In this document: positions 1 through 64,000 of the stretch, piece after piece
Layout of the letters: each line of letters starts with the position of its first letter
Position numbering within the stretch: position 1 is the first letter of the stretch
Source: an uncultured Acidimicrobiia bacterium
GTDB taxonomy: Bacteria > Actinomycetota > Acidimicrobiia > Acidimicrobiales > AC-14
Direction of reading: 5' to 3'
Assembly: GCA_963836205.1 (NCBI GenBank)
Contig: CAWIIV010000017.1
Span: 64,001 to 128,000 of the forward strand
DNA length: 64,000 nucleotides
The notes under the pieces: model-generated
What the model was told of the DNA's origin: nothing
The model's input: only the letters and a program-made list of their open reading frames with translations
Databases searched by the model: none
Program-made: the position numbers and the translations under genes

Positions 1-73
1 CGATGTCGCGGGCGAGGCGGGGGTGCGAACGGCCGGCGAACAGCTGCAGCCGCTTCTTGGGGATCAGCTCCAT
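1..73 (-). CDS. prs: ribose-phosphate pyrophosphokinase, N-terminus only (runs off window)
   Basis: Reverse strand from ATG at 73 reads MELIPKKRLQLFAGRSHPALARDI; immediately downstream of glmU (conserved glmU-prs order). Confidence 0.8.
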   Translation of the reverse strand, partial: MELIPKKRLQLFAGRSHPRLARDI

Positions 74-89
74 GTGGCCCAGCGGTCGC

Positions 90-1202
90 TCAGACTCCGT
101 CGTCATCGCCTCCCCGGGCAGTGTAGAAGGCGCCGGTGGTGGCTCCGGGCGGAATATGGGCGCCCGGCGAGATCGACGCGAACGGTCCGACGATGCTGGA
201 CGCCCCGATCTCGGCGTCGTGGGCGACCGTGTGCTCGACCGACGCCCCTTCCCCCACCACGCAGTCGATCAGGCGGGTGTGGGGGCCGACCCGGGCGCCC
301 CGGCCCACGACGGTGCGGCCCTGGAGCACGGTGCCGGGGAGGAGGGTGACGTCGGCCGCCAGGTGGACGGCGGCGTCGACGTAGGTGCTGCGAGGGTCGA
401 CCATGGTGACCCCGGCCCGCATCCACCGCTCGTTGATGCGGTGGCGGAGGACGGCCTCGGCCTCCGCCAGCTGGGCCCGGTCGTTGACCCCGACCGCCTC
501 CGAGGGGTCGTCGGCCAGCACGGCCATGACCTTGTGGCCGGTGCCGTGGAGAACGGCCACCACGTCGGACAGGTAGTACTCGCCCTTGGTGTTGTCGGGG
601 CTGATGCGGCGCAGGGAGGGGGCGAGCAGCCCCCGGCGGAAGCAGTAGATCGACGTGGCCACCTCGTCGATGTCGCGCTCGGCCTCGGTGGCGTCGGCGT
701 CCTCGACCACCCGGGCCACCCGGCCGTCCTTGCCCCTGACCACCCGGCCCATGCCGCTGGGGTCGTCGGGGCGGGCGGTGAGGAGCGTGGCCGCGGCGTC
801 GCTCTCCCGGTGCTCGAGCACCAGATCGCCGAGGGTGGTGGGCCGCACGAGGGGCGTGTCGCCCGGGAGGACAACGATGTCGGCGTCGTCGAGATCGGGA
901 TCGTCGGGGAAGGCGGTGAGCGCCACCGCCAGGGCGTCGGCCGTGCCCCGGGTGACGCGCTGCTCGACGAAGTCGATGACGAGGTCGGGTGGGCCGTACT
1001 CCTGGAGGGTCTTGGTGACGGGCTCGGCCCCGTGGCCCACCACCACGACCGCCCGCTCGACGTAGAGCTCGGACAGGGCGTCGAGGACGTGCAGGAGCAT
1101 CGGCCGCCCGCACAACGGGTGGAGGGGCTTGGGCAGCGCCGACCGCATCCGGGTGCCGTGCCCGGCCGCCATGACCACCGCGCACAGCGGACGCACCCTC
1201 AT
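90..1202 (-). CDS. glmU: GlmU-like UDP-GlcNAc pyrophosphorylase, short form (about 370 aa)
   Basis: VMAAGHGTRMRSALPKPLH, RGTADA, GEYYLSDVV, GVNDRAQLA and a partial hexapeptide-repeat region; start re-placed at ATG 1202 because the longer ORF overlaps the tRNA. Confidence 0.9.
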   Translation of the reverse strand: MRVRPLCAVVMAAGHGTRMRSALPKPLHPLCGRPMLLHVLDALSELYVERAVVVVGHGAEPVTKTLQEYGPPDLVIDFVEQRVTRGTADALAVALTAFPDDPDLDDADIVVLPGDTPLVRPTTLGDLVLEHRESDAAATLLTARPDDPSGMGRVVRGKDGRVARVVEDADATEAERDIDEVATSIYCFRRGLLAPSLRRISPDNTKGEYYLSDVVAVLHGTGHKVMAVLADDPSEAVGVNDRAQLAEAEAVLRHRINERWMRAGVTMVDPRSTYVDAAVHLAADVTLLPGTVLQGRTVVGRGARVGPHTRLIDCVVGEGASVEHTVAHDAEIGASSIVGPFASISPGAHIPPGATTGAFYTARGGDDDGV

Positions 1203-1231
1203 GCCCCAAGTTCTACCCCGAATGGGGCCCG

Positions 1232-1303
1232 CTCGGGGGCCAGGATTCGAACCTGGACCTGGGGCTCCAAAGGACCCAGTGCTGCCGATTACACCACCCC
1301 CGA
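1232..1303 (-). tRNA. tRNA-Gln(TTG)
   Basis: Minus strand TCGGGGGTGGTGTAATCGGCAGCAC...CTTTGGA...GGTTCGAATCCTGGCCCCCGAG; acceptor stem TCGGGGG/CCCCCGA, T-loop TTCGAAT; usual position upstream of glmU in Actinobacteria. Confidence 0.93.
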
Positions 1304-1465
1304 CTCGCACCCCAGGCTACCGGCGGCCAATCCCGCCGCCGCTTGGGCTGCCGAGTGTGCAGGAACGTCGGTATATCCGACGTGACTGCACACTCGGAGG
1401 GCAACTGGTTCACGGTCCGACGAATTACCCAGGCAGGGGGGTTGTCCGTTAGCCTGACGCCGCTC

Positions 1466-1564
1466 ATGGGATCGCTCATCAAGAAACGCCGCAAGCGCAT
1501 GCGGAAGAAGAAGCACAAGAAGATGTTGAAGGCCACCCGCTGGCAGCGTCGCGCCGGCAAGTAG
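1466..1564 (+). CDS. 30S ribosomal protein bS22 (AURKAIP1/COX24 family)
   Basis: MGSLIKKRRKRMRKKKHKKMLKATRWQRRAGK matches the actinobacterial bS22 pattern. Confidence 0.92.
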   Translation: MGSLIKKRRKRMRKKKHKKMLKATRWQRRAGK

Positions 1565-1587
1565 TAGCGACCCGGTAGAGCCTTTCC

Positions 1588-2412
1588 TCAGCGTTCGGCG
1601 GCGGCGGCGGCGGCCAGCCGGCCCCAGGCGATCACGTCCAGCTCCTCCGGGCGTGCCTCCGGGTTGACGCCGGCGGCGGCAAATGCGGTGGCCGTCACCA
1701 CCCCGGCGAGCGACCGGCGCAGCATCTTGCGGCGCTGGCCGAAACCGGTGGCCACCAGCCCGAACAGGGCCCCGGGCTCGACGTCGGGCCCCACCGCGGG
1801 CACCTCCCGCCGCTCGATGCGCACGAGGGCCGACTCCACGTTGGGCACGGGGACGAACACGTTCGCCGGCACCAGGCCCGCCACCGCCGCCGTCGCCCAG
1901 TAGGCCACCTTCACCGACACCGCCCCGTAGGCGTCGTTCCCCGGCACCGCAGCCAGCCGCTCGGCCACCTCCCGCTGCACCATGACGAGCATCCGGGAGA
2001 TGGCCGGGACGTGGTCGAGCAGGTCGGCCACCAGGGGCGTGGCCACGTTGTAGGGCAGGTTGGCCACCAGCACCCACGGTCCGTCACCGAGGAGGGCGTC
2101 CCAGTCGAGGCGCATGGCGTCAGCCTCGATCACGGAGACGCCGGCCGGCTCCACCAGCGACCGCAGCACCGGCACCAGGCCCCGATCCACCTCGACCGCG
2201 GTCACCGCCGCACCCGTCTCGGCCAGGGCGAGGGTGAGCGATCCGAGGCCGGCGCCGATCTCGATCACCCGGTCGCCGGGTCCGACGGCGGCCAGGCGGG
2301 CGATGCGGCGCACCGTGTTGGGGTCGGCGACGAAGTTCTGCCCCCGGGCTCGGCTCGGGCGCAGGCCGTTCTCCTCCAGCAGCCGGCGGATCTCGGGGCG
2401 GGACAGCGTCAC
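1588..2412 (-). CDS. rsmA: 16S rRNA m6,2A dimethyltransferase RsmA/KsgA
   Basis: GQNFV, EIGAGLGSLT, VANLPYNVA, MVQREVAERL, QRRKMLR. Confidence 0.95.
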   Translation of the reverse strand: MTLSRPEIRRLLEENGLRPSRARGQNFVADPNTVRRIARLAAVGPGDRVIEIGAGLGSLTLALAETGAAVTAVEVDRGLVPVLRSLVEPAGVSVIEADAMRLDWDALLGDGPWVLVANLPYNVATPLVADLLDHVPAISRMLVMVQREVAERLAAVPGNDAYGAVSVKVAYWATAAVAGLVPANVFVPVPNVESALVRIERREVPAVGPDVEPGALFGLVATGFGQRRKMLRRSLAGVVTATAFAAAGVNPEARPEELDVIAWGRLAAAAAAER

Positions 2413-2440
2413 GCCCAGAACTATCGCCTGCCGAAGGCTC

Positions 2441-3163
2441 CTACCACTCGATCGTCACGTCGATGAGGCCCGCCTCCGGTGCCGCCAGCTTGGCGAAGGT
2501 GTCCATCGACAGGTCGATGAGGCGGCCGGTGGCCAGCGTCGGCCCGCGGTCGTTCACCTTGCAGAAGGCGCTCGCACCGTTGGAGGCCCGGACGACCTTC
2601 ACCATGGTGCCGAACGGCAACGTGCGGTGGGCGCACGTGTTGTCGGGCGCGTTGAACCACGAGGCGATGCCCGCGTCGTTGTGGCCGTAGAGCTTGGCCG
2701 TGGACGCGACCGTGCTCGGCGGGGCGGGGGGCGTGGTGGTCGTGGCACCGGGGGCTGCGGGGGGCGGCGTGGCCGAGAGGGTGATCGACAGCATCGTCGT
2801 CACGGGGGCGGGCGCGACCGTGGTGGCCGGGACCACGGTGGTGGCGCTGGAGGTCGGGATCGTCACCCGGGCCGTGGTCGAGGGCGCGGTGGAGACGGGG
2901 ACGGTCGTGGTGGCCGTGGCGGCCTTGGCCGGAACGGAGGTTTGCGACGCCGCCTCCCGGGCCAGAGCGTCGAGGGAGATCGACCGGGGCTGGGCGCCGG
3001 CGGCGGGCGCGGCCTCGACCCTGATCGTCGTGGGGACGACCGCGGCGGCCAACTCGGTTGCGGGCGCGGCGACGACGGCGACCGGATCAGCCGGTGCCGG
3101 CTGGGGGGCGTTGCGGATGTAAACGATGCCGACGACGATCATCACGCCGCACAGCGCGAACAT
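2441..3163 (-). CDS. RlpA-like (DPBB) lytic transglycosylase-domain protein with N-terminal TM and Pro/Thr-rich linker
   Basis: C-terminal GIASWF...CAHRTLPFGTMVKV...VNDRGP...RLIDLS motifs. Confidence 0.85.
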   Translation of the reverse strand: MFALCGVMIVVGIVYIRNAPQPAPADPVAVVAAPATELAAAVVPTTIRVEAAPAAGAQPRSISLDALAREAASQTSVPAKAATATTTVPVSTAPSTTARVTIPTSSATTVVPATTVAPAPVTTMLSITLSATPPPAAPGATTTTPPAPPSTVASTAKLYGHNDAGIASWFNAPDNTCAHRTLPFGTMVKVVRASNGASAFCKVNDRGPTLATGRLIDLSMDTFAKLAAPEAGLIDVTIEW

Positions 3164-3313
3164 CTGCGCGGGCGGTACAAGGCCCCCATCCGGCGTAGTC
3201 CTCAGTTCCCCACCCCAGTCGTCATGTCTGCGCTCGCCCGGTCAAAGTGGTTCGTCGGAAGGTGCGTGCGGCGACCCCGGGACCTTATGGGGTGGGTTTT
3301 TGCGGTCGCAAGC

Positions 3314-4066
3314 TCACTTAGAGCGAGATTCCCCAAACACGTCCCGAGCGTTTGCCCAGGTTGTCTCCTCGATCTCCACAACCGGCACACCCCGGGCGGC
3401 GGCGACCGCCGCGCCCACGAGGGGCACCAGGGCGGGCTCGTTGGGCCGCCCGCGATGGGGGACGGGCGTGAGATAGGGGGAATCGGTCTCCACCAGGATG
3501 CGGTCGGAAGGGGCCAGGGCGGCTGCGGCCCTGAGGTCGCCGGCCGACTTGAAGGTGACGATGCCGCTGAACGACAGCCACGCCCCCAGGTCCAGCGCCC
3601 GGCGAGCCTCGGCCGGTCCGCCCGAGAAGCAGTGGAAGACGATGGGCACCCGGGGGCCGGCCAGCAGGATCTCGAAGGTGTCGTCCCATGCGTCCCGGGT
3701 GTGAACCACCAGGGCCAGGCCTCGCTCGGCGGCCAGGTCGATCTGGGCGGCGAAGACATCCCGCTGGACGGGCCGGGGGGAGTGGTCGTAGTGGTAGTCG
3801 AGGCCGCATTCGCCCACCGCCACCACCTCGGGGGCGTCGAACAGAGGGATGATGCTGTCCACCTGGAGTTTCGCGTCGTGGGGGTGCAAACCGACGGTTG
3901 CACCAACCCGACCGGGATGGCTCCTGGCGATGGCGATGGCGGCGGCCGACTGCTCCGTGTCGGTACCGATACAGATCATGTAGGTGACGCCGGCGAGCAC
4001 GGCCCGGTCGATCGCGTCGGCCGGGACGCCCTCATACTGGAGGTGGCAATGGCTGTCGCACCACAT
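3314..4066 (-). CDS. tatD: TatD family hydrolase
   Basis: DSHCHL, GLHPH, VGECGLDY, HTRDA, HCFSG, ETDSPYL. Confidence 0.95.
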   Translation of the reverse strand: MWCDSHCHLQYEGVPADAIDRAVLAGVTYMICIGTDTEQSAAAIAIARSHPGRVGATVGLHPHDAKLQVDSIIPLFDAPEVVAVGECGLDYHYDHSPRPVQRDVFAAQIDLAAERGLALVVHTRDAWDDTFEILLAGPRVPIVFHCFSGGPAEARRALDLGAWLSFSGIVTFKSAGDLRAAAALAPSDRILVETDSPYLTPVPHRGRPNEPALVPLVGAAVAAARGVPVVEIEETTWANARDVFGESRSK

Positions 4067-4080
4067 GGGCGTTCGGCCCG

Positions 4081-5604
4081 CTACTTGCGGCGGGGGAAGA
4101 GCGGGGGACCCTTCTCCACCGGCAGGCCCCCCGGGTAGCCGCCCCAGGCGGCAGCCTCGGGGAGTCGTTGGTCGGCCGGTGATCCCGCCAGCCCCAGCCG
4201 GCGCCAGATCTCGGCACTGGCGGTGGGGATGGCGGGCGAGACGAGCACGGTGACGATGCGCAGGGCCTCGAGGGCGTCGCCCAAGACCGCGTCGACCTCG
4301 GGGCCGGGCTCCGCCTTCCAGGGCTCGGCCACCTCCAGGTGGGCGTTGGTCTCCCGGATCAGGCGCCAGACGGCCTCAAGTGCCTCCGACGGGGCCAGCC
4401 GATCCCACGCCGCGGCCACGTCGACGTACGTGGTGGCGGCGGCCGCGGCCAACGGGCCACCCCTCCGCGGCGCCGGTCCGATGCCGCCGCACTTGCTCCC
4501 GACCACGGTGGCGAGCCGGGACAGGAGGTTTCCCAGGTTGTTGGCCAGGTCGGAGTTGTAGCGGGCTGCCAACCCCTCGCCGGAGAAGTCGCCGTCGAGT
4601 CCGAACGGGGTCTCCCGGAGCAGGTGGTAGCGCACCGGGTCGACGCCGTACTCCTCCACCACCTCGCCGGGGGTGATCTGGTTGAGCCTGGTCTTGGAGA
4701 TCTTCTCCCCGCTCAGCAGCAGCCAGCCGTGAGCCGCCACCCGCCGGGGCGGGTCGAGGCCGGCCGCCATGAGCATCGCCGGCCAGTAGACGGCGTGGAA
4801 GCGGATGATGTCCTTGCCGATGAGGTGGACGTCGACCGGCCACCAGCGCTGGAACTGAGACAGATCGTCGCCGCCCCCGTCATCCAGGCCGTACCCGGCG
4901 GCGGTGATGTAGTTGGGGAGGGCGTCGAACCACACCCACGCCACGGAGTCGGGGTCCCAGGGAAGGGGCACGCCCCACCGGAAGGCGCTGCGGCTGATGG
5001 AGATGTCACGCAGCCCACCGCGGATGAACGACAGCACCTCGTTGCGCCGGCCGGCAGGGATGATCCCCTCCGGGTGGGCGTCGTACCAGTCGAGCAGGCG
5101 CTGCTGGTAGCGGGAGAGCCGGAAGAACCAGTTCTCCTCCTTCACCCGCTCCACCGGTCGGCCGTGGACAGGGCAGTTGCCGTCGACCAGGTCGTCTTCG
5201 GTGTAATAGGCCTCGCAGCTGACGCAGTAGAGACCCTCGTAGGTGTCGCGCTCGATGTCGCCGTTGTCGTAGATGACCTGGAGGAACTTCTGCACCGCCG
5301 CTGCGTGCCGGGGCTCGGTGGTGCGGATGAAGTCGTCGTAAGCGACGTTCAGCAGGTCGGCGGCCTGGCGGAAGCGGGCGCTGTTGGTGTCGGCCAGCGT
5401 CTGGGGGTCGAGGCCCTTGGCCTCGGCCGCCTGCTTGTTCTTCAGCCCGTACTCGTCGGTACCGGTGACGAAGCGCACGTCCTCGCCCAGCAACCGATGC
5501 CACCGGGTGATGGCGTCGCCGAGGACAACCTCGTAGGAGTGGCCGATGTGGGGCGCGTCGTTGACGTACATGATCGCCGTCGTGAGGTAGAAGCGCTCGG
5601 CCAC
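4081..5604 (-). CDS. metG: methionine--tRNA ligase
   Basis: YLTTAIMYVNDAPHIGH, GTDEYG, GKDIIRFH, KISKT. Confidence 0.96.
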   Translation of the reverse strand: MAERFYLTTAIMYVNDAPHIGHSYEVVLGDAITRWHRLLGEDVRFVTGTDEYGLKNKQAAEAKGLDPQTLADTNSARFRQAADLLNVAYDDFIRTTEPRHAAAVQKFLQVIYDNGDIERDTYEGLYCVSCEAYYTEDDLVDGNCPVHGRPVERVKEENWFFRLSRYQQRLLDWYDAHPEGIIPAGRRNEVLSFIRGGLRDISISRSAFRWGVPLPWDPDSVAWVWFDALPNYITAAGYGLDDGGGDDLSQFQRWWPVDVHLIGKDIIRFHAVYWPAMLMAAGLDPPRRVAAHGWLLLSGEKISKTRLNQITPGEVVEEYGVDPVRYHLLRETPFGLDGDFSGEGLAARYNSDLANNLGNLLSRLATVVGSKCGGIGPAPRRGGPLAAAAATTYVDVAAAWDRLAPSEALEAVWRLIRETNAHLEVAEPWKAEPGPEVDAVLGDALEALRIVTVLVSPAIPTASAEIWRRLGLAGSPADQRLPEAAAWGGYPGGLPVEKGPPLFPRRK

Positions 5605-5755
5605 GGCGTCAATCTACCGGTGGGGTCCGAGTTGCCCGATTGAGTTCCAGGCGCGCATCACTGCAATCGCGGGCCGGGATTCTGCCGTATGGAAGGATGT
5701 GTCCACCGGCTGGGCCTGTCGGAGCCCGCGCCGTCAACTCCACGGGAGGTATTCC

Positions 5756-6190
5756 ATGCGCCGAGCCGTTGCTGTCGCCACCGCCGCGTTGGCCTTGCTC
5801 GCCTGGTCGGCGGCACCGAGCCGGGCGGCCGTCACGGGCGTCGTGACGACCACGCTCAGGGGCTCCGAGGAAGTCCCGCCGGCCGACCCCGACGGGTTCG
5901 GCAACGCCGTCGTCTCTCTCGACACCGCCAGTGGCCAGGTCTGCTACTTCCTCGCCGTGAGCAACATCGCCCCCTCCACCGCGGCCCACATCCACTTCGC
6001 ACCGCAGGGCGTCAACGGTCCGATCGTCGTCCCCCTGAACCCGCCGACCAGCGGGTTCTCGGCGGGATGCACCGTGGCTGCGCTGCCGATCGTCCAGAAC
6101 ATCCGGGCCAACGCGAACCAGTACTACGTCAACATTCACAACGCCCAGTACCCCGGCGGCGCCGTCCGGGGCCAGCTCCGGCTCCAGTAG
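5756..6190 (+). CDS. secreted CHRD-domain protein
   Basis: Signal peptide; LRGSEEVPP, AAHIH...GVNGPIV, YYVNIHNAQYPGGAVRGQL; GGAGG upstream of ATG 5756. Confidence 0.9.
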   Translation: MRRAVAVATAALALLAWSAAPSRAAVTGVVTTTLRGSEEVPPADPDGFGNAVVSLDTASGQVCYFLAVSNIAPSTAAHIHFAPQGVNGPIVVPLNPPTSGFSAGCTVAALPIVQNIRANANQYYVNIHNAQYPGGAVRGQLRLQ

Positions 6191-6229
6191 TCGACGACGC
6201 GACGGGCGAGCGGCGGCTCGCCCGGACCG

Positions 6230-6616
6230 TCACATGCGCTCGACGTGCACGCCGACCGCGTGGGCCGCGAGCGCGCTGATGTCCGCCATGTCGCCGGTGA
6301 ACACCGTCCCCCCGGGCTCGGCGACGGCCACCACCAGAGCGTCCACGGCTGAGCCTCCGCCCGCCTTCGTCCTCAGCGCGGCCGCTCGCCGAACGAGCGA
6401 CTCAGGCAGGTCGGTTCGCAGGTCACAGCCTTTGATCAGCCGGTTGACGGCCACGTCGGTGCCGGGCCGCCCAGTGACGGACTCGACCAGCACCACCGAG
6501 GGCACGAGGGGTGGCCAGAAACCGGCCCGTTCGAAGGCCCGGATCATCGCCACCGAGCGGGTCGTGCGCTCGGCGAGGCGCGACAGACCGCCGGAGTCGA
6601 GAACGAGTGTCGTCAT
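6230..6616 (-). CDS. PIN-domain (VapC-like) toxin
   Basis: LVLDSGGL...SAVDALVV...TGD; overlaps the upstream antitoxin by ATGA. Confidence 0.8.
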   Translation of the reverse strand: MTTLVLDSGGLSRLAERTTRSVAMIRAFERAGFWPPLVPSVVLVESVTGRPGTDVAVNRLIKGCDLRTDLPESLVRRAAALRTKAGGGSAVDALVVAVAEPGGTVFTGDMADISALAAHAVGVHVERM

Positions 6617-6861
6617 CCCGCCTCTGCATCTCGTGCTCGCAGGATCCGCGCCGCGACGCCCTCTGCCCGCGCCACCTCCTCGGGTGAAGGCTCGCCCACC
6701 TCGGCCACCAGTTCGTCGAGGTACTCGTGGGTCTCGTCCAAGAGGTGACGGCGCCGGAGCTCGGCCCGGACGGCGACCTGGAGCAGCTCGGATGCAGGCA
6801 GGCGCCCGTCCTTCACCGCCCGGTAGAGGTCGTCGGGCAGGTAGACCTGCATCCTCGGCAT
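6613..6861 (-). CDS. CcdA/VapB-like antitoxin
   Basis: MPRMQVYLPDDLYRAVK...SELLQVAVRAEL ribbon-helix-helix pattern, directly upstream of the PIN gene. Confidence 0.75.
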   Translation of the reverse strand: MPRMQVYLPDDLYRAVKDGRLPASELLQVAVRAELRRRHLLDETHEYLDELVAEVGEPSPEEVARAEGVAARILRARDAEAG

Positions 6862-6890
6862 ACGCCTAACTGTACACACTGGCTTCGCTG

Positions 6891-7730
6891 TCAGCTCAGG
6901 CGGAGGGCGGCCTCGTAGACCTGGCGCTTGGGGACGGCGAGCTCGGCGGTCACCTCCGCCACCGCGTCCCGCTTGGGCATCCCCGCAGCCAGGCGGACCC
7001 GCAGCGCGTCCTCCACGTCGGACTCGGTGGCGGGCTCCCGGGCGAGCGCACCCTCGATGACCAGGACGTACTCGCCCAGAGGTTCCGTCTCGGCCAGATG
7101 GACGGCGGCAGCCGCCAGCGTCCCCCGCCACACGTCCTCGAACTTCTTGGTGATCTCCCGGGCCACCGCCACCCGGCGCTCGCCGCCCACGGCCGCGGCC
7201 AGGTCGGCGACGGTGGCCAGCACCCGGCGGGGGGACTCGAACAGCACCGTCGTCCGGGGCTCTGCCGCCAGCTCGGCCACCCGGATGGCGCGGTCGCGGC
7301 CCTTCCGGGGCAGGAAGCCCTCGAAGCACCACCGGGCGGTGGGCAGGCCGCTCACCACCAGCGCCGCGATCGCAGCCGACGGGCCGGGCACCACGTCGAC
7401 CCGGTACCCGGCCTCGGCCGCCGCCGCCACCAGCCGCTCGCCGGGGTCGGAGATGCCGGGCATCCCCGCGTCGGTCACCACCGCCACCTGCTGCCCGGCG
7501 GCCAGGCGGGCCAGTACGCCGTCGACCTGGGCCGCCTCGTTGTGGTCGTGCACCGCGATCAGCCGGCCACCGGCGGGGACACCGGCCGCGGTCAGCAGCT
7601 GGCGGGTGCGCCTGGTGTCCTCACAGGCGATGACGTCGGCCGTGCGCAGCACCTCCACCGCCCGGGGCGAGAGGTCGCCGAGGTTGCCGATCGGGGTCCC
7701 CACCAGGACGAGGACGCCACCGCCGGTCAC
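6891..7730 (-). CDS. rsmI: 16S rRNA C1402 2'-O-methyltransferase RsmI
   Basis: GTPIGNLGDLSPRA, ACEDTRRT, DAGMPGISDPG, FEGFLP, REITKKFE. Confidence 0.95.
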   Translation of the reverse strand: MTGGGVLVLVGTPIGNLGDLSPRAVEVLRTADVIACEDTRRTRQLLTAAGVPAGGRLIAVHDHNEAAQVDGVLARLAAGQQVAVVTDAGMPGISDPGERLVAAAAEAGYRVDVVPGPSAAIAALVVSGLPTARWCFEGFLPRKGRDRAIRVAELAAEPRTTVLFESPRRVLATVADLAAAVGGERRVAVAREITKKFEDVWRGTLAAAAVHLAETEPLGEYVLVIEGALAREPATESDVEDALRVRLAAGMPKRDAVAEVTAELAVPKRQVYEAALRLS

Positions 7731-8116
7731 TCCTCGACCTCACGCACCTCCAACTGGTCGCCCGGCCGCAGCCGCCAGCGGTCGAACGATCCCGTTTCGG
7801 CCTCGATCACACAACCCGACCGCAGCGACGGCAGGCTGACCCGCCCCGGCTGGAGGCATATCGTCCGCCTGACGATAAGTTCTCGATCACAAAAGGCCAC
7901 GTCAAGGGTGAACTGCATCCCGAACGAGTGCACCGATCGGGCCGGGCGCAGCAGGATCGCCCCCGCGATCCCGGGTCGGCCGAGCAGGCCTCGCGACCGC
8001 TCGGCGAAGGTCGAGGCCACCTCCAGGGCGGCCAGTACTTCCCCATCGCGCAGCAACCAGCCGGTGGTGGCCACGGGCGTCAGGGGCGCGGGCCGCCGGC
8101 GGCGATGGCGGCGCAA
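7727..8116 (-). CDS. DUF192 family protein
   Basis: EVASTFAERSRGLLGR...SVHSFGMQFTLDVAF...VIEA; start uncertain. Confidence 0.8.
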   Translation of the reverse strand: MRRHRRRRPAPLTPVATTGWLLRDGEVLAALEVASTFAERSRGLLGRPGIAGAILLRPARSVHSFGMQFTLDVAFCDRELIVRRTICLQPGRVSLPSLRSGCVIEAETGSFDRWRLRPGDQLEVREVEE

Positions 8117-8131
8117 CCGGGAGTAGACGAA

Positions 8132-9208
8132 TCACACATTGAAGCGAATCTCGAGCGTGTCGCCGTCGGCCACCTCGTAGTCCTTGCCCTCCACCCGGAG
8201 CCGGCCCACCTCCTTGGCCTTGTTCCACGAACCGAGCTCGAGCAGCTCGTCCCAACGGATGACCTCGGCCCGGATGAACCCCCGTTGCAGGTCGGAGTGG
8301 ATGACCCCGGCGCATTCGGGGGCCTTGGCCCCCGCCCGGAACGTCCACGCCCGCGACTCCTTGTCGCCCGTGGTGAGGAACGTTCGGCGGCCGAGCAGGT
8401 GGTAGGCGGCCCGGATGACGCGGGGCAGGGCGCCCTCCCCCAGACCGAGGGCGTCGAGCATCTCGGCCCGGTCGGCGGGGTCGAGGCGGGCCGACTCCGC
8501 CTCCAGCTGCACGCTCACGCCCAGGACCTCGGCCGCCTCGCCCAACTCCTCGGCCACCGGCTTCACCAGCCGGTCGGCGTCGTCGAGCTGGTCCTCGCCC
8601 AGGTTGACGACGGCCAGCATGGGCTTGTCGGTGAGCAGGAAGGTCGTGCGCAGCCCCGCCCGCACATCCGCGGCCAGGCCCGACCGGTACAGCGGGGTCC
8701 CACCGCTCAACACCTCCAGGGCCGCCTCCATGGCCGCCACCTCGGGGGCCAGCGACTTGTCGGCCCGGGCCGTCTTCTGGCGCTTGGGCAGCTGCGACTC
8801 GATCGAGTCGACGTCGGCCAGCACCAGCTCCAGCTCCAGCGTGTGGAGGTCGTCGAGGGGATCGGTTCCGCCGACGACGTTGTCGTCCTCGAACGCCCGC
8901 AGCACGAGCACGACCGCGTCGACCTCACGGATGCCGGCCAGGAAGCGGTTGCCCAGGCCCTCGCCGGTGGACGCCCCTGCGACCAGCCCGGCGATGTCGA
9001 CCAGCTCCAGCGTGGCCGGCACCACTCTCTTGGACTTGCTCATTACGGCCAGGGCCGCCAGCCGGGGGTCGGGCACCGCGGCCACGCCCACCGTGCTCTC
9101 GGTGGTGGAGAAGGGATGGGCCGCCACCGGCGCCGAACCACCCGTCACCGCGTTGAACAGCGACGACTTCCCCGCGTTCGGCAGGCCCACGAGGCCAAGG
9201 CGTTCCAC
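8132..9208 (-). CDS. ychF: redox-regulated ATPase YchF
   Basis: GLVGLPNAGKSSLFNA, DIAGLV, GEGLGNRFL, GFIRAEVI, EGKDYEV; start GTG 9208. Confidence 0.95.
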   Translation of the reverse strand: MERLGLVGLPNAGKSSLFNAVTGGSAPVAAHPFSTTESTVGVAAVPDPRLAALAVMSKSKRVVPATLELVDIAGLVAGASTGEGLGNRFLAGIREVDAVVLVLRAFEDDNVVGGTDPLDDLHTLELELVLADVDSIESQLPKRQKTARADKSLAPEVAAMEAALEVLSGGTPLYRSGLAADVRAGLRTTFLLTDKPMLAVVNLGEDQLDDADRLVKPVAEELGEAAEVLGVSVQLEAESARLDPADRAEMLDALGLGEGALPRVIRAAYHLLGRRTFLTTGDKESRAWTFRAGAKAPECAGVIHSDLQRGFIRAEVIRWDELLELGSWNKAKEVGRLRVEGKDYEVADGDTLEIRFNV

Positions 9209-9288
9209 TAGGTGCAATGTAGAAGACCCAGCGGGCAACCCCGCCGCTGGGAGGCCCCGCCGGGCGAGCGGCTACCCTGGGCCCCCTG

Positions 9289-9372
9289 ATGTCGAAGAAG
9301 ACGAACAAGAGGAAGATCCGCTGCCGGCGTAAGAAGGCCAATCACGGCAAGCGGCCGAACGCCGGTCGTTAG
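9289..9372 (+). CDS. 50S ribosomal protein bL37-like
   Basis: MSKKTNKRKIRCRRKKANHGKRPNAGR carries the KANHGKRPN signature; too short for the ORF track. Confidence 0.85.
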   Translation: MSKKTNKRKIRCRRKKANHGKRPNAGR

Positions 9373-9385
9373 CGTTCCTCCAGCG

Positions 9386-11473
9386 GTACCGCCGGCACCG
9401 CCGGCACCCGTCCGAGACGTCGTCGAGGTCCTGCACGGCACCGAGGTCCACGACCCCTACCGGTGGCTGGAGGACGGGGACAGCGAGGAGACCGCAGCCT
9501 GGGTGGCGGCGCAGAACGCCCGCACCCGGGCGGTCCTTGACGCGCTCCCCCAGAGGGAGCCGCTCCACCGCCGGCTCCTCGAGCTGCTTCAGATCGGCGT
9601 GGTGGGCGCCCCCGACGTGGCCGGCGACCGGGTGTTCCACCTCCAACGGGAGGGCGACGCCGACCAGGCCGTCCTGGTGATGCGCAGCGCGGTCGACCCC
9701 GACGCCCCGGCCCGGGTGGTGGTCGACCCCCACGGCCTGGCCGCCGACCACGCCGCCTCCATCGACTGGTTCTCACCGTCTCCCGACGGCCGCCTCCTCG
9801 CCTACGGCGTCTCGGAGGGAGGCAGCGAGCACGGCACCCTGCGAGTGGTCGACGTCGACAGCGGCACCCTCCTGCCCGACGCCATCCCCCACGTCCGCCA
9901 CCCGTCGGTGGCATGGATGCCCGACGGCTCCGCCTTCGCCTACGACCGCCTGCCCGACCCGGCCACTGTCCCCGAGGGGGAGGAGGGCTACTGGGAGACG
10001 GTGTGGTGGCACCGGCTGGGCGACGACCCCTCGGCCGACGATCCCCTGCTCGTCGACGGGCTCGACAAGACGGCCCTGCCGATGGCGGTCGTCTCCGACG
10101 ACGGCCGCTGGCTGGCCCTGCACGTCCACCTGATGCCGACCCGCACCGACGTGATCCTCCTCGACCGCCAAACGGGCGAGCGGACGGTGATGGTGGAGGG
10201 CGAGGAGGCGTCGACCTGGGTCCAGATCGTCGGCGGCCGCATCTACGCCGTCACCAACCTCGGCTCCCCCCGGGGACGGCTGATCACGGCTGCCCTCGAC
10301 CGGCCCCAGCCCGAGCACTGGGAGACGATCGTGGCCGAGTCGGCGGGCGCGACCGGCGCCGTGATCGACGGCTTCGTGATCACCGGCGGCTCGCTGCTGG
10401 TGTCGTCGACCGAGCACGCGGTGTCCCGCCTGCACCGCTACCGCCTCGACGGGACGCCCCTGGGCGAGATCGCCCTGCCCGAGCTCGGCGCCCTCGCCGG
10501 CCTCGACGCCGACCCGACCGTGAGAACCGACGGCGGCGGCGGCGGCGAGCGGGCGTTCCTCACCTTCACCTCGTTCGCCCGGCCCCCGGGCCTGTGGCGG
10601 TGGACACCGGCGGACGGACTCCGCCCGTGGGCCCTGCTCGACTCGCCGTTGGAACCGGGCGCGTTCGTGGCCGAGCAGGTCTTCTACCCCTCGACCGACG
10701 GCACCGACGTGCCCCTGTTCCTCGTCCGGGCGGCCGCCACCGAGGTCGGTCCCGACACGCCGACCCTGCTCTCGGCCTACGGCGGCTTCGCCATCGCCTC
10801 CTCCCCCGGCTTCGCCCCGGGCCTGGTGGCCTTCTGCGAGGCGGGCGGCGTCTACGCCATCGCCGGCATCCGGGGCGGCGGCGAGTACGGCGAGGACTGG
10901 CACCGGGCGGGCATGCGGGCCAACAAGCAGCAGGTCTTCGACGACTTCCAGGCCGCAGCCGACTGGCTGGTGGCCGAGGGCCGCACGAGCCGTGAGCGCC
11001 TCGCCATCCGGGGCGGGTCGAACGGTGGCCTGCTCGTCGGTGCCGCCGTCGCCCAGCGCCCCGACCTGTGCCAGGTCGTCGTCTGCGCCGTCCCCCTGCT
11101 CGACATGCTCCGTTACCACCGGTTCCTGATCGGGGCCCTGTGGGTGCCCGAGTACGGCGACCCCGACCAGGCCGACGACTTCGCCGTCCTCCACGCCTAC
11201 TCTCCGTACCACCACGTCGTCGCCGGCACCGCCTACCCGGCCACCATCGTCACCGCGGCCGAGTCCGACTCCCGGGTCGACCCCATGCACGCCCGCAAGT
11301 TCGCGGCGGCGCTCCAGGCCGCCACCGCCTCGCCCGCCGACCGACCCGTCCTCCTCCGTATCGAGGTCCGGGCCGGCCACGGCGTGGGCAAGCCGGCGTG
11401 GAAGCAGGCCGACGAGGGCGCCGACCTGTGGGCCTTCGTGTTCTGGCAACTGGGGATGGCCGCCGGCGGGTAG
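9386..11473 (+). CDS. prolyl oligopeptidase (S9A); start codon uncertain
   Basis: DPYRWLED is in frame upstream of the listed GTG 9503; YGGF, GGSNGG, DSRV, AGHG catalytic motifs. Confidence 0.9.
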   Translation, partial: VPPAPPAPVRDVVEVLHGTEVHDPYRWLEDGDSEETAAWVAAQNARTRAVLDALPQREPLHRRLLELLQIGVVGAPDVAGDRVFHLQREGDADQAVLVMRSAVDPDAPARVVVDPHGLAADHAASIDWFSPSPDGRLLAYGVSEGGSEHGTLRVVDVDSGTLLPDAIPHVRHPSVAWMPDGSAFAYDRLPDPATVPEGEEGYWETVWWHRLGDDPSADDPLLVDGLDKTALPMAVVSDDGRWLALHVHLMPTRTDVILLDRQTGERTVMVEGEEASTWVQIVGGRIYAVTNLGSPRGRLITAALDRPQPEHWETIVAESAGATGAVIDGFVITGGSLLVSSTEHAVSRLHRYRLDGTPLGEIALPELGALAGLDADPTVRTDGGGGGERAFLTFTSFARPPGLWRWTPADGLRPWALLDSPLEPGAFVAEQVFYPSTDGTDVPLFLVRAAATEVGPDTPTLLSAYGGFAIASSPGFAPGLVAFCEAGGVYAIAGIRGGGEYGEDWHRAGMRANKQQVFDDFQAAADWLVAEGRTSRERLAIRGGSNGGLLVGAAVAQRPDLCQVVVCAVPLLDMLRYHRFLIGALWVPEYGDPDQADDFAVLHAYSPYHHVVAGTAYPATIVTAAESDSRVDPMHARKFAAALQAATASPADRPVLLRIEVRAGHGVGKPAWKQADEGADLWAFVFWQLGMAAGG

Positions 11474-11482
11474 GACCCCGTC

Positions 11483-11671
11483 ATGGACCAAGACCCGTTC
11501 GACGAAGAGCCGGAAGCCAACGACGCTTCCGCCGACAGCCTGCTCGACCGCATGCGGGGAACGGGGGTCGGCGTGGAGGACCCGAACATCGTCGGCGACG
11601 TCGGTCCGGTCGACATTCCCCCGGGGCCCGATCCCGACAGCGACGGGCTGATCGCGACGCTGCCCGGCTGA
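11483..11671 (+). CDS. small acidic hypothetical protein
   Basis: 62-aa ORF with AGGA RBS, GC-rich third codon positions, fills the gap in an operon. Confidence 0.55.
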   Translation: MDQDPFDEEPEANDASADSLLDRMRGTGVGVEDPNIVGDVGPVDIPPGPDPDSDGLIATLPG

Positions 11672-11698
11672 CGTACTCGTACACTCGCCAGCCACCGC

Positions 11699-12452
11699 AT
11701 GGAATGGACTGGGGACACCCACCGCGTCGACGGCGTGGTCGAGCGCGACTTCGTCGTGGAGGTCGACGGCCGGCGGGTGCCGGGAGTGTTGTGGACCCCG
11801 CCCGATGCCCTGGATGCGAGGCCCCTGGTCCTCATCGGCCACGGCGCCACCGCCCACAAGCGGATCGGCTACGTGACGGCCCTCGCCCGGGAGCTGGTCC
11901 GGGGCCACGGGTTCGCGGCGGTCGCCATCGACGGTGCCGGCCACGGCGACCGGCGGCCGAGCCCGGACGACGACGAGTTGACGATCTTCAGCGAGTTCCT
12001 CACCGAGTGGTCGCGGGACGAGTCCACCGACGACGCGGTGGCCGACTGGCGGGCGACGCTCGACGCGGTGCGGGCCCTCCCCGAGCGTCGGCGACGGTCC
12101 GATCGGCTACTGGGGCCTGTCGATGGGCACCATCTACGGCCTGCCCCTGGCGGTGGCCGAGCCCCGCATCCAGGTGGCGGTGTTCGGGCTCATGGGCCTG
12201 GTGGGGCCGTCCCGCGCCCGCATGGCCGCCGACGCCCCCGCCCTCGTCTGCCCGGTGCTGTTCATCCAGCAGTGGGACGACTCGCTCATCCCCCGGGACT
12301 CCATCTTCGAGCTGTTCGACGCCCTCGGCTCCCGCGACAAGCGCCTGCACGCCTCGCCCGGCGACCACGCCGCGGTCCCCGCCGAGGAGTTCGTCTTCTC
12401 CGCCCGGTTCCTCGCCCGCCACCTGGCCCCGGGCCCTGACGACCTCAGCTGA
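11699..12452 (+). pseudogene. alpha/beta hydrolase with one frameshift near 12086
   Basis: N-half PLVLIGHG...AIDGAGHGDR; removing one base gives VGDGPIGYWGLSMG (GxSxG), QWDD and PGDH. Confidence 0.8.
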
Positions 12453-12498
12453 CGGGCGACCTCAGCTGACGGGCGACCTCAGCTGACGGGCGACCTCA
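12441..12498. repeat. tandem 17-bp repeat, about 3.4 copies (GACCTCAGCTGACGGGC)
   Basis: Copies at 12441, 12458 and 12475, partial copy at 12492; spans the gap between convergent stop codons. Confidence 0.92.
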
Positions 12499-13062
12499 CA
12501 GAGCGGGCAGGATCCCGAGCTGGTCGGCCAGGAAGAAGAAGGTGCGGGCGAACGGGGAGTCGGCGGTGCGCTGGCGGACGTCGTCCCAGTCGATCTGCTC
12601 CCGCAGCTCACGGGCGGTGCGGATGACGCCCTCGTAGTCGAGGGTGTGCTCGGCCAGGGCCGACAGCTTGGTGACGAGGAGGTCGTCGGCCGTGATCACC
12701 GGCATCGTCATCGCCTCCACCCGCATGACCTCGGCCCGCGTGAGCAGCTCCTCCGAGCCGGAGACGCCCGATGGCCCGTAGATGAGGTCGACCAGGACGT
12801 CGCCGTCCCACGCCTTGACCAGCCAACCCTCGGGCGGGCGGCCGGTGCGCATGCCGGCGTCCTCGAGCGCGGCCAGTGCCCGGTCGGCGTCGGACTCGGC
12901 AATCATCAGGTCGACGTCGTGGTCGCTGGCGCTGCCGCCCCGGGCCCAGGCGGCGAAGCCACCACCCACCGCGAACGGGACGTCGGCGTCACGGAGGGCC
13001 GCCGCCGCCTTCTTCAGGCTCGGCAGCATCGCCACCTCGTTGACGTCACCCTCGTCGACCAT
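12496..13062 (-). CDS. nucleotidyltransferase family protein
   Basis: FAVGGGFAAWARG...DHDVD, WLVKAW, VDLI. Confidence 0.85.
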   Translation of the reverse strand: MVDEGDVNEVAMLPSLKKAAAALRDADVPFAVGGGFAAWARGGSASDHDVDLMIAESDADRALAALEDAGMRTGRPPEGWLVKAWDGDVLVDLIYGPSGVSGSEELLTRAEVMRVEAMTMPVITADDLLVTKLSALAEHTLDYEGVIRTARELREQIDWDDVRQRTADSPFARTFFFLADQLGILPAL

Positions 13063-13071
13063 GGACCAGGG

Positions 13072-13272
13072 CTACCCATCGCCTCCGGCGGTGAAGCGGC
13101 CGCAGCCGGCCGGGCAGCGGGACTCCACGTGGGCGGGAAAGACCTTCACCACCAGCCGCCGGCCGCACACCACGCAGAACCGGGGCGGATCGAGGGGCGC
13201 CAGGCACGTTCCGTCGCAGGCCGGCTGCTCCCGTCCGCAGCCGGAACAGTGCCGCCGGGGGGACGCGGTCAC
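13072..13272 (-). CDS. bsaP: biotin synthase auxiliary protein BsaP-like
   Basis: Cys-rich 66 aa: CSGC...[18 protein letters not shown]...SRC; GTGA overlap with the bioB stop. Confidence 0.8.
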
Positions 13273-14273
13273 CCCGGGGGCGACGGCCTCACCGACACCG
13301 CCACGGGCATCCGGAGGTCGGCGAGCAGCTGGAAGTCCTGCTCGGGGGGGCGGCCGAGGGTGGTGAGGTAGTTGCCGACGATGAGGGCGTTGATCCCGGC
13401 GGTCAGCCCGAGGGCCTGGAGCTCCCGCAGGGTGACCTCCCGCCCGCCGGCGTAGCGGAGGACGACGTCGGGCAGGGCCAGCCGGAAGAGGGCGATCCAG
13501 CGGATGGCCTCCATGGGCTCCACCAGCGGCCGCCCGGCCATGGGCGTCCCCGGGCGAGGATTGAGGAAGTTGAGTGGCACCTCGGTAGGACCGACAGCGC
13601 GCAGGTCGGCCAGCAGCTCCAGGCGCTGGGCGTCGGTCTCGCCCATGCCCAAGATGGCCCCGCAGCACAGCTCCAGGCCCGCCTCCAGCACCCGCCGGCA
13701 GGTGTCGCGGCGCTCCTCCCACGTGTGGGTGGTGACGACCTCCGGGAAGAACGACCGGGCCGTCTCCAGGTTGTGGTTGTAACGGTGGAGGCCGGCGTCG
13801 GCCAGGCGCCGGGCCTGGTCGGCGGTGAGGATGCCCAGGCTGGCGGCCACCTCGAGGCCGGTGCGTTCCCGGATCACCGGGATCATCTCGATCACCCGGG
13901 TCAGGGTGCGCTCGTCGGGACCCCGCACGGCCAGGACGATGCAGAACTCCGACGCCCCCAGCCGGGCCGTCTCCTCGGCCGCGGCCAGCAGCTCGTCCCG
14001 GTCGAGGAGGGGCGTGGCCCGCACCGGCGAGTCGAAGCGGGACGACTGGCTGCAGAAGTGGCAGTCCTCCGGGCAGCCGCCCGTCTTGCCCGACACGATG
14101 CCCTCCACCTCGACCGCGGGTCCGCACCAGGCCAGGCGCACCTGGTGGGCGAGGGCGCCCAGGGCGGGTACCGCCTCCACCGGGAGGGCGGCCAGGCCGG
14201 CCAGCTCGGCCGGGGTCAGGCGCCGGCGCTCGTCGAGGAGGGCGGAGGCGGCCACCGCCAGCGGGTCGGGCAC
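13269..14273 (-). CDS. bioB: biotin synthase
   Basis: [15 protein letters not shown] radical-SAM motif, [23 protein letters not shown]. Confidence 0.95.
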
Positions 14274-14354
14274 GGGCCGACCATAGCCAGGTCGATCGCG
14301 TAGGTTGGCCCGGAACCAGTCGAGCCCAAGGTTGCGTCCAGGGAGGACCCACGC

Positions 14355-14651
14355 GTGTCGTACGTGCAGATCATCGAGTTCGTCACCCGCGAGCCCGAGA
14401 AGATGAAGGCTCTGGGTGACAAGTACCTCGCCGACACCGCCGGCCGCAACAAGGTGAAGCGGTCGATGATCTACCACGACCGGGCCGAGTCCCGGCGCTA
14501 CATCGCCGTCGTCGAGTTCGAGAACCGCGAGGACGCCTTCGAGAACGACAACCTGCCCGAGACGGAGGACTTCGCCGACGGCCTGGCCGAGCTGTCGGAG
14601 GTCCCCCTCACCTACCGGAGCCTGGAGCTGGCGCACGCGGTCGTGCCGTAA
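14355..14651 (+). CDS. hypothetical protein (possibly dimeric alpha+beta barrel)
   Basis: GGAGG RBS, strong codon bias; YVQIIEF...YIAVVEF...NDNLPET. Confidence 0.7.
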
Positions 14652-14760
14652 CCGCCAGGGAAGCGCACCAAGTAGTGCAAACGGCCCATTTTTCCCCTCA
14701 AGGCGGGGGGAGCGGCCGCCGATAACGACGAGGATGACGACACGTGTCCGCGGTTCCGCC

Positions 14761-17700
14761 ATGGACGCTGTCGAAGGCGAGCGGGGCAGCCTTCCCGCCT
14801 TCGTCGGCCGCGAGGCGGACATTCAGGAGTTGCAGCAGTCCTGGCGCCTGGCGTCGGGCGGAAAACGCCAAGTGGTGCTGCTCGCCGGCGAGCCGGGGAT
14901 GGGCAAGACCACGCTGGTGGAGCGTCTGGCCCGGGGGGTGGTGGCCGACGGCGGGCGCGTGCTGTGGGGCACCTGCCCACCCGACCCGTCCACCCCGTTC
15001 GCCCCCGTGGCCGAGATCCTGGTCCGGGCCGCTGCCACCGCGCCCCCCGACGTGGTGTCGCGCTACGGGCTCCTGGCCCACATCGCCCCTTCGCTCCGCC
15101 TGCGAGCGTCCCATGTCCCACCCCTGCCCGACGATCGGCGGGAGCTGTTCCACGCCGCGGCCGGCCTCATCGCCGAGTTGGCCGCCCGCACGCCCCTCCT
15201 CCTCGTCGTCGACGACCTCCACCGGGCCCACCGCACGACCGTGCGCCTCCTCCAGTACGTGCTGGCCGCCACCCGCGAGGTCCCCATGCTCGTCGTGGGC
15301 ACCTACTGCGACACGTCGGTCGACCGGGCCCACGCGGTGTCGTCGCTGCTGACCGACCTCTCGGGCGACCCCGACGTCACCCACAAGGTGCTCGACGGCC
15401 TGCCCCGCTTCGCGGTCGACACGATCCTGCCGAACCCGGCCGTCGTCGACACCGTCTGGACGCGGGCCGAAGGCAATCCCCTCTTCCTCACTGAGCTGCT
15501 CCGCCACGTCGGCACCGGACTGCCCACGGTCGACCCCCGCACGCTGCCGGGGTCGGTCGACGCCGGCGTGGCCCGGCGCCTGTCGCGGATGGACGCCGGC
15601 ACCCGCCAGCTGCTGGCCGTCGCCGCCATCATCGGACCCGAGTTCTCCCTCGACACCATCGCCCGCACCGGCGAGGTGCCGCCCGACCGCCTCCTGGCCG
15701 CGGCCGACGAGGCGGTGGCGGAGGAGATCATCGAGCCCGACGGGGAGCCCAACCACTACGCGTTCGTCCACGAGGCGGTGCGCTCGGCTGTCGAGCACCG
15801 GGTCGCGGCCAACCGGGGCGTCCACGTCCACGGCCGGCTGGCGACGGAGCTGGAGCAGACGCCCTCGACCGCCGACGACCACCTCGTCCTGCTGGCCTTC
15901 CACGCCGCCGCCGCCTCGCCCGTCGGCGGGTCGGTCTCGGCCGCCGCCCATGCGGGACGGGCGGGCGACCAGGCCTTCAACCAGCTCGCGTTCGACGAGG
16001 CGGCCGAGTGGTACGGCGTCGGACTGGGCCTGCTCGTCGGCCACAGCCGCGACGCGGCCTCGCTCAAGTGCCGGCTGCTGGTCTCCTTGGGCGACGCCCA
16101 CGACCGGGCCGGCGAGCCGGTGCGGGCCCGCCACTCGTTCCTCGAGGCGGTGGCGATCGCCCGCACCCTCCAGGACCCGGGCCTGATCGCGCTGGCCGAG
16201 GCCGCCGTCGGCCGCAGCCCGTGGCCGGCGCCGGTGCACAAGCCGCTCACGTCGAAGATCCCAGTCGGCACCCAGAACCAGCACCCGTTCCTGATGCCCG
16301 AGCCGCCGCCGGCGAAGCTGCTGCCCCTGGGCGAGCTGCTGGCGGCCGCCGAGCCCCCGCCGTCCCCGACCCGGACCAAGCCCGTGCGCCGGTCGACGCC
16401 GCGGGTCGCCGCCGAGCGGGAGATGGAAGCCGCCGCCCGCCGGGCCGCGGCCGCGGCCGAGATGGAGCCCTTCCTGCCGCCCCTGCCCGACGCGCCCTCG
16501 GCCCCGGCCTCGCGTTCGTCCTCGCCGGCACCGGCCAAGGCGCCGGCCAAGGCCAAGTCGGTCAAGGCGGCCAAGCCCGCACCGTCGGCCAAGGCGTCCG
16601 CCAAGACGGGGGCCAAGCCAGGCACCCGGTCGCGGAAGGCGGCCGCCGCCGCATCGGCCGACATCGCCGACGTCGTCGCCCCCCGCCCGCCGCCGGCCCG
16701 CCGCCGGCCCGCCCCGCCGGCCGCCGCACCGCCGGTAGCACCCAAGCCGGCCATCCCGTTCACGCCCGACGATCTCAGCGAGCTGTGGGCGGACCCCGAG
16801 CCCGACTCCGCCCCCGCGCCGGAGCCCATGGGCTGGACCGACGCCCCGTGGGACGACGACGATCCGACGCCCGCCAGCCGGCGCACCACCGGCCGCCTCT
16901 CCGCCCTCCGCGCCCGCCACAGCCGGCCGTGGGGACCTGAGGACGTCGACGAGCGGCTGAAGGCCAGCGACCAGATCGTCGCCATCGCCGAGACCACCGA
17001 CGACGGTGACCTCGCCATGGAGGGCTACGCCTGGCGCATCGCCGACCGCATGGAGATGGGCCGCCTGTCGCAGGCCGACGAGGACATCACCGCCTTCTCC
17101 AACCTGGCCAACGCCATCGGCGACCCCATCTACCGCCGCGACGCGGCCGCCTACGCGGCCATGCGGGCCCTCCTCGAAGGCCGCTTCGAGGACGCCCGGT
17201 CGGCCCTCCTCGACATGGCCGCCCTGGCCGAGCGGGCGGGCGAGACCAAGGAGACCCCCGGCGGGCGCGACCAGCGCTACTGGATGGCCTTGGAATGGGG
17301 CTCCGACGAGGCGGTGGCCGACGTGGAGTCGTCGCTCAAGGCACTTCCCGTGGGCCGGGCGTGGGCGGCTTCGGTTGCCCTCCTGCTGGCCCGCACCCGC
17401 CGCTACGACGACGCCCACGAATGGCTGGGCAGCATCTCCGAGCACGTCCTGTCCACCCGCCCGTTCGACGGCGAGTGGATGCAGATGGCGGCGTGCGCCC
17501 TCGAAGCGGGCGCCCTCGTCCGCGACAGCCGCATCGCAGCCGTCCTGCTCCCTCTCATCCAGCCCTACGCCGACCGGGTGGTCGTGCTGGCCGGGGGCCT
17601 CGTGTGCCTCGGCTCGACCGCCCGCTTCGCGGGCCTGGCCGCCGCCACCTGCGGCGACTGGGAGCTGGCCGAACGCAACTTCGACACCGCCGTCACCATC

Positions 17701-17892
17701 AACCGCAAGCTGGAGGCCTACCCGGCCCTCGCCCACAGCCAGGCCGAGTGGGGCTGGGCCCTGCTCGCCCAGGGCCGGCGGGCCGACAACAAGCGGGCCG
17801 AGGGCCTCCTTGTCCAGGCCCGCGACCTGGCCGACGAGCTCGACATGCGGCGCCTGGCCGCCGACATCCGGGTCAGGCGGGGCGGGAGATGA
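14761..17892 (+). CDS. large AAA (STAND-like) ATPase with helical-repeat C-terminus and internal low-complexity insert
   Basis: FVGRE, Walker A GEPGMGKT, Walker [25 protein letters not shown]; start may be 14734. Confidence 0.85.
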
Positions 17893-18070
17893 TCTCGTCC
17901 ATGCGGTTGGCCGAGCGTTCGAGCTCGACTGCCCGCTGACGGAGGGTGTTGGCCACGAGCGGTGGCCGCCGGGAGGCATGGAGCCGGAGCTGGGACGCCA
18001 TCTGACGGAGCTTGACCGTGCGCAGCGCCCGCCAGTTGTCCGGGCGCGTCGAACCGGGGTCGTCAAACAT
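17873..18070 (-). CDS. small hypothetical protein
   Basis: 65-aa helical ORF with AAGG upstream; no family recognised. Confidence 0.4.
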   Translation of the reverse strand: MFDDPGSTRPDNWRALRTVKLRQMASQLRLHASRRPPLVANTLRQRAVELERSANRMDEIISRPA

Positions 18071-18108
18071 GGGCGGGCCTTACCCCGTGGGGTCGGTCGC
18101 CAAACCGC

Positions 18109-18306
18109 TCAGCGCCAGTCCTCCTCCTCGTAGGGGGGCGCAGGCTGGTGCTGCTCGATGGCGTCGGGCTCGGGGACCTCGGGGTCGTCGGGCAGGATCT
18201 CGACGGGCAACTCGTCGTCCACGGGGTCGCCGAGGGGCAGGGACTGCTCGAAGGCGTCCGCCGGCGGAGCCTCCGGGTCCGGGACCTGAGTCATCCGATC
18301 GCTCAT
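18109..18306 (-). CDS. small acidic protein with two (E/P)xDAxEQ motifs
   Basis: PPADAFEQ...PEPDAIEQ; GAGGGAGG RBS. Confidence 0.65.
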   Translation of the reverse strand: MSDRMTQVPDPEAPPADAFEQSLPLGDPVDDELPVEILPDDPEVPEPDAIEQHQPAPPYEEEDWR

Positions 18307-18405
18307 CGTGTTCCTCCCTCGTTTGCCCCCAACCGCACGGGGTACGTCCCCGGTGGCCCGGGACCCTAACCCCCGCGGCCCTTCACGAGAACCCACCGAT
18401 GCGCC

Positions 18406-18666
18406 ATGTCCGAGCCCCGAGAACCTGAGCACTACGCCGGCGAGCGGCTCCGCGACGCGCTGGCTGCCGACCCCCGGGTCTCGGAGCTCGGCCTCCAGGT
18501 GCACATCGTGGCCGAGCACGTGTTCGTCACCGGGCAGGTGTCGACGCCCGAGCGGGTCGAGGCGGTGTCGGAGATCGCGGGCCACGTGCTGCCCGACCTT
18601 GTCCTGCACAACGAGCTGACCGTGATCGAGCTGGCCGACGTGCCGGCGGTGGAGAACCTCCCGTGA
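18406..18666 (+). CDS. BON-domain protein
   Basis: LRDALAADPRVSELGLQV...VFVTGQV...HNELTV. Confidence 0.75.
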   Translation: MSEPREPEHYAGERLRDALAADPRVSELGLQVHIVAEHVFVTGQVSTPERVEAVSEIAGHVLPDLVLHNELTVIELADVPAVENLP

Positions 18667-19442
18667 TCCGGGTGGCCGCGGTCGGCGACGTCCATTTCGG
18701 CACCGACTCGGCCGGCACCTTGCGTCCCCACCTGGCCGACCTTGCCGAGCGGGCCGATGTCTTCCTGCTTGCCGGCGACCTCACCCGGCGGGGGCTGGCC
18801 GAGGAGGCCCAGGTGCTGGCCGACGAGCTGGGCGACGTGCGGGTTCCGATGTTCGCCGTGCTCGGCAACCACGACTACCACTCGCTGCAGGAGCACGCGG
18901 TGGCCAAGGTCATGGAGGGGGCGGGTGTCCGGGTGCTGGAAGGCGAGGGGGTCGTCGTCGACGTCGGCGGCTGCCGGTTGGGAATCGCCGGGAGCAAGGG
19001 CTTCGGCGGTGGGTTCGCGGGTGCGTGCGGGTCGGAGTTCGGGGAGCCGATGATGAAGTCGTTCATCGCCTACACCCGGCACCTGGCCGACGGGCTGGAG
19101 GCGGCCCTGGCCGGGCTGGCCGGCGACGCCGATCTGCGGGTCGCCCTCCTCCACTACGCCCCCACCGACCGCACCCTCAAGGGCGAACGGCCCGAGATCT
19201 ACCCGTTCCTGGGGAGCTACCTGCTGGGCGAGGCCGTCGACCGGGCCGGTGCCGACCTCGTGCTCCACGGCCACGCCCATACGGGCACCGAGCGGGGCTG
19301 GACCGACGGCGGCATCGAGGTCCGCAACGTGGCCCAGCCCTTGATCGGCCGGGCGTACAACGTGTACTGCCTCGGATGGCCACGGGCGGACAGTGACGCC
19401 CGGGGCGACGAGCTGGTCGAGGCCGGCGGCGGCCCCTGGTAG
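18663..19442 (+). CDS. metallophosphoesterase
   Basis: GDVH, AGDLT, GNHD, LHY, HGHAH. Confidence 0.92.
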   Translation: MIRVAAVGDVHFGTDSAGTLRPHLADLAERADVFLLAGDLTRRGLAEEAQVLADELGDVRVPMFAVLGNHDYHSLQEHAVAKVMEGAGVRVLEGEGVVVDVGGCRLGIAGSKGFGGGFAGACGSEFGEPMMKSFIAYTRHLADGLEAALAGLAGDADLRVALLHYAPTDRTLKGERPEIYPFLGSYLLGEAVDRAGADLVLHGHAHTGTERGWTDGGIEVRNVAQPLIGRAYNVYCLGWPRADSDARGDELVEAGGGPW

Positions 19443-19443
19443 G

Positions 19444-19491
19444 TCAGGCGCCGAGGCCGATGGGGCAGCTCACGCCGGTGCCGCCCAGGCC
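19444..19491 (-). pseudogene. msrA: displaced 3' end of msrA (GLGGTGVSCPIGLGA*)
   Basis: Joining at the CAGGCC repeat to the msrA body at 27285+ gives ...[21 protein letters not shown], a canonical MsrA C-terminus. Confidence 0.92.
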
Positions 19492-19536
19492 TTTCGTGCG
19501 CTCACTTCGGCGTCTCAGGAATCCGCCTGGCTCACT

Positions 19537-19950
19537 TCACTTCCAGAGCCCCCGCCCCCAACCTTCCCGGCGTGCGTCCGCGCGCCAGAGACGGAAGTCG
19601 TGAACCTCAGCGATCACCATCACCACCCCCGCGGCGGCGACGAGGACTCCGATGGCACGCACGCCGGCGCTTCCGTTGGCTCCGCCGGTGATGGCAAAGA
19701 GAAGGCCCCCGAGGACGACGAGCACGGTGAAAAGGAAGTAGGTGACGTGCCCGTACCAGAAGTCAGGTCCCGGCCTCCGGGACGTCAGCTTGGACGCTGT
19801 CAACCAGAGCGAGAAGAACGCCACGACCGCGCCCGAAAGCTGAGGGATGGGGGGGCGGTTGCCGCGGAGCGCTGTCGCCACCATCAGGAGGACCACGACG
19901 GCGGCAGCCAACGTCAACCGCCGGATGGCAGATCGGGGTTCCGTGGGCAT
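19537..19950 (-). CDS. small multi-TM membrane protein (element cargo)
   Basis: Four hydrophobic stretches from MPTEPRSAIRR. Confidence 0.6.
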   Translation of the reverse strand: MPTEPRSAIRRLTLAAAVVVLLMVATALRGNRPPIPQLSGAVVAFFSLWLTASKLTSRRPGPDFWYGHVTYFLFTVLVVLGGLLFAITGGANGSAGVRAIGVLVAAAGVVMVIAEVHDFRLWRADARREGWGRGLWK

Positions 19951-20009
19951 CGCGTGATCGGGGCGCTGAAGGATATTTCGGGACCGATCTCGGCGGTCCG
20001 GCTGCGGTG

Positions 20010-20333
20010 TCATCGCCAAGGGCCACCAAGCGTCGTCCCGGTCTCGGGGTCTGTGACGCGATGCACCTCGCTCACCGGGAACCAAGGTTCACGTCTGCCG
20101 TCATCGAGTGCGACAGAGTGTGTCGCCAAGAGGCCAGCGTCGGAAACGATGAGGGTGCCCGTTCGGTCCACCGGAAACCGAAAGCCAGACAGAATCGTCA
20201 CCCTTTGACCATGGAGGGAGCTCAGGACCCTCCAACGGTCACGCTCGTCGAACTTCCACCGTCGCCCAGCGACGGCGGCCCAGACGAGGAGAGGCACCAA
20301 CACCGCCAAGAGGATCCAGCCGCGCACACCCAA
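20010..20333 (-). CDS. hypothetical protein with N-terminal TM (element cargo)
   Basis: 107-aa ORF beginning WILLAVLVPLLVWAAVAG. Confidence 0.55.
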   Translation of the reverse strand: MGVRGWILLAVLVPLLVWAAVAGRRWKFDERDRWRVLSSLHGQRVTILSGFRFPVDRTGTLIVSDAGLLATHSVALDDGRREPWFPVSEVHRVTDPETGTTLGGPWR

Positions 20334-20390
20334 GTTCTACGCTCGGAACCGTTCTCCGAAGGGTTGACCGGGGGCAACCGACGGCATGGC

Positions 20391-20748
20391 TCAGTCGTTA
20401 TCGACGAACAGCAGCAACCGGTCGCCCTTGGACATGAACTCGATAGCCGACAGCGGCAATGACCGCTTGGTCTCCCAGGTCCAACTGGGGTCGAACGCCC
20501 TGCTCTCCAGCTCGCCCCAGCATGCCCTTCGCGTCTCTGGAGCGATCCACTCGAGATCTCGACTCGCCTGCGCTATGGCCACCGCCACGGTGGGATCGCC
20601 GAAATAGCGCCTCAGTGCGCTCGCGATCTAGATCCTCGGCGCGGGGTTCCCAAAGACGGCCGTCGCGATCCCACAGTTTCCAGCCGGCGTTGCGCGCCGA
20701 CGCCCACTGTGGATTGAGAAGCCGGTTGACGTTGCCTTTCTGGCCCAT
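20391..20748 (-). pseudogene. hypothetical cargo gene with probable frameshift near 20603
   Basis: MGQKGN...ERTEALF joins GDPTVAVAIAQ...LLLFVDND if one T of TTT is removed. Confidence 0.4.
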
Positions 20749-20860
20749 GGTCGTCCGAGTCTCGCGCTGGGACGTTTGCGACAGGTGTCCTCCTTCGGCG
20801 GCCAGCAGCCGGGCGAGTGAGGTCAGACGCGCAGGGAGCATCCGCGTCACGGAGATTTCC

Positions 20861-22242
20861 GTGTCTTACGATCCTGTCTCGTGATCTGGGCGGCGGGGGT
20901 TGATCGTGCGGCAGTGCGGGCCTCGGGCACATGGCTGGACGACCGCTTCGGGCCCGGCACCACGCAGGCTGTCCTCGAGGGCCTGGACCGCCGGGCGGTG
21001 GCCGATGACCACCCGGTGGTTTTCGACGAGGGCCAGCCACTGGAGGCGTTGAACGTCTTCCTGCGGGACTCGCCCTACGCGCCCTCGACGGCAACGCAGT
21101 ACGCCGGCGACCTGACGATGCTCGCCCGGTTCCTGGACGCAGGCAGAGGGGTCGGGCTGTTGGAGTGCACCTCGGACGATCTGACCGATTTCCGGCGGGC
21201 CAGGACGGCCGCGGTCAGCAACGTGCGTTGGGAGCGGCAAGCGGCGGTGATCAAGACCTTCTACCGCCGCCAGATGGCGGTGGGCACCATGGCGACATCG
21301 CCGGTGATCCGCTGGCCGGATGCCGACGGCCGGGACGCCCTAGCCGTGCCGATCAACCGACACCGCCTCGTCGCCTACCTCAGTGCCGCCGAGTACCAGC
21401 AGTTCAGACGCCACGGGCTGGCGGCGGCCGGCCAGCGGCCGGGCGCCCGCGACTGCCTCTATGCCGACCTGCTGGTGGAAACGGGGTGCCGGCGGGCGGA
21501 AATCAACCGCCTGTCGTGGCTCGACGTCCCCGACCGACTCCCGGCCGGGAACCCGTTCCTGATCTGGGTGGTCGGCAAGGGCGCCAAGCAACGGCAGGTG
21601 TACATGACCGGGGCGACCCTGCGCCGGCTCATCAATTACCGGTTCGGGGTCCGGGCTGAAGTCGTCGAGGCTCGCCAGGGCCTGCTGGAGCGCCGGGTGG
21701 CCAGCGGCGAGCTGGTGATGTGCGAGGCCGCCTCGCCTGACGGGAGGGGTCGGGCGCGGTTGGCGATCGGGAGTGGCCGGCCCCGGCCCACGGTCGACAT
21801 CGATGAGATCACCCTGCGCCGACTGGTGCTGCGGACCCCGGACGGGACGGTCGACCCGGTGGCGCTGTTCGTCTCCGAGCGGGAGGCTCTGATGCCCCGC
21901 AAGGAGCATTGGAACAAGTCGTTCGCCCAGGCCAACGAGCGTTGCGCGGTCGGCACCAGGAGGCCCGTTGCCGATGCGGGTTCATCCCCATCTCCTTCGA
22001 CACACCTTCGCCGTGCACGCCCTGAGCACCTACATCCGCCGGATCGCCTCCATCCCACAGACGTCGACGGAACGGATCTGGAGGACCCCCGCCTGTTCGT
22101 GCAGCGTCTACTCGGGCACACCAGTCCCACGACCACCGCCCGCTACCTCGAAGCGGCGGTGCGGGAGCGGGGCGAGGTCCTGCCGGCGCTGGCCGAGATG
22201 AGCGAGGCCCTGCTCGGTGATTCCGTGGGCGACGGCCCCTGA
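20861..22242 (+). CDS. tyrosine recombinase A (frameshifted)
   Basis: ETGCRRAEI, GKGAKQR and LLGHTSPTTTARYL are in the main frame; HPHLLRHTFA is in another frame (about 21950-22075); GGAG-GTG at 20861 is out of frame with 20881. Confidence 0.85.
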
Positions 22243-24148
22243 TGCCGAAGCGCTTCGCTCACTCGGAAATCGAGAAGTCACCCGACGATGAGGCAGCCCC
22301 GTCGGTCACCCCGATCGGGCTCATCAAGGTGCATGCGGAGAAGCCGGGTGGTCAGGTGGCTGCCACCACCCTCGACGTGAACCGCTACCGGTGCCGGCGC
22401 CTGGCCCGCGAGCTGGGCGAGGAATGGCAGCGCTGGGCGGGCCTCACCGCCACCCGCTACGGCGGGGTCCGCGATCACTACGAGGCGATCAACGACCTCC
22501 TGCTCTTCTGCGACCGCAGTGCCCCCGAGCCCGACGTCATGGACAGCGCCGGCCTGAGCGTTGATGTGCTCGATCGTTGGGAGGATGACATGGCGGGCCG
22601 CTATTCGGCTCGGTCGGACATCCCCGGCAAGCGCGCCAGTCAGCTGTTCCGATACCTACGAGCCATCGAGGAGCGGACCCCGGGCCGCCTCGATCCCGCC
22701 GTGGTGAAGCGCCTGACACAACCTCCGACCAGGCCGAACAGCGCTTCCTATCGTCCGGTGGCCGACTTCACCAAGGGCGAGCTGGACCGTCTCATCGTCA
22801 CCGCCCGGCGCACCGTCCGCTCCACCGAGCGTCGGATCGCCGAGGGTCGTCGCCTCGTCGCCGAGGGCGGTGATCCCAGGCTGACCGGACCCTGGACGTG
22901 GCCCAACCTGGTGTGGCTGGCGGCCCGGCAGGGGCTGACAGTGGAGCTGATCCGAGCGCACATGCCTCGGTGGTGGGCGCAGTGGGATGAGTCCGTTCGG
23001 GCCGTCTCCTCGGCGGACGAGGGCGGCCGCGGCAAGCTCGGAGCCGTCGTCGCGCTCGCCTACCGCCACGTCTTTCCACATCCCATCGACCTCATGGGGC
23101 ACTTCGTGCTTCTCGCCCTCGACACCGGAGCTGCCCCCGAATCGATCAAGGACCTGACCGTCGACGACGTCGATGGTCGCTGCAGACCGTGTCGTCGAGG
23201 TTCGCCTGACCAACCTCCGGGCCCACCAGGAGACGACCCGGCGCTTCGCCGATCCCGGCCCTGACACTCCCGAGCGGGACCGGCTGAAGGACACGGGGAC
23301 GGTGCTGCGATCCCTCCTCGACGTGACCTCTGCCACCCGATCGGCGTCTGGCCTGGGCCAGCTGTTCGTCGGCGGCATCGTCCATGTCCGCTGGGAGGGC
23401 GTCCGGCTCGGCCTGATCAATTGGAACAACTTCCCGTTGAAGCAGTGGATCGTGGACAACGACCTTGATCGCCCCGCCACCAGCACCAGGCACAAGGGCT
23501 CCGGTGAGCTCACCCTCGAGCTGCCGGCGCTGTCCAAGCCCTGGGACCTGCGCCGGCTTCGCAAGTCGACCCTCGCTCACCAGGCGCTCCACCATCCCAA
23601 CGAGATGGCGATGTGGCGCGACAACACCCTGGCCGTGTTCCAGGACCACTACGTCGTGGGTTCGACGGTGCTGATGACCCATCTCGGCCAGCTCGTCACC
23701 CGAGCGGCGGATTCGCTGGCGGAGGGCGTGCGACGGTCGGCGGGCTACACCGTCATCCACCTGTCGGCCCAGCCGGCGCTGCACGCAGGGTCGGAGGAGG
23801 TCGCCGCAGTGCTCAGGGTCGGTGTCCACGACCTCGGTCGCCTCGCCGAGGGCCAGCTCGACGTCGACGGCGGGATCGCCGCCTGCAAGAACGCACACGC
23901 CTCGCCCTTCGCCGGACCCGGCGAGTTGTGCCGGGCGGCGAAGATGGGCCTGTGCCTCACCTGCCCCAACGCCGTCTTCACCGTCGAGCATCGAGCCGGG
24001 CTTCGCCGCTTTGACGAGGAGGTCATCGAGAATCACCGGCGCCACCTCGCTCCGCCGGCCTTCGCCCAGCGGTGGCTGCCGATTCGGCTCCTGGCGCGCG
24101 ACGTCCTCGCCCAGCTCGACGACGTCCGCGCCGGTGCCGTCGAGGTGA
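22242..24148 (+). CDS. divergent recombinase-like protein B with Cys-rich C-terminus (frameshift near 23170)
   Basis: LALDTGAAPESIKDL, DLRRLRKS, QDHY, then CKNAHASPF...LC...CLTCPNA; end inferred at the GTGA at 24145-24148. Confidence 0.6.
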
Positions 24149-26233
24149 CGAGCCTCGCAGCGCACGCCGAGGCTCCACGGCCGTCGCGGTGGGCGGCCGA
24201 CACCCCCATCTACCCCGGTGGCCAGGCGCAGTTCGGTGAGCTGATCTGGGATCTCAACGATCAGCGCCACAACGTCAACCGAGACGCGTCCCATTTCGTC
24301 TGCCGGTTCGACAAGCTTCCCGAGAGCTGGCAGCTGCTCGCCCGCGAGATATGCATGTGCCAGGTGGACGTTCGCACGGTCCGCTGCGAGCTGGGCATCC
24401 TCCGTCGCCAGCCGGCGGCCCCGAGAACGATGTGCGAGCTGACTATCCGCATCCGGACAATGGCCCAATGGTCGACGGCATCCGGGCTGGGCCCGCCGTC
24501 GACCTGGGACCAGGGCGACTGCGACGGCTACGTCCGCCACGTCGCCGGTCGGCAGGGCCATCAGAGGAGCATCCAGCAGGCCGCCGAGCTGGTCCGATTG
24601 CTGTGGTCGCTGGGGCCGCTCCTCACTGACGGGGGCCTTGGTTTCGAGCCCTGGCCAGGCGTGGCCACCCCCGACGTCATCAAGCTCCTCGGCTTCAGCC
24701 CAGCCACCTTGGCGCCCGGCTGCGCCACGCCGGTGCTTCCTCTCGAGGCGTTCGTGCCGGTCATGACCGCCGCCTTCGCGTACTCAGAAGTCTTCGCCGA
24801 CGACATCCTCGCCGCCTGGCAGATGCGAGAGCTCGGTGACCCCAACCTCGGCGCCAAGGGGCCACGGGCGTTGGATCTCATCCGTTCATGGGCGGCCGAG
24901 CCCGATAGTCGGGTGCCTCTCCTGGGCGAAGCTGCGGCTCAAGAGGCGACCCGGCGCCCAGGCTGCTCGAACATCGGTCCTGGGGACCCCAACTGGTCAA
25001 TGGTCGCCCGCCTGACCGGCGTCCAGGTGAAGGCGTTCATGCCCAGCTACGCGTTAGCACCCCAAACCCGGGCCGTGGTCCAGGGGATGGTCGATGACGG
25101 CCGGATCATCGCCGGCGGCTTCTACGCCCCTACTGCCCGGATCGAATGCGCCGCCGGGTCGTTCCGACCCTGGCGGCCCGCCTACTCGACCTTCAAAGAG
25201 GTCCGAGTCGATCTGGCGGATGCTGCGCTCCGCCGCCGCCATCGTGCTCCTCGCCCTCACCGGCATGCGAGATTCGGAGTGCCAGGATCTCCAGCGCGAC
25301 GCGATCCACGAGCACTACGGGTCACAGGCGCTGCGGACGCATCGCTTCAAGCAACGGTTCGGTGCCGAGCCGGTGTCATGGTGGGTGTCGGACGAGGCCC
25401 TCAACGCCTACCGGGTGCTCGAGCAGCTCTCCGAGCACCCCACCCATGTCATCGCCTCGCTCTCGACGCTGGAGGGCACCCTGCGCGCCGGGGCTCGGAT
25501 GCGATTCGGACCATTCGTCCAACAGGTCAACGCCAACCGGATCCACACGGGTTTGCCCGAGATCCCGGCTATGGAGCAGTTCTCGCCCCAGGTGCTACGG
25601 GAGACCTTCGCCTACTACCTCGGTCGCTCCCATGAGCTCGGCGACATCATCACCGGCTACCAATTCGGCCATGCCAAGGCGACCGTCACCGCCGCCTACC
25701 AGCGTTACCGGCCGGAGGACTCCTGGAACGAGGCCTTCCGGCGGGGCAAGCTCGACGGGGAGGTCGCCCTGCTCAACAGCCTGGCCGACTTCACCGGCGA
25801 ACCCGGCTCGGTCGTCGGCCGCCACGGTGACGAGCTCCGTTCGGACGCCTTGGAGCTGAGGGCCACAATCCTCACAGACCCCGCCGCTGCCCGGCGCATC
25901 GCCGCCCACCACGCCGAGACCTGGCACCACGGTGACACCCTCAGCTGCCGGTTCGATCGGTCGACTGCGGTGTGCCACAAGATGGCTGCAGCGGCCGGCA
26001 TCAACGACCCTGCCGACGGCCCGCTGCACGATCTGTGCATAGGCAGCGGCTGCGTCAACGTCCACTTCACCAGCCGCAACCTCACCGCTCTTGAACGTCA
26101 GCGGACTGACATCGCCGCTCGCCTGGCCGCGGCGACGGGCGGCTCAGTCGCCCAGATTCAAGCCCAAGAGGAACTCACCCGGGTCAACGAGATCATCGCC
26201 CAGCTCCAGCCCGGGACCAGCAAGGAGGACTGA
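24145..26233 (+). CDS. large tyrosine recombinase C (frameshift near 25215)
   Basis: LTGMRDSE, PQVLRETFA, QFGH...TAAY, Cys-rich tail (SC..AVC..LC..GCVN). Confidence 0.75.
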
Positions 26234-26661
26234 TGGCGAGACCGAAAACGGGAATCGATCCCACCACCGAGCGGTCGATCCAGGAGGCCATCGCCCGTCT
26301 GGCCGCCGACCCGGCACTGCCCCGCACCAGAGCCCACCTCGCCACCCTCGCCGGTGTCGGCCGGGCAACGATCTACCGAGGCTTCGAGCACCGCCCCCAC
26401 CTGCGGGAAGCGTTCGCACGGCTCGTCGGCGAGGAACCTGCCCCGACGAAGGACACCGCCGACGAAAGCCTCGTGCGGGAGCTGCGCAAGGACAATCGAG
26501 AGCTCCGCAGGCTCCTCGATGCAACCGCCACCACCATCGAGCACCTCTTGCGCGAGAATGCTGCCCTCCGGGCGCGGCAACAGGTGGCATTTGCTGATCG
26601 ATCGACGCCAGAGGACCTGTCGAATGCCTCGGTCTGCACCAAAGGCGCTGGGATGCGGTAA
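26233..26661 (+). CDS. TnpC-like small HTH/coiled-coil protein
   Basis: LATLAGVGRATIY HTH then a coiled coil; TGATG coupling and AAGGAGG RBS; position mirrors Tn554 tnpC. Confidence 0.7.
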   Translation: MARPKTGIDPTTERSIQEAIARLAADPALPRTRAHLATLAGVGRATIYRGFEHRPHLREAFARLVGEEPAPTKDTADESLVRELRKDNRELRRLLDATATTIEHLLRENAALRARQQVAFADRSTPEDLSNASVCTKGAGMR

Positions 26662-26671
26662 CAGTTGAGCG

Positions 26672-27220
26672 GTGGACTGGTGGAGAAAGCTTGATGATCT
26701 CGACCGGCGCTTCGGGGCCCGAGCGGCCCACACGACTGACTGGGAGGAGCGTCGGGTCGTTGCCCGGCGATTCCCGCTGCGGCTGACCGCTCTATCGGTG
26801 TCGCTCGTTGTCGTGCCAGCGATGGCCATCCTTCTCTTCCAAACAGTGCGGAACCAGCTAGAGGACAACCGCGTCCGGGCAGCGCTCGATCGGGACGGCG
26901 GGCTGGCGGTCGGCACCGCCACCGACTTCAAGGGTCCTAACCGCTGGAACGTCTTCCCTGACGTGATGCGCGTCGAGTTCACGACGGACACGGGACAGGC
27001 GGTCAGGGCGTCGGTGCCAGTGAGCCACCTCCCTGAGCAGAAAGGTGCGCGCGTCGAGGTCCGCTATGTGCGCACCACCCCTTCGGTCGCTCGAGTGCCA
27101 GGCGACGAGACGCCTCATCGCGGCCGGTGGATCCTCATCGCTGTCGCAGGACCCGTGTTTTCGGTCCTGTTCGTCGCGTTCATGGCGTTGACGGGCGGGC
27201 GCTCCCAAGGCCTCGCCTGA
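26672..27220 (+). CDS. membrane protein with two TMs around a beta-rich domain (DUF3592-like; element cargo)
   Basis: TM, VEFTTDTG...VEVRY..., TM. Confidence 0.6.
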   Translation: MDWWRKLDDLDRRFGARAAHTTDWEERRVVARRFPLRLTALSVSLVVVPAMAILLFQTVRNQLEDNRVRAALDRDGGLAVGTATDFKGPNRWNVFPDVMRVEFTTDTGQAVRASVPVSHLPEQKGARVEVRYVRTTPSVARVPGDETPHRGRWILIAVAGPVFSVLFVAFMALTGGRSQGLA

Positions 27221-27236
27221 GGGGCCATGACGGGCG

Positions 27237-27887
27237 CTAATCCGAGAGAGTAAATGGTTCTTGATCCGGCACCAGGCTACGAAACAGGCCGCAGTAGCCG
27301 TTGGGGTTGGCGGCCAGGTACTGCTGGTGGTAGTCCTCGCCGTAGTAGAAGGCGGGCGCTTCCCGGATCTCGGTGGTGATCTCGCCGAGGCCGGCCGCGG
27401 TCAGGCGCTCCTGGAACATGTCGCGGGACTCGTGAGCCGCCTTGAGCTGGTCCTCCGAAGTGGCGTAGATGGCGGACCGGTACTGGGTGCCGACGTCGTT
27501 GCCCTGGCGCATCCCCTGGGTGGGATCATGGGACTCCCAGAAGACCTTGAGCATGTCGGCGTAGGTGGTACGGGCGGGGTCGAAGACGACCAGGACCGCC
27601 TCGGTGTGCCCGGTGCGGCCGGAGCACACCTCCTGGTACGTGGGGTTGGGCGTGAAGCCGCCGGCGTAGCCCACGGCGGTCGTGTACACGCCGTCCGCCT
27701 GCCAGAACTTGCGCTCGGCGCCCCAGAAGCACCCCATGCCGAAGATGGCCGTCTGGAACCCGTCCGGAAACGGTGGCCGGAGGGGGGCGTCCTTCACCAG
27801 ATGGCGGGCGGGCACCGGCATCTCGGTGGTGCGGCCGGGCAAGGCCTCGGCCTCGGGGGTCATCCGCGTCTTCTGCCTCGAGAACAT
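27237..27887 (-). CDS. msrA: peptide-methionine (S)-S-oxide reductase with element-derived C-terminus
   Basis: [31 protein letters not shown]...GYCGL, then foreign [15 protein letters not shown]. Confidence 0.95.
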
Positions 27888-28167
27888 CGAACAAGTATGC
27901 CGGGCTCCCGTGGTTATGGAGGGGCCGCGCGCAGGCACGTCGCCGACGGTCTCGTGGGCCGTCGATCCAGCGCCAACTCGCACCTCGATCCGGCACGACG
28001 ATTTGGTGATCCGAAGGATTCGTGCATCCGAATCGTCGTAATTCGGCACATTTCAGCCTGTTTCACAGCGATTTGAGTGATCCAACTGCCGGTGGCTGCG
28101 GCGCAAACGCAGGACGGCCGCCGAGGACCGCGTTTCAGTTTGTGAACGGGGGGTTAGGAACCGAGCC

Positions 28168-29430
28168 GTGACCACGGGGTGGGGTCCGAAGCGACACCGC
28201 CTGGTTGCCGCCGCCCTCGCCCTGGTGACCGCCGCGTGTGGCGGGGGAGGTGACGGCGGAAGCGGAGGGACACCGACCCTCAAGTTCTACGTGTTCAAGG
28301 AGCCGGGTGGGGCCTTCGCCCAGGCGGCCCAGACGTGCACCGAGCAGGCCGGCGGGCGGTACCGGGTGGTGCTGGCCGACCTTCCGCCTAGCGCCGACCA
28401 GCAGCGGGAGCAGCTCGTCCGGCGCCTGGCCGCGGGCGACAAGGACATCGACATCATGGGCATGGACGTCATCTGGACGGCCGAGTTCGCCGAGGCCGGG
28501 TGGCTGCTCCCGTGGGAGGGCGACGCCGCGACCAAGGCCACCGACGGCACCATCCCCGCCACCATCCAGACCGGCACTTACGACGGCAAGCTCTACGCCG
28601 CCCCCTACACCACCAACACCCAGCTCCTCTGGTACCGGAAGGACCGGGTGCCGACACCGCCGACCACGTGGGCGGAGATGGTCGACATGGCCGAGAAGAT
28701 CGGCGACGGCGGGCGCATCCAGGTCCAGGGCAACCGCTACGAGGGACTCACCGTGTGGTTCAACTCCCTCCTGGCGTCGGCCAAGGGCAGCGTCCTCAAG
28801 GCGCCCGACGAGGTCGACCTGGCCACCGAGCCCACCACCAAGGCGCTGGAGGTGATCCGGCGGGTGGCCACGTCCCCCGCCGCCGACCCGACCCTGTCGA
28901 CCGCCCAGGAGGACCAGGGCCGCCTCGCGTTCGAGTCGGGCAGCTCCGCCTTCATGGTCAACTACACCTTCGTCTGGCCCAGCGCCCAGAAGAACGCCCC
29001 CGACGTGGCCGCCAACATGGGCTGGGCGCCCTACCCCCGGGTGCTGCCCGACGAGCCCGCCCACGTCACCCTGGGCGGGATCAACCTGGGCGTGGCGTCG
29101 ACCTCGCGCCACCCCGACCTCGCCCTCGAAGCCGCCGCCTGCCTGCGCTCCGCCCCCAACCAGATCGTCGCCACCGAGAAGGGTGGGCTCGCCCCCACCA
29201 CCGAGTCGCTCTACGACGACCCCCAGGTGCGCGCCGCCTTCCCCTTCGCCGACCTGTTCCGGGAGACGATCCAGCAGGGGTCGGCCCGGCCCCAGAGCCC
29301 GGCGTACAACGACATCTCCCTCGCCATCCAGCGCAACCTCCACCCGCCCCGGGGCGTGAAGCCGGCCGACGACGTGAAGCCCCTCCGCACCGCCATCGAG
29401 AAGGCCCTCAAGTCGGGCGGGCTCCTCTGA
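28168..29430 (+). CDS. sugar ABC transporter substrate-binding lipoprotein (LpqY-like)
   Basis: Lipobox TAAC, MDVIWTAEFA, NTQLLWYRKD, YEGLTVWFN. Confidence 0.9.
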   Translation: MTTGWGPKRHRLVAAALALVTAACGGGGDGGSGGTPTLKFYVFKEPGGAFAQAAQTCTEQAGGRYRVVLADLPPSADQQREQLVRRLAAGDKDIDIMGMDVIWTAEFAEAGWLLPWEGDAATKATDGTIPATIQTGTYDGKLYAAPYTTNTQLLWYRKDRVPTPPTTWAEMVDMAEKIGDGGRIQVQGNRYEGLTVWFNSLLASAKGSVLKAPDEVDLATEPTTKALEVIRRVATSPAADPTLSTAQEDQGRLAFESGSSAFMVNYTFVWPSAQKNAPDVAANMGWAPYPRVLPDEPAHVTLGGINLGVASTSRHPDLALEAAACLRSAPNQIVATEKGGLAPTTESLYDDPQVRAAFPFADLFRETIQQGSARPQSPAYNDISLAIQRNLHPPRGVKPADDVKPLRTAIEKALKSGGLL

Positions 29431-29431
29431 C

Positions 29432-30388
29432 GTGACGACCACGGTCCCCCCCGCCACCCGCCCCCTCGACGTCGAGCCGCCCGAACCGGCCCGTCGTGGC
29501 GGGCATCGCAGCATGCGAGCCCGGTCCGAGCGCCGCCTGGGATGGATGTTGTGCGCCCCCGCGGTGATCGTCATGCTGCTGGTCACCGCCTACCCGATCG
29601 TCTACGCCATCGTCCTTTCGCTCCAGCGCTACGACCTGCGCTTCCCCGACCAGGCCCAGTTCGTGGGCCTCCGGAACTACACCGACGTCCTCACGTCGAG
29701 CCTGTGGTGGTCCGACCTGGCCACCACCCTGGTGATCACCGCCGTCTCGGTGGCCATCGAGCTCGTCCTGGGCATGGGCCTGGCCCTGCTCATGCACAAG
29801 GCCGTCTTCGGCCGGCGGACGGTGCGGGCGGCCATCCTCATCCCCTACGGCATCGTCACCGTGGTCGCCGCCCTGGCCTGGCGGTTCGCCTTCGACCCCA
29901 CCACCGGGTTCGTGAACGAGCTGCTCAACACCGACCGGTCGTGGTTCGCGGAGCGGGCGGCGTCGCTGTTCGTGATCATCATCACCGAGGTCTGGAAGAC
30001 GACGCCGTTCATGGCCCTGCTCCTTCTCGCCGGCCTCACCCTCGTGCCCGAGGACCTCCATCGGGCGGCCCGCGTCGACGGGGCCACCACCTGGCAGCGC
30101 TTCACCAAGATCACCCTGCCCCTGATGAAGCCGGCCATCCTCGTCGCCGTCCTCTTCCGCACCCTCGACGCCTTCCGCATCTTCGACTCGGTCTTCGTGA
30201 TGACGGCGGGGGCCAACGGCACCGAGACGCTGTCGATCCTCGGGTCGAACCAGCTCTTCAACCGGCTCAACCTGGGGATCGGCTCCGCGGTATCGGTGCT
30301 GATCTTCCTGTGCGTGATCGTGATCGCAGTGCTGTTCGTGAAGGGGTTCGGGGCCTCGCTGGCCCAGCAACGGGGGGAACGCCGGTGA
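29432..30388 (+). CDS. sugar ABC transporter permease (SugA-like)
   Basis: [15 protein letters not shown]; EAA-like loop RAARVDGA. Confidence 0.92.
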
Positions 30389-31215
30389 ACCGGACCAAGG
30401 TGGACAAGGCGTTCTGGGCCGCGGGCACGGTGATCGTCGTGCTCTACGCCCTGGTCCCGGTGGCCTGGATCGCGTCCCTGTCGCTCAAGCGGTCGACCGA
30501 CCTCACCGACCACAGGTTCGTCCCCCGGTCGTTCACCCTGGAGAACTACCGCAACATCTTCGACGACGGGCAGTTCACCGCCGCCCTCCGCAACTCGATC
30601 GGCATCGCCCTCATCGCCACCGTGCTGGCGGTGGGCCTGGCCATGTTCGCCGCCTACGCCATCGTCCGCCTCGACTTCCCGGGCAAGACGGTGGTGCTCT
30701 CGGGCGCCCTCGCCATCGCCATGTTCCCGCCCATCTCCATCGTCGGCCCGCTGTTCAACATGTGGCGGTCGCTCCACCTCTACGACACCTGGCCGGGGCT
30801 GATCATCCCCTACATGACCTTCACCCTCCCGCTGGCGATCTGGACCCTGTCCGCCTTCTTCCGGGAGATCCCGTGGGACCTCGACAAGGCGGCCCGGGTC
30901 GACGGGGCCACCCCGTTCCAGGCCTTCACCAAGGTGATCGCCCCCCTCGCCGCGCCGGGCGTGTTCACCGCCGCCATCCTCGTGTTCATCTTCGCCTGGA
31001 ACGACTTCCTGTTCGCCATCTCCCTCACCTCCACCGACCGGGCCCGCACCGTGCCCGCGGCGCTCGCCTTCTTCAGCGGCGAGTCCCAGTTCGCCCAGCC
31101 CACCGGTTCGATCGCCGCCGCCGCGGTGGTCGTCACCATCCCCATCATCGTCATGGTCCTTGTCTTCCAGCGCCGGATCGTGGCCGGGCTCACGACCGGC
31201 GCGGTCAAGGGCTGA
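30385..31215 (+). CDS. sugar ABC transporter permease (SugB-like)
   Basis: [16 protein letters not shown]; GTG start overlaps the previous stop. Confidence 0.92.
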
Positions 31216-31335
31216 GGAGGAGGTTCGCCCAATGAGCGAGCATGCGAGCGAATCAATGTGGAGCGCCTGCGACGGCCGAAGGCCGGCGCACGCCGAGGGT
31301 TTCGTCAGCGCAGCGTCCGTCAGGATGGTGCGCTG

Positions 31336-32730
31336 ATGGCCGAGATCGACCTGGTCGGCGTCACCAAGCGGTTCCCCGACGGCACCACCGCCGTCAAGGA
31401 CGTCACCTTCACCATCCACGACGGCGAGTTCTTCATCCTGGTGGGGCCGTCGGGGTGCGGGAAGTCGACCCTGCTCAACATGATCGTGGGCCTGGAGGAG
31501 ATCAGCGACGGCGAGCTCAAGGTCGACGGGACGGTCGTCAACGACGTCGACCCCAAGGACCGCAACATGGCCATGGTGTTCCAGAGCTACGCCCTCTATC
31601 CGCACATGACCGTCCGGGAGAACATCTCCTTTCCCCTGCGGCTGGCCAAGATGTCCGACGCCGAGATCGACAAGCGGGTGGACGAGGCGGCCCGCATCCT
31701 CCAGCTGGGCGAGCTGCTCGACCGCAAGCCGGCCAACCTGTCCGGGGGCCAGCGGCAGCGGGTGGCCATGGGCCGGGCCATCGTGCGGGAGCCGGCCGCG
31801 TTCCTCATGGACGAGCCCCTGTCCAACCTCGACGCCAAGTTGCGGGTGCAGACACGCACCGAGATCGCCCGCCTCCAGAACCGGCTCAAGACCACCACCG
31901 TCTACGTCACCCACGACCAGACCGAGGCCATGACCCTCGGCGACCGGATCGCGTTGATGCGGCGGGGCGTGGTGCAGCAGCTGGGGACGCCCCGCGAGCT
32001 CTACGAGCAGCCGACCAACCTGTTCGTGGCCGGCTTCATCGGGTCCCCGGCCATGAACTTCCTGCGGGCGGAGGCGTCGGGCTCGCGGGTCAAGCTCCCC
32101 ATGGTCGACGTCGACCTGCCCGCGGCCGGCGGGACCGGCGATCGGGCCGGGACCGGGGCCGGCGCCCGGACGGTGATCGCCGGCATCCGGCCCGAGAACT
32201 TCGAGGACGCCGCCCTCGTGCCCGGCGACGACCTGGGCCACGGGGCCACGTTCACGGCCACCATCGAGGTGGTGGAGTGGATGGGGTCGGAGCTGTACGT
32301 CTACTTCACCGTGGGCGGGGCGGCGGCGTCGGAGTTGGGTCGCCACGCCGACCTGTCGGCCGACGACGTCCGGTCGAGCGACGAGGGCACCCAGGTGGTG
32401 GCCCGCCTGGAACGGGCCAGCCAGGCCCGGGCCGGTCAGGAGCTGGAGCTGTGGCTCGACGCCCGCGCACTCCACCTGTTCGACCCCGAGAGCGGCGAGC
32501 GGCTCAGCGGTCCCCAGGAGGAGGCGACCCCTCCGCCGGCGCAGCGTCAGACCCAGACGCAGGGCCAGCCGCCGGAGGGCCCGGCACCGGCGGAGGCGGC
32601 GGCGTCGGAAGCGACGGTGCCGTCGGAGCCGGAGGCGGATCGGACGGAGACGGTCGAGCGGCCGGTGGCTCCGGCGCAGGCGGCGACGGATCCGCCCCCT
32701 TCCCGGCCCGCCGGCGCACCCACCGGTTGA
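31336..32730 (+). CDS. sugar ABC transporter ATP-binding protein (SugC/MalK-like)
   Basis: GPSGCGKS, LSGGQRQR, DEPLSNLD, THDQ; Pro/Ala/Glu-rich tail. Confidence 0.95.
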   Translation: MAEIDLVGVTKRFPDGTTAVKDVTFTIHDGEFFILVGPSGCGKSTLLNMIVGLEEISDGELKVDGTVVNDVDPKDRNMAMVFQSYALYPHMTVRENISFPLRLAKMSDAEIDKRVDEAARILQLGELLDRKPANLSGGQRQRVAMGRAIVREPAAFLMDEPLSNLDAKLRVQTRTEIARLQNRLKTTTVYVTHDQTEAMTLGDRIALMRRGVVQQLGTPRELYEQPTNLFVAGFIGSPAMNFLRAEASGSRVKLPMVDVDLPAAGGTGDRAGTGAGARTVIAGIRPENFEDAALVPGDDLGHGATFTATIEVVEWMGSELYVYFTVGGAAASELGRHADLSADDVRSSDEGTQVVARLERASQARAGQELELWLDARALHLFDPESGERLSGPQEEATPPPAQRQTQTQGQPPEGPAPAEAAASEATVPSEPEADRTETVERPVAPAQAATDPPPSRPAGAPTG

Positions 32731-32800
32731 TCGTCCCGAACAGCCGGGAGATCGGGTCGGGGAAGATCCCCGGTTCGCCTTCGACGATGGAGTTCCGCAC

Positions 32801-33655
32801 TCACACCCTCCCCCGGAGGTGTTCGATCACCTCTGCGTCCCACGAGTGGGTCCGCAGCAGACGGTACCGGGCGTCGGCCAGGCGCAGGTAGACGTCGGTG
32901 TCGGTCTCGCCCGGCCGGACCAGCCCGGCTTCCCGGAGGAGGACGACCGCCGGCTCGTACTCGTCCCGGAACCAGCACTGGCCTACGTCGGCCCGGGCGA
33001 CAGGGTCTCCGAGGGACTGCTGGAGCCTGAAGCCCCACGCCTCCACCCCCTCCGCCAGGCGGGCGTAGCTCTCGGGGCTGGCCACCTGGATGCGGGTTCG
33101 CTGCTCGGCGGACAGGGGCACCCGCTCCAGGAAGAAGCGCTCGTGGGTCTTGAGGGGCAGGTCGGTGACCCGCAGGTCGGTGGTGGCCCCCGCCTGGGTG
33201 AGGATCTCGGTGACATAGGCGTCGATCACCTCCAGCCCGGCCGCCTTGGCCACCGAGACCCGGTGGTGGCCGTCGCGGACGAAGTGGGCCTCCCCCACCC
33301 GGTAGGCGGAGATGGGCTCGAGCGGCTCGCCCCGGCGCATGGCCGCCGCCGAGCGCACCCAGCGCTCCCGGGACTTGGTCGACGTGGGGCGGAAGTCGCG
33401 GTCGAACTCGCCGTCGGTGCGGTCGACGGTGCCCACGATGGAGTCGAGGCGGACCGGCTGCAGCCCGAGGTCGCGCTCGCCGGTGCGGCCGAGGGCGGCG
33501 ACCACCTCGTCGAAGGGAAGGATGGCGTTGACGTCGGTGGGCTGGCGGCGGACCCATCGGGCCAGCCGGGCGAGCACCTCCCGCTGGCGGACCTGGTCGA
33601 AGTCGTCCTTGGCGTCGGCCTCGACGTTGCCGGTGCTGAGCCGCCTGCGGGGCAT
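32801..33655 (-). CDS. ParB/Srx-like domain protein
   Basis: SIVGTVDR...FDRDFRP...FVRDGHHRVSVA. Confidence 0.75.
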   Translation of the reverse strand: MPRRRLSTGNVEADAKDDFDQVRQREVLARLARWVRRQPTDVNAILPFDEVVAALGRTGERDLGLQPVRLDSIVGTVDRTDGEFDRDFRPTSTKSRERWVRSAAAMRRGEPLEPISAYRVGEAHFVRDGHHRVSVAKAAGLEVIDAYVTEILTQAGATTDLRVTDLPLKTHERFFLERVPLSAEQRTRIQVASPESYARLAEGVEAWGFRLQQSLGDPVARADVGQCWFRDEYEPAVVLLREAGLVRPGETDTDVYLRLADARYRLLRTHSWDAEVIEHLRGRV

Positions 33656-33703
33656 CGCAGAGGGTTCTACCCCCCCGGCGCCGGGTCCAAGTAACGTTGC
33701 CGG

Positions 33704-34039
33704 ATGGAGGTCGCCCGCGCCGTCGGATTGTTCGGGCTGGCCGGCCTGGCCGAGATCGGCGGCGGCTGGCTGGTGTGGCGCTGGCTGCGCGACGGCGCCG
33801 GCTGGGCCGTGGGCATGATCGGAGCCCTCGTCCTGGTGGCCTACGGGGTGATCCCCACCCTCCAACGGGATGACTCCCTCGGCTGGGTCTACGCCGCCTA
33901 CGGAGGGGTCTTCGTGGTGATCGCGCTGCTGTGGGGCTGGTGGCTCGACGGCGACCGCCCCGACCGCTGGGACATCGTCGGCGCCCTGGCCGTGTCCGTC
34001 GGCGTCGGCCTGCTCTTCTTCGGCCCCCGCCCCCTCTGA
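33704..34039 (+). CDS. ynfA: YnfA (UPF0060) small membrane protein
   Basis: LAEIGGGWLVW, YAAYGGVF, PDRWD. Confidence 0.9.
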   Translation: MEVARAVGLFGLAGLAEIGGGWLVWRWLRDGAGWAVGMIGALVLVAYGVIPTLQRDDSLGWVYAAYGGVFVVIALLWGWWLDGDRPDRWDIVGALAVSVGVGLLFFGPRPL

Positions 34040-34078
34040 GGGTCAAGTCTTCGGCCCGACGCGCCGAAGGCAACAGAG

Positions 34079-35404
34079 GTGAAGGCGACTCCGGCGGGCG
34101 GCGACGATGACCCGCGCTACCTGATTCCGCCCCTGGCCCCGCCAGGTCGGCGGGTTCCGGCGGTGACGTGGTTCCGCGCCGCGGCGTTGGCAGTGGTCGT
34201 GGCCCTGGTCGCCGTCGTGGTGACATTCGACTCCCCCCCGGCCGCCGACCACGTGGCGGCAAGCGAGAGCGCCCGCCAACCCCGCGCCTCCGGCTCCCCC
34301 CTCGTTCCCCCGTCGCCGACGGCAGCCTCGAGCATCACGACCCCGACCACCCTCGGGGAACCCCCGACGACCCTGGCCGGGACGGAAGCGGCACCCCTGT
34401 CGACCTCGCCCGTCGTCTCGACGGTTGCGGGGACGGCTCCCGCCGGGCAGCCGTCGTTCCCGCCGCCGCCGTTCCCCTTCCCGTCGACGACGATCCTGAC
34501 GCCGACCGATCCCCGGATGAGCCTGTTCCCGGTCCCGACCGCGGGCGGCCACCCCTACGGGTTGGTGCTCGGGCCCGACGACAACATGTGGTTCACCGAG
34601 AGCAATCGGGACGTGGTCGCCCGTATCACGCGGGACGGGGTAGTTACCGAGTTCCACACGCCTACCCCCCACAGCCAGCCCACCTCCATCGTCGCCGGGC
34701 CCGACGGCAACCTCTGGTTCGTCGAGAAGTCGGGCAACAACGTCGGGCGAATCACCACCGCCGGCGTCATCACCGAGTTCCCGATCCCCACGCCCTACAG
34801 CAACCCCGAAACGGGGATGGTGGTCGGTCCCGACGGTGCGATCTGGTTCGCCGAGACCGGTGCCGGCCGGCTCGGGCGGGTCACGATGGCAGGCGAGGTC
34901 ACCGAGTTCTCCGCGGGCGACGATTCGACCCCGATGCAACTGGTGGTCGGAGCCGACGGAAATCTGTGGTTCCTGATGCAGAACCGGTTCAAGTTGGCCC
35001 GAATGACGACGGCCGGCGTGGTCACCGAGTTCGCCCTGGGGGCGGTGGGGTACTCCGCCAGCGCCCTCGCTGTCGACTCCGATGGCAACCTCTGGTACCA
35101 GGAGCTGAAGCGGGAGGACGTACCCGGCCCCCGGAGCCGGCTCGTACGCCGGAACCCGGCCGGCCACGTCACCCCCTTCGCCCTCCCCAACGACGCCACC
35201 ACCATCCTCGGCATCGTCGAGGGCCCCGACGGAACGATCTGGCTGGGCCAGACCACATCCGACCGGATCGGACGCCTCGGTGTCGACGGCACGATCACCG
35301 AGATCGAGGCGCCCACACCTGAGATCCTGGCCTTCGGCGCGGGAGGCGACCTCTGGTTCACGACCGGGCCGGCCAACGTCGTCGGCCGGCTCCGATTCGC
35401 CTGA
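34079..35404 (+). CDS. membrane-anchored Vgb (virginiamycin B lyase)-like beta-propeller protein
   Basis: Repeated GPDGNLWF...GRIT..G.ITEF units after a TM and Pro/Thr linker. Confidence 0.85.
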   Translation: MKATPAGGDDDPRYLIPPLAPPGRRVPAVTWFRAAALAVVVALVAVVVTFDSPPAADHVAASESARQPRASGSPLVPPSPTAASSITTPTTLGEPPTTLAGTEAAPLSTSPVVSTVAGTAPAGQPSFPPPPFPFPSTTILTPTDPRMSLFPVPTAGGHPYGLVLGPDDNMWFTESNRDVVARITRDGVVTEFHTPTPHSQPTSIVAGPDGNLWFVEKSGNNVGRITTAGVITEFPIPTPYSNPETGMVVGPDGAIWFAETGAGRLGRVTMAGEVTEFSAGDDSTPMQLVVGADGNLWFLMQNRFKLARMTTAGVVTEFALGAVGYSASALAVDSDGNLWYQELKREDVPGPRSRLVRRNPAGHVTPFALPNDATTILGIVEGPDGTIWLGQTTSDRIGRLGVDGTITEIEAPTPEILAFGAGGDLWFTTGPANVVGRLRFA

Positions 35405-35553
35405 CTTCCCGCCCCCGCGCGGGTCCGGGCGCCGGGGGGATGTGTGAAGAACTGATTTCGGGCTACCTCCCCGGCGGCTGCCTTCGGTACCATCCCGGTG
35501 GGGCAACAAGGGGTTTGAAGCAAACAACGCTTCGAATTGGGGGTTTTCGACCG

Positions 35554-35958
35554 GTGGCTACGTTCATCGACCAGGTTCGCTGTGGAGAGTGTGAGGCGGG
35601 GCTCACGCTGGAGGCGCGCAGCGTCGTGCTCCAGCGGTACCGGCGCCAGCCGTGGCTGCGGCATTTCTGGGTGCACTGCGACGTCTGCGCCGCGCACAAG
35701 CTGTACTGGCCCACGCTCCGCCAGATGCGGCTGGCCGAGCGGCTCCGGTGCCGGACGGTCACCAACGAGTCGGCGCCCACCGATGTGAGCTCGTCGTACG
35801 CCAAGTCGAAGGGCATCCCCGCCTCGGGGTCGGGGGCTCCGCTCGTCATCCCCAACCGGGAGCTGGGCTTCCTCCTGCAGATGCTGGCCGCGACCAGCGG
35901 GCCGGCGCCCGGCAAGGCGCCGACCCACTCGTACCTCCCCGCCAGCTGGTCGAACTAG
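35554..35958 (+). CDS. hypothetical protein with two CxxC motifs
   Basis: CGEC and CDVC; start uncertain. Confidence 0.55.
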   Translation: MATFIDQVRCGECEAGLTLEARSVVLQRYRRQPWLRHFWVHCDVCAAHKLYWPTLRQMRLAERLRCRTVTNESAPTDVSSSYAKSKGIPASGSGAPLVIPNRELGFLLQMLAATSGPAPGKAPTHSYLPASWSN

Positions 35959-35979
35959 CGGAGCTCGCCCGCCACCGCC

Positions 35980-36236
35980 CTAATGGCTGGCGATGGCGGC
36001 CAGGATGTCGAGCTTGGCCGCCCGGCGGGCGGGACCGACGGCGGCCAGCACCCCGGCCACCGACGCCAGGACCACGATCACCGTCAGCTGTCCCGGAGGC
36101 ACCACCAGGGGGATGGGCCGGTCGCCCTCGATAGCGGAGATGATCCCCCACGAGCCGGCGACGGCCAGGATGAAGCCGAGGAACGTCCCCATGAGGGCGA
36201 TCATCACCGACTCCCAGCGGATGGCGCTGCGCACCT
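35980..36236 (-). pseudogene. C-terminal fragment of an FtsX-like ABC permease
   Basis: VRSAIRWESVMIA...GPARRAAKLDILAAI with no N-terminal part. Confidence 0.75.
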
Positions 36237-36460
36237 GGGGCCCCGACGTAGGCGATGGTGGCCACGGTGACCACCACCAGCACCGCGATCGGGAAACGCC
36301 GGCGAAGGGCGAGGGCGCCGAAGCCGGTGACCACCAGGACCACCGCCAGGGCGTCGGTGGGGGTGGGATTGGCGGGTGTGGGCTCGGCGGTGAGGCTGAT
36401 CAGGCCCGGCACCAGCACCAGGGCGGCGAGGATCGAGTCCACCACCAGGGGAGTGGCCCC
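36237..36460 (-). pseudogene. N-terminal TM fragment of a sensor histidine kinase
   Basis: PLVVDSILAALV...LALRRRFPIAVLVVV, typical actinobacterial kinase input region; breaks off near 36240. Confidence 0.55.
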
Positions 36461-36592
36461 CGGAGCCGGGCCCACAGTCGTCGCACACCCTGACCCTACG
36501 GCGGCCCGCGCGTCACCGGCGTCGGCCCCCGGGGCTGAACGACCCGTACTCCGCGGGGACGAGGCGGGAGCACACGGTCCCGCCGGGAAGGA

Positions 36593-36608
36593 AGTTGAAC
36601 GTTCAACT
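36593..36608. promoter_or_regulatory. perfect 16-bp palindrome AGTTGAACGTTCAACT, putative operator
   Basis: AT-rich palindrome about 57 bp upstream of the pirin start. Confidence 0.7.
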
Positions 36609-36664
36609 GTTAACTCCGGACGTAGTGTTCCTTGCAGACGGAACGCTTTCCAAGGAGGCCAGCC

Positions 36665-37630
36665 ATGCCTGCTGTCACCGTCGACAACGTCCTCACCCTG
36701 CCCCGGATCGACCGTCCCGTTGCGCAGGCAGCCACCGAGCGCCCGGTGGTTTCCGTCACCAGCGCCCCCAGCGGGTTCGAGGGCGAGGGGTTCCCGGTGC
36801 GCCGGGCCTTCGCCGGGGTCGACCTGGCCCTCCTCGACCCCTTCATCCATATGGACCAGATGGGCGAGGTCGAGTACGGCCCGGGCGAGGCCAAGGGCAC
36901 GTCGTGGCATCCCCACCGTGGCTTCGAGACCGCGACCTACATCATCGACGGCACCTTCGAGCACCAGGACAACGCCGGTGGTGGCGGGGTGATCACCAAC
37001 GGCGACACCCAGTGGATGACGGCCGGCGCCGGCATCCAGCACATCGAGCGCCCGCCGGACGCCCTGGTCCAGAGCGGGGGGACCTTCCACGGCCTCCAGC
37101 TGTGGGTCAACCTGCCCAAGGCCCAGAAGTGGGAGGCGCCCCGCTACCAGGACATCGGCGCCGGCCGGGCCACCCTGCTCACCACCCCCGACGGCGGCGC
37201 ATTGGTACGGGTGATCGCGGGCGACATCGCCGGCCACCTCGGGCCGGGGGTCACCCACACGCCGATGGCGTTCGTCCACGCCACCCTCAGCCCGGGCGCC
37301 GAGCTGGTCCTCCCGTGGGATCAAGACTTCAACGCCCTCGTCTACGCCCTCAACGGCGAGGGAACTGTTGGTTCCGGCCGGCGCCCGTTCCGGATGGGAC
37401 AGCTGGCCGTGTTCGGCAGGGGCGACTTCGTCACCGTCGCCGCCTCCGAGCGCCAGGAGAGCCGCAGCCCCAACCTCGACGTGATCGTCCTCGGCGGACG
37501 GCCGATCCGCGAGCCGATCGCCTGGTACGGGCCGTTCGTGATGAACACCCGGGAGGAAGTCATCCAGGCCATGGACGACTTCCACGCCGGCCGTCTGGGC
37601 ACCGTCCCCGCCTCCAGCCTCAAGGCGTAG
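36665..37630 (+). CDS. pirin family protein
   Basis: DPFIHMD, HPHRGFET, WMTAGAGIQHIE, YGPFVMN; AAGGAGG RBS. Confidence 0.95.
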   Translation: MPAVTVDNVLTLPRIDRPVAQAATERPVVSVTSAPSGFEGEGFPVRRAFAGVDLALLDPFIHMDQMGEVEYGPGEAKGTSWHPHRGFETATYIIDGTFEHQDNAGGGGVITNGDTQWMTAGAGIQHIERPPDALVQSGGTFHGLQLWVNLPKAQKWEAPRYQDIGAGRATLLTTPDGGALVRVIAGDIAGHLGPGVTHTPMAFVHATLSPGAELVLPWDQDFNALVYALNGEGTVGSGRRPFRMGQLAVFGRGDFVTVAASERQESRSPNLDVIVLGGRPIREPIAWYGPFVMNTREEVIQAMDDFHAGRLGTVPASSLKA

Positions 37631-37643
37631 TGGCGCCGGCAGC

Positions 37644-38117
37644 GTGAACACCGTCGACGACCTGGCCCCGTTCGTGGGGACGTGGCGGGGCCGGGGCGAA
37701 GGCGAGTACCCCACCATCGAGCCGTTCGGCTACTCCGAGGAGCTGGTGGTGGCGCCGGTGCCGGGACGACCGCTCCTCACGTGGACGTGCCGCACCCGAG
37801 ACGTCGAGGGCAACGCCCGCCACGCCGAGTCCGGCTTCGTACGGGCGGTCGCCGAGGGGGTGGAGCTGGTTCTGGCCCACAATTTCGGCCTGGTGGAGGT
37901 GGCGGTGGGTTCGGTCGGCGACGGCCGGCTCGAGGTGGACAGCCTCTCGACGACCGGCACCCCGACAGCCAAGGACGTGGCCGCCATTCGCCGCCGGTAC
38001 GTGGTCGACGGCGACGAGCTCCGCTACCAGATCGCCATGGCCGCGGTGGGGGTCCCCCTCACCCACCACCTGCGGGCGACGCTCACCCGGGTCGCCCCGA
38101 CCCCGACTGGCCGGTAG
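37644..38117 (+). CDS. FABP/nitrobindin (DUF1794) family protein
   Basis: [27 protein letters not shown]. Confidence 0.85.
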
Positions 38118-38149
38118 TCCCGCGCACTCCCGCCGGGTACGGTGACAGC

Positions 38150-39397
38150 GTGGCTGAGCCCAGGGTGCTGGCGATGGTGCTGGCCGGCGGCGAAGGCAAG
38201 CGCCTCTTCCCGCTCACGGCCGACCGGGCCAAGCCTGCGGTCCCCTTCGGCGGGCACTACCGGCTGATCGACTTCGCCCTGTCCAACCTGGCCAACGGCG
38301 GGTACCTGCGCATCGTCGTGCTCACCCAGTACAAGTCCCACAGCCTCGACCTCCACATCAGCCGCACGTGGCGCCTGTCGACGCTGCTCGACACCTACGT
38401 CACCCCGGTGCCGGCCCAGATGCGCCGTGGGCCGCGGTGGTTCGCAGGGTCGGCCGACGCCATCTTCCAGAACCTCAACCTCATCGGCGACGACCGCCCC
38501 GACTACATCTGCGTCTTCGGGGCCGACCACATCTACCGCATGGACCCCCGCCAGATGGTCGAGCAGCACGTGGCCACCGGGGCGGGCGTCACCGTGGCGG
38601 CTATCCGGGTGCCGAAGGACGAGTCCACCAGCTTCGGGGTCCTCGAGGCCGGGCCGGGCACGACCATCGCCGCCTTCAAGGAGAAGCCCCACGAGGTCGA
38701 GGGCCTGCCCGACGCCCCCGACCAGATCTTCGCGTCCATGGGCAACTACGTCTTCACCACCTCGACCCTCGTCGACGCCGTCACCCAGGACTCCGACGAC
38801 GAGGAGTCGCTCCACGACCTCGGGGGCGACATCATCCCCATGCTGGTCAAGGCGGGCCAGGCCCACTTCTACGACTTCACCAACAACGACGTGCCCGGCG
38901 TCACCGAGCGGGAACGGGGCTACTGGCGCGACGTGGGCACGCTCGACGCCTACTACGACGCCCACATGGACCTGGTGTCGGTCCACCCCGTGTTCAACCT
39001 CTACAACCGGTGGTGGCCGATCCACACGTCGGTGCGCCAGCTGCCGCCGGCCAAGTTCGTGCACGAGGCCGGCGAACGCACCGGGCGGGCGGTGAACTCG
39101 CTCGTCTGCGCCGGCGCCATCGTCTCCGGGGGCCTGGTGCGGGGCTCGGTGCTGTCGCCCGGCGTCATGTGCGACGACCACTCCCTGGTGGAGGACTCGG
39201 TGCTGCTCGACGACGTGGTGGTGGGGGCGGGCGCCATCGTCCGCCGGGCCATCATCGACAAGAACGTGATCATCCCCGCCGGGGCCCGCGTCGGCGTCGA
39301 CCACGAGGACGACGCCGACCAGTACAACATCTCGCAGCACGGGGTGGTGGTCGTCGGCAAGGGACGGAAGGTGGCGGGCCCCCTCCCCCGCCGGTGA
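38150..39397 (+). CDS. glgC: glucose-1-phosphate adenylyltransferase
   Basis: [39 protein letters not shown]. Confidence 0.96.
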
Positions 39398-40587
39398 GGG
39401 TCGCCCTCCTGACCCGGGAGTACCCGCCCGAGGTCTACGGCGGGGCCGGGGTCCACGCCGCCTACCTCAGCCGCGAGCTGGCCCGCGTGGTCGACCTCGA
39501 CGTCCACTGCTTCGGGGCGCCCCGGGACGCGGCCAACGTCACCGCCTACGAGGCGTGGCCCGAGGTCGCCGCCGGCCCCAACGGCGACGTGCTCGGCGTG
39601 TTGTCGGTCGACCTGGCCATGGCCGCCGCCACCGCCGGCGCCGACCTCGTCCACACCCACACCTGGTACGCCAACCTGGGCGGGCACCTGGCCAAGGTTC
39701 TCCACGGCATCCCCCACGTGCTGACCACCCACAGCCTGGAGCCGCGCCGGCCGTGGAAGGCAGAGCAGCTGGGCGCGGGCTACGCCCTGTCGTCGTGGTG
39801 CGAGCGCACCGCCATCGAGGCGGCCGACGCCGTCGTCGCCGTGTCCGCCGGCATGCGGGCCGACATCCTCGAGACCTACCCCGCGGTCGACCCGGCGCGG
39901 GTGGTCGTCATCCCCAACGGGATCGACCCCGACGAGTACCAGCCCGACCCCGGCACCGACCTGCTCGTCCGCCTGGGCATCGACCCCGACCGGCCCTCGG
40001 TGGTCTTCGTCGGCCGCATGACCCGGCAGAAGGGCATCGACCACGCCTTGGAGGCGTCCGTCCACATCGACCCCTCGGCCCAGGTGGTGTTGTGCGCGGG
40101 GGCGCCCGACACGCCCGAGATCGGCGCCGAGCTCCGGCGGCGTGCCCTCGAGCGGCCGAACGTCGTGTGGGTGGAGGAGATGGTCCCCCGCACGACCCTC
40201 GTCCAGATCCTCAGCCACGCCTCGGTGTTCCTGTGCCCGTCGGTCTACGAGCCGTTCGGGATCACCAACCTGGAGGCCATGGCCTGCGAGGTGCCGGTGG
40301 TGGCCAGCGCGGTGGGCGGCATCCCCGAGGTGGTGGTCGACGGGGAGACGGGCTTCCTCGTGCCGATCGAGGTCGACGAGGACGGGTTGCCGGTCGATCC
40401 CGCCCGCTTCGCCCGCCGGCTGGCGGCCCGGGTGAACCAGCTGCTGGCCGACCCGGCCGCCGCCGGGGCCATGGGCCGGGCCGGCCGCCGCCGGGTGCTC
40501 GAGCACTTCAGCTGGCCCAGCATCGCCGCTCGCACGGTGGAGCTGTACGAGCGGGTGTTGGGCGTCGGCGTCACACCGGCGGGCTGA
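39394..40587 (+). CDS. glgA: glycogen synthase / alpha-maltose-1-phosphate synthase (GT4)
   Basis: [36 protein letters not shown]. Confidence 0.92.
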
Positions 40588-41560
40588 CCTCCCGCTTCTC
40601 GGCCCGCAGTGAGGCGAGGACCGCCACCGTGAGGGACAGGGTGATGACGATCAGGCTGAGCCACGTCGGGAAGTGGTACAGCTCGGTGATCAGCATCTTG
40701 ATCCCCACGAAGCCGAGGACCACGCCCAGCCCGATGTTGAGGTAGCGGAACCGCCCGGCCATCCCGGCCAGGCAGAAGTACAAGGCCCGCAGGCCCAGGA
40801 TGGCGAAGGCGTTGGAGGCGAAGACGATGAACTCCTCCCGGCTCACGGCCAGGATGGCGGGGATCGAGTCGACCGCGAACACCACGTCGGTCGTCTCGAT
40901 CAGGATCAGGACGGCGAACAGCGGCGTGGCCAGGCGCACCCCGGTGCGGCGGGTGAACATCTTCTGCCCGTCGTACTCGCTGGTGGACGGGACCAGCTTC
41001 CGCACGATCTTGAGCGCGGGGTTCTTGTCGGGATGGACCTCGGCGTCGCCGTGGCGGGCGATCTTGACCGCGGTGTACAGGAGGAAGGCCCCGAAGATGT
41101 AGAGGATCCATTCGAAGGACTCGATCAGGGCCACGCCGGCGAAGATGAAGACGGCCCGCAGGACGAGGGCGCCGAAGATGCCCCAGAACAGGACTCGGAA
41201 CTGGTACTCCCGGGGCACCCCGAAGTAGCTGAAGATCACCGCCCAGACGAAGACGTTGTCGACCGAGAGGCTCTTCTCGATGAGGTAGCCGCTCAGGTAC
41301 TCGCCGGCGGCCGTGCCTCCCTGCCACCAGAGCATGACGAACGTGAACGACAGACCGATGGCGATCCAGACGGCCGACTCGATGGCCGCCTCCCGGAAGG
41401 TGATGACGTGAGCCGTGCGGTGGACGAGGAGGAGGTCGGCCACCAACATCGTGACCAACACCGCCAACAGCGCGCCCCACACCCAGAGGGGAACGTCGAA
41501 GGAGGCGAAGGTGGCGGCGTCGGCACCGTCGGCAGCGGCGGCCAACAGGGGGGTGAGCAA
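40571..41560 (-). CDS. TerC/Alx family metal-homeostasis membrane protein
   Basis: EKSLSVDN, FAVDSIPA, SNAFAILGLRALYF. Confidence 0.93.
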   Translation of the reverse strand: MLTPLLAAAADGADAATFASFDVPLWVWGALLAVLVTMLVADLLLVHRTAHVITFREAAIESAVWIAIGLSFTFVMLWWQGGTAAGEYLSGYLIEKSLSVDNVFVWAVIFSYFGVPREYQFRVLFWGIFGALVLRAVFIFAGVALIESFEWILYIFGAFLLYTAVKIARHGDAEVHPDKNPALKIVRKLVPSTSEYDGQKMFTRRTGVRLATPLFAVLILIETTDVVFAVDSIPAILAVSREEFIVFASNAFAILGLRALYFCLAGMAGRFRYLNIGLGVVLGFVGIKMLITELYHFPTWLSLIVITLSLTVAVLASLRAEKREVSPPV

Positions 41561-41656
41561 GGAATTCCCTTTCGGAGGTGGAGGGCCACGAGTGCTCGTG
41601 GGGAGGCCGGTCGGGCGGTGCGGTCGCCGGCAGCGGGGCGGCAGCCGGGCAGGGGT

Positions 41657-42043
41657 TCAGACCGCCGGCAGCGGCGGCCCCCGGTCGCCACCCGCCCGGC
41701 GGCCCGTCGACGAGCGGACCACCGGCCCGGGAGGGGGGACGAAGCGGCCGGCAAGCGCGAGCCCGGTGACGATGACGGCAGCCGCCAACACCGCCGCCGG
41801 AACCGTCGGAGACCGGCGGGCGGCGTCGACCGGACGGTACGCGTCGGCCAGCGCCAACCCGGGGTTTGGCCCGATTCTGACGAGCCCCTCGACCGTTGTC
41901 GCACCGACGGACCGGGCCGGCTGTCCGGCCGTCCGCCCTGCCGCGAGGACGACCGCGACCAGGGCGACCAGGGCGAAGGCGGCGATGCCGGCAGCGGTCG
42001 CCGGTCGCCGGTGGGGATGCGGGAGACGGGTGGGAGGTCGCAT
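41657..42043 (-). CDS. putative leader/arrest ORF with N-terminal TM and C-terminal RGPP
   Basis: 128 aa ending ...RAGGDRGPPLPAV*, about 96 bp upstream of terC. Confidence 0.55.
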   Translation of the reverse strand: MRPPTRLPHPHRRPATAAGIAAFALVALVAVVLAAGRTAGQPARSVGATTVEGLVRIGPNPGLALADAYRPVDAARRSPTVPAAVLAAAVIVTGLALAGRFVPPPGPVVRSSTGRRAGGDRGPPLPAV

Positions 42044-42195
42044 CAGGGTGGTGGCGCCCCGAAGGGGGACAGCCGGCTCAGGTTACCAACGCCCGGCTCC
42101 ACTCGGCGGTGCAGGGAGGGCCGCCTCCAACGAAGCGAAGGCGACAAGCTCAGCCCGTCGGCGAGCCGGCCAACCGCGACGGGCGACAAACAACG

Positions 42196-42606
42196 TCACG
42201 TGGGGCTGGTGATGGCGATGGTCGGAAAGTACGTCCGATACCGAGACGGGTCGCGTGTGAGCAATCCCAGTTCGGCAACGGCGGCGTGCGCTCCAATGAA
42301 GAAGTCGGGGAGCGGCGAGGATCTCGTTCCGCGGTTGCGCCGGTAGTCGAGGAACGTCTTGCCCGCCAGGAATGCCGCCTCCCACGGCAGGGCCAGCCGA
42401 CCATAGTCGCCGGGCGGGACGGCGGCATCGAGGTCCTCGATGCGACTGAAGCGGACCGAAACCTCGGCATAGATGACCGGGTTGATGAACAACGGGCCGG
42501 CGTCGGCGGCCCGGGCCAGCGCGTTCGCCGACCACCCGAGCCAGACCTCGTCCTCCGTCAGCACGTCGAGAAGCACGTTGCTGTCGACGAGAGTGCCGAT
42601 AGCCAT
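42196..42606 (-). CDS. PIN-domain VapC toxin
   Basis: LVDSNVLLD, YAEVS, PDFFIGAHA, LLTRD. Confidence 0.92.
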   Translation of the reverse strand: MAIGTLVDSNVLLDVLTEDEVWLGWSANALARAADAGPLFINPVIYAEVSVRFSRIEDLDAAVPPGDYGRLALPWEAAFLAGKTFLDYRRNRGTRSSPLPDFFIGAHAAVAELGLLTRDPSRYRTYFPTIAITSPT

Positions 42607-42608
42607 CG

Positions 42609-42836
42609 TCACAGCTGCCGGGTCAAAGCCATGATCTCCTCGGTCGTAAGCGCGACGTCGCCTCGCCCGCGTAGCCGCTGGACCAGCCGACTTCCACGCG
42701 TCGGCCCCTCCGCCAGCTTCCGGATCACGATCGCGTCGTCGTCTCGGTGGAACTCGACTTCGGTTCCGGCTCCGATCCCGAGCTCGTCGCGTAGGCGCTT
42801 GGGGATCGTCACCTGGCCCTTCTCCGTGACTCGCAT
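42609..42836 (-). CDS. AbrB/MazE-type antitoxin
   Basis: MRVTEKGQVTIPKRLRDELGI. Confidence 0.92.
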   Translation of the reverse strand: MRVTEKGQVTIPKRLRDELGIGAGTEVEFHRDDDAIVIRKLAEGPTRGSRLVQRLRGRGDVALTTEEIMALTRQL

Positions 42837-42869
42837 GTAGGAAGACTACCGTTCCTACTCCTACCGACG

Positions 42870-43072
42870 GTGGGGACGGTTGACGAGCCCGCCGCCGGGC
42901 GCCAAGGCCGGGCGTTGGCGATCGTGCCCGACTCCACCCGGTCGGGGGCGAGCCGGCGGAAAGGCTCGAAGAGGTCGTCGACCTGGGCGGCGGGGACGAC
43001 GGGGCCCGAATTCGTGACTCGAACCCGTCCCGCGGGGCCGGTCTCGACCGTCAGCCATCCGCCGCCGGCCAT
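42870..43072 (-). pseudogene. remnant of a histidine kinase HATPase C-terminus
   Basis: GGWLTVETGPAGRVRVTNSGPVVP...LFEPFRRLAPDRVES closely parallels the kinase at 60130-60260. Confidence 0.75.
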
Positions 43073-43089
43073 TGGGGCAGCGGGCCGGA

Positions 43090-43475
43090 TCAGACGGCCG
43101 GAAGCGCCGGGCCCCGATCGCCACCCGCCCAGCGGAATGTCCACGAGCGGACCACGGGCCCGGCCGGGGGGACGAAGGGCCCGGCCAGAGCAAGTCCGGT
43201 GACGATGATCGCGGCCGCCAGCACTGCCACGGGGACGGCGGATGACCGGCGGGCGGCATCGACCGGCCGGTAGCCGTCCGTCGGCGCCGAGCCGGGGTCC
43301 GTCCCGACCTGCACGAGCCCGCGCCCACCCGTTTCACGTCGGCCCGGCGGTCCACCCCGCGGCCACAACGACGGCAAGGATGGCGAGCACGGGCATGGCG
43401 CCGGGGCCGACGGTGGACGACGGTCGGCGGCGGGGAGGCGGGAGGCGGGAGGCGGGAGGCGGGAGGCGGTCGCAT
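43090..43475 (-). pseudogene. degenerate second copy of the RGPP leader ORF
   Basis: YRPVDAARRS..VLAAAIIVTGLALAG.FVPP.GPVVRS...AGGDRGPALPAV*; N-terminus has frameshifts and a stop. Confidence 0.7.
43434..43468. repeat. (GGAGGCG)x5 heptamer repeat
   Basis: Five exact copies just after the start codon of the degenerate leader copy. Confidence 0.9.
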
Positions 43476-43746
43476 CAAGGGGTGGTGCCCGGGAGGGACA
43501 GCCAGCCCAGGATACCAACGACTCGTCCCGCGCGGCAGTGCGCCAGTGCGCCGCCATCCCCCGGCATGCCCGGCCCGACATCGGCGCCGATCGGGGTCCG
43601 CCAGAGCCCAGGTTCCTTCCCGTGGGCATCCGCGATCGGCGTTCAGTGGGCCGGTTAAGCTCGGTGTCGCGAGCTGGGGAGCGCGTTGAGGGAGGGGGGC
43701 GGGCGCCGTTCACTCGGATCGTGCGAATCCATGCCGCAGAAGCATC

Positions 43747-46026
43747 ATGGTCGGCGTACTGGGCGGCCTCGGGGTGTGGCGTGATGGCACCCCCGTGGCC
43801 GTGAGTTCCGGAGTCGCCTCGGTGTTGCTCTCCATGCTGGCCGTCGAGCGCCACCCGGTGACATCGAACGAGCTCCTCGACGTGCTCCAGCGTGTCGGGG
43901 TCAAGATCCGCTCCCAGGCGACGGTTCACACCGCCGTGTGGCGACTCCGGCGGGTCTTGGGCGACGATGCGCTCGCCGCCGCCGTCGGCTACAGCCTCAA
44001 CCGGGACATCTGCACTACCGACGCCGCCATCTTCGAGGACACGCTGGCTGATGCCCGTGCCAAACGGGCGGCAGGCGATCCCTGCGGTGCGGCCGCTCTG
44101 TTCGGCGAGGCGATCGCACTGTGGCGGGGCCCGGCCCTCGCCGAGCTCTCCGCCGGGTCTCACCGCTACCCGCACGCGCTCCGACTCGAAGAGCTGCGGA
44201 TCGGTGCGTCCGAGGAGTGGGCGGCCGCGCTGGCGGCCGACTCCCGTCCCGGCGAAGCCGTTCGGGTTCTGGAGCGGATCGTGCACGCCCACCCGCTCCG
44301 AGAGCACGCGTGGGCCCTGCTGATCGTGGCCCAGGATCAGGCGGGCCGGCGGGCGGACGCCCGCTTCTCTTTCGACCAGGCCCGTCTGCGCCTCGCCGAG
44401 CACGGCCTCGAACCCGGTTTGGAGCTCCTCGCCCGGTCCGCTCGGCTGGCCGTCCCCCCACTGGCCTCGGACGTCGACGGCGACGACCCTGGTACCCCGC
44501 TGCCGCCGATCGTGAAGGTGTTGCGCCGGCACCCCGTCGTGGGCCACCACGAGACGCTCGACATCCTGCGAACGGCGCTCGGATTGGACACCGCCGACCT
44601 GGGGACGTCGATCGTGCTGGTGTCGGGCCCAGCGGGGATCGGCAAGACGCGCCTGGTCGCCGAAGCGGTCGCCGAGGCGCATCGGGCCGGCGCGCGGATC
44701 TGGTTCGAGGTGACGGACTCGGGGTCGTGTGCTCCTCTGTCGCCGCTGGGGAGCTGGGCCCGAGCCGTGGCTTCGGGCCTGCCCCAGAGCCGGGAGCAGG
44801 AGGTCTGCCGCGGTCCCCTCCGCTCGCTTCTCCACCCCTCGGAGGCTTGGCCCGCTTCGACGGACCCCGATCACGAGCGGTGGGCGCTCTACGAGGCCGT
44901 GGCCGCGCTGGTTGCCGAGGTCTGCGGCCGACGGTCTGTGCTGGTGCTCGACGACCTTCACCGCGCCCCCAGCGACACCCTGGCCCTGCTGGGCTACCTG
45001 TTGAGCACCCGGCCGAGTCTGCCCCTGTGCGTCGTGTGCTCGTACCGGCCCGGCGCCGTCGATGACCAGTGGCTTGCCGCGCTCCAGGCGCTCAAGCGGC
45101 ATCCGGGTCTGACGGGCGACGTCGTGGTGCCCGCGCTCGATCGGCAGGCGTCCACCCAGCTGTTCGCGACCCTGAGCCCGAGCGCGGACGACGTTGAGGC
45201 CGACGACGACGAGCTGGCCGACCGCCTGGTGCGCGTAACCGGCGGGAACCCGGCGCTGATCCACCGCGTGGCCTTCGACGGGGATGCCCTCGCCCATGCC
45301 GTCAAAGGAGGCCCGCTTCCAGGGACGCTGGCGCAGGAGGTCGCCGGTCGGCTGACCGAGCAGCTCGACGCCGACAGCCGTTGGGCTGTCGAACTGGCCG
45401 CAGCCGCAGCCGTCGCCCAGCCGGTCGTCCCCGGGCGGGTGCTGGTTGCCGCGGCGGCGCTCATCGGGCGGCCTTCCGCGTGCCCGGTGCTCGACGGCGC
45501 CCGGAAGGCGACCAACGCGGGAATCCTGCACGAGGCGCCCGGGGTAGAGCATGCCTGGCACTTCGACAACGAGCTCTTCTGCCATTCCATCTACGAGTGC
45601 ATCCCCGCGCAGCACCGCGAGCGCATGCACGGCGCCATCGGCGACGTCCTCCGATCACTGCCCGACCCGGTCAGCGACGACCGGCGGGCGGAGCGGATCG
45701 CGTTTCACCTCTACCGGGCCTGGCCCGGGTGCCAGGCCGCGGAGGCGGCCCTGTGGTTGCGCGCCGCCGCCGAGCAGGCGATCGACCGGGCCGACCACAA
45801 GGGCGCGGCCGCCCTCGTCGCCCAGGCACTTGAGCTCTACGCGGGAGAGGCGACCTCCACTGCCGACCGGGAGCGGGGCGAGTTGTGGTTGTTCCTCGGC
45901 CGGGCACGGGTCGGTGCGGGCGACGGGCCCGGTGCGGCGATGGCCTTCAACGAAGCTGGCCGGCTGGGCCGGCAGTACGGGTGGCCGGACATCGAGGCCG
46001 CCGCCGTGGTGAGCGCCTCGAGGTGA
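43747..46026 (+). CDS. SARP/BTAD-AAA transcriptional regulator
   Basis: VLGGL, ALWRGPAL, HPLREHAW (BTAD); GPAGIGKT, VLDDLH, TGGNP. Confidence 0.85.
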   Translation: MVGVLGGLGVWRDGTPVAVSSGVASVLLSMLAVERHPVTSNELLDVLQRVGVKIRSQATVHTAVWRLRRVLGDDALAAAVGYSLNRDICTTDAAIFEDTLADARAKRAAGDPCGAAALFGEAIALWRGPALAELSAGSHRYPHALRLEELRIGASEEWAAALAADSRPGEAVRVLERIVHAHPLREHAWALLIVAQDQAGRRADARFSFDQARLRLAEHGLEPGLELLARSARLAVPPLASDVDGDDPGTPLPPIVKVLRRHPVVGHHETLDILRTALGLDTADLGTSIVLVSGPAGIGKTRLVAEAVAEAHRAGARIWFEVTDSGSCAPLSPLGSWARAVASGLPQSREQEVCRGPLRSLLHPSEAWPASTDPDHERWALYEAVAALVAEVCGRRSVLVLDDLHRAPSDTLALLGYLLSTRPSLPLCVVCSYRPGAVDDQWLAALQALKRHPGLTGDVVVPALDRQASTQLFATLSPSADDVEADDDELADRLVRVTGGNPALIHRVAFDGDALAHAVKGGPLPGTLAQEVAGRLTEQLDADSRWAVELAAAAAVAQPVVPGRVLVAAAALIGRPSACPVLDGARKATNAGILHEAPGVEHAWHFDNELFCHSIYECIPAQHRERMHGAIGDVLRSLPDPVSDDRRAERIAFHLYRAWPGCQAAEAALWLRAAAEQAIDRADHKGAAALVAQALELYAGEATSTADRERGELWLFLGRARVGAGDGPGAAMAFNEAGRLGRQYGWPDIEAAAVVSASR

Positions 46027-46272
46027 GTGACCGGGCGGACACGGGCCGGGGCCAAACGTCACCGACGCCGAGAACGAGGAGCCGCCGTTCCCGGTCGGTG
46101 ACGTTGGTCAGACCGACGGCCGGCGCCTGCGGCATCAGCGTCGAGGACCTGCGCTCCGCCGCCCCGCCTCGACTGCGGGACCGCCTTCCTGAGCCCTTGA
46201 CCGTCGGGTGACGCTCCGGGGCGCGGTCGAGCGGCCCGCGTCACGGCCGCCGAGGCTGCTCGAGGGGGCCGG

Positions 46273-47478
46273 TCAGGTCGAGGCGGGCACCGAGGCCAGG
46301 TCGTGGTCGGCGCGGAAGGGCTCCGGACGATCGCCGCACCCCAGGAGCCACTCCAACGCTTCGGCCGAGCGTTGCCCAGCCCGCCCGTCACCGTAGAGAG
46401 CTTTCCCGACTGCGCGGTGAACCCCGCCGAGGTGGCCGCCAAGGATCTCCTCCGCCGCCCCCACGATCCGGTCCGTCTCGGTTCCGACGAGGGTCGCCAC
46501 CCCTGCCTCGATCCCTTCGTTGCGCTCGGTGCGGTCCCGCATCACGAGGACCGGCACGCCAAGCGCCGGTGCCTCCTCCTGCACTCCCCCGGAATCGGTG
46601 AGCACCAGAGAGGCGTTCGCCAGCAAACGGGCGAACTGCGCGTACATGAGCGGGGGAGCGATGCACACGTTGACGACATCGGCCAACTCGGTCTCGAACG
46701 TCGATCGAACGGACGGGTTCATGTGGGTCACGACGACGAAGGTGGTGTCCCGGTGCGACGAGGCCAGCGCTCGTACCGCCGCCGCGATGCGGCCCATCCC
46801 CTCCCCCCACGACTCACGCCGGTGAGCCGTCACGACGACCACCCGCCCGCTCCCTGCTAGCGCTCGTTCGAGCTGGGCCGGCAATCGGCCGGGCTTGCCG
46901 GCTGCATGATGGAGGGCGTCGACCACGGTGTTCCCGGTGACGATCACCTTGGCCGGACTGTGGCCCTCGGCCAGAAGATTTTGCTGAGCCGAGACCGTGG
47001 GCGCGAGGTGCAGCGCCGCGAACGCGGCAACCATTCGGCGGTTGCCCTCCTCGGGGAAGGGGGCGGCCAGGCTTCCACTCCGCAGGCCGGCCTCGACGTG
47101 GACGACCGGAATGCCCCGGAGGAAGGCGGCCTGCGCACCGCTGAGAACCGAGGCGGTGTCGCCCTGGACGATCACCGCGTCCGGCTGAAGGTCCGCCATC
47201 GCCCGGTCGAGGTGCAGCAGCAGATCGGCGTAGAGCCGCGCCAGCCCGTCCTTCGGCCGGCGGGGGATGCGAAGCGCCAACGTCGGAGTGATGTCGAAGA
47301 GGTCCAACACGTCCTCGACGACGTCGCCGTGCTGGCCGGTCGTGACGATCAACGGGAGGACCCGGCCCCGTTCCCGCATCGCCAGTGCCACCGGAGCGAG
47401 CTTGATGGCCTCCGGGCGGGTTCCGATCGTCAGGATGGCGGTTCGCGTCGATGGGGACGATCCCGAGCGCCCTGTCAT
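46273..47478 (-). CDS. wecB: non-hydrolysing UDP-GlcNAc 2-epimerase
   Basis: GTRPEAIK, TGQH, QGDT, HVEAGLRS, TDSGGVQEEA, YGDG. Confidence 0.95.
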   Translation of the reverse strand: MTGRSGSSPSTRTAILTIGTRPEAIKLAPVALAMRERGRVLPLIVTTGQHGDVVEDVLDLFDITPTLALRIPRRPKDGLARLYADLLLHLDRAMADLQPDAVIVQGDTASVLSGAQAAFLRGIPVVHVEAGLRSGSLAAPFPEEGNRRMVAAFAALHLAPTVSAQQNLLAEGHSPAKVIVTGNTVVDALHHAAGKPGRLPAQLERALAGSGRVVVVTAHRRESWGEGMGRIAAAVRALASSHRDTTFVVVTHMNPSVRSTFETELADVVNVCIAPPLMYAQFARLLANASLVLTDSGGVQEEAPALGVPVLVMRDRTERNEGIEAGVATLVGTETDRIVGAAEEILGGHLGGVHRAVGKALYGDGRAGQRSAEALEWLLGCGDRPEPFRADHDLASVPAST

Positions 47479-50291
47479 CGCTCACTCCCCCCGGTCGGCG
47501 GCCGGTTCGGCCCGACGAGCGACGCCGGCTGGAGCTCGACCAGCAGCTCTCCGTAGAGTGCTTCAAGCCGCTCCTCGAGGAACCGCTCACCGCGGGCGGT
47601 GGTCTCGGTCAGACCCTCCTGCACGACCGCGAGCGCGTAGGCCTGCTTGCCCGACCTCCGGTAGCTGTCGGCCAGCAGCTCGACCAGCACCCCGCGAAAC
47701 ATCCGCACCCCGGCCCCGTCGAGGCGGCGGAGGGCGCGGGCCAGCCGTACTGCGCTGGCGTCGAAGTCGCCGTCCGCGTCGGCGAGGGCCCACGCCCGCA
47801 GGCATTGGGCGAGAGCGGACCAGGCGGGCATGTCGATGTCGAGGTCGTAGGTCGCGAGCCGTTTGGTCCAGGCCGCCACCTCGTCAGCGTCGCGTGAGAA
47901 TGCCCCGAGCATCACCAGTCCGAACAATGACACCGCCGAGCTCGACTCCGTGCCGACCCGAGCGGCGACACCCACGGCCTGGCGGCTCATCCTGCTCGCT
48001 CCGACGTCGTCGCCGGCCAGACCGAGGCCGAAGGCGGCGTACAGCGGGGCGGTCACCGCCGGCTGGTCGAGGAGCGGCACCGACAGGTCGAGGTCGCACG
48101 GGCCCACTCCCGCGTCGAGGACGGTTCCGAACAGGTCCCGGGCCGAGCCCGAGTCGCCGAGGTGGAAGGCGGCGACGCCGAGCGCCACCTGACTGGCGGC
48201 GAGCAGGTCGTCGTCGTCTCGGTGACTGGCCACGAAGGCGAGCTGGCCCCCCATGTTGCGGGCCTCGACGAAGTCGCCGCCGACGACCGCGTGGTCCCAG
48301 AGCCACGCCGCCGCGATCGCCGGCTTGTCGGCGGGCGAGAGCTCGATCAGCGACGCCCGAACCCTCTCCCGGACAGGCCCCAGCTTCTCGTTGCCGTAGC
48401 CGCCGCTCCTGGTCAGAATCTGCCCGATGGCGACGTGGACCCGGACGTCGAGAGCCGTGCGCTCGCTCCCTGGAGGCAGGCGCATGATCATCGCCCGACA
48501 GCGATCGAACAACGCTCTCGTCTCGGCACGGTCCAGCCGCGCGGCCGAGCGGATGGCCTCGAGCAGCTCGGCCAGCTCCTCCGCGTCACTGCCGGGAGCC
48601 GACACCACCGGGGGGCTGAGCGGGGCGGAAGGCGATGCCGCGGCCGTCGGGGGCAGGTGCTCACGCGCGGGGAGTGCGGAGACCAGCACGCGCGGCGGCG
48701 CTGCATCGGGCTCGGGGACGGTAACCGGGGGCCGGGGGCCGGGGGTGGGGGTCGTCGCCCCGGCGACCGGGGTCCCCGTGAGCCAACGATCCCAGAGGTC
48801 GACCAGGCGAGACAGGTGGCTGCCCGGCATCACCAGGCGACCGCGCAGCTGGACGACCCCGTAGGCCGCCAACGCGCCGAAGGGCAGCAACAGCGCCGTC
48901 AGCAGGTTGGCGACGGCCAGGTTGTGGGTCGCTCCGACGCTGCCTTTCATCGCCGCGACGGCCACGTACTCCACTGCGGCACACGAACCGAGGAGCACGA
49001 GGAGCTGCCCGACGGGCAGCCACTCCAGGGCATCGTGCTTGCGACTGTGGCGTTGGAGCGCCCGGCCGAGCCGGATGGCCATTCCCCACGCCACGGGCAA
49101 CAGGAGCCACGCGGCCCATCGCAGCGAGGGGAAGAGCACCGAGACCGCGCAGACGCGGCACGATCGCTCCTTCGCCGGCCCACCCTCCTCGGCTCGGTGG
49201 TTGCCGAGGTCGTTCGGACGCACGTCGGCCGCCTCCGCGGCAACCCGCCGGTGCAGGCCGATCAGCCTTCCCGGACGAGCCAGGAGGAGACGGGCGGCCC
49301 GGGCGACGGAGAAGTCGCGCCTGAAGACGGGGTAGTCGGGGTGCCCCGTGGCATTGCCGATGTCGTAGAACGAAGATCCTGCGAACACGCCCAGCGACGG
49401 CGGCAGGCCGAGGGCCACGAGGTCTTCGGCAGGCGGCTGATCACGATCGAGGACGGTCGAAAACACGAGGTTGTAGGCATCGGCCTCGACGATGGCGTCC
49501 GGGCGCAGAGACAGCTCGGCCACGCCGGCGACAAGGACCACGGATGCACACACGGCGGCCATCGCTCGGATCGCCGGCCGCTTCCACGGTGCCGGTCCCT
49601 TCACGCTGCGGACGATCAGGGCGACGGCCAACGGCAGGGCGAGCAGTCCGGTCGTGTCGTTCGCAGTGGCCAGGGCGACCGAGCACCCGCCCAGAACCAG
49701 CAGGGCCAGGGCGGCGGGACCGGTCCTGGCCGGGTTCCAGAGCCAGGCGGCGGACACGCCGATGATGGCCAGGAACGCGATCGGCTCGGTGTACATCGAG
49801 ACCAGATAGGCGGCGAATCCGGCGTCGGCGACCACGAGGGTGACGCCTACGCCGACGAGCAGACGAGCGCGTCGGCGTCCGGGGAGCAACGCCACCAGGC
49901 AACCGACGCCGAGACCCATGAGCCCGGCACTCAGGACCCCCAGCGTCCTCAGATCGAAACTAGGTCCAATCCCCGCCAGCTGGCTCACCGCCCGCGCCGC
50001 TCGCAGGAGCACCACCTCGCTGGACGGGTAACGCCCGGACCCCCAGCCGGCGCAGGCATCGACCGGCCACGAGTCAGGTGCGAAGTCCGTGACGAGATAG
50101 TCGAAGTAGCCGGTGGTGTCCGCCGCCGGCCGAGCCTTGATACCGACCTGACAGGCCAACCGGTCGCCCTCACCGTTGTCGGCCAGTCCGACACCCGGGG
50201 GCAGGAAGAGATGGAGGAGAACCACCAGCGCCGCCCCGGCCCCGGCCGCGACCGGCATGGGTAGCCGGCGCCATGCGGTCCGGATCCTCAC
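47475..50291 (-). CDS. polytopic membrane glycosyltransferase-like protein (WsfD/GT-C-like) fused to a helical-repeat domain
   Basis: GLADNGEGDRL after the first TM, SMYTEP, about 10 TMs, Pro-rich linker, helical C-terminus; GTG start overlaps the upstream stop. Confidence 0.6.
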   Translation of the reverse strand: MRIRTAWRRLPMPVAAGAGAALVVLLHLFLPPGVGLADNGEGDRLACQVGIKARPAADTTGYFDYLVTDFAPDSWPVDACAGWGSGRYPSSEVVLLRAARAVSQLAGIGPSFDLRTLGVLSAGLMGLGVGCLVALLPGRRRARLLVGVGVTLVVADAGFAAYLVSMYTEPIAFLAIIGVSAAWLWNPARTGPAALALLVLGGCSVALATANDTTGLLALPLAVALIVRSVKGPAPWKRPAIRAMAAVCASVVLVAGVAELSLRPDAIVEADAYNLVFSTVLDRDQPPAEDLVALGLPPSLGVFAGSSFYDIGNATGHPDYPVFRRDFSVARAARLLLARPGRLIGLHRRVAAEAADVRPNDLGNHRAEEGGPAKERSCRVCAVSVLFPSLRWAAWLLLPVAWGMAIRLGRALQRHSRKHDALEWLPVGQLLVLLGSCAAVEYVAVAAMKGSVGATHNLAVANLLTALLLPFGALAAYGVVQLRGRLVMPGSHLSRLVDLWDRWLTGTPVAGATTPTPGPRPPVTVPEPDAAPPRVLVSALPAREHLPPTAAASPSAPLSPPVVSAPGSDAEELAELLEAIRSAARLDRAETRALFDRCRAMIMRLPPGSERTALDVRVHVAIGQILTRSGGYGNEKLGPVRERVRASLIELSPADKPAIAAAWLWDHAVVGGDFVEARNMGGQLAFVASHRDDDDLLAASQVALGVAAFHLGDSGSARDLFGTVLDAGVGPCDLDLSVPLLDQPAVTAPLYAAFGLGLAGDDVGASRMSRQAVGVAARVGTESSSAVSLFGLVMLGAFSRDADEVAAWTKRLATYDLDIDMPAWSALAQCLRAWALADADGDFDASAVRLARALRRLDGAGVRMFRGVLVELLADSYRRSGKQAYALAVVQEGLTETTARGERFLEERLEALYGELLVELQPASLVGPNRPPTGGSER

Positions 50292-50878
50292 GCCATCGAA
50301 CCTCCGGCGATGACCGGCCGCGGCGACCGGAACCCCAGTTGGATCAGGATCCACAGGCCGAGCACGCCGCCGGCCAGCGTCAAGATCGATCCGGCCACGA
50401 TGTGCGACCACCAGAAGCCGCTCTGCTGGCCCCACAGATGGGTCGCCCAGGCGATCATGCTCACCCGCCCGATGTTCACGGCCGTGACGGCCGCCGCGGC
50501 CAGCGCGGTGGCGAACAGCACCCGATCCGGAGGAAGGCGCTTGCCGACGCAGACGAGGGCGGCGATGCAGAGCAGGGGTCCGATGACGAAGGCGGCCGAG
50601 CAGTCCGGGGTGATGAACAAGCCGCGCGCCGCCGAGGTGCCGACGGACCACATGAAGACCTGGTGGCCTTGCCAGTAGACCGTGTCGGTGCTGGTGAGCC
50701 AGCGAGTGATGACGGAAGCACCCTCGGCTTCGAGATCGCGAAACCCGCTGTTCGCCACCATGACGGAAACCGCGATGGCCACCAGGCCCACGGCCACCGC
50801 GACCCGCCAGACCAACGGACCCGTTTCGCGCGTCCCCGCGTCAGCGCCTGCCGACGGGTCCGGCGTCCTTTCCGTCAT
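50288..50878 (-). CDS. exosortase/archaeosortase family protein
   Basis: Hydrophobic 196 aa with ITPDCSA, VNIGRV and WSHIVAG (Cys-Arg-His triad pattern). Confidence 0.8.
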   Translation of the reverse strand: MTERTPDPSAGADAGTRETGPLVWRVAVAVGLVAIAVSVMVANSGFRDLEAEGASVITRWLTSTDTVYWQGHQVFMWSVGTSAARGLFITPDCSAAFVIGPLLCIAALVCVGKRLPPDRVLFATALAAAAVTAVNIGRVSMIAWATHLWGQQSGFWWSHIVAGSILTLAGGVLGLWILIQLGFRSPRPVIAGGSMA

Positions 50879-53064
50879 CCGACCCTTTCAGCATCGACCG
50901 GCAACGTGGGGAAGTCGACATCGATGGGGAGCGGCCAGCGCCCCACGTCGGGGGGAGCGCTCTTCACGTCGGACGGGGGCCCAGGTCGGTCGTCGTCATT
51001 CGCGCCGGAACCGGCAGGGGCTGCCGCCTGCACGGCCACCCGGGCTCGCAGCTCCTTGAGCTCGGCGGCCAGGGCGGTCAGTCGGTCCTCGAGCCGTGCC
51101 ATCGCGCCGCCAACACCGGCGGCGGCCCCCGATCGTTCGTCGCGCCGAACCTCGGCCGGCGGGACGACCGCCGGGGGCGCCTGGCGCTCGAGCACCTCGG
51201 CCCACGCCGCCAGCGCACCGTCCCGATCAGGCCCGTCCAGGGCGATGAGGTCGGGAGCGGGGAACGTCACCGAGCTGTGGGCGTCGACACTGGCCACCAC
51301 CCGGCTGGCCAGCGCGTGGCGGGCGGTCAGGATGGCGGCCGCGCCCGGGCCGGCGGCCAACATGGCCGTGACGGCTTCGGCGGCGCTGGTAGAGGTGACC
51401 GTACGACCCGGCTCGAGGTCGCCGACGTTGAAGAAGGCCAGCCCGTAGGAGGTCGCGGGACGGCCCGGCCAGGGTGCGAACAGGGCCGCCAGGCGCCGGT
51501 CCGCACCGCACTCGGCCAGCAGGCGAACAGACGCGAGCAACGCAGGATTGGCGGCCACGTCACCGCCCGCCAGCTCGGCCAGCTTCTCCCACGCCACCGC
51601 CGCGGCCTGCTTGACCTCGCGGTGTCGCCGTGGGCGACTGCCAGCCGGTACCGTCCCGGCGGGCCTGTGACCTTTGTCGCCGCCGACCAGCACGAACTGC
51701 GGCACGTCGGGGAGGTCGACCGGCACGGTGCGCACGACGGCCGTCCTGGCCACCACTGGCGAGCCGGCCTCGGCCTCTCGTTGCGTCTTCGCCCAGGACT
51801 TTCGCCCGGTCAGGATCCGGAAGAACCCTCCCCACACGCACGCGAACGACAGGTAGTTCATGACCACCACCGCGTGGCTGAACAGCATGGCCCGGGACAC
51901 GCCGATCTCGTGGTCCCGCCGGTGGTAGATGGCGCCGCTGATGATGGCGGGGAAGAAGGAGAGGAGGTACCAGAAGCCGAGCGAGATGGGGACGCCCAGC
52001 AGGTCCGATGCCGGCAGGAAGGTGGCGGTCTGGTTCGTGACCATCCCCCAGACGCAGACGTGGAAGAGGATCGCCCACGGGAGGTCGAGGATCCATGGGC
52101 AGAGCAGGTAGGAGATGAGCTCCAGAGCTCTCAGGTGAGGGAGGTCCGGCGTCCTCCAGATCTCCCGGATGTGCGAACCAGCGGTCATGTGGCCCTGGTA
52201 CCAGCGGGTGCGCTGACGCACGAGCCGCCGTACCGACGCCACCGCCTGCTGGTCGACGGCGGCACCGGGCGCCGACGTGGCGACCCAGCCCTTGATCGCC
52301 AGGCGCAGCCCGAGGTCGAGATCCTCGGTCAGGGAGTCGCTCCAGGGCTCGTCACCCAACGACCCGAGGGCGGACAGGCGGGTGAACTGGCCGTTGCCGC
52401 CGAGGGACACCGAGCCGGTCGCGACCCTCCCGAACTGCGTGACGGCCGCCAGGGACCAGAAGAGGTAGTCCTGGTACTGGGTGAGGAAGTGGTCGCGGTT
52501 GCGGATGCGGACGGCGAGCTGGGCCGCGCCGACGCGGGGATCGTCGAACTTGGGCAGCACCGCGGCGAGGGCGCCGTTCGACAGGCGGCCGTCGGCGTCC
52601 ATCACGCAGACGATCACCCGCTCCGAGTCGAGGCCGCGATCGGCGGCATCGCCCACCAGCCATCGATAGGCGGCGTTGAGAGCTGCGCCCTTGCCCTGGC
52701 GGGCGTTCGGGAGGTCCCGGCGCAACACGGTCGTGCCGGCGCCGCCGGCATCGAGGGCCAGGGTGCCGGTGTCGTCGTCGCTGCCGTCGTCGACCACGAT
52801 CAGGTGCGAGCTGGCGCCGCCCGCGAGGCCGCTCACGGTCCGAGCGATCACCGCCGACTCGTTGAGGGCGGGGACGACGATGTACACGAACCAGCCCGGC
52901 GGGGGAGCCGGGACATGGGGGTCGCCGAACCCGAGGCGAGCCTGGTCACCGAGGCTCGCCCCCTCTCGGTGGAGCTGGCGCCATCCGGCTACCAGCTCCC
53001 ATCCCAGGTACAGAGCGGAGAGCACGATGATGACCGAAGCCAGCAACATGGCGAACCGCATCAT
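50875..53064 (-). CDS. processive-type GT2 glycosyltransferase with C-terminal extension
   Basis: VPALNE, DDGSDD, GKGAALN, MDAD, TEDLD, QRTRW and TMs, plus about 280 extra residues. Confidence 0.9.
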   Translation of the reverse strand: MMRFAMLLASVIIVLSALYLGWELVAGWRQLHREGASLGDQARLGFGDPHVPAPPPGWFVYIVVPALNESAVIARTVSGLAGGASSHLIVVDDGSDDDTGTLALDAGGAGTTVLRRDLPNARQGKGAALNAAYRWLVGDAADRGLDSERVIVCVMDADGRLSNGALAAVLPKFDDPRVGAAQLAVRIRNRDHFLTQYQDYLFWSLAAVTQFGRVATGSVSLGGNGQFTRLSALGSLGDEPWSDSLTEDLDLGLRLAIKGWVATSAPGAAVDQQAVASVRRLVRQRTRWYQGHMTAGSHIREIWRTPDLPHLRALELISYLLCPWILDLPWAILFHVCVWGMVTNQTATFLPASDLLGVPISLGFWYLLSFFPAIISGAIYHRRDHEIGVSRAMLFSHAVVVMNYLSFACVWGGFFRILTGRKSWAKTQREAEAGSPVVARTAVVRTVPVDLPDVPQFVLVGGDKGHRPAGTVPAGSRPRRHREVKQAAAVAWEKLAELAGGDVAANPALLASVRLLAECGADRRLAALFAPWPGRPATSYGLAFFNVGDLEPGRTVTSTSAAEAVTAMLAAGPGAAAILTARHALASRVVASVDAHSSVTFPAPDLIALDGPDRDGALAAWAEVLERQAPPAVVPPAEVRRDERSGAAAGVGGAMARLEDRLTALAAELKELRARVAVQAAAPAGSGANDDDRPGPPSDVKSAPPDVGRWPLPIDVDFPTLPVDAERVG

Positions 53065-53088
53065 GGGACTGTCGATTCCTTCTGATCG

Positions 53089-53268
53089 TCAGTCGTCGGG
53101 CAGGCCGGCCCGCCGCTGGGAGGCAGCCCGGAGGAGCACGAAGCCGCCGATGACCATCAGCGAGGCCAAGACGACGGCGAGAGCGGTCGAGAAGCCGGTC
53201 GTTGCGAGGGTTCCTCCAGCCACGCCCAGTCCGCCTAAGACGGCTGCGCGCGATCCCGGGTCATACAC
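53089..53268 (-). CDS. 59-aa LAxTG micropeptide (sorting-signal-like)
   Basis: GAGGAG RBS, GTG start: MYDPGSRAAVLGGLGVAGGTLATTGFSTALAVVLASLMVIGGFVLLRAASQRRAGLPDD; below the ORF-track cutoff. Confidence 0.8.
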   Translation of the reverse strand: MYDPGSRAAVLGGLGVAGGTLATTGFSTALAVVLASLMVIGGFVLLRAASQRRAGLPDD

Positions 53269-53371
53269 GTATCTCCTCGCTCGTTGCTCGTAGGTTGGTG
53301 TGGGCTTCGACCACGTCGACCGGAGGAGCGCCTAGGGCAGTCCTCCGGTCGACGTGCACGCTGAGGGTTTC

Positions 53372-55628
53372 TCAGGCGTCGGCCGGTGTTGCCTTGCGCC
53401 TGCGGCCCACCACCATCAGGGCGACCAGCCCGGCGATGCCCGCTGCACCGCCGAGGACGGCGACGTTGGCCAGTGGGACTCCGGCGGTGGGCGTGAAGCT
53501 GTAGAACACCGACCCGACCTGCCACCCGTCGGAGAGCACCGAGGGGTTCCAGGTCCGAGCCGAGCAGTCCTGGCCCGGCGTGCTGCTGGTGGCCTCGGGC
53601 CAGACCAGGAACTTGTAGTAGCCGGGCGAGTCACCGGCAGCGGCGAAGTCCACCGCCGGGAGCTCGATCTCGTTGAAGCCGGTGTTGTGGTGGTCGGTGA
53701 CGGCTACCGCCACTGGCGCCGGGGTGAGGGCCGACGGCGAGCCGTCCTCGTGCACGAACTGGTAGAAGGCCTGGGTGGTGATGCCGCAGTCGGTGTCGGG
53801 GTTCGGGTTGTCGGCGTCGATCAGGAACTTGTTGGCCGGGACCTGTCCGGTGTTGGTGATGACACCGAAGCCGTCCTGGCTGTTGCCGTCCGGGCTGCCC
53901 CAGGCGTTGTCCCATGGGAGCCGGGCGACCGGGCGACCGGTTCCGCTGCAGACCCCGAAGCTCCACGTCTCGACCGGGAGGGGGAACTGGAAGCTCCCCG
54001 CCGGGACGTTGACTTCCGCCCGGAGGTTGAAGTCCTTCTCCGGGCACTGGACGCTGTCCATCGCACCGTCCCCTCGCATGGTGATGGCAACCAGGTCGTC
54101 GGCGCCGTGGTGCTCGACTTCGACGACTTGGAACTGCTGGTCGACGCCGGGGCCTGCGACCGGGATGGCCGTGTGGTTGAAGTCGCCGTTGCCGTCGTAG
54201 TCGTACCTGATGGTGGTCGGGAGCTGGCCCGCAGGCACCCGGACGATGAAATCGGCCCGGAACTCGCTGTCGAAGCCATCGGTGCGGAAGGCGTAGCCGA
54301 GAACCCGCTCGAGCCTGGGCGACGCCAGGGGCACGGTGGCGATAGCCAGGTTGTGGTACATGCCGGCCGAGATCTCCGAGACGACGGTGCCGGCTGATCA
54401 CCGCGGCTGGGCCGATCAGCGTCTTGGGATAGACGCCTCCCACGGTGTTGTTGCCGTTCTGGCCATTGCCGTTGTAGCCACAGGTGAAGACCTGACCGCC
54501 GGTGGTCAGCAAGGTGGTGCTGACCTCGCCACCGTCGGCCTGATGGAACTCGGTGCCTGCCGGCGGGTTGACCAGCACGGGTGTGTGCACCTCGATCACG
54601 CTGTTGTTGCAGAGCTGGCCGTAGTCGTTGAAGCCGGTGGACAGCAGCTTGTTCTCACTGGTGACAGCCAGCGAGTGGTACTCGCCCGCCGCGATCGAAG
54701 CGACGGTGTCGCCCGCCAGCTTGTTGGACAGGTCCATGGTGACCGGTTGGTGTCGTTCGATGTTGGTCGTATCGCCCAGCTCCCCGCTGAGGTTCCGCCC
54801 CCAGCCCCAGACGACACCGGTGCTCGTCAGGGCAAGGCTGTGGAAGCCCTTGGCCGCGACGGAGTGGGCCGTCCCGGGCGGGATGTTGGGGACGAGTGTC
54901 GGCGTCGCCTTGTCGCCGGCCACAGTGCTGCCGACCTGACCGTTGGCGTTCCAGCCCCAGGCGTAGACGTTGTTGTCATTCCCGAGCGCAAGCGTGTGGT
55001 GGTCGCCACCGGCGATGGCAACCGCGAGAACCCCGCCCGGAAGCAGTGGGAGGAGCTCCGGGACCAGCTTCGGGCCGCCGACGGTGCCGTCTCCGATCTG
55101 GCCCACGTTGTTGTCGCCCCAGCCCAGGATCCGGCCCCCGGCGGTGAGGGCGTGGCTGCCACGCTCATGGGCGACCACGTCGATGACCGAGTCTCCGACC
55201 GGCAGGGCGCTGAGGTCGACGAAGTCAGGCACGATTCGCTGGAGGCCGTCGGCCTGGCCCAGATTGCCGGTGATCGGACATCCCCAGCTGATGATGCGGT
55301 TGTCGTCGGTGATGGCCAGGTAGTGCTCGAAGTCGCCGGCGTCGACCTTCGTCACGTGGACACCCTCGGGCAGCAGGATGTCGGTGGGGACATAGCGGTC
55401 GGTGTTCGTCCCGTCGCCGATGCGGAAGCAAACCTGGAAACCCCAGGCCAGCAGGGTGCCGGGCCCGCTGGTCGTGCCGGCCGATGCAGGCGGCGACGAC
55501 ACGATCGCACTGAGCAACGCGCCCACCAGGGCGGCAGCTGCCACGACGCGCGGAAGCCGTGTGCGGTCGCGGAGCTGCCAGCGGCGGCTCGGAGAAGAAG
55601 CGCTCACCTTCGATGTCCTCTCGTTCAC
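53372..55628 (-). CDS. secreted RCC1-repeat protein with C-terminal TM anchor (frameshift near 54395)
   Basis: Signal peptide; repeated AGxxHSLA...WGxNxxGQ(L/I)G units; last repeat ISAGMYHNLA continues in the 53372 frame; ends VPLAN-TM-RRRK. Confidence 0.85.
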
Positions 55629-55916
55629 GCCCAGGGGCGTTAGGCCAGGTCGGCCCGTTGTGGTTGTCGCTCAGACTTGGAGGCAGCGGTGCCAGCAAGG
55701 TTGATTTCGGCCGATGGTCTCAACCGCATGGCGCGGGACCCTCACCAAGGCCTTCCCGGGCGGGAAGCCCCGGCGTCCCCGATGCGGCACGCTTACCGTG
55801 GCATCCTGTACCAGACTGTCATCATTCGCCGAACGACCGCTGTTAACGTGCTCGAACGAGCGCCGCCCCAGCAGTGGGTGTGGCGCATTCTCGGCTGATC
55901 GTCGAAGGCCAAACGC

Positions 55917-56705
55917 ATGCCGTCGAAACCATCAAAGCGGTCCGTGGAGCCAGCGGACCGAGCCTCGACCGTGACATTGGGCGTGCTGGGGCCGATCGTG
56001 ATGGCCAACGGAGGCGGGCCCATCGCCCTTCAGGGCCAGATTCGGGGCCTCCTCGCCTGGCTGAGCATGTACCGGCGCGACGGCATTCACGCCGACCAGC
56101 TGGCCGACCTCCTCTGGGGTGAGCAGATGCCTCAGCGACCCGCCCAGCAACTCCAGATCATGATCGGCCGCCTGTCCCGGACGCTCGGGGAACCGGTGGT
56201 GGGGATCTCGGGGGGTCGGGCGCGGCTCCTGATCGACCCGGCCGTCATTGATGCCCGCCGGTTTGACGCACTCCTGGCCACTCAGACCGGTGCGCGGGAG
56301 TCGGTGCTGGTGCAGGCCATCGGTCTGTGGCGGGGAAGGCCCTACCCCGACATCTCCGGCCATGTGCACGCGCTCGGTGAGGTCGCCCGCCTCGAGCAAC
56401 TGCATCTGGGTGCGCTCGAGGAGCTGTACGCGTTGCGGCTGGCCGGAGCGGCGCCCGTCGTCGATGTCGTGGCCGATCTCACGATGCTCACCGCGGTGCA
56501 TCCGGACCATGGCCGCCTCTGGCAGCTGCTGGCCCTCGGACTGGCGAAGGGAGGACGCCGAGTCGAGGCCCTGCGAGTCCTGAACGAGCTCCGGGCTCTG
56601 GGCCGGCGAGATCCATGGATGCTGGCAACAGAGTCGGCAATTCAGGCCGACGACGGCTCCGCCCTGGACCAGCAACTGCGGACGCTTCGCCAAACGCCCC
56701 ACTGA
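55917..56705 (+). CDS. small SARP/BTAD transcriptional regulator
   Basis: LGVLGP, LADLLWGE, GLWRGRPY, GRRVEAL. Confidence 0.82.
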   Translation: MPSKPSKRSVEPADRASTVTLGVLGPIVMANGGGPIALQGQIRGLLAWLSMYRRDGIHADQLADLLWGEQMPQRPAQQLQIMIGRLSRTLGEPVVGISGGRARLLIDPAVIDARRFDALLATQTGARESVLVQAIGLWRGRPYPDISGHVHALGEVARLEQLHLGALEELYALRLAGAAPVVDVVADLTMLTAVHPDHGRLWQLLALGLAKGGRRVEALRVLNELRALGRRDPWMLATESAIQADDGSALDQQLRTLRQTPH

Positions 56706-56933
56706 CACGCCCGAGTGGGCGGCGTCGAGCCCGGGCGGCCGCGGGTTTGACGAGTGCGGCTCATGCCCGGGTCCGACGCTGTCACGGGCCTTGCGTGGCC
56801 TCGGAGGGAGCGCAGGCACTCCCGGAGTCATCGACGCCGCCGTGCTCCGGGCGGTGCCGACATTCCAGATTTTGGGTCGTTCGGCTCATTCCGGGGCAGC
56901 TCCTCTCCAGCGTGGACGCAATACGGCCGATAG

Positions 56934-57956
56934 TTGGGTGTGACCGCGACCCGTCGAGCACCGTTCAGGCCCGGCGCGAGCCGTCGAGCACTGATCGCCG
57001 TGCTCGTCGGGCTCACGCTTCTGACCGGCCAGGCGACATCGGCCGAAGCCCTCCTCCGGCCTCTGCCGATGTTCGTGCAGGTGGCGACCCTGGGTCCGAC
57101 CTACTCGCCAGCAGAGGTGCGGTCGTGGATGGGACGGATCTGTCGGGGTCGCGAGGTGGTCCTCCAGGACGTGGCCGGCCAGGACGGACGGCTGTTCGAG
57201 GCGTACCTCGACGTCATCGCGCCCTACCTGCCCGGCGGGTCCAAGGCGTGTTTCAGCCGGGTGTTCGTGGGCACCGTCGATCTGGCCTGGGCCGGCGCCG
57301 GATCGAAGTACGTCGAAGGGGTTCAGGACGCCGCCTTCCAGCAGCGGTACCTGTCGATGTCGGACACGGCAGCCCGAGCCTTCGTGGCCCGGTACCCCCG
57401 GCTGAAGTTCGACTGGTACCTGACCTACGAGGCCAACCTGAACCAGTTCTACTACCCGGCGGTACACCAGGCATACACGTCGATGGTCACCGCCGAGATG
57501 AAGAACCTCCGCTCGATTCGCCGGGGAGCCGTCATGTGGTCACCGGTCTTCGCGTTCCCCTATTCGGCTTACAGCGGGAACCTGGCAGGGATGACCCAGC
57601 TGCGGGCAAACCTCGTCGACTTCTTCGCGACCTTGGCCCGAGAAGCCGGCGGCCTGCAGATCCTCGACCTGCAGGACTACGTGGCGGGCTCCGCCTGCCA
57701 GCCGGACTGGGACCGCACGAGCCCGCAGGACGCCGTCGGTTGGGTCAACTTCCTGCTCGGCCTCCAGCAGATCAAGACGGTCGAGCTCAACGTCGAGCAG
57801 TACGCGTTCAACTGCGCGACCGGCACCATCGGTCCTGGTAGCGCCACCGAACTGGCCGCTCGAACCTCGTTCTACAACAGCCAGCGCATCCGACTCGGCC
57901 CCGCTTTCGAGGTTCGCTACTGGATGCAGGTGCACGGGCTGTCCCTTTTCGCCTGA
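56934..57956 (+). CDS. secreted hypothetical protein
   Basis: Signal peptide and aromatic-rich globular domain (WYLTYEAN, LQDYV, NVEQY). Confidence 0.7.
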   Translation: MGVTATRRAPFRPGASRRALIAVLVGLTLLTGQATSAEALLRPLPMFVQVATLGPTYSPAEVRSWMGRICRGREVVLQDVAGQDGRLFEAYLDVIAPYLPGGSKACFSRVFVGTVDLAWAGAGSKYVEGVQDAAFQQRYLSMSDTAARAFVARYPRLKFDWYLTYEANLNQFYYPAVHQAYTSMVTAEMKNLRSIRRGAVMWSPVFAFPYSAYSGNLAGMTQLRANLVDFFATLAREAGGLQILDLQDYVAGSACQPDWDRTSPQDAVGWVNFLLGLQQIKTVELNVEQYAFNCATGTIGPGSATELAARTSFYNSQRIRLGPAFEVRYWMQVHGLSLFA

Positions 57957-57981
57957 CCGCGGCTCGGGGCCGCGGCGCCCC

Positions 57982-60900
57982 TCACGGGACGACTTCGGCG
58001 ACCTTGATGGACGCGGGGGTGGGCGGGCACGGGTTCGCCGGCGGGGCGGCGGGCAGGGAGACGGTGACGTCGAGGCCGCCGTCGGGGCGGGCGGTGGCCT
58101 TGACCTCGCCCCCGTGGGCCTTGGCCATTGGTAGTCAGGGGCGCGTTGCCGGCAAGGCCAGCACGTTTCCCCATCCCCCTTTCAATCCGTACGTGCGGTT
58201 TTCCCGCATACGGCTTTCCGACGATCTTCTGGACATGGTTACGACGCCTTCGGGTAGCGAATGGTGCCCATGAGCTGATGCAGGCCCTGGCCGTGGAACC
58301 AGGTGCGGGTCCAGCAGTCTGCCTGGCCTGCCCGTAGGTTGCGGCCCCGCTTCTTGATGAGCAAGCGCTTGAGCCGCCACACGACGTGTCGGTCGAGGGA
58401 GACGAACTTATTCGCCGCGTTGCCGGTGCGGAAGTAGTTGCCCCACCCCCGCAGGAACAGGTTGAGGTCGTAGATCACGTCCTCCAACTCCATGCCGACC
58501 CGGTTCCGGCCGGTGAGGGCCTTGACCCGCTGTCGTGCCCGCTTCATCGACCGCTGCGACGGCCAGCGGTGGAGGTAGTAGCGGATGACCCGCTGCTGTT
58601 CCCACAACCGGCCCGACATGCGGGCGTGAAGATGACAACCCAGGAAGTCGAAGCCCTCCTTGCCCTCCCGGAGGTCGACCACACGGGTCTTGTCCGGGTG
58701 CAGGCTCAGGCCGAGATCACCCAGCAGGGCCGCCGCCCTGGCCTGGGCCGTCTCGGCCTGGCTGCGGGTCGTGCACAGCACCACGAAGTCGTCCGCGTAA
58801 CGGACGAGCTCGCCGGTGCCGGACTCGGCCCAGGACCGGTCGAAGGCGTGCAGGTAGATGTTGGCCAGCAGCGGGGAGATGACCCCGCCCTGGGGCGTGC
58901 CCGTGACCGTCTCGGAGCGCACCCCCTCGACCAGCACCCCGGCACGCAGCCACTGGCGGATGAGCTTGAGCACCCGCCGGTCCGACACGCGCTCGCCGAC
59001 CAGTGACAGCAGCCTGTCGTGGTCGATCTGGCCGAAGAAGTCGCGGATGTCGGCCTCGAAGACGAACTGCCGTCCTCGGGGGAAGGACACCCGGATGGCT
59101 TCCAGGGCGTCGGTGGCCGACCGCTTCGGGCGGAACCCGAAGCTCTGGGGCAGGAAATCGGCCTCGAAGATGGGTTCGAGGACGATCTTGGCTGCCGCCT
59201 GGCACACCCGGTCGCGCACGGTGGGGATGCCCAGGGGCCGCATCCGGCCGTCGGGCTTGGGGATCTCCACCCGCCGAACAGGCGACGGGCGGTAGGTGCC
59301 TGCACGGAGGTCACGGGAAAGCTCGTCGAGCACGCGCCCGACCCCGTAGTCCTCCACCGCCTCCAGGGTCAGTCGATCGACCCCGGCGGCGCCACGATTG
59401 GCTCGCACCCGCTCCCACGCCGTCCACAGCACGTCACTGCGGTGGATTCGGTCGAACAGGGCGTGGAAGCGGCGACCCGGAGACTGCTTGGCCGCAGCCC
59501 ATAGCCGGTTCTGGAGTTTTCGCACGTTGTCGGTGGGCGGCTGCCCGCCGGGGGAGTTGGGCCGGGCGTTCCCGGCCATGCCCTGGCGCTTACTTCCGTC
59601 TCCGGCGTGACCGAAGTCGGGGCCCTTCCCTCCCGCCGGGTTCATCCCGGCGATCAGCGGTACTACGACCCCGTCGGACTCCCGCTGCGCTCCGCTCGAT
59701 TTCACCACTGGCTTATACGAGCGGTCTTTGCTGACGAGGCTGCGCAGACGGGTCTCTCCTGTTCCGAACCTGACCGTGCGTACGTGCCGCTCCCCGTACC
59801 CCGAGGGGACCCGACCAGGGGCGTGTCCGGAACGCCAGTCGGTCGGACGTGGCCTTCGCCGTGACATGAGCGGCTCGGCTCCCCCGTTGTGCGTTTGACG
59901 AGGCTGCAGGACTCGCGCCTGGTGGCACTACGGCCCGCACGCTTGCTCCCTCCAAAGAGGCTCTTGACGCCCCGCTCAGCCCGCCGCCTCTCGGCGACGA
60001 ACCGGGGCCTGCTACCGGGCTCTCCGGCGATTACCCGGGCGGGACTCGCACCCGCTGGTCTGGTCCAGTTCTCAGGACGCAACACGGCGCGGACGATAGA
60101 CAGGCCGAGGCCGGCGCCACGGATCGAATCGACTCGGTCGGGAGACAGCCGGCGGAAGGGCTCGAACAGGCCGGCGACCTGGTCGACAGGGACTACAGGG
60201 CCGGAATTCGTCACCCACACCCGTCCGCCGGGGCCGGTCTCGACCGACAGCCACCCGCCGGCGATGTTGTGGCGCACGGCGTTCTGCACCAGGTTCCCGA
60301 CCAGCCGTTCGACGAGGACCCGGCTGCCGGTGACGGTGGCCGGCGCCAGCCGGCGCTCCACCCGCAGGCCCGCGGCGGCCGCCTCCGCCGCCGATTGGTC
60401 GAGGGCGAGGGTGGCGGCGCCGGCGAGGTCGACCGGCTCCCGGGGGATGTCGCCCTGCTCGCTGCGGGCCAGGACGAGCAGGCCGTCGATGAGGCGCTCG
60501 CTGCGGTCGACCGCGTCCCGGAGGGCGGCGGCCATCACCCGCAGGTCGTCGGGGGACGTGTCGGGGTCGGCCAGGGCGACGTCGACCAGGGTCCGTTGGA
60601 TGGCCAGGGGGGTGCGCAGCTCGTGGGACGCGTTGGCCACGAACCGGCGTTGGCTCTCGAAGGCCGACTCCAGTCGAGCGAGCATGGCGTCGAAGGTGTC
60701 GGCCAGCTCCTTGAGCTCGTCGTTGGGACCGCCCAGGGCCAGCCGCTCGTGGAGGTTGTCCTGCGACAGCTTGCGGGCGGTGGCGGTGACCCGGGAGAGG
60801 GGCGCCAGCGCCCGGCCGGCCACCGCCCAGCCGAGGCCGACCGACGCCAGCGCCATCAGCCCCAGGGCCACGATCGACTGCACCACCAGCTCGTGGAGGG

Positions 60901-61204
60901 CGGTGTCGGCCAGCCGGGCCTGGTAGGCGACGAGGACGTCCTCGATGGGCCGGCCGTCGCTGGTGACGAGCTGGGGCGCGGGGCGGACGAACTGGACGTT
61001 GTTGTCGGGCAGGAACGTGGCCGTTCCCGACATCGGAGCGTCGACCGTCACCCCGATGGGTCCCGACTGGCGCTCGAGGCCTCGCCGGACCAGGGCGTAG
61101 TTGAGGGTGAGCAGCACCGCCCCCGCGGCCAGGAACAGGCCGCCGTAGAGCAGGGTGAGGCGCAGGCGGATGGTGGGCTGGAAGCTCACGGCGGCCCCGG
61201 TCAC
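57982..61204 (-). CDS. HAMP sensor histidine kinase split by a group II intron (exons 61204-60084 and 58126-57982)
   Basis: ANASHELRTPL, NLVQNAVRHN; spliced junction GAGLGLSIVRAV-AKAHGGEVKATARPDGGL is in frame. Confidence 0.92.
58127..60083 (-). mobile_element. group II intron
   Basis: 5' GTTGCG, 3' CTACCAAT, domain V GAAAGCCGTATGCGGGAAAACCGCACGTACGGATTG; EBS1 candidate ACGGCG (59857-59862) pairs with the exon end CGCCGT. Confidence 0.93.
58239..59579 (-). CDS. ltrA: group II intron reverse transcriptase/maturase (no endonuclease domain)
   Basis: GAAGVD, RPLGIPTVRDR, GTPQGG, RYADD, FDFLG, RGWGNYF. Confidence 0.95.
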   Translation of the reverse strand: MAGNARPNSPGGQPPTDNVRKLQNRLWAAAKQSPGRRFHALFDRIHRSDVLWTAWERVRANRGAAGVDRLTLEAVEDYGVGRVLDELSRDLRAGTYRPSPVRRVEIPKPDGRMRPLGIPTVRDRVCQAAAKIVLEPIFEADFLPQSFGFRPKRSATDALEAIRVSFPRGRQFVFEADIRDFFGQIDHDRLLSLVGERVSDRRVLKLIRQWLRAGVLVEGVRSETVTGTPQGGVISPLLANIYLHAFDRSWAESGTGELVRYADDFVVLCTTRSQAETAQARAAALLGDLGLSLHPDKTRVVDLREGKEGFDFLGCHLHARMSGRLWEQQRVIRYYLHRWPSQRSMKRARQRVKALTGRNRVGMELEDVIYDLNLFLRGWGNYFRTGNAANKFVSLDRHVVWRLKRLLIKKRGRNLRAGQADCWTRTWFHGQGLHQLMGTIRYPKAS

Positions 61205-61863
61205 GGGATGCGGTAGCCGGCGCCGGCCACCGTCTCCACCAGGGGCGGGTTGCCGAGCTTGCGCCGGAGCTTGACCATGGTGACCCGCACGGCGTTGGTG
61301 AAGGGGTCGGCGTGCTCGTCCCACGCCCGCTCCAGCAGCTCCTCTGCGCTCACCACCGCCCCGTCGGCCGCCAGCAGCACCTCCAGCACCGCCAGCTCCT
61401 TGTTGGTGAGGCGGAGGAAGTGGCCGTCCCGGCTGGCCACCCGGCGGGCGGGGTCGACGGTGACGCCGCCCCGCACGATCACCGGGGGCAGGGCCGGCCG
61501 CGACCGGCGGGCGAGGGCTCGGACCCGGGCCACCAGCTCGGCGAAGGCGAACGGCTTGGGCAGGTAGTCGTCGGCGCCCAGGGTGAGCCCGTCGACCCGG
61601 TCGTCGACCCCACCGGACGCGGTCAGCATGAGAATCCTCGGCGCCGCGGCGTCGAGGCTGCCGGTGACCTTGCGGCACACGTCGTCGCCGTGGACGCCGG
61701 GGAGGTCGCGGTCGAGAACGACCACGTCGTAGCGGTAGACGGCGATGCGTTCGAGGGCCGATGCACCGTCGTGGACGACGTCGACCGCCATCGCCTCCCG
61801 GCGCAGCCCGCGGGCGATGGCGTCGGCCAGGACCGTCTCGTCTTCGACTACCAACACTCGCAT
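61201..61863 (-). CDS. OmpR-family response regulator
   Basis: MRVLVVEDE, LDRDLPG, GADDYLPKPF, KLRRKLG, GAGYRI. Confidence 0.95.
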   Translation of the reverse strand: MRVLVVEDETVLADAIARGLRREAMAVDVVHDGASALERIAVYRYDVVVLDRDLPGVHGDDVCRKVTGSLDAAAPRILMLTASGGVDDRVDGLTLGADDYLPKPFAFAELVARVRALARRSRPALPPVIVRGGVTVDPARRVASRDGHFLRLTNKELAVLEVLLAADGAVVSAEELLERAWDEHADPFTNAVRVTMVKLRRKLGNPPLVETVAGAGYRIP

Positions 61864-61995
61864 CTCGATCCCCAGGCTGCGCTTCCGGCCATAACGCTGA
61901 CATAACCAACTGGGTTTACGGCGTCGATAGGGCCGATTTCGTCCACTGGCGGTGGCCGTGGGCGGCGATCGTCCGCCCGGCCAGGAGGATTCGCC

Positions 61996-62682
61996 GTGAG
62001 ACGACACCGGAGAGGCCGGCGCCTGCTGGTGGCGCCGGCGATCTTGATGGCCGTGGCCCTGGCCGTCGCCACCGCCGGCTGCGGGGGTTCGCCGTCGGCC
62101 GATGCTCAGGTTGCGTCCGCCAACGGGACGGAAGGGGTGAAGGCCAAGGCCAAGGATGCGGCCACCAAGAAGGCCGACGCCGAGAAGGCCGGGCTCGAGT
62201 TCGCCAGGTGCATGCGAGAGCACGGCGTCGACATGCCCGATCCCAAGAGCGGGCCCGACGGCAACGGCTTCATCATGGTCGGCCCGTCGGCCGCGACCGC
62301 CACCGCCACCGCCACCGCCACCGCCGGTGAGCCGATCGCCGGCGAAGGCCTGCCAGAGGAGTTCAAGGAGGCCGACGAGGCCTGCCGGCACCTCCTCGAC
62401 GACCTCATCCAGGACGGCGGTCCGCCGATGGACGCCGAGGCCCAGGACAAGGCCCTCAAGTTCGCCAAGTGCATGCGGGAGCACGGCGTCGACATGCCCG
62501 ACCCAGACTTCTCGGGCGGCGGCGGTGGGTTCAGCATTCGCATCGGCGGCGAGGGCGGAGGCATCGACCCTGGCTCGCAGACGTTCCAGGACGCCCAGAA
62601 GGCGTGTGGCGGGATGTTCGGGCCGGGCGGGGACGGGCCCGGCGAGGTCCACTCGATCACCTCGGGCGCGGTGCGGTCGTGA
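61996..62682 (+). CDS. lipoprotein with duplicated FAxCMREHGVDMPDP motif
   Basis: Lipobox TAGC; two internal repeats. Confidence 0.82.
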   Translation: MRRHRRGRRLLVAPAILMAVALAVATAGCGGSPSADAQVASANGTEGVKAKAKDAATKKADAEKAGLEFARCMREHGVDMPDPKSGPDGNGFIMVGPSAATATATATATAGEPIAGEGLPEEFKEADEACRHLLDDLIQDGGPPMDAEAQDKALKFAKCMREHGVDMPDPDFSGGGGGFSIRIGGEGGGIDPGSQTFQDAQKACGGMFGPGGDGPGEVHSITSGAVRS

Positions 62683-63860
62683 GCCGGCGGGGAGCGATGG
62701 TCGACGACGGGCCGCCGGTCGTCTTCGACGGCCAGGCGCCGTGGGACCCCCGACAGCGGTGGTCGCCGCCGGTCGGCCGGGGGCGGCGGCGGCGGACGAG
62801 GGTGGCGGCGCTGGCCGTCACCGCCGGCCTCCTGGCCACGGCCGGCGTGATCGTCGTGTCCCGGTCGGTCGGGGGCGGCGGCGCGGGCGCGGGCGGGGCG
62901 GCGGCGGGCCCGGCCACGTCGACCGCCAAGGTCACCCGCCAGGACCTGGTCGCCCGCACCGAGGTCGACGGCACCCTCGGCTACTCGGGGGAGATGGGCG
63001 TGGTCAACCAGGCCCAGGGCACGGTGACGTCGGTCCCCAAGGTGGGCACGGTCGTGGAGCGGGGCCAGACGTTGTACTCGGTCGCCAACCGCCCCGTCCC
63101 CCTGCTCTTCGGCGAGCTCCCCGCCTGGCGGCGCATGGCCCAGGACGTCGACGGCGCCGACGCCCTCCAGCTCGAGCAGAACCTGGTGGCCCTCGGCCAC
63201 GCCTCCGAGTCGGAGATGCTGGTCGACGGCAAGTTCACCGCCGCCACCACCGCCGCCGTCAAGCGCTGGCAGAAGGCCATGGGGGTGGATCAGACGGGCG
63301 TGGTCGAGCTGGGGGAAGCGGTGTTCCTGCCCGGCGCCCTGCGGGTGGCGGACGTGAACGCGGCCGTCGGCGGCGGCGCCCCGCCCGGGTCGCCGATCCT
63401 CACCGGCACCTCGACCGACCGGGTGGTGCAGGTCGACCTCGACGCCACCAAGCAGTCGCTGGTGAAGGCGGGCGACCCGGTGGAGATCAAGCTCCCCAAC
63501 GGGTCGACGACGCCGGGAACGGTGGCCGAGGTCGGAACCGTGGCCCGGGCCGCCGGCCAGGGAGACAGTCGCCGGCTGATCTCGATGACGATCACCCCCG
63601 ACGATCCGTCCGCCACCGGCGCCCTCGACCAGGCCCCGGTGAAGGTGGGGATCACCAGCTCCCGGCGGGAGGGCGTGCTGGCGGTGCCGGTGAACGCCCT
63701 CCTGGCCCTGGCCGAGGGCGGCTACGGGGTCCGGGTGGTGGACGGCGCCCCCGAGGGCCGGATCGTGGTGGTAGAGACCGGTCTGTTCTCCCGAGGCCTG
63801 GTGGAGGTCAGCGGCGAGGGTCTGTCCGAGGGCACCGACGTGGAGGTGCCGGCATCGTGA
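62679..63860 (+). CDS. efflux adaptor / peptidoglycan-binding domain protein
   Basis: TM, DGTLGY, QLEQNLVALG...TTAAVKRWQ, VLAVPVNAL. Confidence 0.85.
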   Translation: MSRRGAMVDDGPPVVFDGQAPWDPRQRWSPPVGRGRRRRTRVAALAVTAGLLATAGVIVVSRSVGGGGAGAGGAAAGPATSTAKVTRQDLVARTEVDGTLGYSGEMGVVNQAQGTVTSVPKVGTVVERGQTLYSVANRPVPLLFGELPAWRRMAQDVDGADALQLEQNLVALGHASESEMLVDGKFTAATTAAVKRWQKAMGVDQTGVVELGEAVFLPGALRVADVNAAVGGGAPPGSPILTGTSTDRVVQVDLDATKQSLVKAGDPVEIKLPNGSTTPGTVAEVGTVARAAGQGDSRRLISMTITPDDPSATGALDQAPVKVGITSSRREGVLAVPVNALLALAEGGYGVRVVDGAPEGRIVVVETGLFSRGLVEVSGEGLSEGTDVEVPAS

Positions 63861-64000
63861 CCTCGGGCACCAACGTGGTGGAGCTGCGGGGGGTGGCCAA
63901 GCGCTACCCGGGGGCGCCGCCGGTGGAGGTCCTGCGAGGGATCGACCTGGAGATCGGGGCGGGCGAGCTGCTCGCCATCGTGGGGCCGTCGGGGTCGGGC
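63857..64000 (+). CDS. ABC transporter ATP-binding protein, N-terminus (runs off window)
   Basis: VELRGVAKRY...GELLAIVGPSGSG. Confidence 0.88.
   Translation, partial: MTSGTNVVELRGVAKRYPGAPPVEVLRGIDLEIGAGELLAIVGPSGSG

Follow-up and report, generated by a model that had tools for sequence, protein, structure and literature searches.

In the window, the 64,000-nucleotide stretch of DNA from an uncultured Acidimicrobiia bacterium analysed here, we found msrA to be split by a mobile element, and this split is confirmed as real and beyond chance. The element is probably a decayed site-specific tyrosine-recombinase transposon with translationally coupled genes, whose insertion has become permanent and leaves msrA in a two-cysteine form. 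The features of the insertion are the following (window coordinates):

27237..27887, minus strand: chimeric msrA ORF, with its native part from 27887 to 27285, ending ...NPNGYCGL
27284-27240, minus strand: 15 foreign msrA codons, read out of the element's right end, stop at 27237-27239
27285..27290: hexamer CAGGCC on the attR, intA-distal side (on the msrA strand GGCCTG, Gly-Leu codons)
27279..27284, plus strand: right terminal ACGAAA, inverted repeat of the left tip TTTCGT
19492..27284, plus strand: inserted element, 7793 bp
19492..19519, plus strand: left terminal sequence TTTCGTGCGCTCACTTCGGCGTCTCAGG
19486..19491: hexamer CAGGCC on the attL, intA-proximal side
19444..19485, minus strand: orphan native msrA 3' end GGTGVSCPIGLGA with its stop, holding the third cysteine

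On the minus strand msrA reads ...AACGGCTACTGCGGCCTG up to the junction and TTTCGTAGCC... beyond it. The native tail lies 7.8 kb downstream on the msrA strand, in the context ...GCGCACGAAA, GGCCTG, GGCGGCACCGGCGTGAGCTGCCCCATCGGCCTCGGCGCCTGA. The boundaries of the insert were set by empty-site comparison. Among seven genomes of the same genus that were searched, msrA was found in six and was uninterrupted in all six. In one of these (G005) the empty site is TACTGCGGCCTGGGCGGCACC, and the 42-nt tail of its intact msrA (L005) is identical to the orphan tail of the window. Contigs of two soil-metagenome runs (X2 and X3) connect 19482/19485 with 27282/27285 and leave out exactly 7799 bases; their matching sides are short (24-27 nt), and they come from related organisms in which msrA is uninterrupted. 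G+C is 0.63-0.71 within the insert; the flank just upstream (18000-19499) has 0.71-0.74 and the whole genome 0.714. The original prediction that a mobile element splits msrA was thus borne out by the junctions and by the empty sites in same-genus genomes, with slightly corrected coordinates. It had also held that msrA receives no rebuilt 3' end from the element, in agreement with a foreign tail that is unlike the native one: in contrast to integrative elements that rebuild the 3' end of their target, the end of the window element carries no copy of the displaced msrA tail.

The element is a tyrosine-recombinase transposon of four genes, which encode an ordinary integrase (g1), a protein of 640 aa (g2), a long integrase of 688 aa (g3) and a small protein with an HTH (g4); cargo ORFs lie on both sides:

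19537..20333, minus strand: two hydrophobic cargo ORFs (107 and 182 aa) of no family, between the left end and g1
20881..22242, plus strand: g1, ordinary tyrosine recombinase (IntA/TnpA-like), 453 codons, Pfam Phage_integrase and Phage_int_SAM_1
22242..24150 (end approximate), plus strand: g2, protein of about 640 aa that belongs to no known family, placed as Tfp is in SEs
24150..26233 (start approximate), plus strand: g3, long tyrosine recombinase (IntB/TnpB-like), 688 aa in L034
26233..26661, plus strand: g4, small HTH and coiled-coil protein of 142 aa in the Srap/TnpC position, intact
26672..27220, plus strand: cargo ORF, predicted membrane protein of 182 aa, no family

The identical four-gene order was present in every homologous locus that was long enough (L034, L037 and L040) and in part in others. 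L034 encodes products of 447/639/688/142 aa, and those of L037 and L040 measure 446/641/about 681/134 aa; the stops of these genes overlap the starts of the next. Eight of nine distant plasmid relatives inspected also carried the four genes, and for the ninth, from Phaeobacter, no small fourth gene was annotated; the 640-aa gene lay between the recombinase genes in every locus and in all nine plasmid relatives. Family invariants were R204, K233, H366, R369, H409 and Y418 in g1 and R372, K399, R482, H506 and Y515 in g3. The intact g3 of L034 matched Pfam Phage_integrase at residues 345-517 below the cut-off (E 4.5e-5). Homologues of g2 (607-648 aa) were without a Pfam domain, no integrase domain was found in g2 by Pfam, NCBIfam or hhalign, and its fold model was poor (pLDDT 59.8). 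The g4 orthologue of L034 resembled Pfam DUF6262 at E 2.2e-5 and 25 bits (cut-off 29 bits), and such matches, all below Pfam's cut-off, were obtained for 2 of 10 g4 members. The gap between the left end and g1, which holds two cargo ORFs in the window, is only about 70 nt in relatives. A stretch 82% identical to the cargo ORF at 26672..27220 occurs elsewhere in the genome (G000 C22, L002).

The left end fits the family pattern, with the tip TTT(C/T) and GTCTC(A/G) about 18-20 nt inside. The ends of relatives are TTTCCTCGTGCGG against TTTCATTGTGTAG, with GTGTCTCA at both ends. The window element shares TTTCGT alone between its two tips, and its right end is without the subterminal GTGTCTCA repeat of the relatives. 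Long terminal repeats were looked for in the window element and none were found.

The original prediction named insertion of homologous elements at unrelated sites as counting against it, and for the relatives that could be examined this is the case: none of the 13 homologous loci carries msrA. The relatives were found instead in methyltransferase, recombinase and other genes. Closer relatives occupy TGC-GGNNNN-GGC words, mostly within the Cys-Gly-x-Gly SAM-binding motif of methyltransferase genes, with junctions of the form (G/C)CC-NNNNCC, element, NNNNCC-GCA. The flanks of L038, L040 and L043 are a PF01555 DNA methylase split at profile position 191/192, those of L045 a Methyltransf_25/11 protein split at position 6-7, and those of L037 and L044 join LEPGCGS to GSGNFIGFAP. 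The msrA tail, Tyr-Cys-Gly-Leu-Gly-Gly, mimics the methyltransferase target at the DNA level, where it is the same word. The genome contains the minimal target word 720 times, so further specificity must exist. The junctions of some relatives differ in their 6-mers: in L040 the proximal junction carries GATGCC and the distal one GCTGCC, and L044 has GATGCC at a site whose native 6-mer is GCTGCC, as shown by L037. The window is uninformative on such carry-over, as both of its 6-mers are identical; this fits an earlier residence at an identical site.

The sub-lineage of the window element might be specific for msrA. One could go further and regard the insertion as fixed and domesticated, with a shortened MsrA retained as neutral or useful. 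Both 6-mers are the native msrA 6-mer, which under the rule described for SEs in PMC10214605 and for Tn554 suggests that the donor site had an identical 6-mer; the ORF of msrA is unbroken; and protein identity to relatives of known target is 39-55% (the nearest relatives recovered with flanks reach about 50% at most), so that specificity may differ. We nevertheless regard this reading as distinctly unlikely. Each of the six msrA-carrying genomes of the same genus has an empty site, a g3 query in 400 genomes of the order found no further copy within msrA, and the msrA word matches the family consensus TGC-GGNNNN-GGC, which makes a special specificity unneeded.

The architecturally closest studied elements are SEs (strand-biased circularizing integrative elements), although they were matched only on gene position, size and domain content. 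SEs are described as having the overlapping core genes intA-tfp-intB-srap, imperfect terminal inverted repeats of 13-19 bp and a 6-bp spacer, and as keeping the target 6-mer at attL while the donor 6-mer is put at attR (PMC10214605). The elements studied here likewise have four overlapping genes on the same strand in the order integrase, large protein lacking any recognisable catalytic motif, long integrase and small protein, a layout also seen, with broken frames, in the window. A 6-bp spacer, target-word specificity, small size and few cargo genes are further common points, as may be short imperfect terminal inverted repeats, which in the window element come down to TTTCGT at the tips. The elements studied here also keep the proximal target 6-mer with a distal donor 6-mer possible (L040, and L044 compared with L037). 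Unlike SEs, the window element is hosted by Actinomycetota and its copy is broken. A PSI-BLAST survey of RefSeq complete genomes reported in PMC10214605 placed tfp-srap blocks only in Gammaproteobacteria, which argues against SE membership by sequence.

Likeness to Tn554 and to the actinobacterial Tn554-related transposons of Van Houdt et al. 2012 (PMC3414803) lies in the pairing of one typical with one abnormally long tyrosine recombinase. The long recombinase, of 611-828 aa in that study, is in both cases much extended at the N-terminus; here g1 has 447-453 aa with Phage_integrase, and g3 has 688 aa with the integrase domain at 345-517. Further common traits are a possibly TnpC-like small gene (the DUF6262 likeness of g4 being below Pfam's cut-off; DUF6262 is the label of Tn6188 TnpC in PMC11947258), hosts among actinobacterial plasmids and chromosomes, and site-specific insertion in which a 6-mer is carried over with no true duplication. 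The recombinase genes of actinobacterial Tn554-related transposons are, however, adjacent (PMC3414803), whereas here they are separated by the 640-aa gene of no known family, a partner that Tn554 does not have. RIT (recombinase in trio) elements, with three recombinases of 315-410 aa that all have the catalytic Tyr and with 34-bp terminal repeats, were ruled out by the 447/639/688 aa sizes, the missing integrase domain of g2 and the missing long terminal repeats. The ginABCD set of GInts also comprises four genes, all needed for recombination, with one recombinase-like protein that lacks catalytic residues, and GInt insertion at gene 3' ends alters the C-terminus of the product (PMC5385486). 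GInts were rejected on gene order (ginA, catalytic ginB, non-catalytic ginC, ginD), since the non-catalytic protein is second here and not third. With a median of 34.9 kb given in PMC10214605, GInts are much larger than the window element, and their reported hosts are Proteobacteria, Verrucomicrobia, Bacteroidetes and Firmicutes; the main text of PMC5385486 contains no word that starts with 'Actino'.

Compared with copies 90-99% alike in four soil-metagenome runs (X1 to X4, with related copies only; share of words 0.07-0.10) and with intact homologues, the window copy has frame-breaking indels in all three large genes. Tblastn showed g2 and g3 each split over two frames, and g1 has lost its H-x-x-R box from the ORF. 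The g1 ORF is out of frame from about 21950 to 22076, where the other frame gives HPHLLRHTFAVHAL. At 21950 related contigs of X2, X3 and X4 differ from the window at all covering depth, and at 22076/77 contigs of X2 and X3 differ. The frameshift in g2 at about 23172 leaves the window 2 nt short: related contigs of X2 and X4 have TC inserted, while X1 and X3 had covering depth without a listed insertion. The window g2 also has no stop ahead of g3, but g2 and g3 are naturally fused into one 1404-aa CDS in a Streptomyces plasmid (H3), and the lacking stop therefore need not be a defect. In g3 the frameshift lies at about 25215-25219, where the window has 1 nt too many, and X2, X3 and X4 differ from it over all of their covering depth. 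The difference at 24123 is limited to a minority of the depth.

The genome is a metagenome-assembled draft (25 contigs, 88.6% complete), and the indels could be assembly errors. The element would then be intact and mobile and msrA one landing site among others with no regulatory meaning, as would suit the highly similar copies in the soil metagenomes and the carried-over 6-mers, which are signs of recent movement between site types in intact relatives. We consider this unlikely: four well-supported indels fall within about 3.3 kb of the element, none at a homopolymer, next to the variable fifth at 24123. Differences around the element's flanks, on the other hand, are short and compensated, and each occurs in just one related contig (at 19339/19344 and, where g1 begins, at 20927/20929); nor does an indel artefact account for the subterminal repeat missing at the right end. 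The window copy is thus most likely stuck, because its recombination genes have lost their reading frames and its right end is partly gone.

The chimeric ORF remains a recognizable MsrA, covering positions 1-152 of 153 of the Pfam PMSR profile (E 5e-61) and matching NCBIfam TIGR00401 (msrA, E 4.8e-64). The original prediction that the last resolving cysteine is swapped out agreed with our analysis: the GCFWG and GYC cysteines stay in the ORF and the third (GVSC) is gone. GGTG-x-x-C after GYCG ends the msrA loci of 26 of 29 relatives (23 of 26 without three loci of unpublished genomes, L013/G023, L016/G017 and L019/G015). The native gene of the window, with the GCFWG Cys, the GYC Cys and a third Cys nine residues on, is thereby like the three-cysteine actinobacterial MsrA, while the chimeric ORF differs in lacking that third Cys, found only in the orphan tail. 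In Corynebacterium diphtheriae MsrA (Cys52, Cys206 and Cys215) the Cys206-Cys215 disulfide is described as reduced by thioredoxin, and the mycothiol/Mrx1 route as finishing on Cys206 (PMC6178380). By analogy the latter route could remain in the chimeric MsrA.

It had further been proposed that the element is active and that reversible, precise excision toggles MsrA between its two- and three-cysteine forms and so tunes oxidative repair. The part concerning precise restoration holds on paper, where a conservative attL x attR exchange between the identical CAGGCC hexamers would be exact; for SEs, attL x attR recombination is described as giving circles and no empty site (PMC10214605), which speaks against it. 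The high conservation of the third Cys and its thioredoxin-reduced disulfide in C. diphtheriae (PMC6178380) suggest that the two forms should differ. Against these points stand the indels in three genes, the incomplete right end and relatives that insert elsewhere, and a search of the 88.6%-complete genome gave no second copy of the element to act in trans. The sole contigs skipping the 7799 bases have short sides and fit the msrA of other organisms, and in the four runs of related copies no contig was seen to span a circle junction. Such a switch is therefore extremely improbable.

The preferred reading remains a decayed transposon, with a mechanism proposed by analogy with SEs and Tn554. The element family would recombine across a 6-bp spacer between TGC and GG(C/G) on the target coding strand. 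The redox tail of msrA supplies the same DNA word as the methyltransferase Cys-Gly-x-Gly motif, and the element sits in the last 14 codons of the gene. The integrase-proximal junction would retain the 6-mer of the target and the distal one may bring that of the previous site. Loss of the recombination-gene frames and of part of the right end would then have made the window copy immobile and left msrA for good as a shortened, two-cysteine form that ends in 15 foreign residues. As this copy appears to be broken and related elements insert in other genes, this looks like an ordinary insertion and not a switch. The shortened MsrA is probably still functional with altered recycling, since two of its three redox cysteines are kept.

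A mobile element splits msrA in the window and removes the last resolving cysteine of its product, as the original prediction had described; the sequence and empty sites in relatives confirmed this. The features of the insertion were as follows.

27237-27239, minus strand: stop codon of the chimeric msrA, which reads native ...NPNGYCGL and then 15 foreign codons
19485-19444, minus strand, as the chimeric msrA: native msrA end, GGTGVSCPIGLGA followed by the stop
19486-19491 and 27285-27290, plus-strand reading: hexamer CAGGCC, one copy per junction
19492-27284: insert proper, 7793 bp

With the MsrA core as query, msrA turned up in 37 of 40 related genomes, and the gene was uninterrupted in all six same-genus genomes that gave a match. 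Because relatives carry an uninterrupted gene, the split is an insertion. The ending GYCG-x-GGTG-x-x-C was found in 26 of the 29 relatives' msrA loci read (23 of 26 without the three loci of the unpublished genomes G023, G017 and G015). The empty site of the relative G005 is TACTGCGGCCTGGGCGGCACC, and its tail matches the orphan tail of the window exactly. Contigs from two soil-metagenome runs skipped exactly 7799 bases between both junctions, with short matched sides, and would most simply be uninterrupted msrA of related organisms.

Only one msrA was found in this genome (G+C 0.71 over the whole assembly of 25 contigs, 88.6% complete). The chimeric protein has a complete Pfam PMSR domain (profile positions 1-152 of 153) and retains the GCFWG and GYC cysteines, with the third cysteine lost; the msrA of one relative (locus L030) naturally encodes no third cysteine. 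For the MsrA of Corynebacterium diphtheriae (Cys52, Cys206, Cys215), the consulted part of PMC6178380 describes a Cys206-Cys215 disulfide as the thioredoxin substrate and a mycothiol route that stops at Cys206, with mycoredoxin doing the recycling. By inference, the shortened MsrA would still reduce its substrate, with thioredoxin-linked recycling impaired or rerouted. One bacterium has probably fixed a two-cysteine MsrA.

The core of the element consists of four genes (g1-g4) on the same strand with overlapping stops and starts.

20881-22242: g1, ordinary tyrosine recombinase with Pfam Phage_integrase and a SAM-like N-terminal domain
from 22242: g2, with 13 database homologues of 607-648 aa without a Pfam domain
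up to 26233: g3, long integrase, with an intact homologue of 688 aa in the related locus L034
26233-26661: g4, HTH plus coiled-coil protein of 142 aa

In the L034 homologue of g3 a Phage_integrase-like domain (residues 345-517, E 4.5e-5, below cut-off) follows a long N-terminal extension, and R372, K399, R482, H506 and Y515 are kept across the g3 family. An NCBIfam search of intact g2 and g3 gave no match, nor did the g3 profile against PDB sequences. The L034 orthologue of g4 matched DUF6262 below the Pfam cut-off (E 2.2e-5), and two of ten g4 members in all matched it at E <= 0.01; no DUF6262 match was found in the window's own genome. TnpC of the Tn554-family transposon Tn6188 is labelled a DUF6262 protein in the part of PMC11947258 consulted. 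No link by sequence between g2 and recombinases was found with Pfam or NCBIfam, and hhalign against g1 and g3 gave nothing significant. The g2 fold model was of low confidence (pLDDT 59.8, pTM 0.34) with a confident N-terminal helical domain. Foldseek with this model returned no matches at E <= 0.001; the best row, which was not significant, was 3nrw, an integrase N-terminal domain (probability 0.98, E 0.89), and weak Cre rows came next, which offers only a hint of a possible integrase-like N-terminal domain. In the ESM Atlas g2 fell into large unnamed clusters, mostly of Actinomycetota, which serve as leads only.

Three small hydrophobic ORFs of no family in the insert are cargo, and a cargo segment of 1.39 kb separates the left end from g1, versus about 70 nt in relatives. 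A paralogue of the 182-aa cargo ORF (82% nucleotide identity) lies elsewhere in the same genome (contig C22, locus L002, 1293-1823), where it adjoins a sortase-like gene and seemingly loses its frame after ~150 codons. Just upstream of g1, at 20836-20880, there is a second GTCTC-containing stretch (TTTCCGTGTCTTACGATCCTGTCTCGTG); all relatives have such a conserved stretch before the g1 start, and it may serve the recombinase as a second binding site or form the leader of the operon.

Homologous elements were found at three loci (L034-L036) in a scan of one genome per species and at ten (L037-L046) in metagenome contigs. Every locus long enough to show them carried the same four genes, intact and in the same order, with sizes of 447/639/688/142 aa in L034 and 446/641/about 681/134 aa in L037 and L040. 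When 400 further genomes from this order were searched with the C-terminal half of g3, nothing matched at E <= 1e-20. A tblastn search of plasmids with the L034 long integrase gave 135 records, all below 60% identity and mostly from Streptomyces, Agrobacterium, Sphingobium and Rhodococcus. Eight of the nine plasmid relatives inspected showed the four-gene layout, the remaining one, a Phaeobacter plasmid, having no annotated small fourth gene.

In gene order and content, compared at the level of layout, the family matches SEs, integrative elements that circularise with a strand bias (intA-tfp-intB-srap). In the part of PMC10214605 consulted, SEs have imperfect terminal repeats of 13-19 bp, a 6-bp spacer and target specificity, they circularise without producing an empty site, and tfp-srap blocks are found only in Gammaproteobacteria. 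The actinobacterial Tn554-related transposons defined by Van Houdt et al. 2012 encode, in the portion of PMC3414803 consulted, one typical and one abnormally long recombinase and a TnpC-like gene, whereas the window family has an extra 640-aa gene between the recombinases. GInts, as far as covered in the consulted sections of PMC5385486, have a different gene order, are reported from Proteobacteria, Verrucomicrobia, Bacteroidetes and Firmicutes, and change the C-terminus of the target product when inserted at 3' ends. RIT elements were rejected, as size and domain content do not fit. In the literature searched, which covered main texts outside subscription journals, neither a four-gene element of this type in Actinomycetota nor a methyltransferase-motif target was found described. 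The family is a modestly novel relative of known Tn554/SE-type transposons.

Loci with visible junctions shared one pattern, on the element plus strand (G/C)CC-NNNNCC, then TTT(C/T)...element...A(C/T)(G/A)AAA, then NNNNCC-GCA, which on the target coding strand reads TGC-GGNNNN-GG(C/G). The targets were as follows.

L037 and L044: flanks LEPGCGS and GSGNFIGFAP on either side of the element
L040: flanks DPMCGS and GIGTTLVEAIHLG
L038, L040 and L043: Pfam N6_N4_Mtase split at profile position 191/192
L045: flank GNGEYL..., Methyltransf_25/11 starting at profile position 6-7
L036: flank GTGNFIGLAP
L034, 379-891, minus strand: gene for a tyrosine recombinase (Phage_integrase, E 5.7e-21), immediately ahead of the codons VTGMRPGE
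L035, 7700-7948, minus strand: broken ORF PMGLRLSEAKTKVCHIDEGFDFLG, group II intron reverse transcriptase-like by eye

Judged by these flanks, the closer relatives are inserted in a Cys-Gly-x-Gly stretch of methyltransferase genes, which we take to be their SAM-binding loop. L034 and L035 are more distant members with TTTTGT ends and targets outside methyltransferase genes. Homologues of the element lie in methyltransferase and other genes, and msrA was matched at none of the 13 loci. The msrA site, TAC TGC GGC CTG GGC GGC ACC, contains the same target word. Alone, this word occurs 720 times in the window's genome, so further specificity must exist. The two flanks of L045 are unlike, the left (2-139) being a class I SAM methyltransferase and the right (6329-6442) a PF01555-type DNA methylase; either two copies have recombined or the metagenome contig is chimeric.

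Two of the nine distant plasmid relatives adjoin a truncated restriction-modification gene. On a Mycolicibacterium plasmid (L047, 505-2589) the element lies directly beside an N-terminally shortened type ISP gene (flank GTGTFIVRLIQ), and on a Microbacterium plasmid (L051, 887-2554) directly beside an N-terminally shortened MmeI-like gene. Relatives of this kind may knock out restriction-modification defence genes. Since the other seven do not adjoin such genes, the target rule is not general, and a methyltransferase target was rejected as a superfamily-wide rule.

The 6-mers at the two junctions are identical in the window and in L037; in L040 they differ, the g1 side having GATGCC and the distal side GCTGCC. 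L044 and L037 occupy the same methyltransferase site and are 99.3% identical over their overlap, with a distal 6-mer of GATGCC in L044 (4235-4246) versus GCTGCC in L037 (8604-8615). The native 6-mer is GATGCC at the L038/L040 kind of site and GCTGCC at the L037 kind. For SEs and Tn554, the part of PMC10214605 consulted describes that the 6 bp of the target remain at the integrase-proximal border and that the distal border receives 6 bp taken from the proximal border of the donor. As read from the junctions, the behaviour of the relatives is the published one. The L037/L044 difference fits either insertions that occurred independently or a 6-mer carried over from the donor, and the junctions indicate that intact relatives moved recently between the two kinds of site. 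Under the carry-over rule, the identical 6-mers of the window suggest a donor that resided at an identical 6-mer.

Compared with intact homologues, g2 and g3 of the window each lie in two reading frames, and the part of g1 with the H-x-x-R box has slipped out of frame, with HPHLLRHTFAVHAL in the alternative frame. Contigs 90-99% alike from four soil-metagenome runs (X1-X4) covered the core genes, and their small indels relative to the window fall precisely on the frame breaks.

21950: X2, X3 and X4 lack one base, in all covering depth
22076/22077: X2 and X3 have an extra base
23172: TC more in X2 and X4, absent from the covering depth of X1 and X3
25215-25219: X2, X3 and X4 lack one base, in all covering depth
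24123: a fifth difference, removing the g2-g3 stop, in a minority of depth only

None of the indel sites is a homopolymer. The difference at 24123 may be a variant, given the apparently natural g2-g3 fusion in a Streptomyces plasmid. On this plasmid, of Streptomyces sp. NBC_00853 (L053, 4090-8304), the g2-like and g3-like parts are annotated as one 1404-aa CDS, in which accessory protein and long integrase may be naturally fused. The sequencing runs matched at most 0.10 of the stretch's words, and the contigs of the four runs represent related copies only; among these, none bridged msrA into the element or spanned a circle junction. The left end fits the family pattern, with TTTC and then GTCTCA about 18 nt later; the right end consists of ACGAAA only, without the inverted GTGTCTCA found 15-18 nt inside in relatives. 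No long terminal repeats were found in the window element and no second element copy in the 88.6%-complete genome. The window copy is therefore most likely immobile; the indels are those of a draft assembly and could include assembly error.

The proposed redox excision switch tuning oxidative repair was not supported, given the frame-breaking indels, the incomplete right end, the lack of a second copy and the location of relatives elsewhere. The insertion is an ordinary one, probably dead, of a Tn554/SE-type transposon at a site that resembles the word it usually targets. Tentatively, and with rather less than even confidence, we propose that the window element comes from a hitherto undescribed clade of actinobacterial transposons, SE-like with four genes and tyrosine recombinases, whose portable landing pad would be a short TGC-GGNNNN-GGC word encoding Cys-Gly-x-Gly of the methyltransferase SAM-binding loop, restriction-modification enzymes included. 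The three-cysteine tail of MsrA would mimic this word at the DNA level, and the identical 6-mers would reflect earlier residence of this sub-lineage at an identical site and its spread from one msrA to another. If SEs are a guide, an intact copy would release circles and never restore msrA.

As the switch does not hold, the direct physiological interest of the insertion is small. The comparative result (layout, carry-over and homing), of some interest for work on mobile DNA, is drawn from only a handful of junctions. It extends the four-gene layout of SEs, which had been published as restricted to Gammaproteobacteria, to Actinomycetota and, in more distant form, to plasmids of Alphaproteobacteria, with relatives that provide natural examples of the 6-mer carry-over rule. 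It further suggests that the elements seek out the codons of a conserved protein motif, which, if true, would explain how they find sites in many hosts and genes, restriction-modification genes included.
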